DNA of 39,202 nucleotides from a virus (taxonomy: Duplodnaviria; Caudoviricetes), in IMG/VR virus record IMGVR_UViG_3300032321_000191, positions 1 through 39,202 of that record. One strand, 5' to 3'. This document shows, one piece after another, positions 1 through 39,202 of the stretch. Position numbers and translations under genes: made by a program. How positions within the stretch are numbered: position 1 is the first letter of the stretch; each line of letters starts with the position of its first letter. The notes below the pieces were generated by a model. The model searched no databases, was not told the DNA's origin, and saw nothing but the letters and a program-made list of their open reading frames with translations.

Positions 1-507
1 AAATGCGACTGCGGTAGACCTGAATACACACTCGATCATTACAACTTCAAACACTTTAAAAGTACCCGGTGCAATCCGTGCGCTCTTGCAAAGTCTCGCG
101 AAACATATAGGAAAAGCTATTGGGTATACGCAGACGCCATGTCAGATGACCTGCACCGCGAACGGTTACTTAACCGCATATCCGCAGCAATCACCCGATG
201 TCACAATCCCGAAAACCGTATGTACCCGTCTTACGGGGGCAGAGGTATATTTGTCTGCGAAGAATGGCGGAATGACAGGCGAGCGTTCTTACGGTATGTC
301 CAATTACTCGATGGGTGGGACGTACCAGAGTATGAAATGGACCGGACCGATAACGACAAAGGGTATGAACCCGGAAACATCAGGTTTGTTCCGCGAGGAG
401 ATAACCTTAGAAACCGTAGGAAAATACCTGTCATGCAATCAAGAATACAAAAACTTGAGGCAGAACTTGATGACCTACGATCTCGCCTTCGCGGGGCCAC
501 AGAATAG
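1..507 (+). CDS. HNH homing endonuclease, nested out of frame within the intein (5'-truncated)
   Basis: Frame 1 is open from nt 1: KCDCG...RCNPC Cys motifs, RCHNP....YPSYGGRGIFVCEEW, MDRTDNDKGYEPGNIRFV...NLRNRR, a typical phage HNH signature. Stop TAG 505-507. Confidence 0.88.
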   Translation, partial: KCDCGRPEYTLDHYNFKHFKSTRCNPCALAKSRETYRKSYWVYADAMSDDLHRERLLNRISAAITRCHNPENRMYPSYGGRGIFVCEEWRNDRRAFLRYVQLLDGWDVPEYEMDRTDNDKGYEPGNIRFVPRGDNLRNRRKIPVMQSRIQKLEAELDDLRSRLRGATE

Positions 508-550
508 ATTTACGGTTCTAACAGATGCTGGCCCCATCATTGTTCATAAC
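2..550 (+). mobile_element. Intein in PolA motif B (C-terminal part; N-terminus outside window)
   Basis: Block F/G-like TYDLAFAGPQNRFTVLTDAGPIIVHN ends His-Asn at 545-550, followed by Cys (551-553) as the +1 nucleophile at the start of CGYG. Confidence 0.9.
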
Positions 551-1135
551 TGCGGATATGGCACAGGCTGGAAAAAACTTCAGAGTGAACTCAAAGCTGC
601 GGGCGTAACCCTACCCGACCATGAGTGCAAGGAGATGATCCGGGTTTACCGTAGTGCCTCAGATAAAATCATCAAGCTATGGCGGGAAGCGCAGTCTGCG
701 TTGGTGTCAATGATTAACGCCGAGGACTACAAAATTGGTGTCCAGAACTGCATGAAGTTTCATCACGACGGGTTCATCCTTCCGTCTGGGTACAAGATCC
801 TGTATCCCAACATGGGGTTTGAGGAAGAAGACGGCAACCAAAGCTTTCACTACGTTGGGCGTAAAGGCAAGACTTACTTATGGAGCGGTAGCGTTGTCGA
901 AAACATCGTGCAGGGGCTGGCCCGCTGTGTCATATCAGATCAGATGCTGTTGATCGCTAAAAGGTATCGACCTGTTTTGACAGTCCATGACGCGGTTGCT
1001 ATAGTAGTACCCCAAGATGAAAAAGACGAAGCAATCAAATTCATTGAAAAGTGCATGAGTACAGTGCCAGTGTGGGCACAAGGGTTGCCGGTCGCCTGTG
1101 AATCCGGTCACGGTTACAGTTACGGAGATTGTTAA
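2..1135 (+). CDS. polA: Family A DNA polymerase, C-terminal part (5'-truncated by window), intein-containing
   Basis: Frame 2 is open from nt 2 to TAA 1133-1135. After the intein end it reads CGYGTG (end of motif B), ILPSG..I.YP, ENIVQGLAR and motif C VLTVHDAV, ending W..GLPVACE.G.G.SYGDC as in phage PolA. Confidence 0.93.
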   Translation, partial: NATAVDLNTHSIITTSNTLKVPGAIRALLQSLAKHIGKAIGYTQTPCQMTCTANGYLTAYPQQSPDVTIPKTVCTRLTGAEVYLSAKNGGMTGERSYGMSNYSMGGTYQSMKWTGPITTKGMNPETSGLFREEITLETVGKYLSCNQEYKNLRQNLMTYDLAFAGPQNRFTVLTDAGPIIVHNCGYGTGWKKLQSELKAAGVTLPDHECKEMIRVYRSASDKIIKLWREAQSALVSMINAEDYKIGVQNCMKFHHDGFILPSGYKILYPNMGFEEEDGNQSFHYVGRKGKTYLWSGSVVENIVQGLARCVISDQMLLIAKRYRPVLTVHDAVAIVVPQDEKDEAIKFIEKCMSTVPVWAQGLPVACESGHGYSYGDC

Positions 1136-1365
1136 TGGTTGTCGATTACGCAGAACACGTTATTAGACTCAGGAAGTTTCTGAAGGATTCCGAGAAAGCG
1201 TTGCTTAATAGTCAGTGGGATGAGGCAAGTAGCTTGGCTGTTGATTCTGTGGTAGAACTCAGACTCCTTCAATCGCAGATCAAACTCCTAAAAGAAAATG
1301 GCGGAACACCCTATCAGACTAGCGTGGAGTTTTTCGGGGATCAAGAATTACGAAACGTGTCCTAA
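1135..1365 (+). CDS. Hypothetical protein
   Basis: ATG at 1135 overlaps the polA stop (TAATG); GGAG upstream; helical-looking 76-aa product. Confidence 0.65.
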   Translation: MVVDYAEHVIRLRKFLKDSEKALLNSQWDEASSLAVDSVVELRLLQSQIKLLKENGGTPYQTSVEFFGDQELRNVS

Positions 1366-1981
1366 GAAGTATTACCACCTCAAGGTAGCCAAGGACGTAC
1401 AGGATGAACCGGGGGAACACGCGATGTACGGCACTGCCGTGCATCTGGCGGCGGAAGAATACGTTAAAGATGGTAAGCCGCTACCCCCGCAGTTCGCGTT
1501 TATGCAGTCTCAGCTTGACTACCTTACACAGATCCCCGGTGAGAAACTTTGTGAATACGAGATGGGTTTACGGGTTGATCTGACCCCATGTGGGTTCAAT
1601 GATCATGATTACTTTTTCCGTGGTATTGCAGACCTGATTATCTTGGACCGAGAAAAGCGTAGGGCGTTCATCGTTGACTACAAGACCGGTAAATCCTCAC
1701 GCTATGCAGATACAGGACAGTTAGACTTGATGGCTCTCGCGGTGTTTAAACACTTCCCAGAAGTCGATACTATCCGTGCGGGGCTTTTGTTTTGCGTTGC
1801 GAATGACTTCATCAAGCGATACTATTCGCGTACAGACTGCTCTGACCTTCCCGAAAGGTTTAAGGATGCTTTGTTCCGGCTGGAAGCCTCAATGAAGAAC
1901 GGCGTCTTTAACGCAAAAACGTCAGGGCTTTGTCGAAACTTCTGCCCCGTGTTGCAGTGTACCCACAACGGAAAACGGTAA
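1298..1981 (+). CDS. PD-(D/E)XK exonuclease (Cas4/RecB-like)
   Basis: WSFS.IK.YETCPKKYY, GTAVH, RGIADL, IVDYKTGK, QL.LMAL, C-terminal LC..FCPV..C.HN. Confidence 0.9.
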   Translation: MAEHPIRLAWSFSGIKNYETCPKKYYHLKVAKDVQDEPGEHAMYGTAVHLAAEEYVKDGKPLPPQFAFMQSQLDYLTQIPGEKLCEYEMGLRVDLTPCGFNDHDYFFRGIADLIILDREKRRAFIVDYKTGKSSRYADTGQLDLMALAVFKHFPEVDTIRAGLLFCVANDFIKRYYSRTDCSDLPERFKDALFRLEASMKNGVFNAKTSGLCRNFCPVLQCTHNGKR

Positions 1982-2256
1982 TGCCTTATACCAAGTCCCC
2001 GCGCCCGTATGCCCACGAGTGGGAGATGGAACAGAAGCGTAACGAGAAGCCTGCAAGGGCGGCTCGGGCCAAGGCGCGTAGGGACATGGATGCCAAAGGT
2101 ATTGATCGTAAGGGTAAGGTGATTGACCATATCACCCCGCTCAGTAAAGGTGGTAGCAGCACTCCGGGTAACTTAAGACTTACTACCCGCGCAAAGAATG
2201 CTTCGTTTAGTCGTAATAGCGATGGTTCGGTAAAGAAGAACGTTCCTAAGAAATAA
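1981..2256 (+). CDS. Small HNH endonuclease-like protein
   Basis: ATG 1981 overlaps upstream stop (TAATG); DHITPLSKGG....NLRL....N HNH core. Confidence 0.8.
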   Translation: MPYTKSPRPYAHEWEMEQKRNEKPARAARAKARRDMDAKGIDRKGKVIDHITPLSKGGSSTPGNLRLTTRAKNASFSRNSDGSVKKNVPKK

Positions 2257-2261
2257 GTTTT

Positions 2262-2370
2262 TGATGTGGGTACTGCGTCAGGTGTGAGTGGCAGTATTCG
2301 GCCTCCGGGTTACACAACAAACCGCATCAGCTAGCCAAGGTACCTCTCCTACTCCGGGCCGAGGGCTAGC
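2262..2370 (+). ncRNA. Candidate structured RNA element upstream of the helicase gene
   Basis: Pairings seen by eye: 2262-2269/2322-2329, 2270-2276/2291-2297 and 2330-2336/2364-2370 in a 208-nt non-coding gap. Confidence 0.4.
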
Positions 2371-2377
2371 ATCTTCA

Positions 2378-2408
2378 GAGCAAAGTGGATTCCACTTTAG
2401 CTCTTTTT
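2378..2408 (+). terminator. Putative intrinsic terminator or palindromic operator
   Basis: AGAGC-AAAGTGGA-T-TCCACTTT-A-GCTCT followed by a T-run. Confidence 0.5.
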
Positions 2409-2464
2409 GTGTTGCTTACAAAAGTTGTACTTGTAGATAGTTCAACTAAATGGAACTGTAACTA

Positions 2465-4033
2465 ATGGAAATTGTTGGTGATAAAGCTCTAGTTATTCGC
2501 ACCCGTAACCCCCAAAAGATTATTGATGCCATACCTAAAAGCGAGATATTGAAACGGGGAGAGGATCTATCAGAAGTGGCGGTTAACTGGGGGCTGGACG
2601 AAACCTTGGTGCTACATAACTTGGGGTACAGCAAGGCACCTTCGCCGATTATCAGCAGATATAAGTGGTGCGGCATACACACCCCATTCGCACACCAGAA
2701 AGAAACCGCCGCGTTTCTTACAACCAATCACAGATGTTTTGTGCTTAACGAGGCGGGAACTGGTAAAACGTCGGCGGCGATCTGGGCGGCTGACTACCTG
2801 ATGAAAAAGGGCAGAGTAAACCGTGTGCTGATTATCGCCCCCCTGTCCATCCTGTCTTCGGCGTGGCAGTCTGATCTCTTCAAAGTCGCTATGCACCGAA
2901 CAGTCTCTGTTGCCCACGGTGCTGCAAATAAGCGCAAGCAAATAATCAAGGAAGGTTCAGAGTTCGTAATTATTAACTATGACGGAGTAGAAGTAGTAGT
3001 CGATGAAATCTTGGAGGGCGGCTTTGATCTAATCATTGCCGATGAATGCACGAGCCTTAAGAACCCATCGACAAAACGATGGAAGACTGTAAAGAAAATA
3101 ATTAAACCCAACACCCGGTTATGGATGATGACCGGCACCCCTGCCGCACAGTCCCCCCTAGATGCCTACGGTATGGCTAAGCTAGTCAACCCTGAACAGG
3201 TTCCGAGAACGTTCGGAGGGTGGCGCGATATGACGATGCAGCACATATCTCAGTTCCGTTGGATACCGAAACCACGAGCCAAGGAAATAGTTCATGCTGC
3301 GCTGCAACCAGCTATACGGTTCACCAAGGAAGAATGCTTAGACCTACCCGATGTGATTTACATGACCCGCGATGTGGAGCTTACGCCACAGCAGAAACGA
3401 TACTACGAAGTGCTACGCAAGGAGATGCTATTCTCCGCATCCGGTGAGGAGGTTACGGCAGTTAATGCCGCAACAAAGATGGGCAAGCTGCTACAGATCA
3501 GCGGCGGCGCGGTGTACACAGACGACAAGCAGATCCTTGAGTTTGATGTATCCAACCGGATGAATGTGTTGAAAGAAGTTCTGGATGAGACATCGAACAA
3601 GGCGATTGTCTTTGCGCCTTACCGACACACCATAGAATTGTTAAGAGTTTTCTTAGAGAAAGAAGGCATTAGTGTAGAGCTAATTCACGGTGATGTTTCT
3701 GTAAATAAACGTACAGATATATTTAATAGGTTCCAGACACAATCTGACCCAAAGGTGCTGGTCATCCAACCGCAAGCCGCCTCACATGGGGTAACCCTCA
3801 CGGCAGCAGACAACGTGATCTTCTGGTCGCCGGTCACTTCGGTTGAGACTTACATCCAGTGCATAGCACGTATGGACCGGTTCGGCCAGAAGAACAAGAT
3901 GACCGTCACCCACCTACAGGGCAGCGAGGTCGAGCGCAAATTGTATAAAGCGTTACAAGATCGTAAAAACTTGCATGAGGAGCTAGTCGCACTGTACCGG
4001 GGCTTGACATCCGATGCAGTTGTGGTAAAGTAG
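2465..4033 (+). CDS. SNF2-family (SF2) DNA helicase
   Basis: PFAHQ, Walker A EAGTGKT, IINYDG, Walker B IADECT, MTGTP, CLDLP, ASHGVTLTAA, QCIARMDRFGQ. Confidence 0.95.
   Translation: MEIVGDKALVIRTRNPQKIIDAIPKSEILKRGEDLSEVAVNWGLDETLVLHNLGYSKAPSPIISRYKWCGIHTPFAHQKETAAFLTTNHRCFVLNEAGTGKTSAAIWAADYLMKKGRVNRVLIIAPLSILSSAWQSDLFKVAMHRTVSVAHGAANKRKQIIKEGSEFVIINYDGVEVVVDEILEGGFDLIIADECTSLKNPSTKRWKTVKKIIKPNTRLWMMTGTPAAQSPLDAYGMAKLVNPEQVPRTFGGWRDMTMQHISQFRWIPKPRAKEIVHAALQPAIRFTKEECLDLPDVIYMTRDVELTPQQKRYYEVLRKEMLFSASGEEVTAVNAATKMGKLLQISGGAVYTDDKQILEFDVSNRMNVLKEVLDETSNKAIVFAPYRHTIELLRVFLEKEGISVELIHGDVSVNKRTDIFNRFQTQSDPKVLVIQPQAASHGVTLTAADNVIFWSPVTSVETYIQCIARMDRFGQKNKMTVTHLQGSEVERKLYKALQDRKNLHEELVALYRGLTSDAVVVK
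4004..4031 (+). promoter_or_regulatory. Sigma70-like promoter
   Basis: TTGACA (4004-4009), 16-nt spacer ending in TGG, TAAAGT (4026-4031); lies 41 nt before the GGAG-preceded ATG at 4073. Confidence 0.6.
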
Positions 4034-4072
4034 GAACCCCTAGTAGTAAAACGTAACTTACCGGAGTCAACA

Positions 4073-4462
4073 ATGAGTACACCAGATCAGCTTGTACGGG
4101 TCTACATCAAGATCCGTGATGTGCGCAGTAAACTGAAGGCCGAGTACGACGCGCAGGACAAAGAGCTTGAGGACCAGATGGGTCTGCTTCAGGCAGAGCT
4201 TCTTACCTTCTGCGAGGACAGTAACTTGGATTCGATCAAGACTTCCTACGGTACTGCATCCCGTACCATCAAGGAGCGTTTCTGGACTAGCGATTGGGAT
4301 GAGTTTCGTAAATTCGTTAAGGAGAACGACGCACTGGATTTGTTTGAGAAGCGCATTCATCAGGCTGGCATGAAGCAGTTCTTGGAGGAGAACCCCGAGA
4401 AGCTTCCAGTTGGTCTTAACATCTCGCGTGAATACGCGATTTCTGTGAGGAAACCGAAATGA
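4073..4462 (+). CDS. Phage replication-module protein (coiled-coil plus KT..GT motif; possibly Gam-like)
   Basis: SD GGAG; YIKIRD coiled-coil, SIKTSYGT, DWDEF..FV...DALDLFEKRI, P.GLN. Confidence 0.75.
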   Translation: MSTPDQLVRVYIKIRDVRSKLKAEYDAQDKELEDQMGLLQAELLTFCEDSNLDSIKTSYGTASRTIKERFWTSDWDEFRKFVKENDALDLFEKRIHQAGMKQFLEENPEKLPVGLNISREYAISVRKPK

Positions 4463-4689
4463 GCTTTGTAGCTAAGACAGGTAGCTGGGTTGTTGAGCTT
4501 AGTAATGGCGAAGAATCATATGAGATTGCTTGGGTCAACTACGACAGTGATAACGGCGACGTTCAAGTACAGTTTGCCGATGAGGATGTATTAGCCTTTA
4601 GTTCCCCCGAGCAGTTTGAAGCATTGTTTGCACAAGTGATGACGGCGGTTAAAGCCGCTTTTGACCAAAACAAAGGACGGATTCAATGA
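4459..4689 (+). CDS. Hypothetical acidic protein
   Basis: ATGA overlaps at both ends; GAGG upstream. Confidence 0.7.
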   Translation: MSFVAKTGSWVVELSNGEESYEIAWVNYDSDNGDVQVQFADEDVLAFSSPEQFEALFAQVMTAVKAAFDQNKGRIQ

Positions 4690-5639
4690 GTACAGAACTT
4701 TCTATTTTCAAAGCTGGTCTTCCCGCTTATCTCAAAGCCGATGGGTTGGATGCCGACACTAAGGCAATGGCTGGCGGCGGTACCTACAAGCGTATCTCCC
4801 TGCGCGGCAAGGCGTTCCGGATGGTTGTGGGTAACGAAGAGATCGCAGTCCGGGAAGAGCGGGCGATGCCTATCGTCATCGTGCGGATGGCGCACTCCGA
4901 CTCGCGTACCTTCTTTGAGGGTGCCTATGTCGAGGGTCAAGCTACTCCCCCGTCGTGTTGGTCTACTGAAGGTGTGGTGCCCGACGAAGGTGTTGAGAAC
5001 CCCCAGTCGAAGTCCTGCGCTACCTGCCCCAACAACATCAAGGGTTCGGGTAAGGGTGAGTCCAAGGCGTGTAGCACGAGCCGCCGTATGGCAGTGGTGC
5101 TGGCGGATGATATCGAGGGTGATATCTATCAGTTGGTCATGCCGTCTACTTCGGTCTATGGCAAGGGAGAGCAAAACAAGTGGCCGCTCAAGCAGTATGT
5201 TCAGTACCTTGCCGCAAACGGTGTGCAGGCCCGCGCCGCTGTGACCGAGATGAAGTTTGACATTAATGCTGATGGTATCAAGCTGGTGTTCCGTCCGACC
5301 AAGCTGCTCAGTCAGGAAGAGTACGAGATCGTCTGCGCCCGTGGCGAAGAGCCGGAAGCGGTCAACGCGCTGAAGATGTCGGTTTCACAAACTGATGGTG
5401 TCAAGGCAAAGGCTAAAGCCGCCCCTGCGGTTGCTGCTAAGCCCGTGATCCCCGCCAAGCCGCCGATTGTTGCCGAAGAGTTTGCTGATGAAGACGACGG
5501 TGTTGTTGATGTTGTAGAAGTACAACAGGAAGCCGCCCCGGTTCGACGCGCAACAAAGGCCGCTGAAAAGCCTGTTACTCCCCCTGATGACAAGATGAAA
5601 AACCTTCTGTCAAAGTGGGATGACGACGGGGAGGAGTAA
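4686..5639 (+). CDS. Putative ssDNA-binding/annealing protein
   Basis: RIS.RG..FR start, C...CATCPNN...KAC metal motif, Ala/Pro linker, acidic tail WDDDGEE; position between helicase and primase. Confidence 0.65.
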   Translation: MSTELSIFKAGLPAYLKADGLDADTKAMAGGGTYKRISLRGKAFRMVVGNEEIAVREERAMPIVIVRMAHSDSRTFFEGAYVEGQATPPSCWSTEGVVPDEGVENPQSKSCATCPNNIKGSGKGESKACSTSRRMAVVLADDIEGDIYQLVMPSTSVYGKGEQNKWPLKQYVQYLAANGVQARAAVTEMKFDINADGIKLVFRPTKLLSQEEYEIVCARGEEPEAVNALKMSVSQTDGVKAKAKAAPAVAAKPVIPAKPPIVAEEFADEDDGVVDVVEVQQEAAPVRRATKAAEKPVTPPDDKMKNLLSKWDDDGEE

Positions 5640-5642
5640 CCC

Positions 5643-5963
5643 ATGTCGGTCTATGCTTACTCAAGCCGTAGCATCGAGCGTATCAAACTGATGGAGCCGG
5701 GTGAGTTCAACGAAGTGTCTATTGGACTTTCTCGGATCTGTGTGGAGGCTAAAATCTCCCCACTTAACATCAGTCGGGCGCTGGGTGTTACCCGCCAAGC
5801 AGCTAACGCTTGGTTGCACGGTGGTATTATTGCCGAGCCGCGAAGACCAAAAGTCAGGCGGTTCATCGAGATTGTCAAGAACGATCTTGAAAGCGGGGTT
5901 TTACCTAAGACCAAGGGCAAAGACGTTATCGAATACGTCGAGAGCTTGAGGCATACCATCTAG
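5643..5963 (+). CDS. Helix-turn-helix DNA-binding protein
   Basis: ISRALGVTRQAANAWLHG Cro/XRE-like HTH; SD GGAGGAG. Confidence 0.75.
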   Translation: MSVYAYSSRSIERIKLMEPGEFNEVSIGLSRICVEAKISPLNISRALGVTRQAANAWLHGGIIAEPRRPKVRRFIEIVKNDLESGVLPKTKGKDVIEYVESLRHTI

Positions 5964-5992
5964 CGTTGTAGACTAAAACCCCGGCGTGGCAC

Positions 5993-6028
5993 AGGAGGAT
6001 CTGACATCAGTCGGTCCTCCTCTTTTTT
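5993..6028 (+). terminator. Intrinsic terminator-like hairpin before the primase-helicase
   Basis: AGGAGGA-T-CTGAC-ATCA-GTCGG-TCCTCCT followed by C and six T. Confidence 0.65.
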
Positions 6029-6039
6029 CGGAGTGGTGT

Positions 6040-8877
6040 GTGCGCGAATTTTACGAAAACGTTTTACCGGATGAGGGGCCGTACTGTGTATTTACGGCAG
6101 GAGGTGGATCAGTCAAGCAGTATTTCGCGGATGACATAGATTCGCTGTACAGCAAAATCGAAGAACTAAAAGTAAACCAGACCCAAGAAACCAAGCTCAA
6201 CATCTATTTTGCCGCTGGTCAGTTTTTAGATAAGACGAGTCGCCTAGCATCTAACTGTACCAAGGTACGTTCTTTCTTTATTGATATCGACTGCAAGGGC
6301 GGCGGTGCGAAGAACAGCCACGCAACCCAAGAAGACGCACTAAATGAATTGATCCGGTTCTGTAAGGAAACTTCCTTACCTCGCCCGGTGGTGATGGATT
6401 CGGGTAATGGCATCTGGGCTATCTGGCCGCTTGAAGAAGGTCTTGATAAATCAGAATGGCTTGAAACCGCGCAGCAGCTTAAGTTCATATGCCACAGAAA
6501 GAACTTTGTAATTGACCCATCAGTTACCCAAGACGCTGCCCGAGTCATCCGCTGCCCCGACACGATCAATTGGAACGGCGAACCAAAGACAGCCAGCCTG
6601 CTTACTAAAGTCAGACAGTATAAATACGAGAACCTTAAAGCGATCATCGAGTCTCAAGCCGAGGCGCTTGGGCACGTAAAGAAGAGCATCTTTCAGGGCA
6701 CGCTAATAACTAAGCCCGACCCCGATACCGAAGCTTTCCTGAATAATAAAAACGATGACTACGTAGCATCGTTCAAAAAGATCCTTGAGCTTGGTGACAG
6801 TGGTTGTCCACAGATTAACCTTATCGCTATGGATCAGGAGAACTGCCCCGAGCCGTTGTGGAGGGCGGGCTTATCGGTTGCCCATGCGTGTAAGTCAGAC
6901 GGCACCAAAGCGATCCACTTTATTTCAAAGAACCATTCAGGATACACGCGGCAGGGAACCGAAGCTAAAGCCGCCGGTACTGCGGGGCCGTTCAGATGTG
7001 AGACATTTGAGGCGACAAACCCCGGAGGGTGCAGCGACTGTGTACACATCGGCAGGCTCAGTTCTCCTATTCAGCTTGGCCGGGTGCTTAAGGAACTGCC
7101 GAAAGACAAGCCCGCCTTCCCTGATGAGTTGTTCCCGTTCATGCGTGGACCGAACGGTGGCATCTACTACCAGCCTGCACCAGAGTTTGATAAACAGACC
7201 AAGCAAAAAATCGACCAACAGATAGAACTTATCTACGAGAATGATATAGAAATCTCCAACCTTTACGTCTCAAGCGAGCATGGCGTGGTGCTTCAGATGA
7301 AGGTCTATTTCCCGAAAGACGAACCCGCTGAGTTTTATATGCCGTTGAAGTTTGTCGGGACCAGAGATAAATTTAAGGAGCTAATGTCATCGATAGGTGT
7401 CGTAGCCAACCTTGGTCAAATGGATAAACTAGCTATGTATACACAGAAGTGGGCAAAGTATTTGCAGAGCCAGAAAGCAGCAGATAAGTTAAGAGATCAG
7501 CTTGGGTGGGATGAGGAGAACGAAGCGTTTGCTCACCATGAAATTGAATACTTCAAGGACGGGCGGGAAGTCCATATCCCCCCATCATCTATTACAAAAG
7601 AAATTGTAAAGGCACAAAAGCCCCAAGGAACCCTTGATGGCTGGAAGGCTGCGTTTAACGGCTTTAACGTGCGTGGTGGTGAGATACATCAGTTCGCAGC
7701 ACTTACTGGGTTCGGTACACCGCTTATGAAATTCACTCAGAATAAGGGGTGCATGATTAACCTCTTCTCCACGCATTCAGGACACGGAAAGACGATCTGC
7801 CTGTATGCCTCCCTGTCTGTATGGGGCAGTCCCGAGAAGCTGATGGTAGGTAGTGCGAAGGGCGCGACGGTCAACGCTATGTTTCAACGTATGGCAGTGC
7901 AGAGAAACACCCCGTTTGTTATCGATGAAGGCACGAACTTCAAGCCCGAGGATCTCAGTGACTTTATTTACCAAGGGTCTATGGGAAGCTCCAAGGTACG
8001 GATGAACTCATCCAGCAACTCCGAGCGGGCTAACTTCGGTGGGTGGGCGCTGCTTACACTGTGTTCGGCTAACGAAGACTTCTCAACGAAGCTGGATCAG
8101 TACCGAAAAGATTCCAAGGGCGAGGCAGCACGACTCATCCAACTTGCGCTTGTTATGCCGGATGCTATGAAAGCGAACGAAGACGCCCTCCATCAGATTA
8201 ATTTTAACTACGGCCAAGCCGCCAGCATTTATATTCGGGAGTTGGTTAAGGATGTTGGTGCTGTAGCTAAGATTGTGAAGAAGTGGGATAAGCGTTTTAC
8301 CAAAGACTTCGGGGCTGGGCCTAAAGATCGGTTCTGGGTTTCAGCAGTCTCCGCTACGATGGCTGGCGGTGAGATCGCGCAGAGTCTTGATCTGCACAGG
8401 TTTGACCTTGAGAAAATCTACAGCCGTATTGTTAAAGAACTCCGCAGCATGGCAGATGAAGCAGAGTCTAATGTTCAGACTTCCGAGGATCTGCTTGCAG
8501 AATTTATTAACTTGAACATGACCTCGATGCTTGTCATGCCGGGTAGTGCAGCACCTGAAGGGCACCGGTACAAGAACCCAATGGGCGAAGACTTTATCCC
8601 TGCTAGAACCCCGAGCAATATGCGCGGCCTTGTCATGCGGGTAGAGAAAGACCCCGACTCTGTAGTGATTGCCAAGACACCTTTGTCAGACTTCTTGGGT
8701 AAGAACAACTACTCAGTCAAAGAGTTTGAAGCTACGCTTATTGCTAAGGGCATCTTGCAGGGACCGGCTAAGAAGATCCAGATGTCCCGTGGTTGGCGTG
8801 CCGGTGCGGATAACAGCACACTGGCTTATACTTTTAAATATTCTGTTGACGTAAATGTCGAGGCAGTCAATGAGTGA
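6040..8877 (+). CDS. Primase-helicase (primase-like N-terminus, Cys cluster, DUF927-type helicase)
   Basis: FFIDIDC, DSGNGIWAIW, DAARVIRCP.T.N; EPLWRAGLS, GPFRC..F....PGGC..C.H; QLGW, P-loop SGHGKT, IDE. GTG 6040 preceded by GGAG is preferred over 5986, which would run through the hairpin. Confidence 0.88.
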   Translation: MREFYENVLPDEGPYCVFTAGGGSVKQYFADDIDSLYSKIEELKVNQTQETKLNIYFAAGQFLDKTSRLASNCTKVRSFFIDIDCKGGGAKNSHATQEDALNELIRFCKETSLPRPVVMDSGNGIWAIWPLEEGLDKSEWLETAQQLKFICHRKNFVIDPSVTQDAARVIRCPDTINWNGEPKTASLLTKVRQYKYENLKAIIESQAEALGHVKKSIFQGTLITKPDPDTEAFLNNKNDDYVASFKKILELGDSGCPQINLIAMDQENCPEPLWRAGLSVAHACKSDGTKAIHFISKNHSGYTRQGTEAKAAGTAGPFRCETFEATNPGGCSDCVHIGRLSSPIQLGRVLKELPKDKPAFPDELFPFMRGPNGGIYYQPAPEFDKQTKQKIDQQIELIYENDIEISNLYVSSEHGVVLQMKVYFPKDEPAEFYMPLKFVGTRDKFKELMSSIGVVANLGQMDKLAMYTQKWAKYLQSQKAADKLRDQLGWDEENEAFAHHEIEYFKDGREVHIPPSSITKEIVKAQKPQGTLDGWKAAFNGFNVRGGEIHQFAALTGFGTPLMKFTQNKGCMINLFSTHSGHGKTICLYASLSVWGSPEKLMVGSAKGATVNAMFQRMAVQRNTPFVIDEGTNFKPEDLSDFIYQGSMGSSKVRMNSSSNSERANFGGWALLTLCSANEDFSTKLDQYRKDSKGEAARLIQLALVMPDAMKANEDALHQINFNYGQAASIYIRELVKDVGAVAKIVKKWDKRFTKDFGAGPKDRFWVSAVSATMAGGEIAQSLDLHRFDLEKIYSRIVKELRSMADEAESNVQTSEDLLAEFINLNMTSMLVMPGSAAPEGHRYKNPMGEDFIPARTPSNMRGLVMRVEKDPDSVVIAKTPLSDFLGKNNYSVKEFEATLIAKGILQGPAKKIQMSRGWRAGADNSTLAYTFKYSVDVNVEAVNE

Positions 8878-9064
8878 CGAACCTGAATTCACTTTGCCGT
8901 TTGTAGGTATGGCAGTGGGTGATTCGTTTTTTATACCTACCGCACAACCTGAGTTTATGAGAAACTTAATTCTTAAAGAAGCTAGTAAATTTGGTACCGG
9001 CTTCGTCGCCGCAATTAAGGTAGAGGGCGATATTATCGGTGTCCGGTGCTGGAGAGCAGAATGA
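8870..9064 (+). CDS. Small phage protein
   Basis: LPF..M.VGDSFFIP...GVRCWR motif typical of small phage DNA-binding-like proteins; overlaps the primase stop. Confidence 0.75.
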   Translation: MSDEPEFTLPFVGMAVGDSFFIPTAQPEFMRNLILKEASKFGTGFVAAIKVEGDIIGVRCWRAE

Positions 9065-9264
9065 ACGAACGATTCCTTGAAGCAGCAGAAGAAGCTATGC
9101 GCGATGTGGTCGAGCGCAGAATAAACGCAATCAGAAATACCCCATCACTCAAACCAATGGGGCTTTGCTACAACTGCCAAGAAAACATTGGCTCAAGCAA
9201 ACTGTTCTGTGATCTGGACTGCCGCTCAGACTATGAGTACCGGAAGAAGTACGGCAAGGCTTAA
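9061..9264 (+). CDS. Small C4 zinc-finger protein (TraR/DksA-like)
   Basis: CYNC...LFCDLDCRSDYE; ATGA overlap; GGAG upstream. Confidence 0.7.
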   Translation: MNERFLEAAEEAMRDVVERRINAIRNTPSLKPMGLCYNCQENIGSSKLFCDLDCRSDYEYRKKYGKA

Positions 9265-12200
9265 TTAGGGGTTAAGCTCAGCTTCAATATCTTCCAAGAT
9301 CGCCCGCATCTCCGCGTTCTGTTCTGTCCGGTTTTCTTTCTTCCTGTTTTTCAATTCTTGTGGCGGCAGCTTATCCAGATTAGCTTGGAGTTCGTTATCT
9401 TCTCTGCGAAGATCCTTCAGGCTACCGTTGATAGCTTTGTTGAATGCCTTTACGGCAGCGATTTTCTTAGGGTATTTTTCTTCGTACTTATCGTACTCAT
9501 CTGGATCGCGGGCTTTTAGGGTGCGTTGAACTTCAGCCATCTGTTTGATCCGATCATCCATCTTGTAGAACCGATCCAGATCGTAGTTAGCGGCGGTCCC
9601 TCTCAGGGGGACCATCTTCCAGATCGCTTCCATATCCTTCTGACCGTCCTCGGTTCCAATGCCCGCGCTGCGAAGCGTATCTTCGACAGTGTTGAACATC
9701 TTGTAGAAGCCTGAGACATAGTTAGTCAGCAGGAACTGCATACCCGCCGGGTTAATGAGATCCTTAATATACTTAGGAACTTCCCCCTCAAACGCATCCG
9801 ACATCATGCTCTGCATATCGCGGCTCAGAGACTTGAGATACGGGGGGATGTTGTCGTTCTGGACGTAGGCAGGGGTGTAGCGGTTATCGCTAGCCTTGAA
9901 GATTTTCTGATCTAGGTCGCTCTGATTAAACGCAAGCTGGAGCAACGGACGCGCAATCTGCGGCATGACACTAACGAACGATGCCTTAAGCGGGTTATCC
10001 CAGAAGTCCATCTGCGACAACGGTAGCGGAAGCACAGAGTTCTGAGTAATGGCACGCAGGTTCTTAATCATCTCCCCTGCGGTCTGTTTGCCGTCCGCGT
10101 AGAACATAGCCTGTGCAACTGCCGAGGCGATACCACCCACACCGAAACCCCAACGAAGCTGCATGGGATTCTCATAGCCTGCGAAGAAGATACGCGGGCC
10201 GCTGACCCAACGTTTCGGATCATCATACTCAGCACGGTTGCGATCTTCTTCATCCATACTGGACAAAGCCTTGGCGACCATATAAGCCGACGCACCCAGC
10301 AGGGTGTAGAAGATAGCCGCCGTCTTGGCGTGCTTGCCATTCATCATCGCATCGATTGTGCGAACTGCGCCGGTAGCACTAGGCCGGAAGAACATATACA
10401 GGTTGCCAGCCTGCTTGCCCCACTCACCGACTTGCTCAAAGTTAGCAAGTTCTTTAACAAACTCGACCGCACCGGTGAGATCATTTTTAAACTGTGGCAA
10501 CTGCCGAGCGATTCGGAAAGCAGACACCCGCGCCGCCAACTCAAATCCGTCTGTTGCAGCGGAAAACGGCTTTTGGAACGCCAACTCAGCCCTAAGAAGT
10601 TTGTCCTTGGTGCTGAACCCAAGCTCGCGTTCTTGTTGCTCAGTAGTGATACCGGACAGATAAGAAACTCTACCGCCAGCATCTACGTATTGAAGAGCAT
10701 CTCGGTACCAAGGATCTTTCTCAGCACGGGCGCGGAGTTCACCGACTCTTCCCGAGTTAAACAGCCGCATGAAGTTAACGGCTTTATACGGCACACCGCC
10801 CTGACCGACAAAATCAATTGCGGCTTGTGCCGCATACTTAGCCCCTGCTCCAACACCATAATGCGCGGTGAAGAAACCGAAGTTGGTCATCATGTCGGTG
10901 AAGTAGTTGTTGTACCAGAAGGCCGGGTTGTACAAGGTAAATCCCTGCGCAATCCTTCGGGTGATTTCACCAATGTAGCTAGTAAGGGGGCTAACGTCTT
11001 TGTAGGTCCGAGCAATGGCACGGGACATAACGTTGTCGTCAATCCGGATTACTTCGATCTCACCCTTGTCGTTACGATGATAGACGTACTGGTCACCCTG
11101 CTTCAACTTACCGGCGGCGGTCTTCAAGAACTGATCTTTGAACGTAACTTTAGAGATGATCTTACCGTTGATATAACCCTTGTCCACAAGATTGCGGACG
11201 GTCTGGGTTAGCTCTTGCCGGGTGATGTGCGAAGCCGCCCGCTTGGTATCTGCGAAAGAACGTAGGATCACGTTTTCAAAGGCAGTCTTACGACCCTTGG
11301 CACCTTCCTCTGCATAGCTCAGGATGCCACCAGACTTATCTTCTATATCAAGTTCTTCAACGTTTTCTTCGACAAGCGGCAGACCACGGAACGGGACGTA
11401 GTTTTTCCATCCCCGTGCATCGATGAGGTTCTTGAGGTAGACCGGGGCGTGCTTGGAATCGCCCTCCAGCTTCATCTGGGTGGTATTAAGTTCTCGCTGG
11501 GTCGCGCTTATTGCATCAACGATTGGCTTGAGCTTCGGATTCTTGGCAATCGCTGCATCCATCCTTGCATTGATGTCCTTGATCTGTGCGGTGGACATAC
11601 CGGCGACCATAAAATCATCGCTGTCTAGGTAGTTCTCTCCGGCTTGCTTAGCCGCCTCGATCTTTGCCTTGACATCTGGATCATTGTCTACCAAGTCGAT
11701 AAGCTGTTTGTAGAGCGCCTTGGCTTTAGCAGGATCTTTTTCAGAAGCAATCTTGCCCTTGAGTTCGTCACGGGCGGTTTCGTTTTCTTTAGTCAGCGCC
11801 GCTTTCTGTTCATAGAAAAGCGTAGCCCTACGCTCGGGTTCGTGCAGTGCAACAAGGTAATACCCAATCGAGTTGTAGGCATCTTCCAGCTTCTGACCGG
11901 CAGCGGCAGCGTATGCCTTGAGGTTTTTCTTTTGCTGATTAATCAGCGGGGTAACGAACTCATTGGCAATAGCTTCTGACCGAGACTGTAGAGTCATGGC
12001 ACGGTACAGGTTCAACGTGGGGTCAAGCACCCCCGCCTTCTCCATAGACTCTTGGAGCAACTTGATCGGGCGCAGGTTGTTCTGAAGCTTCGTAACCATC
12101 CGGTTAAAGAAACTAAGCGGCTTGTCGGCAAAGATTCTCAGGTTCTGCTTGCGAGCTTCTTTAGCCGCGTTGGTCTTACGCCCTTCCTTTACTTTCGGTG

Positions 12201-15200
12201 CTTCAACTTTAGGCGGCGAGACATCAACCGTTTCCCCACCGAACGATGGGTTCTTTTGGTTGCGTGCGTACGATACCCCTACGCCTTTCATCTTGGCGCT
12301 GGGTGCAGACAGTAATTGATCGATTACATCTAGAGCTTCGGTAAACGCATTTCCGCCGGGATTAATACCAAAGATGCTGGCAACGTTCCTTGCAAATTCT
12401 CTAAAGAAAGAGAACGTCCTTGATGGAACCTTTGTCGCACGCAGCACTTTCTGGAAATCAGCATCGCTCATAGCCTGAGCTACGAACTCTTTAAGAGTAT
12501 TCGCGTTGTATTCGTTTCTGATATCAGCAGGTAGCGTATTGAATAGATCATTCAACCTAGACAGTGCCAACTTCTGACCAGCGTTTAGTTTGTCCGGATT
12601 GTCGATCATGTGATCGATGTAGGCGTGGGTAGCCTCGTGAAGAATAACGTCTTCACTTACTTGCTCAGGATCAATCGTTATTGTGTTGCTATCAGGATCG
12701 AACTTAGCTGCTGCGCCTTTTACTTTTGCATAGGCAACTTTAGGAGGATTAGGAATCTCAAGTAAACGGAACGCAATAATTCCTCTAGTAGACGATGGGT
12801 AGTCCGCTACGATCTGCTTGAGCATCCTTCTAAGATCAGTTTTATCCGCTTGCTTTTCTTTCTCGGCGGCTTCTTTCTGCTTTCCTTGGGCTTTGTTTTC
12901 AGCAGCCTTTCGCTTGGCTTCTTTACCTGCTTCGGATGTAGCCCGCTCTTCTCGCTCTTCGATCCTGCCAAGCTTGGCATTAGTTTCTTCAGCGGCGCGT
13001 TTAACTTCTGCGACGGCTTCGGGACCGACGTTATCGTTCACCCACTTGAGGGCATTCTGTATTGACTTATCAGAGCCAACAGTTTCTCTATTGTCGGGTG
13101 TCAGTTCAAACGCCAGATACCGGAGTACATCCAGCGCATTAGCATCGGGGGTGTTTTGCTGCGCAGCGGCGGCGTAAGCGTAGATTGCTTTTTCTTCAAC
13201 AGAACGCTGCTTGATCGGCTTACTGATAGCCTCGTTAAGCTTGGTCGCAAGAGTCTGCCTATCTACTTTCGGTGTGAAAGTGATATCACGGCCACTCATT
13301 TTGAACTTATTGCCTAGCGCCTTAGCGGCATTGCTGATGCGAGTAGACAGACCACTACGAACAGTCTTCGTAGCAAGGGGGATATCCTCCCCTGAGAACG
13401 TCTTTAGCTCTACCTTACCCTTAGCGGCTGCTTTTTCCTCGGACTCTCGTTGCCCATCTTCTGCTTGAGCGACTGGGGCTTCGGCGGCACTACTGACGTT
13501 AGGGGCTGCTTCAGCTTGCGCTTCAGTGACTGGAACGGCTGGGGCGGCGGCGTCAGGGATCGCGGCTTGTTCATTGACAGTCCCTTGGATCGGTTCTTGA
13601 GTTTGTGTTAGTGCAGGCTGCTCTGATCCCGCTCCGACATCAGTTGCTGCAACATTGCTGACAGGCTGAGCCATTCCACCGGGTGCAGGTGCTTGAACTT
13701 CTCCGGAATCGGGCAACCGGGCGGCGCTTCCAGCCAAGTCCACGCTAGCGAGATTTCCTCCAGCGTCAACGTCCGGGGCTGTGACTTCGGTTCCACTTGG
13801 CTCATTGGTGACTCCTGATCTTGCGACTGCTTCGGCTGTGGCATTGGGGTCTAATATATTAGCGACAGAGACTGTATCATCAATCTTCTGTTTCTGTGCT
13901 TCCGCCTGTTGTTTGCTTTCCTCAATACTGGCTTTAAGCTCTTCGGCTTTGGTAAGGATCTCAGCGCGAGCGGCTTTAGCAGCTTTGTTGTTGCCCTTGA
14001 TCTTTTCCAGCGACTCAATCAGCGGGTCAATCTCGCCCTTGCGGTCGGGATTATTAAGAACCAACTCACCAAGCAACGCAGATACATCGGCCCTTTTAGG
14101 GGCTTTGGGCTTAGCTACTTTCGGTTCTTCAACCGGCGGGGCGGCTGCGGTTTCTTGGGCCTTCAGTGCCTCGGCCTCGGCTTGCTTCTTGGCATACTCT
14201 GCCACATCAGCTTCGGTCTGTACTCGGTTAGCACGCAGGGCACTAGGGATACCAGCAGCACCACCGGCAAGACCACCAAGGACCGCGCTCTCAGCCGCAG
14301 CACGGCCAATGCCCCGAGACAACGGGATGCTCTGATCCGAACCTTGTGCCGCGATGTTCTGGATGCCCTGCCCTGATACACCCTCAAGGGTTTCCTGACC
14401 GCCTTCACCAAGGATACTTCTAGTGAGCTTAGCGCCGCTCGGGCGGAAGAACGACTTCTCAATACCCGGCAAAACAGCCGCAGTAAGACCAGAGATCCCG
14501 GTTTGAGCGGCTTGACCTTTCCTTGCAGCACTTGTGGCAATTCGCCTTGCTTCAGCTTCCGGCGTCTTCTTTTTAAGTTCTAGGTTATAAACTTCATCAT
14601 AGACTTCGTTGCCAGTAGATGAGCCTTCCGCAATGGCAGCTTCACCGATAGCAGCGCGGGTTCCGTACTTGGCGGCTTTCTTAGCGGCTTCTTCTGCTGC
14701 GAGTTTACCTGCCGTGGCAACTGCTCTACCTGCCAACACCCCGACACCACCTGTACCGATAGTGGCAGCAAGATCAGGGATCATCTCGGCAAGTTTGTAC
14801 GCCGTGACTGTAGGATTAGTTGCTAGTTGTTTGACAGTCTCAATGAACTCAGAGCCAAGCCCTTCTTTACCAGCTTTGGTAATAGCTTGGTCAACAACAT
14901 ATTTTTTAAGTTTGAGCGAGGGTGATTCAAGCTCATCCGCAGACTTCTTTAGCGCCTCAGTAGTTTCATAAAGCGGCGCTTCCTTACCATACTTCCCGGT
15001 TACTGCACCATACAACGCTGGAACAATACCAAGCGTGTTAGCCGCCCCCCGCTGAATCGCCGCTTGAAAGTTAGACCCTTCGTCTTTCTTGATGCCATGT
15101 TTACCCGCAAGCGAAACAGACAGGCGCATCTTAGCTTCTTCCGGACGAACTTCATCCGGAATATCACGTACCAAAGTTCCGTCGGGTAAGCTAAGGTTAT

Positions 15201-15207
15201 AAGGCAT
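9265..15207 (-). CDS. Large polyvalent / internal virion (ejection) protein with zincin-like motif and LPD38-like C-terminus
   Basis: 1980 aa; Ala/Gly-rich helical N-terminus, ILHEATH...EFVAQAMSD zincin-like motif (about 12625-12645), YVPFRG, T.YNPAF, NF...GE, YMFF..S..G motifs; last gene of the virion module. Confidence 0.8.
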   Translation of the reverse strand: MPYNLSLPDGTLVRDIPDEVRPEEAKMRLSVSLAGKHGIKKDEGSNFQAAIQRGAANTLGIVPALYGAVTGKYGKEAPLYETTEALKKSADELESPSLKLKKYVVDQAITKAGKEGLGSEFIETVKQLATNPTVTAYKLAEMIPDLAATIGTGGVGVLAGRAVATAGKLAAEEAAKKAAKYGTRAAIGEAAIAEGSSTGNEVYDEVYNLELKKKTPEAEARRIATSAARKGQAAQTGISGLTAAVLPGIEKSFFRPSGAKLTRSILGEGGQETLEGVSGQGIQNIAAQGSDQSIPLSRGIGRAAAESAVLGGLAGGAAGIPSALRANRVQTEADVAEYAKKQAEAEALKAQETAAAPPVEEPKVAKPKAPKRADVSALLGELVLNNPDRKGEIDPLIESLEKIKGNNKAAKAARAEILTKAEELKASIEESKQQAEAQKQKIDDTVSVANILDPNATAEAVARSGVTNEPSGTEVTAPDVDAGGNLASVDLAGSAARLPDSGEVQAPAPGGMAQPVSNVAATDVGAGSEQPALTQTQEPIQGTVNEQAAIPDAAAPAVPVTEAQAEAAPNVSSAAEAPVAQAEDGQRESEEKAAAKGKVELKTFSGEDIPLATKTVRSGLSTRISNAAKALGNKFKMSGRDITFTPKVDRQTLATKLNEAISKPIKQRSVEEKAIYAYAAAAQQNTPDANALDVLRYLAFELTPDNRETVGSDKSIQNALKWVNDNVGPEAVAEVKRAAEETNAKLGRIEEREERATSEAGKEAKRKAAENKAQGKQKEAAEKEKQADKTDLRRMLKQIVADYPSSTRGIIAFRLLEIPNPPKVAYAKVKGAAAKFDPDSNTITIDPEQVSEDVILHEATHAYIDHMIDNPDKLNAGQKLALSRLNDLFNTLPADIRNEYNANTLKEFVAQAMSDADFQKVLRATKVPSRTFSFFREFARNVASIFGINPGGNAFTEALDVIDQLLSAPSAKMKGVGVSYARNQKNPSFGGETVDVSPPKVEAPKVKEGRKTNAAKEARKQNLRIFADKPLSFFNRMVTKLQNNLRPIKLLQESMEKAGVLDPTLNLYRAMTLQSRSEAIANEFVTPLINQQKKNLKAYAAAAGQKLEDAYNSIGYYLVALHEPERRATLFYEQKAALTKENETARDELKGKIASEKDPAKAKALYKQLIDLVDNDPDVKAKIEAAKQAGENYLDSDDFMVAGMSTAQIKDINARMDAAIAKNPKLKPIVDAISATQRELNTTQMKLEGDSKHAPVYLKNLIDARGWKNYVPFRGLPLVEENVEELDIEDKSGGILSYAEEGAKGRKTAFENVILRSFADTKRAASHITRQELTQTVRNLVDKGYINGKIISKVTFKDQFLKTAAGKLKQGDQYVYHRNDKGEIEVIRIDDNVMSRAIARTYKDVSPLTSYIGEITRRIAQGFTLYNPAFWYNNYFTDMMTNFGFFTAHYGVGAGAKYAAQAAIDFVGQGGVPYKAVNFMRLFNSGRVGELRARAEKDPWYRDALQYVDAGGRVSYLSGITTEQQERELGFSTKDKLLRAELAFQKPFSAATDGFELAARVSAFRIARQLPQFKNDLTGAVEFVKELANFEQVGEWGKQAGNLYMFFRPSATGAVRTIDAMMNGKHAKTAAIFYTLLGASAYMVAKALSSMDEEDRNRAEYDDPKRWVSGPRIFFAGYENPMQLRWGFGVGGIASAVAQAMFYADGKQTAGEMIKNLRAITQNSVLPLPLSQMDFWDNPLKASFVSVMPQIARPLLQLAFNQSDLDQKIFKASDNRYTPAYVQNDNIPPYLKSLSRDMQSMMSDAFEGEVPKYIKDLINPAGMQFLLTNYVSGFYKMFNTVEDTLRSAGIGTEDGQKDMEAIWKMVPLRGTAANYDLDRFYKMDDRIKQMAEVQRTLKARDPDEYDKYEEKYPKKIAAVKAFNKAINGSLKDLRREDNELQANLDKLPPQELKNRKKENRTEQNAEMRAILEDIEAELNP
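13608..13805 (-). CDS. Probable overprinted 65-aa protein nested in the large virion gene
   Basis: AGGAG 6 nt upstream of ATG 13805; product MSQVEPKSQPRTLTLEEISLAWTWLEAPPGCPIPEKFKHLHPVEWLSLSAMLQQLMSERDQSSLH is globular-like, while the host frame here is a low-complexity linker. Confidence 0.6.
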   Translation of the reverse strand: MSQVEPKSQPRTLTLEEISLAWTWLEAPPGCPIPEKFKHLHPVEWLSLSAMLQQLMSERDQSSLH

Positions 15208-15210
15208 ATT

Positions 15211-16632
15211 TTATTTAATCTGGTTCCATGAATAACCATTACCTTTAGCGGGGGCGGCGGGTGCAGTGGGCGCTACTGATTTAATACCAGCCGCATCAGG
15301 GTAAGGCCGAATAGCAAAATTGGTTTCAACCCAATTAGCCGCGTATGATGGCAAACCTTCTACTAACATACGTTTCATCCCTGCATCGTCCGCAGCTTTA
15401 TATTCAGGAGATTGCCTAATTTCTTTTTTAAACGCTTGTGCAGCAGGATGATCCGGAGTTGAAAGAATTTTTCTATACTCTGCAAGAGCTTGACGACGGT
15501 CCCATTCCAAAGCCCTGTTTCCTGCGCCGCCACCGCCGCCACCGCCGCCACCTCTAGCCGCTAAAATTTCAAGCTTACGGGTATCATTTTCTGCTCTGCG
15601 GATAGCATCGGCTTCTTTTTGGCGAAGCTTTTCTGCTTCAGTGGCAAGCCGCATAACGTCTCTTTGGATTTGTCCAGCTTGAGCTAGGGCTTTTGTGTGT
15701 TCCCTAGAATTGAGTCCAAATTCTTTACGGGCTTCTTCCGCCATACCCTGCGCATACCGAAGGTCGTCTTTGCGCATACCAAGCTCGTTTTTAATTCCTT
15801 CCATCTCAAAAGCTTGGTGCTTATGAAGTTGGTTTTGTAGAGCCTGTTCGCTTTCCTGATATTGGTTAAGTCCTCGTTGTGCCCCGCCCGCAATACCCGC
15901 AAGACCGCCAGCAAAACCGGGACCGCCACGCGCCTGCATCATCGCAAGGCCCGCCTGAATGATTGCATTGGATCGATTTGTATTTCTAGTACCTTCAGCA
16001 TCAGGGCGCATCTTTTCAATAAGTGAATTCATCTTATCTACGTAAGGCTTACCCATTTCTTGATTCGATTCAAAAGCCCTATTAAATATAGCTTCCCTAT
16101 CGATCTGCTCAGGTTTAGGGTATGCCGCCATATAATCTGCGGCTTGTTCTTTTCCCGCCTCAAGCGCGGCTTCTTCCCAACTTTTTTCTTTAGCAGCAAC
16201 TTTCGGTTGCCCGCCTTTAACAAAAGGAACGATCCCGCCCTCGGCGTATTCTTGGTCGGGCACAGGCAGTGAACCGACACCGTTTTCTTCAGCCATCTGG
16301 CGCTGTTGATCTTCACGAAAATTCTTAACTGCGTCCATTCTTTCTTGATGCTGAGCAAGCATTTCTTCTTGCTGTTTCTGCGCCATTATTTTTTCTTGGT
16401 ATTGGGCAAACGCTTCTTCTGCTATACGGTCAACAATAGACCCGCCGGGAGCCGCTTGCTGCGCACCTTGCCCTGCAACCGCGCTTTGCAGAATCGACTT
16501 AATCCCCTGCGCTTCCTGAACATTGCCGACATTGATACCCATCGCGCCATACATCGCACGTTTGTTGGGGTTCTCTAGTTCATTGAGCTTACCTTGAGGG
16601 AAAGCCGCGAGTTCTTTAGAAGACAAGTTCAT
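15211..16632 (-). CDS. Putative internal virion/ejection protein
   Basis: Helical Q/E/A-rich; QAGLAMM...GLAGIAGGAQRG hydrophobic segment; YAEGGIVPFVKGG motif; position next to the giant gene. Confidence 0.7.
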   Translation of the reverse strand: MNLSSKELAAFPQGKLNELENPNKRAMYGAMGINVGNVQEAQGIKSILQSAVAGQGAQQAAPGGSIVDRIAEEAFAQYQEKIMAQKQQEEMLAQHQERMDAVKNFREDQQRQMAEENGVGSLPVPDQEYAEGGIVPFVKGGQPKVAAKEKSWEEAALEAGKEQAADYMAAYPKPEQIDREAIFNRAFESNQEMGKPYVDKMNSLIEKMRPDAEGTRNTNRSNAIIQAGLAMMQARGGPGFAGGLAGIAGGAQRGLNQYQESEQALQNQLHKHQAFEMEGIKNELGMRKDDLRYAQGMAEEARKEFGLNSREHTKALAQAGQIQRDVMRLATEAEKLRQKEADAIRRAENDTRKLEILAARGGGGGGGGGAGNRALEWDRRQALAEYRKILSTPDHPAAQAFKKEIRQSPEYKAADDAGMKRMLVEGLPSYAANWVETNFAIRPYPDAAGIKSVAPTAPAAPAKGNGYSWNQIK

Positions 16633-17474
16633 CCCGGCCTCCTTGGACTCGGATAGAGGCTATCAAGAATCCCGTATCCAGTAACCCCGGCACCGATAGC
16701 CTGCGACCAAGGGTTAGGCGGCGCATAAGTGGTACTCAAATTCTGGCTGGCTACCGGAAGCCCACTCAACATATCTTTCTGGAACCGTAGATTCTCATAC
16801 GGGAACTTCTGCGCGGTCTGATAATTTTCGTAACCAACGTCCAGACCCTTCTGCGCGTTCGCCTGCTGTGCCCCACCATAATCAAACATTTTATCCAGCG
16901 CACCGATACCCGTCTGATAACCTTGGAAATTAGCTTGATTCTGGGCTAGTTGGGTGTACAGGTTGTTCTGGTTCTCAGTGTTGAACTGATTCTGTCCAGC
17001 GGTGTAGGCACCTTGCAGTCCCTTGGTCTGAATATCATTCAGCAGTTGCGCACGGTTGCGATCACCCTCGGCCTGAACCAAACGGAACCGATCACCGAAC
17101 CCGGTATCTGCACCGGCTCTACCTAGTTGGGTCTGCTGAATATCTGCTTGGCGGTTGGCTTCCCGTGCGGCAATGTCAGTTACACCCTGCTGATAAGGTG
17201 ACATAAATGACTGCACTATACCCGGAGCATTCCAAGACTGGGTTTGATACTGCATCGGCTTATATGCTTGGAGGCTACCGATACCTTGGAAGGCTTGGTT
17301 CTGAAGGCCACTAAAGTCAGCGACCCGCTGCCCGCTATACGGTTGATATTGTTGCTGAGAAAGCGCACCGGTCCGCTCAAGCATATTCTGGACATATGGG
17401 GATGCCCAGTTTGAGATAGTGTTGCCGTAGGTTTGTCCCTGCTCAATGGGATTGCCAAGAATATCGCTAGCCAT
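16629..17474 (-). CDS. Putative internal virion/pilot (DNA transfer) protein
   Basis: Gln-rich; YQPYSGQRVADFS.LQ, FMSPYQQ.V, P.ENL.F...LSGLP, C-terminal Gly-rich hydrophobic helix. Confidence 0.7.
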   Translation of the reverse strand: MASDILGNPIEQGQTYGNTISNWASPYVQNMLERTGALSQQQYQPYSGQRVADFSGLQNQAFQGIGSLQAYKPMQYQTQSWNAPGIVQSFMSPYQQGVTDIAAREANRQADIQQTQLGRAGADTGFGDRFRLVQAEGDRNRAQLLNDIQTKGLQGAYTAGQNQFNTENQNNLYTQLAQNQANFQGYQTGIGALDKMFDYGGAQQANAQKGLDVGYENYQTAQKFPYENLRFQKDMLSGLPVASQNLSTTYAPPNPWSQAIGAGVTGYGILDSLYPSPRRPG

Positions 17475-17484
17475 TTTTTATCCT

Positions 17485-18033
17485 TTAAGCCGGGGAGTAC
17501 CGGTTATTTTTACGCATATTTTCTATTGCCGGAAGATACTGCAAGTTTTCCAGAACATGAAGCCCAGATACTAGTCTACCGCGCAAAGGGTAAATATGAT
17601 CCACATGAAACCCTTTAGGACAAGCTCTATAAAAGTTTACTATTGCAGAAAGATCCGCCCATTTAGGGGTTCTTAACCCTTTGTCAGCCACATACTTTCT
17701 TTTTAAAGCGTTTCTATGGCCGGGATTTTTTGCACGCCATTCACGGCTGCGTTGTTTGGCGATTTCCCGCTCTTTTTCTGGGTTAGCGGCATATGCTTCT
17801 CTGCGTTTTGCCTTAATTGTTTCACTGTGTCTAGCATAAAACTTCTCTGAATTCTTCCGGCGTTTGTCTGGGTTTGCATAATACCGTTGTTTTTCTTGTT
17901 CTCGCTTACATTTAGTACACGTTCCGGTTGATGTCACCCGTAGAGAAACGTGCCCCCGCGAGCAAGGCTTATCTGTTTTATAGAATGGTTCCCCATTCTG
18001 TTGTGCTATGTACCGGGGTCCACGGGCGCTCAT
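17485..18033 (-). CDS. Free-standing HNH homing endonuclease
   Basis: Y.T.KPC.RGH...R....C..C N-terminus; TPKWAD, FHVDHIYPLRG.LVSGLHV..NLQYL...EN.RKNN. Confidence 0.9.
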   Translation of the reverse strand: MSARGPRYIAQQNGEPFYKTDKPCSRGHVSLRVTSTGTCTKCKREQEKQRYYANPDKRRKNSEKFYARHSETIKAKRREAYAANPEKEREIAKQRSREWRAKNPGHRNALKRKYVADKGLRTPKWADLSAIVNFYRACPKGFHVDHIYPLRGRLVSGLHVLENLQYLPAIENMRKNNRYSPA

Positions 18034-19190
18034 GCTGGAAGATACTTCTCGGCTTTAATTTGTTTACCTTGCTCTTTGGTCCCTGTCCGAGCCATTCTTA
18101 TCCTGTCCATCATAGCGTGGAGCTTCTTTGCACCTGCTTCAGAAGACCCATTCCCAATATGGGATACTACATCAGCAGGGAGTACAAACTCAGAAGTTGC
18201 AAGGCGGGCTTCTTGTTTGCCCTCGATGTTAGCCTTAATATTATCAGACATTCCATCGCCGGGGCCATTGAGATATTTACCCCCCGCGCTGTATTCAATC
18301 GGGGCCATACCTTGCATACCTAAGCCCTTGATCCCACCACCAGCAGCGGCCTTCACAACTGGGTTCTTAATGTATTGGTTATTGCCTACATACTTTAGTG
18401 CGTTCGGGTCGATCTGACCTTGGAAACCCGTTCGCGCAAGCGGGGCAGAATTACCACTACCTCTATTAGCCGCTGCCGTAATTGCGGCAGTACCTAAACC
18501 ACCCGCGAGTTTCATCAAAGTGCTAGGGTCCATACCAAGCATCTCAGCGGCTTTATTAATCCCCATCGCCTCAGCAAGTTTTGCTATACCGGAAGTAGCA
18601 CCAGAAGCACCAGCGGCAGCGGGCAAAGCACCGCCCATCACTCCTGTAAGCGCAGTGGGAGCGCCAAACGTAGCGCCACCAAAAGCCGGTGTTAAGGCCC
18701 CAGTAGTAGCAAATCCCGGTGCGCCCGCACCAGTCAGGAAACTTCCAAGCCCTGCTCCAGCACCTTCAGCAGCAAGACCAGCCCCAACGCTAGGAACACC
18801 TGCGCTAGCAGCACCGATACCTCCGGCACCAAGGTAAGACGCCAGCAGAGGCAGCGCACCAAAAGAGACTCCGGTTAACGCAGCAAGGCCAACAGGACTT
18901 TTACTAACGTCCCGTACGAAGTCACCAATAAATCCCCGACTTTTGTAAGAGCTTGGTTGGCTGGCAATTTGCGCTTGCCCCTCGGGAGTCTTGTACCACT
19001 CAGCGAGCGCCGCCTCATTTCTAGCCTGAGTGTCCAGCGTCTCTTGAGTCGGAGCATAGTTGGGATTAAGGATCTGACTGTAACCACCGCCCCCGCCCTC
19101 ACCCGGAACGTAGCCCATAAGATACTGTTGTTGTGACTCATTGTCATCAACCCAGCGACCGCCGCCGTCTTCGTTTGGAATAAAAGGCAT
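18030..19190 (-). CDS. Putative internal virion protein
   Basis: Gly/Ala-rich middle; C-terminal GPGDGMSD.I.A....EARLA..EFVLPADVVS..GNGSS.AGA..L..MMDRIR domain. Confidence 0.7.
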   Translation of the reverse strand: MPFIPNEDGGGRWVDDNESQQQYLMGYVPGEGGGGGYSQILNPNYAPTQETLDTQARNEAALAEWYKTPEGQAQIASQPSSYKSRGFIGDFVRDVSKSPVGLAALTGVSFGALPLLASYLGAGGIGAASAGVPSVGAGLAAEGAGAGLGSFLTGAGAPGFATTGALTPAFGGATFGAPTALTGVMGGALPAAAGASGATSGIAKLAEAMGINKAAEMLGMDPSTLMKLAGGLGTAAITAAANRGSGNSAPLARTGFQGQIDPNALKYVGNNQYIKNPVVKAAAGGGIKGLGMQGMAPIEYSAGGKYLNGPGDGMSDNIKANIEGKQEARLATSEFVLPADVVSHIGNGSSEAGAKKLHAMMDRIRMARTGTKEQGKQIKAEKYLPA

Positions 19191-19199
19191 TTTTAACCT

Positions 19200-19703
19200 C
19201 TACTGAACAACGTAAACTTGGTGACCGTAAAAAGGATCGTAAAACAGATCCCCCGTTAATGCCGAAGCGGTCACCGTTGAATGTAATGGGTAAGACTGGG
19301 ATGTACCGGCAATAAAAACAACGCCTGTAAGGTCGCCCGCACCCGTAGCAACGGTCTTACCCGTATAAGTAAACTTACGATACTTTCTGTTTGTCCCGGT
19401 GGCTTCTTTAATCATCCCATAGCCGCCGGTAGCGTTAAACCCGGTTACGTCATCCACAGAAATATGAGTCGCGCTGGCGGTTGTATTACCTGAACTGTTG
19501 GTCGAAAACACTAAACCTATGGTTCTCGCGCCGGTCTGCGGGTCAAACCTTGCTACATTAATTGTAGTAGCCTGCACAGGGCCGGGGTTTTGCAACTGCA
19601 CAAAATAAGCGTTGAGCGCCCGCACCAACTGATTAAAGTATTCAGGTAGGTAGTCATTAGGCGGCGTGGGTAGACGCGGGGCCGGAATATTAGAAGAACT
19701 CAC
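19200..19703 (-). CDS. Structural protein following the tail stabilisation gene
   Basis: APRLP.PP..Y...YFNQL.R.L..YF.QL.NPG motif; GTGA overlap with the upstream gene. Confidence 0.7.
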   Translation of the reverse strand: MSSSNIPAPRLPTPPNDYLPEYFNQLVRALNAYFVQLQNPGPVQATTINVARFDPQTGARTIGLVFSTNSSGNTTASATHISVDDVTGFNATGGYGMIKEATGTNRKYRKFTYTGKTVATGAGDLTGVVFIAGTSQSYPLHSTVTASALTGDLFYDPFYGHQVYVVQ

Positions 19704-21625
19704 GTTTTACGCCCGTCGGGTCTGATATCAATCCGGGTAGCGCCAAGCTGCCACCACGTACCAAGCGCATCGCTCTCAATCCTGAACGCCAACTGCCTGC
19801 CGCGAACCCGAACATAGACCTGTGTGGTGTACTGCTCTACAGGGTATTGATAAGAACGAATCACAGACTGCGGCGGCTCAGCACTGTAGTTTTCACCCGG
19901 AAAAGCTTTGGGCTTTAGCACAATCGTTGCTGCTGGATTGATAGAAGTCGAATTGCTAAACGTAACGTCAGGGATCATTCGGCGAATAAACCCGAACCTG
20001 TCCCCGTCTTCAATATCAAAGTCAGCAGACTCAATATAAGCGTTGATCCCCGTGGCAGTGGCAGTGCTGCCGTCATCGTTACCGTTTTCATGAAACAGGA
20101 TCGCGTTATCTTTAATGCCCATCGGGAACGGACGGATGCCACTATCCAACCAAGCCGTGCGCTGCATCGAACCGTAGTACCAGACCTTATCTAGGTGATT
20201 AAACACCACATACCGATCATTGATGTTCGACTGCGACGACGGATAGAACCACCAGATTTCTGCAAAACCTTCGTTAGTGCCACACACAACTTGGTCAAGC
20301 TGCTGACGATTTATGTCTCCGAATACATAACCACGAACTGAGCAAGGTAGCGTCTCTACCCGACCAGAGTACATATAGAACTTGTCCGCGCCCATCCAGT
20401 ACATGATGTTGTTGACGGGTGTGGCACTTTGTGGGGATGCAATCGAAATATTATCTGCCAGCATCGATAGATTCCACACATATGGAGCGCCAGTATACTG
20501 CATCGAATAAACAGACGAATCGGTCCAAACAACAATTTCTTGTTTTGTAGAAGCCGCAGTAATAATCTTTGTACCGGAGGACAACCTTACACCACCAGCC
20601 TGATTAGTGATTGTTGGCGTCCATTGAAAGATGTTGTCCTGATCTGACCAGCGAATCTGCATCGGATCATATGAAGCAGACCCATAAGCGTTTGTGCCGA
20701 ACACCAAGCCAATACGGTGAACCTCAGATACCAGAATCTTGTTGTTGGTGAGCGGAACATCAGCACCGGTAAAGCCCGCAGCGGTTGAAGCAGCAGAAAG
20801 CAGTATCCCTCTAGTGGAATAATTTGCCGGAAGGTTACTAGCATCCCAGTAATAAATACTGCCGCCACGCGGACCATAAAGCAGGTTCTGCCCGTAGTTA
20901 TGATGGTTCCAGATCCGCAAGGGGATAGCCAAACTTACGTTAGAGATCGCAGTGCCCCAGCCGGTATTAGACGGCGCACCGGACGCATAAAATCCACCCC
21001 AAGTACCAGCGCCCCAGCCTGAGTTACTTGTAGACGCAGTAGCAGACCCGACCGGCTGTTGATAAGCCGCGACAACTGCCGCGCCGCCCCCCGTAGTTCC
21101 GCTAGTAGCATTAACGCTAAGCGTTATGACGTAATTGTTTGCATCCGTAATCGAAGTGATCGCAAACTGAGTATTCAGATTTACCGCAGGAATACCGGCA
21201 AACGTCGTAGCCCCAGAGAACGTAACGTAATCCCCCGCAACCGCGCCATGCGCAGTATGCGCAACAGTTACCGTAGATAGGCCATTTAATGACGTAAAGG
21301 GGTTGTTCCCCAGCGTTAGCGACAACCGGATCGGCGTGATGTCGTAATAAGTACCGTCGTTCTCGACGTAATACTTGATGTTAGTGCCTATACCCGTATT
21401 AATAAAACCGGCAATCGTTCCCCAGCAGACCATCGACCGGGCGGTGCCAAGGCTAAACGTATTAACTGTACCGTCTGAAGCCCTTACCCGCGTCCAGCCG
21501 CCGATCTTTTCCGGATAGCCCGAACGAAAGCGCACCTTGTCGCAGGTGTACCAAGTGCCTTCAGCCGCGTAGCTCGTAGACTCGCGGTTTACTCCGGGCG
21601 TAAATTGGATCTTTTTAAGGGGCAT
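19700..21625 (-). CDS. Tail stabilisation / nozzle protein (P22 gp10 or tail tubular B-like)
   Basis: PG.NRE.T.Y..EG.W...DKVRFR.G.PEKIGGW, IRWSDQ, EIWWFYPS, RTAW.D, C-terminal WQLG..R.DIRPDGR. Start MPLKK at 21625. Confidence 0.8.
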   Translation of the reverse strand: MPLKKIQFTPGVNRESTSYAAEGTWYTCDKVRFRSGYPEKIGGWTRVRASDGTVNTFSLGTARSMVCWGTIAGFINTGIGTNIKYYVENDGTYYDITPIRLSLTLGNNPFTSLNGLSTVTVAHTAHGAVAGDYVTFSGATTFAGIPAVNLNTQFAITSITDANNYVITLSVNATSGTTGGGAAVVAAYQQPVGSATASTSNSGWGAGTWGGFYASGAPSNTGWGTAISNVSLAIPLRIWNHHNYGQNLLYGPRGGSIYYWDASNLPANYSTRGILLSAASTAAGFTGADVPLTNNKILVSEVHRIGLVFGTNAYGSASYDPMQIRWSDQDNIFQWTPTITNQAGGVRLSSGTKIITAASTKQEIVVWTDSSVYSMQYTGAPYVWNLSMLADNISIASPQSATPVNNIMYWMGADKFYMYSGRVETLPCSVRGYVFGDINRQQLDQVVCGTNEGFAEIWWFYPSSQSNINDRYVVFNHLDKVWYYGSMQRTAWLDSGIRPFPMGIKDNAILFHENGNDDGSTATATGINAYIESADFDIEDGDRFGFIRRMIPDVTFSNSTSINPAATIVLKPKAFPGENYSAEPPQSVIRSYQYPVEQYTTQVYVRVRGRQLAFRIESDALGTWWQLGATRIDIRPDGRKT

Positions 21626-21631
21626 GACAAG

Positions 21632-21660
21632 ATTATAACTATAGTGTGACCGCTTTGCCA
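21632..21660 (-). promoter_or_regulatory. Possible sigma70 promoter giving a leaderless transcript
   Basis: TGGCAA-17 nt-TATAAT; the -10 (21637-21632) ends 6 nt before ATG 21625; no SD. Confidence 0.4.
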
Positions 21661-22613
21661 CGGAAGAAAACTAGCTCCTTATCCTCACTGATCACGGTAC
21701 AAAACTCGGGCGGCATGAGAATCCCGTCTTTGAAAGTGATCACAGCAAAACCGCTGCGCCAATCAGAAGGAGTGCCCTGACGATAATCAAATTGCGGACC
21801 ATCCACCGCAGCCAAAGTCCCAACGTCAACGCCGTAAATCGTGTTTGTCCCAGCATTGACTTTTGAAAGCGTGGTTCTGGGTCTGTACTGTTGTGAATGA
21901 AGATGTCCGCTGATTGTGCTTATGTGCGCCATCTGCACGTTGTTGTACTGGGCGTGAATTCCGTAACGCATCCCATGGATCAACAGGGTGTGGTCGTTGA
22001 TAATCACCCGAAGATAGATTGGCTCTTCAACGTGGTCACGAAGCCGGGTGCCGCGAATGCCTTTCGCCTCGCTGGCGTTCATCGCAAAGTACTTGTCAAA
22101 CCTAGCCGCATGGTTTGAGTGAATCATTGCGTGGCTGGCTCCTTTCGATACCTCCTTGATCTTCCTTTTTGCCATCAGCATCGCCTCAAGCTCGACGGCG
22201 AGTTTTGGCATGTCAGTCCAACCGGTCGGCGGGTGCCTACTGACGCTGGCCGCATCAAGGCTATCCCCCAGATCCCAGACCCAGTTTGGCCTGATCTCAG
22301 GCAGAAGTTTAAGCAGCGCCCGGTTAGCACAGGAATCAAGCCCCGGCCAGAAGTGAGCGTCCGAGTACATTACCATCACTGAATCTTTTACCGTGAGTTC
22401 CAGTGAGTCATATTCGGGTTGGTACTGCGCCCGTTTATGGGTTGTCTTCCCTTCTACTTTAAAGTTTTCCCCGGTGTCTGCTTCAATCCTTGCTAACCTT
22501 CGGTATACCCATCTTTCCGTTACATTAAGTTCTTTTGCAACTTTTACGGGACTCTTTAGTGCCCGCATGGTATCCGCAATAATATTATCTGGAATAGTGG
22601 GTTTATTAGACAT
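21639..22613 (-). CDS. Calcineurin-like metallophosphoesterase with N-terminal HTH
   Basis: SDAH, LGDSLD, SNH, HG, SGHLH motifs; VAKELNVTERWVYRRL HTH. ATG overlaps the GNAT stop. Confidence 0.88.
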   Translation of the reverse strand: MSNKPTIPDNIIADTMRALKSPVKVAKELNVTERWVYRRLARIEADTGENFKVEGKTTHKRAQYQPEYDSLELTVKDSVMVMYSDAHFWPGLDSCANRALLKLLPEIRPNWVWDLGDSLDAASVSRHPPTGWTDMPKLAVELEAMLMAKRKIKEVSKGASHAMIHSNHAARFDKYFAMNASEAKGIRGTRLRDHVEEPIYLRVIINDHTLLIHGMRYGIHAQYNNVQMAHISTISGHLHSQQYRPRTTLSKVNAGTNTIYGVDVGTLAAVDGPQFDYRQGTPSDWRSGFAVITFKDGILMPPEFCTVISEDKELVFFRGKAVTL

Positions 22614-23038
22614 TACAGTTTTCTGATCCAATAAATACTGTGAGGCAAGCCCCACGGAGCCTTAGGCCAGTAAGGTCTGAACCCAGCTTTTATCAAGCTT
22701 CTGGCAGAGGCGGGATTTTCGGTTGTGCAATCAGTGATTGCGTGGGAGTTGCCGAGCGCACGGGCTTTAGCGAGTCGCGCCTTTATCAGGCGTTTTTGAA
22801 TACCTTGCCCACGATAAGCGGGAAGAACACCCGCACGACAAAGGTAGATAGTCTGTTGCCACCGATCTGAAGGGCGCATCCCTGCGAACCCAACTGCCTT
22901 ACCATCTTCATCTATCGCCAGCCACCACCAGCTTCCTGCTTTGGGTATTTCTGGTTCGTCACCGGGCAGGCACTCTAACTGAAGATCAATCAGCGTCTTA
23001 AACGCACTATCAACTGGGATAATGCGTATCGGGTTCAT
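22613..23038 (-). CDS. GNAT-family acetyltransferase
   Basis: VGFAG, YLCRAGVLPAYRGQGIQKRLI acetyl-CoA motif, N.AS..SL.KAGF. Confidence 0.9.
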   Translation of the reverse strand: MNPIRIIPVDSAFKTLIDLQLECLPGDEPEIPKAGSWWWLAIDEDGKAVGFAGMRPSDRWQQTIYLCRAGVLPAYRGQGIQKRLIKARLAKARALGNSHAITDCTTENPASARSLIKAGFRPYWPKAPWGLPHSIYWIRKL

Positions 23039-23041
23039 GTC

Positions 23042-24097
23042 TTATTGCGGCTTTTGAGTTGGCTCTGAACCAAGCCCACGGGACTTGGAAGTCGTATACG
23101 AAGAGCCGAGCCAGAATCCAATGCAGCCACCAAGCACTCCTGTTACTACCGCCGAAGCAATTGCAGCACGAACTTCCGAACTAAACGAAGTAGCGTCACC
23201 TGTCAATACAAGATACACGGTGCCATACAAAAGCGGCATCAACATTACAGTGACCCAGAATGCAGGCATCTTCCAGAAGTCAGCACCACCAGAAGCGGCT
23301 TTAAGCGAATACTCACGCGCACCCGCGATGCCACCACCGCCCGATTCAACAAGCTCAAACCAAGAAGCCGACACTGCTGCATTAGCAGCCTGCAAAGCCT
23401 CGGGGTTGGTTTGCATTGTCTCAACGGCTTGCTGAAGATTGGTTGAGTTTGTAGCATCAACGATTAGTTCGCCAACCTTTTGAGCAACAACAAGATTGCG
23501 GTCAGTAACCGAAGTCCCGTCCGTGAAAACTTTTGTAAGACTGGGGATCATCCCAATGATCGTAGGGAGAAGTGCGGTAAGGACGGGGAGCATGGGTTTA
23601 TCCTCAATAACTTGTGGTTCTGAAATAAGTTTCACAGCCTTGGGTTTTGTAGGGCTAAGGAAAAGATCCCGCTCAGAAGCGCGGCGGTTAATAAGACCTT
23701 GCGAAACCTTGCCGTCCGCTAGATTCCAGCGTTTGAACTGACCGGCAGCGCCAGCATAATCTCCGGCATTAAGGAGCCGAAGAAGCGTGGAAGTAAGCAG
23801 GCCGTCCTTACCCTCGCCCACATTGTAGGCAAACGATACTAAGGCGTCGAATTGGTTCTGTGTTACCGGCACACGAATCATGCTGAACACTTTTGCTTCA
23901 AACGCTGCTATGTCATGCGCGAAGTATTCTTCAGCCTGCTGAACGGTACAGGTATCACCCGGCCTGACTCTGCGCCCGTTCGGATAGACGGTAGTGCCCC
24001 AACCGATAGTCCACCGCTTGCCGGTGCATAGATAAGCGCGAAGGCGCAAACCCTCCCAACGCTTAATGATTGCTATACCGGCGGCGCTTGTTTTCAT
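23042..24097 (-). CDS. GH24 lysozyme endolysin fused to a holin-like membrane domain
   Basis: E-X8-C-X5-T triad (EGLRLRAYLCTGKRWT), QFDALVSFAYNVG, GL.NRR..ER.LF; C-terminal half with hydrophobic segments and GFWLGSS. Confidence 0.9.
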   Translation of the reverse strand: MKTSAAGIAIIKRWEGLRLRAYLCTGKRWTIGWGTTVYPNGRRVRPGDTCTVQQAEEYFAHDIAAFEAKVFSMIRVPVTQNQFDALVSFAYNVGEGKDGLLTSTLLRLLNAGDYAGAAGQFKRWNLADGKVSQGLINRRASERDLFLSPTKPKAVKLISEPQVIEDKPMLPVLTALLPTIIGMIPSLTKVFTDGTSVTDRNLVVAQKVGELIVDATNSTNLQQAVETMQTNPEALQAANAAVSASWFELVESGGGGIAGAREYSLKAASGGADFWKMPAFWVTVMLMPLLYGTVYLVLTGDATSFSSEVRAAIASAVVTGVLGGCIGFWLGSSYTTSKSRGLGSEPTQKPQ

Positions 24098-24106
24098 CTT
24101 AAACCG

Positions 24107-24916
24107 TTACATGATCCTGATTGCGGACCAATAAATCGTAGTTGTGACTCCGCTGTTTTGCGTACCCTGAATACTTAGCCCGCTATTGCTAATTGTCAAA
24201 AGTGCACCGGCGACATTAGACAGAATTCTTACGGAGTTATTTTGTGTAGATACTACCGCAAACGCTGAATAATTAGGCGTATCGGCGGCATCTAGCTGTA
24301 CCGAAACCAACCAAGTGGACACACTCACACTGGGGATTGTAAAAAGAGTCACTGCCGTCCCAGCTAAAGCACCAGCGGTCGAACCATTAACAGTCGAAAA
24401 GATTCCACCAACGGTTTTCTTGATGTTGCTCACGGAGCCGGATGTAGTTGTAGTACCAAACAGCGCATCCCCCGATACGTCCATCGAACCCGCAATTGTT
24501 AGATCCCCAATCCTACGAATCCCCTCAACAACATTAGTTCCATCGCAGAACACAAGCGAAGTAAAACCATTTCCGATAGTTACGCCCGTGCCCGCAGATG
24601 TTTTGAGGATGATGCTCTGTCCGCCGGTCGTGGCGTTCTTGACAACATAAAGCTTAGATACAGCGGGGCAGATCACGTTCCGAGTGGCAGTCAGCGCACC
24701 GGAAATATTCAGAATCATGTTCCGCGCTTCATCCGCAGTACCGTTAGCGGTCGTCAGCGTATAGTCAGCATCAGTCATCGAAACCGCAGCACGGCCAGCA
24801 ATCGCAGCTTCAATTAGCGTACCGAGATTTGTGTTAGTCGTCGTGCCCCACGTACCGGACTGATCGCCCGATCCCATAAGCTCAAGGCGCAGCCTAGTTG
24901 AATATGTTGAAGCCAT
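24107..24916 (-). CDS. Tail fibre-like structural protein
   Basis: MASTYS..LRLEL...G.QSGTWG.TTNTNL..LIE.AIAG N-terminal anchor; Thr/Ser/Gly-rich; variable C-terminal beta domain. Confidence 0.75.
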   Translation of the reverse strand: MASTYSTRLRLELMGSGDQSGTWGTTTNTNLGTLIEAAIAGRAAVSMTDADYTLTTANGTADEARNMILNISGALTATRNVICPAVSKLYVVKNATTGGQSIILKTSAGTGVTIGNGFTSLVFCDGTNVVEGIRRIGDLTIAGSMDVSGDALFGTTTTSGSVSNIKKTVGGIFSTVNGSTAGALAGTAVTLFTIPSVSVSTWLVSVQLDAADTPNYSAFAVVSTQNNSVRILSNVAGALLTISNSGLSIQGTQNSGVTTTIYWSAIRIM

Positions 24917-25359
24917 TAGAGTCCCCGCAGGAGTGCGCTGCTAGCATTAGGCGCTGGCATCTGGAAAGTAACATCGCCGCTGTTTATCACACGGTCAGAG
25001 TCGAAGATGAATACAGCCACTGCACGGTTAGCTTTAGATGAATTGTAAATAAGAGCTTGACGATAGGTTATTGCTACGGAATAAATTGTAGGATTAGCAA
25101 ACGTAGAAACTACTACTTTTACGCCTGTTACTGGGTCAATAACTAGAACCGGGGTCACACTAGTCAGCACCACACCGCCAGCAGTGTACCCAGTACCTGA
25201 AGATTCGTTCGTCGTGGAATAAGCAGTCGTGTTTGCGGATAGTGACGCAGCCGAAGTGTAGAGGGCCAGTTTAAAAACGTCGCCAGTACCCGCTGTAAAG
25301 TCATGGATAGCCTTATAAAGTTCTAAGCTGAAAGAATTACATTGAATTTGTGAGGCCAT
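24916..25359 (-). CDS. Virion structural protein
   Basis: CNSF..EL....HDF, FKLALYTS.A.L...TTAYS..NE.SGTGYTAGG, ALIYN.S. Confidence 0.8.
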   Translation of the reverse strand: MASQIQCNSFSLELYKAIHDFTAGTGDVFKLALYTSAASLSANTTAYSTTNESSGTGYTAGGVVLTSVTPVLVIDPVTGVKVVVSTFANPTIYSVAITYRQALIYNSSKANRAVAVFIFDSDRVINSGDVTFQMPAPNASSALLRGL

Positions 25360-25988
25360 TATTTCACCGGGTAACGGACTTGACCACCGCGATAAGAGTC
25401 TTGACGATTCCTACCATCAACAAGATTTTTCAGCAAATCGAGGGCTTCTTTGAATTTAGTGTCGTAAAGCTGGATAAGTTCCGTTTCGCCTTTCATAAAC
25501 GTATAGGCTTCCACGAGTGATCCGTACAACAGAACAGATGAGAAGTTATCTCCAAGCCAGCTAGTACCCGCCGTAGTGATCGAGTTCGGGTAGCCGAAGT
25601 ACGTGAAAGATACCGGGTAAGTAGCGTTTGGGGTAGGCGCTAGCGTAATTTGATAATCGCCGCTAAGTGCGTAGTTGACCGGCACACCCGTAGCAGAGGG
25701 GTTAGGAAACGCTTCCCGCAAAAAGCTATAGTCTTTATTCAATAGCTGCGTTTGGTTACCACTACCGTCGATAATAGCCACTGAAAAAATGGCTAGGTAA
25801 TCACTAGGCAGTGTTACTACCGGTGCCCCGGACGTTGCAGTCAGTGTGGTGATTTGCCACGATGCCGGAAGCTGAACAAAATTAAGAACCCGCTGCTCAG
25901 TCTGCGTGATGAACGTATTAATGTCCGACGTGGCAAACGCATTCTCCGTGTAGGAGGTAATCTCAGCAACGAGTTCTGAATAGTTCAT
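25359..25988 (-). CDS. Head-tail adaptor / tail tubular protein A-like
   Basis: MNYSEL...I..YTEN, FI...EQR, LP.DYL, APTP, LLYGSLVEAY.FMKGE, D.YR.G. Confidence 0.8.
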   Translation of the reverse strand: MNYSELVAEITSYTENAFATSDINTFITQTEQRVLNFVQLPASWQITTLTATSGAPVVTLPSDYLAIFSVAIIDGSGNQTQLLNKDYSFLREAFPNPSATGVPVNYALSGDYQITLAPTPNATYPVSFTYFGYPNSITTAGTSWLGDNFSSVLLYGSLVEAYTFMKGETELIQLYDTKFKEALDLLKNLVDGRNRQDSYRGGQVRYPVK

Positions 25989-25990
25989 GC

Positions 25991-26191
25991 TTACTTAGGA
26001 ACCGTATTGTTCAGAAACATCAGACCCTTGGTAGCCGCACCGGTCCCACGAGCTTTCATGTGCTTGTTATTAGGCGTACCAGCCGGGTACTTACCCTTGA
26101 CCCAGATGCCGTCTTTATCGATGTCCGTCTGAGGATAACCGGCGCTGGGGGCGTTAACGTCCGGGCCTTTCTTGGTCATGGTCGATTTCAT
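25991..26191 (-). CDS. Small basic virion-module protein
   Basis: MKARGTGAATKG motif; ATGA overlap with the upstream gene. Confidence 0.75.
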   Translation of the reverse strand: MKSTMTKKGPDVNAPSAGYPQTDIDKDGIWVKGKYPAGTPNNKHMKARGTGAATKGLMFLNNTVPK

Positions 26192-26352
26192 TTCGATCCC
26201 TTCTGGTTTGCAACGCGGGCCATATTCTTACCCATCGTCTTACGGTCCATCGAGGTCGGGCCACCGGCTTTCATCTTCTTGACGTTGCTGTCCGGATGAG
26301 CCGACTTCATGCCTTTAGCCATGTGGGCCTTGAGTGCGCTTTTCGTATCCAT
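26188..26352 (-). CDS. Small basic Lys/Met-rich protein
   Basis: SD AAGGTG; KKMKAGGPTS.D....G.N.AR..NQ. Confidence 0.75.
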   Translation of the reverse strand: MDTKSALKAHMAKGMKSAHPDSNVKKMKAGGPTSMDRKTMGKNMARVANQKGSK

Positions 26353-26362
26353 TTGAATCACC

Positions 26363-26839
26363 TTAAAAATATTTGCTGGCGAACATACCGCCGCTAAACA
26401 TACCACCGGAGAAATAACCAACGCCTACTGAAGGCGGGGGGACGTAAGAAGAAGACGTATTAAAAAACCCGCCCTTGAATAACCCGCCTGCAAAAAGACC
26501 GCCAGAAAAATACGAAATAGATGTAGACGTTGGAGAAATATCATTTAAAACACCAACTGAGAACGCTATTCCTGCACCGACATATAGTGGTTCAATATAG
26601 CTACGGCTTTCAGGGTAGCTAGTATCAGTCCTTGGATTTCTGACAGCTTGCGGATCGTTAACCGGGAACATTCCGAGTTTTAGCTGCGGGTGATCGGCCT
26701 CAAAACATTCTGGACATACGCGAATATTAACATTCTTTGTCTTAATTACAAGCGTTCTAAGCTTGGATAATTTAAACCGAAAACTACAACGGTCGCATTG
26801 TGCTATGGCATATTTGCCGGAACTGAACTTATTCGGCAT
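26363..26839 (-). CDS. Zn-ribbon virion-module protein with aromatic/Gly C-terminal extension
   Basis: SGKYAIA.CDRC.FRF.L..L, VCPEC...DHPQL, DPQA.RNPR. Confidence 0.8.
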   Translation of the reverse strand: MPNKFSSGKYAIAQCDRCSFRFKLSKLRTLVIKTKNVNIRVCPECFEADHPQLKLGMFPVNDPQAVRNPRTDTSYPESRSYIEPLYVGAGIAFSVGVLNDISPTSTSISYFSGGLFAGGLFKGGFFNTSSSYVPPPSVGVGYFSGGMFSGGMFASKYF

Positions 26840-27311
26840 ATCTGTAGGCTGCTTTTGTTTTAGAGGCTGCTCGGAGGTCTTGTAATGCTAACCTGATTCG
26901 TAACCGTTCTTCCCAAATATGCTTTGGCAATGGATTTCCCCTATTACCGTATTTTTTGCCATCTTCAGAGAGGAAAGGGTATTTAAGCGCCTCATCGATT
27001 TGCGAAGCTTTAACAACACTGAAAGGACGAATAGCTTTTATAAATTCTAGGGCTTTTTCGTTTCTAACAGCCCATGTATATTGAACAGCCCATCGGGTAC
27101 TATTTGGGGAAGTAAACTGATATGTTTTAATTGCCCCACCAAAATGCTTAACAAATATTTCTAAGCAAGGAATGCTAGTTTGTGTGACAGTAGCATGGAG
27201 CGATGTTCTATATCCTGCGGCTGATGCTGGGCTTTTAGATAGTTCAACAACGACGCAACCTTCCCCGTCGAAAAACCCCGAAGCCCAAGCAAGAACAAGA
27301 TCAGATGGCAT
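26829..27311 (-). CDS. Free-standing single-motif LAGLIDADG homing endonuclease
   Basis: LAWASGFFDGEGC, V.QT, FGG.I, FIKAI.PF.VVK..Q. Confidence 0.88.
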   Translation of the reverse strand: MPSDLVLAWASGFFDGEGCVVVELSKSPASAAGYRTSLHATVTQTSIPCLEIFVKHFGGAIKTYQFTSPNSTRWAVQYTWAVRNEKALEFIKAIRPFSVVKASQIDEALKYPFLSEDGKKYGNRGNPLPKHIWEERLRIRLALQDLRAASKTKAAYRYAE

Positions 27312-27314
27312 GAC

Positions 27315-28022
27315 TTACCGCATTATTCTTGGCACAAATCTTACAGAAGAACGATCACGATCTTCCCCAGAAGCCAGATCCCATTGTTCGTCGTAAATGG
27401 CCTTCAGGACTTGCAAGCGTTCCATACCGCCGGGGATCTTCATAGCAATATAGTAGGCAAGCCCAGCCACCAGAGCCGGTAAAAACCTGAACGGAATATC
27501 TGCCGTGTTAACAGCATTGCCTGCATCCGACAATCTACGAAGCCGCCAGTAAACAAGGGTGTAGCTTCCGTCGCTAGGAACAGGCCAAACAGTCACCGTA
27601 GGGTACTGAATGCCCGTAGGAGTCGATTCACCAGACTGTCGGTTAATATAAATCTGAATCGGACGCCCACGCGACAGTTTATTCGGGATCGTGGAGTATG
27701 TAGAAACAGAAATACGGTTGATATTAATATCAGTCTGGGTAGAAGTATTACCCACATTCTGCCGAATTACGTGTTCAATCAGGTCAACAGTATCAACCGG
27801 CAGGTTATATGTAGCGGTACCCGCCACAAGCGGAATAGACCCACTGTCAATGGTCCATAAATTCACGCCACGATTCGACCATTCTGTTGTCAGCAGATTT
27901 AAACTACGACGGGCAGTACGGAAGTCATATCCGCTACGCATTTCCGCGCCCGCACGTTCAAAGGCTTCTTCAAAAAGCTCGTTGATTGTAGGCGAAAACG
28001 TGGTAGTGCCCGTCGTAGTCAT
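27315..28022 (-). CDS. Head-tail connector / tail tubular-like protein
   Basis: EEAFER.G...RSGYD.RTARRSLNLL..EW.NRG.NLWT, GRPIQ, WPVP, PFRFLPALVAGLAYY. Confidence 0.8.
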   Translation of the reverse strand: MTTTGTTTFSPTINELFEEAFERAGAEMRSGYDFRTARRSLNLLTTEWSNRGVNLWTIDSGSIPLVAGTATYNLPVDTVDLIEHVIRQNVGNTSTQTDININRISVSTYSTIPNKLSRGRPIQIYINRQSGESTPTGIQYPTVTVWPVPSDGSYTLVYWRLRRLSDAGNAVNTADIPFRFLPALVAGLAYYIAMKIPGGMERLQVLKAIYDEQWDLASGEDRDRSSVRFVPRIMR

Positions 28023-28024
28023 AA

Positions 28025-28816
28025 TCAGGTGGCGTCGGTGGTCACGTTGGTGCGGTTTCCGCTGCCATCAATTGTAGCAGTCACACGAGCTTTAGCGTTA
28101 GTAACAGCCGCGTTAAAGACTTCAGTACCAGACCCAGTACCCGAGCGGCGACCAACCAGAACAGAAGATTGAAGCCGTTGCGATTGGCGCATAGTAAGAC
28201 CGGTTTCAATGCCATCTGCTTTATCCATAACAGCACTTTCAACTTGCGTCGAAGATAGTCCAATAATACCTTGGGGGAACAGCGCAAAGACAGACGTTGC
28301 ATCAGGAGTGACTGCCCATGCGCTATCAACTGTCGCCACTCTGGTTGAACCAACATACCCGGTAATAACTCTATTTTGACCCGCGCCGGTACCAGCAATA
28401 ATTGAAACGATGTTGCCGTTGTATATGGCGTCGGTTGCAGTAGCGCCAGTATCCAGAGTAATTGTAGTAGAAGCGCCAGCCTGCGCAAGACGGCTCCGAA
28501 CGGCTCCTTGCGGAAGCGTGATAATCCGAAACATCTGGTCGGTCAGATATGTCCTGTTGACCACTTGAACGATGATCTCATCCGCCGCCATCTCACTTGC
28601 CGACAAACTGAATGCCCACACGTAAGATGTACTGTAAATCGATGGCAGCGTCGTGATGTTGGCAAGCGAAGCGCCATCTTTAATTACCTTTACATCACCG
28701 GCAGCGGGGCCGCTTACGCCCCAATCAGCAAAGACGGCGTAATTGGTAGTTGCTGTTTTAACAACTGGGGCACGGAAAGTAAACGCCGCGCCGAAAGGTG
28801 CCCAAATCGGAGTCAT
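28025..28816 (-). CDS. Tail-associated structural protein
   Basis: AQAG...TITLD..A.A.D..YNG......GTG.GQ.R.IT.Y.G.T..ATV...W...PD module; C-terminal IE.G.T.RQ..RL...D..GNRT. Confidence 0.7.
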   Translation of the reverse strand: MTPIWAPFGAAFTFRAPVVKTATTNYAVFADWGVSGPAAGDVKVIKDGASLANITTLPSIYSTSYVWAFSLSASEMAADEIIVQVVNRTYLTDQMFRIITLPQGAVRSRLAQAGASTTITLDTGATATDAIYNGNIVSIIAGTGAGQNRVITGYVGSTRVATVDSAWAVTPDATSVFALFPQGIIGLSSTQVESAVMDKADGIETGLTMRQSQRLQSSVLVGRRSGTGSGTEVFNAAVTNAKARVTATIDGSGNRTNVTTDAT

Positions 28817-29557
28817 TTATGCGATTCCTCTAGCTATGCCACGGCCAATGCCTCGGCTAAATGGTTGAAATTCGTAATTGGTGGTTGCTGCGCTTGTGTC
28901 TTTTATTGCTACGTCGTAAGCAATATAGTACTGGTAAGGGTTTGTACTATCTGTCCACGTTACTGTTTCAGAAGACAATGCAGTTGCAGAAAACTTTTCC
29001 GCAAGAGACGTAACTACAGTATCAGAACCAAATTTTGTGTAACCCGCAGAAACCGAGGTTGAAGCAAAGTTATTATAAGCACCGCTTACATAAGTGCATA
29101 GCACCCCACCACCGGTAGTGTTAATTGCGGAGGTAACAGCAGAAGGCACATATCCCGCAGTATTGCTCGTCTTGCCCAGTACATCAAATGAAAGCGTACC
29201 GCCTGATCCGGGGCGATAAATAATCACATCCACAACTCGGTTTGCTACGCTTACTGTAAAATTTACCCGTATTGAATCCCCGGTTCTAGCTGTGGTAATT
29301 ACTTTGTAATATGCACCGGCGGCATTTCTCCCGACAGTATCAAAAACATTGCTACTGTCAATCTCTGTCATAGCGGTGTTTGCCCCACCATCTGCAAGAA
29401 TCGCAGAAAGCGGTTTCTCGGTAGAAACAACGCCACATCGGGTAAAAACTAAAACAAGATCACCGACTTGGGTATTGAAAGTACCCGTATCAATATACGA
29501 AAGAAACCCGGCTGCCGGCCCCCCCGACTGAATTGGTGATCCAACGCGAGTTACCAT
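28817..29557 (-). CDS. Hypothetical beta-rich tail-associated protein
   Basis: Thr/Ser/Val-rich; GDLVLVF; tight packing with neighbouring genes. Confidence 0.65.
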   Translation of the reverse strand: MVTRVGSPIQSGGPAAGFLSYIDTGTFNTQVGDLVLVFTRCGVVSTEKPLSAILADGGANTAMTEIDSSNVFDTVGRNAAGAYYKVITTARTGDSIRVNFTVSVANRVVDVIIYRPGSGGTLSFDVLGKTSNTAGYVPSAVTSAINTTGGGVLCTYVSGAYNNFASTSVSAGYTKFGSDTVVTSLAEKFSATALSSETVTWTDSTNPYQYYIAYDVAIKDTSAATTNYEFQPFSRGIGRGIARGIA

Positions 29558-31794
29558 TACTGCCTCTCAAATGCGCCAATGTCTTGATAAACATTGACAG
29601 TTCCATTCAGTCCGTCGGCATCAGTTGCAATACCGTTGTTTGAGAAATATCTATTAAGGCAAAGGGTATCTGTAGATGCAAGCCTGTAATTATAAGCAGC
29701 GGCATTTTCAAATGTCGCCTGCCCAACTACATTACCAACCATTCCCGCTCCAGCATAATCTGTATCAAATGACCCGTTGACAATATCGGCCTGCGATACG
29801 CTTGGATTTGGCGTGCCGTAAGGAACGTAGTTATTTCTAATATAAGCGTCTGTTCTTGGGGAATAAAAAAGATTGTATTTAAAATTAGTAATTGTTGACG
29901 CGCCAACTATAAAGGCAACAGCACTAGTAAAAGTTGTTATGGATGGAGTGCCAGCCATCGTGTAGCTAAACGAATAAAGGCCAGACACGCTTGTAACTGT
30001 TGCGGCAGTAACATTAAAAAATGCGTCGGTCGCGCCGGTTACTTTGACTTGCTGTCCAACAACCAATCCGGTTGGGTAAACGGTATTGACAGTCGCAGTT
30101 GTGCCGACATTTGACAAACCATTAATAGGGGAACTGTAAGTAGAGTTCATTTCTATCATTACGGCACCACTAGACGGATTCGTAATTGCCAAAAGACAAC
30201 CTTGAATAGTCTTTGTAGTACCCGGTGCTACCCTAGCATTAACAAGCTCACCAGATGAATTTTCGTTTATAATAGTACAGCGCCTTAAAACGTGTGATCC
30301 AGTTGTGCCAGCAAGCGCAACCAATCCTAAACCGCCATTTGTACGCGCTGCGTTATAAGCAAAGCAATTATCAAATGTAGCGGTATATCCAACGCCGGGC
30401 CATGCTTTAAATATGTTTCGCCCACTATTTATTTGGATACCAAACGAACGCTTGAGGTTGTAATTACCAAGGTCGTTTTTAATGTCAATGCAATCACCGT
30501 CAACGTCTTTTACATAAGCTCGGTCGATAGTAATGTTTCCGCCAGTTTCAACAGCGATTCCATCTGCGCCAGTATTTCCTGTTGAAATTGGGTTAATTCG
30601 TTGAATTTTTACAAGATCAATGTTGATATTGCTACAAACGCCGGGACCAAAATCAATACCGGTGCCAGTGTAGGTTGATATCATCGACTGTGATGAATAG
30701 GTTCCCGGTCCACTAAATTGAAAAGTCCCGGTAGACCCCGGTGTTCCACTCAATCTGCCCATTATTTGCCCAATAGGAATTGGGCTAGAGGGGTCAGAGA
30801 GGTTAGGAACGTAAATGGTTGAGCCGGTGTATACAAACCCAGAATTTACGGCAGTTATAGTCAGTACACTAGACGAAACCGACGCAGTTATTGTTGCAGC
30901 GGTCTGTTCCCACGCTACGTTATAAATAGTTATATCTGTTGCGACCGCCGGAGATACTGGAGTTGCGGCTGGCCCGTTAGATGCAAATTTCAAAGCAGCA
31001 GCAGATTCAAGGGCGGTGCAATTCCTGATTAAATAGTTGCTGCCACCGTTCCGGTCTACGAACACACCCCACACATTGAAATATCGCGTTTTAAACCCGT
31101 GGATTTCAAGGTAACCATACTGGTCAACACTTTCAAACGGCGCATTAGTAGCAAAACCACCATCCAGAATCACGCTCTCGCCGGGGTATCGGCGCAGTCT
31201 TGTCCACGACGAGGACGTGCCTCCCTTAAGGTAGACAGGCCCGGACGCCATAGTATAAGTGCCGCCACGGACATAAATTGTGCCGCCCACGCCAGCGGTC
31301 AACATTGAATTTGCTTTACTGATCGTCGCGTATGGACTACCAATTGCCCCCGTGCCGGTTGAGTCGTTTCCGGTCGTGGCGACGTACAGAATCGTTCCAA
31401 CTGTTTCAAGCGGCGGATCGTAGGTTGAGTCCGCGCCGGTTACCAACGACAACCATGCTGGTTGATATCCGGTACCAACCGAACTTACCGTCAAGGATAA
31501 CGAAATCGTATCCGCATATCCTGCACTGTTCGTTGCCCGAAATACAAGCCCGGTAGTTACTGCTGTAGCCGTAGGCGTGCCAGAGATTAGCCCAGACGAG
31601 CTAAGTGTTAGCCCAGCGGGCAGCGTACCGGACTGAAGCGCCCATGTGGGAGTGGGCGTACCAGTGGCTACAAGGCTGAATGAATAGGCAACATTGACAA
31701 TCGCCGAAGTCAGCGAAGTTGTAACTATAGTAGGAGCCGTGCCAGACGAACCGACTGCAAACCACGAGCCGTTACCAATAAGAATTGTTCCCAC
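29557..31794 (-). CDS. Tail spike-like protein: Ig-like domain plus pectate lyase-like beta-helix
   Basis: APTI.TTSL...W....GTLP.GLTL...G.ISGTPT (Ig-like); YVATTGNDS..G....PYATI.KA, TIYVRGGTY, YPGE.VILDG, NADGI/DGDCIDIK-like Ca-binding motifs, DIGAFE end. GTG start after AAGGGG. Confidence 0.8.
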   Translation of the reverse strand: MGTILIGNGSWFAVGSSGTAPTIVTTSLTSAIVNVAYSFSLVATGTPTPTWALQSGTLPAGLTLSSSGLISGTPTATAVTTGLVFRATNSAGYADTISLSLTVSSVGTGYQPAWLSLVTGADSTYDPPLETVGTILYVATTGNDSTGTGAIGSPYATISKANSMLTAGVGGTIYVRGGTYTMASGPVYLKGGTSSSWTRLRRYPGESVILDGGFATNAPFESVDQYGYLEIHGFKTRYFNVWGVFVDRNGGSNYLIRNCTALESAAALKFASNGPAATPVSPAVATDITIYNVAWEQTAATITASVSSSVLTITAVNSGFVYTGSTIYVPNLSDPSSPIPIGQIMGRLSGTPGSTGTFQFSGPGTYSSQSMISTYTGTGIDFGPGVCSNINIDLVKIQRINPISTGNTGADGIAVETGGNITIDRAYVKDVDGDCIDIKNDLGNYNLKRSFGIQINSGRNIFKAWPGVGYTATFDNCFAYNAARTNGGLGLVALAGTTGSHVLRRCTIINENSSGELVNARVAPGTTKTIQGCLLAITNPSSGAVMIEMNSTYSSPINGLSNVGTTATVNTVYPTGLVVGQQVKVTGATDAFFNVTAATVTSVSGLYSFSYTMAGTPSITTFTSAVAFIVGASTITNFKYNLFYSPRTDAYIRNNYVPYGTPNPSVSQADIVNGSFDTDYAGAGMVGNVVGQATFENAAAYNYRLASTDTLCLNRYFSNNGIATDADGLNGTVNVYQDIGAFERQ

Positions 31795-31803
31795 GCAAAC
31801 CCC

Positions 31804-32250
31804 TTAAACGAACTTGCCGCGAGTCTTGCCTTTGGATTCGATGCCGCCACCTTTGGCGAACTTTTTGACGCGGCTGGGTTTCATACCAGCTTCCATCATT
31901 TCGTGCTTCATCATTGACTTAGGAGCGCCCTTCTTTTTCATAAAGGACAACTCTTTACCAACCATCGCTTTCGATTCTTTCACGGGGCCACCTTCTTTAT
32001 AGTTAGCCGTTTTAGCGGACTCTTTGAAATCTTTCGTCGTTGGAGCGCCTTTTGATCCCGGCTTGCGCATACGCTCACCAGACCCTTCAGCGATTCTCTC
32101 ACGTTTTTTGTGAATGTTTTCGTACAACCCGCCTTCTTTCATACTGAACTCTTTACCAACAGACTGAGGAACATTGACTTTCTTTGCAAATGCGGGGTTG
32201 TGCGATACCGCCTGCATGAACCGTTTTTGTTTCTCGGAGGTAGCGGGCAT
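31804..32250 (-). CDS. Small basic protein with repeated xxGG motifs
   Basis: MP..S.KQ.RFM.AV.HNP.FAKKV..PQSVGKEF; GLY.NIH.KR.RI..GSGE.MRKPG.KGAPT...FK.SAKTA; KKFAKGGGIE.KGKTRGK. Confidence 0.8.
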   Translation of the reverse strand: MPATSEKQKRFMQAVSHNPAFAKKVNVPQSVGKEFSMKEGGLYENIHKKRERIAEGSGERMRKPGSKGAPTTKDFKESAKTANYKEGGPVKESKAMVGKELSFMKKKGAPKSMMKHEMMEAGMKPSRVKKFAKGGGIESKGKTRGKFV

Positions 32251-33012
32251 TTAGCACACCTTACCGCGAGTCTTACCCTTAACTTCGATGCCACCACCTT
32301 TGGCATACTTCTTCACAGCGCCACCTTTTTTGTAAAGGGCCTTATTAGGACGGGTCAGGTAACCAAAGTCAATATTAGAGAAAGCTTTTTTAAGACGGGA
32401 ATTAACGTCCGTACCACTGTCAGGAGCCTTCTTATTCTCAACGGGTTTGTTGTCGGTCATCCTACGGCTTTCGTTACCATAGTCCGAAGACTTAGCCGGG
32501 GCGGGTTTAGCTTCGGCTTTTACGGTAGAGACTTTTTTAGGACTGGCCTTGTAGGTAGAAGCAGAGGCTTTCTTATCTGACCCTACAAAATTACGAGCGC
32601 GGGCATAAGTATCATCACTAAAGCGCGGACGCGAAGTTGCGGGTTCCGAAGGCATCTCATACGAAACATCTTTGTCTCCTGCGGTAGTCTCGCCGCCGTC
32701 AGCGAACTTACGAATCGAACCACCTTTTGCTTTTTTGACTTCAGGCTTTTCAGCGGGTCTTGGGCCGAGCGAATTAGGGCGTTGTGCTTCGTAGGCGTCT
32801 TTTTCTTTTTTAACCCGTGCGTCGCGCCGAGCGTTTTCACGTTCCAAATCCATCCCGGTCAGAGCCGGAGCGGTCGCCTTACCACCCGCCTGAAATTTAC
32901 GGGGCATCTTTTTGGCAACGCTGAGTTTCTGCATTTTATTCACCTTACCGCCTTGGCGGTATTGGGTTTCGGTGTCGGGCTGGGGGGTGGGGTCGAAATA
33001 CGAAGGGCGCAT
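32251..33012 (-). CDS. Basic low-complexity protein with repeated xxGG motifs
   Basis: Lys/Ala-rich; six xxGG motifs; C-terminus nearly identical to that of the downstream gene. Confidence 0.75.
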   Translation of the reverse strand: MRPSYFDPTPQPDTETQYRQGGKVNKMQKLSVAKKMPRKFQAGGKATAPALTGMDLERENARRDARVKKEKDAYEAQRPNSLGPRPAEKPEVKKAKGGSIRKFADGGETTAGDKDVSYEMPSEPATSRPRFSDDTYARARNFVGSDKKASASTYKASPKKVSTVKAEAKPAPAKSSDYGNESRRMTDNKPVENKKAPDSGTDVNSRLKKAFSNIDFGYLTRPNKALYKKGGAVKKYAKGGGIEVKGKTRGKVC

Positions 33013-33263
33013 CAGTGTTTGGTCCGGATGATTGTATCAAGCTTTTCTTCAAGCTTGTCAAACCGTTTGTTGATCTGCTCAGTTACCGCGCCCATTTCTG
33101 TTTTGGGAACATACTTCTCACGAATCTCTTCGCGGGTTCTGGCAAGTAGTTCGCGCTGTTCTTTGATTGAGTCGTTGTTTGATTTCAGGTATGTACCCAG
33201 AACCAATGACCCGATAGTTAAAACGCCATTCCAAAGGAGGGTGAAAAAAGGATCGATGTTCAT
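33012..33263 (-). CDS. Small membrane protein (one TM plus coiled coil; holin-like candidate)
   Basis: FFTLLWNGVLTIGSLVLGTYL hydrophobic segment; LLARTREE....YV.K, RFDKLEEKLD. Confidence 0.75.
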   Translation of the reverse strand: MNIDPFFTLLWNGVLTIGSLVLGTYLKSNNDSIKEQRELLARTREEIREKYVPKTEMGAVTEQINKRFDKLEEKLDTIIRTKH

Positions 33264-33276
33264 GTCGCTTACGTAC

Positions 33277-33810
33277 TTATGCACTTACCGGGTTTTGAGC
33301 GCCGTTTTCGTCGCGCTGTACGTATAGCATAGTAATGTTAATCCTGCCCTGCGTAGCGGTTGCATCAAGAATTTGAATTTGCGTATGTATTGGGGCGTCT
33401 GCGCTTAGCGCAGCGGTTCTCTTTGCGGATGCCGCAATTACTGATGTCGGTGAAGCAGTAAGTGTGCTGGAAGTGCCGCTAAATGGGCCACCTACGCTAG
33501 TTGCGCTTGTAGTAATACCCGAACTCCCTAATTCCAAACCGTTTATAAATTGCGATCCACCAACGGCAGTACCTACTGATACTAAAAATCTGACCCCCGC
33601 GTTGGGAAATTGTAAAGCGTCAACAATAAAGTCTACAATATATGCCCCTTTAGGAACCCTAAAGGGCACAGTTCTAATATAAGTACCGTTCGTGCCCGTA
33701 ACTACCTCAGAGTCATATTGCTGTGCAAGTAACAGAAGACCAGTATTTCTACTAGGGCCCTCTTTATCCGGGCCAACCCGCACTGGACCAGACATAGTAG
33801 CGAATGTCAT
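33277..33810 (-). CDS. Capsid decoration-like protein, paralogue of 37773-38261
   Basis: Shares SGP.R.G, RNTGL..L.Q.YD, VSVGT..GG, AT..GR, Y.QR...G.QNP with 37773-38261. Confidence 0.7.
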   Translation of the reverse strand: MTFATMSGPVRVGPDKEGPSRNTGLLLLAQQYDSEVVTGTNGTYIRTVPFRVPKGAYIVDFIVDALQFPNAGVRFLVSVGTAVGGSQFINGLELGSSGITTSATSVGGPFSGTSSTLTASPTSVIAASAKRTAALSADAPIHTQIQILDATATQGRINITMLYVQRDENGAQNPVSA

Positions 33811-33811
33811 T

Positions 33812-34063
33812 TCAACATCTCCAAGCCCGAAGGCTCTTATTGATACGGCTGTTGGGATCGTTCGCGGTTTTAGGAGAAGTCAGCTTCTTCTTCATACCCT
33901 GCATACGAGAGCAAAATGAATCTTTTCGGGGACCGCCTTCAGGCTGCGGAGCTTTAAGTCCCGGCTTGCCCGGATTGGCTTTGTTGTAGGAAGCGCGTCC
34001 TTTGGCATTCAATCCGCCACTCTCTGCCTTACCTTCTTTTCGAGTCCATGCTGCTGTTTTCAT
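33812..34063 (-). CDS. Small basic phage protein
   Basis: AWTRKEGK...GGLNAKGRASY...LKAP...RK.SFC.RM.GMKKKLTS.KTA.DPNSRINKSLRAW.C. Confidence 0.85.
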   Translation of the reverse strand: MKTAAWTRKEGKAESGGLNAKGRASYNKANPGKPGLKAPQPEGGPRKDSFCSRMQGMKKKLTSPKTANDPNSRINKSLRAWRC

Positions 34064-34064
34064 A

Positions 34065-35711
34065 TTAAGGGTTCTGCAAAGCAAGAAACTGCGCTAATGT
34101 TAAACCAGACCCACCACCACCACTACCCGCTGCGGCATTATGCAACAGTTCGCCCATCGTACCCGCAACATTATACTGCGCGGCAAAAGCACTCCATACC
34201 GCTGCGGCTAAGTTTTCAGGCGATAAATTCGACGCGCAACTAATATTTGCAGACATCGACGCAGTAGCGGTCAGCGTTCCTGCAACCGACCCAGCACCAG
34301 ACAGATTGGCCGACTGCGATATACCGCCGGTGCTGATGACGCCTGAGGCAGTACCAGCGCCTGTCAAACTTGCCAACAAAGATGCCGTGGCGAACCGCGA
34401 CCCTGCAACCGATCCAGAGCCAGACAGATTAGCCAATAACGCCGCTGTAGCAGCCAATGCGCCCGCTGCGGCTCCATCTCCGTTAAGGCTTGCCGATAGT
34501 GGTGCGACCGCAGTCAATACACCTGTTGCCGTCCCGGAGCCCGTAAGACTTGCCGATAGCGAAGCCGTCGCCGCCAGCGTTCCCGTGACCGATCCACCAC
34601 CGCTTAGGCTGGCCTGAGATGAACTAGCGGTACTGATGGTCGCGGTGACAGTTCCAGCGCCTGTAAGACTTACCGACAGCGGTGCCGTAGCAGCAATTAC
34701 CCCTGTAGCAGTTCCCGCGCCAGATAGATCCGCCGATAGCGAAGCGAATGCGGTCAGAGTTCCTGTAGCTGTTCCCGAACCGGTAAGGCCAGCCGACAAC
34801 GGCGCAGCGGCGGTCAGAGTTCCTGTTGCGGTTCCTGCGCCGGTAAGGCTTGCGGCTTGTGATGAGCTTGCTTCGACGACAGTAAAAGTCCCGCTCGCAA
34901 GGAAGGTGTGGATTGTGTACAGGCCGCTCGTGGTCTTTGTGCCGCCGGTCGTCGCCGCCGAGTCAATGCCGTCCGAGCCATCCGTCTTGTATCGGATGAC
35001 GACGATACCGCTACCGCCGCTGCCTGACGTTTGATTTCGGCTGTGCCCAGCGCATCCGCCGCCACCGGAGCCTGTATTTGTAGCGCCCGCTGTCGGGGTG
35101 GTTGGGACGACGTGGTCGCCGCCATTGCCGCCGATGCTGGAGCCGCCAAACCCTTTTGTGCCGGCGTATGACCCGCCGCCACCGCCCGCCGCATAGAACA
35201 ACGCTGTTCCGGTGATACTGCTTTGCAGACCAGCGCCACCGTCGCCGCCTTGACCAGTCGTATTCGACCCGGCCGCGCCCACAGCGCCAGCGCCACCACC
35301 GCCGCCGCCAGATCCGTTGGCAGGATTTGCACCGCCATTGCCGCCGTTGTTGCCTTGACCTGCTGTGCCAGAGCCACCAGCCTTGCCTGCGTTGTCGCCG
35401 CCACCACCACCGCCCGATCCGCCGTTGTTGCCAATGGATCCAACGCCCGTGCTTGATCGGCCGCCGCCACCGCCGCCTAATGACGTGATGGCGTCAAAGG
35501 TAGACGAACCGCCATTTGATCCGTTTGCAGATGCGGATGACCCCGCGCCTCCAGCGCCAACGGTGATTGGGTAAGCGCCTGCCACCACCGTATAACCTGC
35601 GGCTGCCCGAAATCCACCCGCGCCGCCACCGGCTGACCCATAGGCATCACCAACGCCAGAGCCGCCACCGCCACCGCCACCAGCGACCACAAGGTATTCA
35701 ACTGTTGCCAT
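34065..35711 (-). CDS. Glycine-rich tail fibre-like protein with 20-aa repeat stalk
   Basis: VEYLVVAGGGGGG...GGSGIVVIRY...IHTF..SGTF glycine-rich domain followed by ten repeats and LSPENLAAAVW. Confidence 0.8.
   Translation of the reverse strand: MATVEYLVVAGGGGGGGSGVGDAYGSAGGGAGGFRAAAGYTVVAGAYPITVGAGGAGSSASANGSNGGSSTFDAITSLGGGGGGRSSTGVGSIGNNGGSGGGGGGDNAGKAGGSGTAGQGNNGGNGGANPANGSGGGGGGAGAVGAAGSNTTGQGGDGGAGLQSSITGTALFYAAGGGGGSYAGTKGFGGSSIGGNGGDHVVPTTPTAGATNTGSGGGGCAGHSRNQTSGSGGSGIVVIRYKTDGSDGIDSAATTGGTKTTSGLYTIHTFLASGTFTVVEASSSQAASLTGAGTATGTLTAAAPLSAGLTGSGTATGTLTAFASLSADLSGAGTATGVIAATAPLSVSLTGAGTVTATISTASSSQASLSGGGSVTGTLAATASLSASLTGSGTATGVLTAVAPLSASLNGDGAAAGALAATAALLANLSGSGSVAGSRFATASLLASLTGAGTASGVISTGGISQSANLSGAGSVAGTLTATASMSANISCASNLSPENLAAAVWSAFAAQYNVAGTMGELLHNAAAGSGGGGSGLTLAQFLALQNP
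34251..34853 (-). repeat. Ten degenerate 60-nt (20-aa) tandem coding repeats
   Basis: Consensus ASLTGxGTATGxLxAxAxLS repeated ten times over 603 nt. Confidence 0.85.
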
Positions 35712-36034
35712 TAGCCCGCGCCATTTTCAAGCACTTCCCACAAGCAGGTTGCATCATTCAGCAATGCCTGCGACTGCGGTTTCGGCGGAATAAAAGCATC
35801 GCGAGCCGGATCGTAGGTATAACCAATCCCGGCATAGTTTTTCCGCAGCGGCGGCTTCACAACAGATGGATTTCGAGGGTCAAAATGGACCCCGCCATAC
35901 GTGTTGTAAGACGTTTGTTTGCAGACGGCACCGACCCATTGCGAAACCGCAGAATCGTTACCCTCAAACGACTCCGGCATGACAATCACAGCGGTCACTT
36001 TGTTCTCCGAATCTAATACGGCAAAGTGAGCCAT
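35711..36034 (-). CDS. Small tail-fibre-associated protein
   Basis: MAHFA.LD..N.V..VIV, KQTSYNT, LRKNYAGIGYTYD..RDAFIPPKP, L...TC.W. Confidence 0.85.
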   Translation of the reverse strand: MAHFAVLDSENKVTAVIVMPESFEGNDSAVSQWVGAVCKQTSYNTYGGVHFDPRNPSVVKPPLRKNYAGIGYTYDPARDAFIPPKPQSQALLNDATCLWEVLENGAG

Positions 36035-36040
36035 TGGTCA

Positions 36041-36202
36041 TCAAGCGACTGCGCCGGTTCCCCGCACGACGGCACTCAGTTGCGCCACAACCGGCGCATC
36101 CGTGTGATCGCATTTTTTCTGAGGAACTTGGTCAATCAAAAATACCGGCGCGTCGCATTCAGCGCACCGGTAAACAATCGACTCAGAATTTGATTGATCC
36201 AT
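36041..36202 (-). CDS. 53-aa Cys/His protein (absent from the ORF track)
   Basis: Manual translation MDQSNSESIVYRCAECDAPVFLIDQVPQKKCDHTDAPVVAQLSAVVRGTGAVA; fills the gap exactly; GGAG upstream. Confidence 0.7.
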   Translation of the reverse strand: MDQSNSESIVYRCAECDAPVFLIDQVPQKKCDHTDAPVVAQLSAVVRGTGAVA

Positions 36203-36204
36203 GC

Positions 36205-36636
36205 TCAGGTCTCCGTAGCGGTCAGAGACGAAGCGTTGAACTGCGGCTGAATGCCCGACGACACTACAAGCGAAGCAGTCAATGAACCCGCGTACAGGAC
36301 GTTACCCGCACCACTTGACGCGGTGCCAATTGCCACATGGGTCAAAGGCGCACCGGTCGCACCACAAGAGGGGAACTGGATCAGCGCGGCGTTGACTGCA
36401 GTGTTGGTAGAAACCGTCCAGCCCGAAGTAGTCCGCACTACCGCAATCCGCGTGTAGTTAGTGTAACTCGTCTCGTTGGTGGTCTGGCTATTGCCCGTGC
36501 CGGGGTCTGCGGTATGCAGGCTGACGTACAAATTGGTATATGGCGACGTTGCCGCATTGTCGGCCATGTTTGCCCAAGCAGTTGCATTGAAAATCAACTT
36601 GAGCAAGTTATTGCAGGTAGTTACTGACTTTGCCAT
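36205..36636 (-). CDS. Tail-associated structural protein
   Basis: LL.LIFNAT.WAN.ADNAA.SP.TNLYVSLHTADPG...Q.T.E..YT.Y.R.AV.R, I.FP, G..LY.G.L; start MAKS at 36636. Confidence 0.8.
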   Translation of the reverse strand: MAKSVTTCNNLLKLIFNATAWANMADNAATSPYTNLYVSLHTADPGTGNSQTTNETSYTNYTRIAVVRTTSGWTVSTNTAVNAALIQFPSCGATGAPLTHVAIGTASSGAGNVLYAGSLTASLVVSSGIQPQFNASSLTATET

Positions 36637-36644
36637 GATTGCCT

Positions 36645-36899
36645 TTACATATTGGTTAAGGTCTGATATTCGGAATAATTGAGGGTAAGGTAATTCGCCC
36701 AAGCAGACTCATAATCAACGTATGACGGATTATTTGATCGGTTCGCATAGAGCATTACCCCAGAAGTCGTATTAAACTTCTGCATCAACCATACACCCTC
36801 GGCAGTTACTTTGCCAACATACAGCGGATTACCATCAACCAAATTGTTGACAAAGTAATTACTTTGGGGTGGTACATAAGTAACACCGCTTACCGTCAC
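36645..36899 (-). CDS. Hypothetical virion-module protein
   Basis: YVGK....G.W...K......YA........Y..AW.N..TL.Y motif; GTG start. Confidence 0.7.
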   Translation of the reverse strand: MTVSGVTYVPPQSNYFVNNLVDGNPLYVGKVTAEGVWLMQKFNTTSGVMLYANRSNNPSYVDYESAWANYLTLNYSEYQTLTNM

Positions 36900-36902
36900 A
36901 AA

Positions 36903-37421
36903 TCACCCCAACTTCGCTTTCAACGCCTCAAGCGCTTCCTCAGCTTTTGCCTGCCGGTCTTCCATAGCCTTTACCGCGTCTTCCATCTGTGCCATCACAG
37001 CCGTATGTTCAGCTTGGGCCAAAGCAAGTTTTGCAGCGTAATCAGACTCAACCTTACTGAGTTTTTCCGTAGCCTGCTGAATTTGCTGATTTACAGCCTG
37101 AAGCTTTTTCTTTTCAGCGGCCAAGACGCCCGCCGCTGCATCTTTTGCTTTGGCTTGCTCATCCGCAATCGCGGCCAAGGTGTCACTTTTTTGGCGCTCA
37201 ATAGAATCAAGCTCGGCGTTTACGGCTACCAGACGCTTGTTGGCTTCCTCATATGCAGCGGCTACTTCCTGTTTGGCTTTTTCAAGTGCCTTATTTTGCA
37301 CTTGCATTTCTCGATCCATGTCCGACTGCTTTGCCACGGCATCCATAACCGCCGGAATAGCCTCAAGGACCGGCCCCCACAAATCTTGAAATTTACGAAG
37401 CGCACTGATATCAATAGCCAT
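36903..37421 (-). CDS. Coiled-coil protein
   Basis: SD GGGAG before ATG 37421; long Ala/Glu/Lys/Gln heptads. Confidence 0.8.
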   Translation of the reverse strand: MAIDISALRKFQDLWGPVLEAIPAVMDAVAKQSDMDREMQVQNKALEKAKQEVAAAYEEANKRLVAVNAELDSIERQKSDTLAAIADEQAKAKDAAAGVLAAEKKKLQAVNQQIQQATEKLSKVESDYAAKLALAQAEHTAVMAQMEDAVKAMEDRQAKAEEALEALKAKLG

Positions 37422-37423
37422 GA

Positions 37424-37759
37424 TTATCTCCCCGGCATCCCGGCCTGTAGCACGGTCATCGTTGCAGACCCGCTTGTCCATGCAGTTACATTAAGCCGCA
37501 CCGCTGTTACCGGGTATGCGTAGTTACCATCGAACGACGCGGTTTTGGAAGTTAGTCCGGAATTTGGATACCAAGTAGCCGTTGTGGGGTCGAAGCCCGC
37601 AGCAAACACATCGTCAAATGTATGCTGCACCGTATAGGTAAGCGACGCACCGCCCGTTACCGCAATGCCAAGCCCGATGTTAAATGGGTTGCGGTACGAG
37701 TCTGTAATGATCGGGGCCGAAACCCCGGCGGCAGTTAAAGTAACTCTAATTGGGCGCAT
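37424..37759 (-). CDS. Virion structural protein
   Basis: PFNIG, YTVQHTFDD, GNYAYPVTAVRL, Q.G; SD AGGGG. Confidence 0.8.
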   Translation of the reverse strand: MRPIRVTLTAAGVSAPIITDSYRNPFNIGLGIAVTGGASLTYTVQHTFDDVFAAGFDPTTATWYPNSGLTSKTASFDGNYAYPVTAVRLNVTAWTSGSATMTVLQAGMPGR

Positions 37760-37772
37760 CTCAGCCCCCTAA

Positions 37773-38261
37773 TCAAACGGATGCCGGAGCGGGGTTTTGG
37801 GTGCCATCAGGATTACGCTGGGCGTAAATAATCGACACAATCAAACGGCCCGCCGTCAGTGTTGCAGTGGCAACAGCAACCCGAACAAACACGTTAGTGT
37901 CGGCGGTAGTCGAGGTTTGCCAAGCAAGTTGAGTAGTAGCGGTAGCGGTGCCTTGGAATCGCCCGCCAGCCGTAGTGGCAACTGCGGCCATCAATTCGGC
38001 ACCGCCCGAAGTCGTACCAACCGAAACAGTCGTCGTGCCAGCAGTAGCAGCAACAACTTGATCCACAAAAATATTGAGGATTTGCGAGCCTTGGGGAAGA
38101 ACAAAACGAAGGCCATCGACGTTGCTAACGATAGTGCCCGTCAGGTCACCCGTGTCATACGATTGGGTAAGCGCAACAAGCCCCGTATTACGGCCATTAG
38201 CAACCGTACCAAAACGAACGGTGCCCGAGCGGAGCGGACCGGAGAAAGTCGAGAAAGACAT
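37773..38261 (-). CDS. Capsid decoration / minor capsid-like protein
   Basis: STFSGPLRSG start, LP.GSQI..I.VD; beta-rich; SD AAGGGA. Confidence 0.7.
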   Translation of the reverse strand: MSFSTFSGPLRSGTVRFGTVANGRNTGLVALTQSYDTGDLTGTIVSNVDGLRFVLPQGSQILNIFVDQVVAATAGTTTVSVGTTSGGAELMAAVATTAGGRFQGTATATTQLAWQTSTTADTNVFVRVAVATATLTAGRLIVSIIYAQRNPDGTQNPAPASV

Positions 38262-38271
38262 AATTGTTCCC

Positions 38272-38340
38272 TTATATGCGCTTATCGTCTCAGGGAGAAG
38301 TCTGCCAAGTCAGTCGATAAGCAAGTGGTCTTGGATAATC
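38272..38340 (-). ncRNA. Candidate structured 5' leader RNA (possible pseudoknot)
   Basis: Minus strand GCUUAUCG/CGAUAAGC helix (38322-38315 with 38287-38280); upstream CCAAG can pair with the enclosed CUUGG. Confidence 0.45.
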
Positions 38341-38342
38341 GG

Positions 38343-38371
38343 AACATAGCATATAAATCTTTAGGGGGCAA
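38343..38371 (-). promoter_or_regulatory. Sigma70-like promoter with extended -10
   Basis: TTGCCC (38371-38366), 17 nt ending in TGC, TATGTT (38348-38343). Confidence 0.5.
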
Positions 38372-39202
38372 TCCATAACCAACGTTTTTTACCGCAGTCA
38401 TAAATCCGTCGCGCCCCCATCAGGTAGGTCATCTCTGCTTCTGTCCGGGTATCTATGCCAGCGTCGAATATTTCATCGACCCCATGCTCATCTAACCGCT
38501 TCTGCAAACCCCCCCTTTGGTAGTGGGATTTTGGGCGTACCCCTGTTTTCTTGCTCCAAACTTGGTAATCCGGGGCTATTTCTTCGTCAAGCACAAACCC
38601 AAGCGTTGAGTACATACCCCCATCGAAGTACCGATTGTCTGAAAATGACTTTACCTGTAACGGCTTATGTTCCGTGATGAATGCTCTAAAAAGCCTAGAC
38701 GCGCCTCCTGCTACATTAACGCGGGTAGCATACCTAGCAAGAGTCCAAACACGATTCTTGGCCCCCACACCACGATCATTACTGCCAAACGAAAACCGCA
38801 TACAGGCGACAAGTTTTCCACGCCAATATAACCCGTAGTGATCCCCACTACCTGCGCCACCTTGGGGGTGGTAACGCTCATAGAAATCAGCAGCTTCTTG
38901 TGTGGTGGGCGTGCCTAACTGGCATTTACGCGCCATTAATTTACCTCGTGATTTACCTACTATATTTCGTAGCAGACGGCGGATGGCCGTACTACGCTGT
39001 TCCCACTCCGTCTCATAAACGGTAATCAGGCGGATACCCTTTTCTTTGCAGGAGATATACTTTTCAAAATGCTTGTGTTTACCTTCCTTTTCCGCCTTTG
39101 TATCTCCAAAAGAATGCCAGTACATACCGCAGTATTCAACGGCGATTTTTTGTTCTGGCAGGTAAATATCTATCTCTTTTGGCTTAAGGATCGTGCGGTC
39201 GC
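38361..39202 (-). CDS. Hef-like PD-(D/E)XK homing endonuclease (5'-truncated by window)
   Basis: Frame open to the window end: KEIDIYLPEQKIAVEYCGMYWHS, GIRLITVYE.EW, ARKC, LVACM.F, L.RYA, GGASRLF, SFSDNRY..G.MY..LGF, IYDCGK.RW. Confidence 0.82.
   Translation of the reverse strand, partial: DRTILKPKEIDIYLPEQKIAVEYCGMYWHSFGDTKAEKEGKHKHFEKYISCKEKGIRLITVYETEWEQRSTAIRRLLRNIVGKSRGKLMARKCQLGTPTTQEAADFYERYHPQGGAGSGDHYGLYWRGKLVACMRFSFGSNDRGVGAKNRVWTLARYATRVNVAGGASRLFRAFITEHKPLQVKSFSDNRYFDGGMYSTLGFVLDEEIAPDYQVWSKKTGVRPKSHYQRGGLQKRLDEHGVDEIFDAGIDTRTEAEMTYLMGARRIYDCGKKRWLWIAP

Follow-up and report, generated by a model that had tools for sequence, protein, structure and literature searches.

The DNA analysed here, referred to below as the window, is a whole phage contig of 39,202 bases, the left end of which falls inside an element inserted in the gene for a family-A DNA polymerase (polA), so that the 5′ third of the element is missing. 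On the plus strand, frame 2 is stop-free from base 2 through the PolA stop codon at 1133–1135. The initial annotation had read this frame as running up to a canonical intein end that resumes PolA motif B, and this reading was confirmed: the C-terminal splicing blocks F and G occupy 473..550 (+ strand; intein end TYDLAFAGPQNRFTVLTDAGPIIVHN), with the block F Asp at 479–481 and the terminal His-Asn at 545–550, and are followed by the PolA C-extein (551..1135, + strand), which begins with the +1 Cys of the motif B sequence CGYG (551–553). The C-extein matched the Pfam family DNA_pol_A with an E-value of 4.5e-5, under the cut-off as a fragment. Upstream of the intein end, positions 2..463 (+ strand) form an intein-frame linker which, going by its composition, a homologue model and pairwise identities, appears to be a stop-free shadow of a nuclease gene and is predicted to be disordered. 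It is indeed mostly rich in Thr, Ser and Gly, as first described, these residues making up 31% of the 154 codons preceding the intein end versus 18% of the C-extein.

Because the contig starts within the element, its 5′ half was reconstructed from homologues. A protein search with frame-2 residues 1–190 returned 61 long polymerases, 59 of which parse with an intein in one continuous frame, mostly of 277–296 amino acids; P0032 and P0043 fall outside this set, P0043 being a 157-residue mini-intein. The closest homologous intein is 85% identical to that of the window. In these homologues the intein begins in the same frame as the linker and not in frame 1, which settles the frame check proposed in the initial annotation. 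The C-terminal features of a class 1 intein (block F Asp, terminal His-Asn and a +1 Cys, Ser or Thr) are present in the window, and its N-terminal features (Cys or Ser and the block B TxxH), which lie off the contig, are present in the homologues; C1, T55, H58, D258, H280 and N281 are invariant across 51 homologous inteins. A HINT fold was predicted for homologue L021 with a pLDDT of about 96 outside the linker, while residues 94–245 scored below 50, such that the predicted HINT domain surrounds a disordered loop of 150 residues. A fold search with this model returned intein structures at the top (E-values of 3e-3 to 1e-2), and an intein profile search matched the Mtu RecA intein (E-value 3e-5). 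By every sequence feature examined, the element is a class 1 intein. An endonuclease in the intein frame, the canonical layout of a full intein, was not found; the nuclease lies in the −1 frame only.

Frame 1 of the window, the −1 frame relative to the intein (equivalent to frame 3), is open over 1–504 and stops with TAG at 505–507. It encodes the 3′ two-thirds (1..507, + strand) of an HNH-like endonuclease ORF of a His-less, DR..Y..N type, assigned on its PHROG match, invariant residues and structural model. Its product matched the HNH endonuclease family phrog_374 with an E-value of 7e-30 and an endonuclease VII PHROG weakly; profile searches of Pfam and NCBIfam gave no match for either the nuclease frame or the intein frame. 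Two Cys pairs (C2 and C4, C24 and C27), a Y-G-x-R-G motif and residues D114, R115, Y122, N126, N135 and N138 are invariant in 50 nuclease sequences, the latter six residues forming a putative active site (340..414, + strand) whose role is proposed by reference to PacI-type chemistry. The Asp and Asn of the HNH/His-Me finger metal-ligand pattern are present as the invariant D114 and N135, fold matches being weak, but the His expected as general base is absent, its place being taken by Arg115 in 50/50 sequences. The “clear HNH nuclease” of the initial annotation therefore keeps its own stop and its family but lacks the catalytic His. The predicted structure of the nuclease has a mean pLDDT of 88.6, and its coiled-coil tail overlaps the first 11 codons of 473..550. 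The spacing of D..Y..N appears to match that in PacI. In a fold search PacI was the top-scoring nuclease, but the match was weak (Z 5.2, rmsd 3.0, 83 aligned residues, 16% identity) and tied with an unrelated chain; the Foldseek match to PacI had an E-value of 1.7, and sequence searches against solved structures gave no nuclease match. PacI (PDB 3M7K; His-Me finger group 20) uses a loop tyrosine in place of the His, according to two reviews (PMC5714182, PMC4081073). The protein described here resembles PacI in having no His and an invariant loop Tyr, Y122; PacI differs in being a restriction enzyme that is not intein-borne. Since the catalytic His is absent and the match to PacI is weak, nuclease activity is something that we only infer for this protein.

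The open second frame is only moderately unlikely in the window taken alone, as it was retained in 264 of 20,000 random synonymous recodings, and the homologues therefore carry the weight of the argument for dual coding. A scan of viral DNA gave 122 loci, 80 of which were kept; 73 contain a complete intein, 70 of them full-size, and seven are cut by a contig end. As proposed from the window, the intein frame is kept stop-free: no stop was found in 73/73 complete viral inteins. The nuclease motif lies in the −1 frame in 70/70 full-size copies, and this frame is open for at least 239 codons in 68 of them, L025 and L076 each having one internal stop, inside the nuclease core; the +1 frame is never open for more than 131 codons in these 70 copies. 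A metagenome scan gave the same pattern. When the search was started from the nuclease, each of the 16 closest matches was found to overlap such an intein in its −1 frame (13 assigned by script and three by eye), one with a damaged intein end and one truncated; no intein end was detected adjoining 64 weaker matches. A viral scan queried with the C-extein gave no match, and scans for 5′ DNA of the window's own family found no close relative, the best hits being 68–69% identical to the N-terminal intein part of the nearest proteins. In three short forms an in-register deletion has removed the nuclease core. Mini-inteins L087, L090, L094, L133, L138 and L145, which lost the core, retain in-register traces of N- and C-terminal nuclease codons.

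The integrity of the window sequence was examined against independent contigs. A Logan contig from run X1, possibly the source sample, matches 96–1500 with zero differences or gaps, and a variant contig from run X2 covers 1–1497 with 77 substitutions and no gap, so that no indel is present in the region 400–510 in which an assembly error had been thought conceivable. In the X2 variant, 27 of the 40 listed substitutions within 36–406 fall at the third (wobble) position of nuclease codons; the same 40 substitutions cause 10 amino-acid changes in the nuclease versus 30 in the intein frame, and stops in neither.

Selection on the second frame was assessed in an alignment of 53 copies (the 70 full-size copies minus three with short flanks, the remainder being collapsed at 90%), by counting the synonymous intein-frame choices able to create a −1 stop and the share of these realised. 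The share was 26–29% in the N-extein (184/639), intein codons 1–31 (79/278) and the C-extein (141/541), fell to 6/1788 in intein codons 32–265, and was 73/157 in codons 266–281. At the codon preceding the block F Asp, a −1 stop was realised in 0 of 53 chances. This avoidance in codons 32–265 indicates that the nested gene covers the greater part of the intein and takes in block B as well as the first half of block F. The overlap of the last nuclease codons with block F noted in the initial annotation is thus real, but the overlap is larger than had been claimed: about 230 codons, from around codon 32 to 265 of 281, are doubly coding, and these include codons for catalytic splicing residues. 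Within the linker, pairwise identity amounts to 0.50 in the nuclease frame versus 0.26 in the intein frame and, as judged from these aligned copies, the amino-acid constraint through the middle of the element lies on the −1 frame.

A separate start for the nested gene, raised at the outset as a point to check, is supported in the homologues by an ATG and a ribosome-binding site inside the splicing domain, at intein codons 32–34, where the −1 frame in relatives opens. In copies without Cys34, an ATG lies across codons 31/32 in 26/29 cases, versus 5/24 in copies with Cys34; where Val-Cys occurs at 33–34, the ATG is instead at 34 in 23/24, a complementary pattern with a p-value of 6e-7 that overstates independence, the aligned copies being related by descent. 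A second, hand-picked set, which may include near-duplicates of the first, has an ATG at codon 32 or 34 in 44/49 copies, while sister inteins with the W-D-G-x-x-W motif but without this nuclease have one at either site in 14/34, the −1 frame reaching a stop within 65 codons in all 34 of these. Pairing of the upstream sequence with the anti-SD averaged −7.9 kcal/mol versus −2.0 kcal/mol for 739 control ATGs, a difference partly forced by the W-D-G-E residues of the intein. Stops downstream of codon 32 were found as exceptions in L039, L064, L085, L283, L135, L195, L199 and L200, so that the nuclease start in these few lineages must be later. Four of the six closest relatives of the window read N-W or Q-N-W at codons 31–32 without Cys34, and P0004 reads D-W; given these residues, most of the closest relatives cannot have an ATG at 32 or 34, and would start elsewhere or at a TTG.

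We consider it probable that the locus comprises a motif B intein of a phage family-A DNA polymerase, together with a conserved HNH-like protein encoded in the −1 frame, likely from its own start, that is likely the homing endonuclease of the intein. Judged from the alignments, the layout is real, selected and widespread, and resembles a full intein with its endonuclease in a separate overlapping gene. Ribosomes reading polA would produce a precursor that splices out the intein, while other ribosomes would initiate at the ATG of intein codon 32 or 34, via the purine-rich site provided by the W-D-G-x-E codons, to yield a free nuclease of 240–260 amino acids. During co-infection this enzyme would cut or nick an intein-free polA at motif B, and repair would copy the element. 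The arrangement may go back to the insertion of a free-standing phage nuclease gene into a mini-intein, where the gene survived because the intein frame stayed open.

The strongest competitor, although we regard it as rather unlikely, is that the −1 protein, while produced and under selection, does not act as the homing enzyme of the site: it would lack the His, bind DNA or nick it in a general way and so benefit the phage, for instance against co-infecting phages, while the intein spreads by ordinary recombination. The missing general-base His with its invariant D-R, the weak structural support for the active site and the occurrence of the element in unrelated host genes, which would be hard for a strict site-specific cutter to reach, agree with such a role. 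However, PacI cuts without a His through its loop Tyr and Y122 is invariant here, the distribution of the element is patchy and recent-looking, and the closest nuclease matches lie without exception inside such an intein.

The other readings carry little weight. A programmed −1 frameshift out of the polA frame would fuse the nuclease to the N-extein and the first residues of the intein; ribosomal slippage usually leads into the −1 frame, which here is already open close to the intein start. We nevertheless hold this to be improbable, as a search for slippery heptamers from codons −20 to 75 in the 53 copies found one, in the extein, and no conserved slippery site, and as the complementary ATG pattern and its SD point to internal initiation. 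It is still less plausible that the insert is an intron, as the RefSeq record of phage SO-1 has it, where the nested gene of gp38/gp39 is listed but under a type I intron. Intron nucleases are free-standing ORFs, but the intein residues are invariant, an intein fold is predicted and the insert frame is never interrupted; no Rfam match, a group I intron core included, was obtained to an E-value of 0.1 in seven loci, a search that divergent introns can escape. An assembly error or a recent frameshift of an intein with an in-frame nuclease could be suspected from the window alone, which lacks the 5′ end, and from frame breaks in one old record (SS3e). This was rejected with near certainty, given that the independent contigs are gapless and that an in-frame nuclease occurs in no parsed intein.

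Several observations bear on mobility of the dual-coding intein. The intein-free polymerase P0062 is identical to the window's C-extein at 193/194 residues and reads K-T-I-T-L-G|C-G-Y-G with no insert, as expected of a precise in-frame insertion. By contrast, C-extein identity is only 53–60% for polymerases whose inteins resemble the window's most closely (56% for the carrier of the nearest intein). The near-identity of P0062 suggests recent homing. Of 658 cultured-phage records, 161 span the complete Ent1 region, and others match the flanks alone, at up to 95%; Jerseyviruses with and without the element share flanks at 95%. At E ≤ 1e-25 the nuclease has matches in 166 phage records, GenBank and RefSeq duplicates counted; these include Jerseyvirus and Dhillonvirus and are mostly unannotated, 145 being Salmonella phages and none an actinobacterial phage. 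Within motif B the element inserts at either of two Cys sites separated by four codons (L181, L182, L184 and P0111 versus the window). At the window's +1 position, 113 empty alleles have Cys (51), Ala (38), Leu (18) or Ser (6), and the choice of insertion site may thus depend on where a Cys is present. An SNF2-type helicase (L196:1919-4261) and a terminase large subunit (L283:186-2762) carry this −1 dual-coding intein as well.

Scripted scoring of 80 genome loci placed the nuclease in the −1 frame in 11 elements, in +1 in 31, absent in 17 and in-frame in 0, the intein end being unrecognised in 24 loci, three of which are −1 by eye. Sister inteins with the same splicing motifs and related nucleases in the +1 frame were seen in L214, L240 and other genome loci, in L206 and L213, and in L186 (APSE-1); those at motif B have about 310 amino acids and come mostly from Bacillota prophages, and others occupy a site further along the polymerase. 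In two nuclease-core trees, built on about 110 columns by quick methods and with six free-standing rows left out of the second, 60 of 65 −1 rows group with the window in one 96% clade and 16–17 of 17 Firmicutes +1 rows in another; APSE-like rows fall among free-standing nucleases in both, and stray rows differed between the trees, those in the first coming from mis-cut segments. These rough trees suggest separate nuclease lineages, and three captures may have taken place. A broader proposal is that His-less PacI-type nucleases were written over a single intein lineage on three or more independent occasions, using both of the alternative frames but never the intein's own, the −1 version borrowing splicing-domain codons as ribosome-binding site and start. 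This would define a class of tyrosine-dependent homing endonucleases whose out-of-frame expression is stable and selected rather than transient, hidden in more than 100 cultured Salmonella and E. coli phage records. We advance this combination tentatively and consider it less likely than not.

The layout is not unprecedented. In actinobacteriophage inteins an endonuclease VII-like enzyme is encoded in reading frame 3 (Gosselin, Arsenault and Gogarten, 2025; bioRxiv 10.1101/2025.01.02.630785). These share with the PolA element the strand, frame offset, stop-free structureless intein-frame linker and a proposed invasion by a free-standing nuclease, but differ in nuclease lineage and in polymerase host (Pol III alpha there, PolA here). 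The cyanobacterial DnaX intein has a +2-frame LAGLIDADG nuclease (Phillips, DeSimone and Gogarten, 2026; bioRxiv 10.64898/2026.09.14.751524, which cites Gorbalenya 1998). It is alike in its overlapping nuclease ORF with its own SD, selection on the nuclease frame and coexisting full, mini and empty alleles, but unlike in nuclease type (HNH-like here) and in residing in bacterial dnaX rather than phage polA. The ShiLan element, an out-of-frame HNH in phage methylases (PMC11855218), likewise hides a frame-3 HNH with its own start in an in-frame stop-free insert; it is without a splicing domain, whereas the PolA element is a complete intein. SO-1 gp38/gp39 and the vB_SenS-Ent1 gp37 intein carry the same −1 element (the Ent1 nuclease is 53.8% identical to the window's), inserted four codons earlier in motif B than in the window; the Ent1 record lists “splicing domains” only. 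APSE-1 P45/P46 belongs to the sister inteins: its insertion site differs, and its nuclease, the annotated P46, is a different one and lies in the +1 frame. No paper presenting the PolA element as a dual-coding intein was found in the literature searched, which left most subscription papers and bioRxiv supplements outside its range.

To the known out-of-frame intein nucleases the PolA element adds another type of nuclease, an overlap that reaches into catalytic splicing blocks, embedded start signals and tractable cultured phages. The published cases were called rare and were based on computation; here it is the norm across a large lineage, which also means that a gene is missing from many phage annotations. 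Cultured phages of laboratory hosts exist with and without the element, which makes translation, homing and His-less cutting directly testable.

Some minor observations were made alongside. In the SS3e record (L183) the polymerase is annotated as three genes because the reading frame is broken within the intein region, perhaps through sequencing errors. Within the window, a small HNH-like ORF, free-standing and with a D-H motif that includes a His (1930-2256, + strand; Pfam HNH E-value 7e-4, under the cut-off) lies between exonuclease and helicase genes. A second homing-endonuclease-like ORF (38361-39200, − strand; phrog_3339 with an E-value of 1e-70, and phrog_559) is cut by the right contig end, so that both ends of the contig break within nuclease genes.
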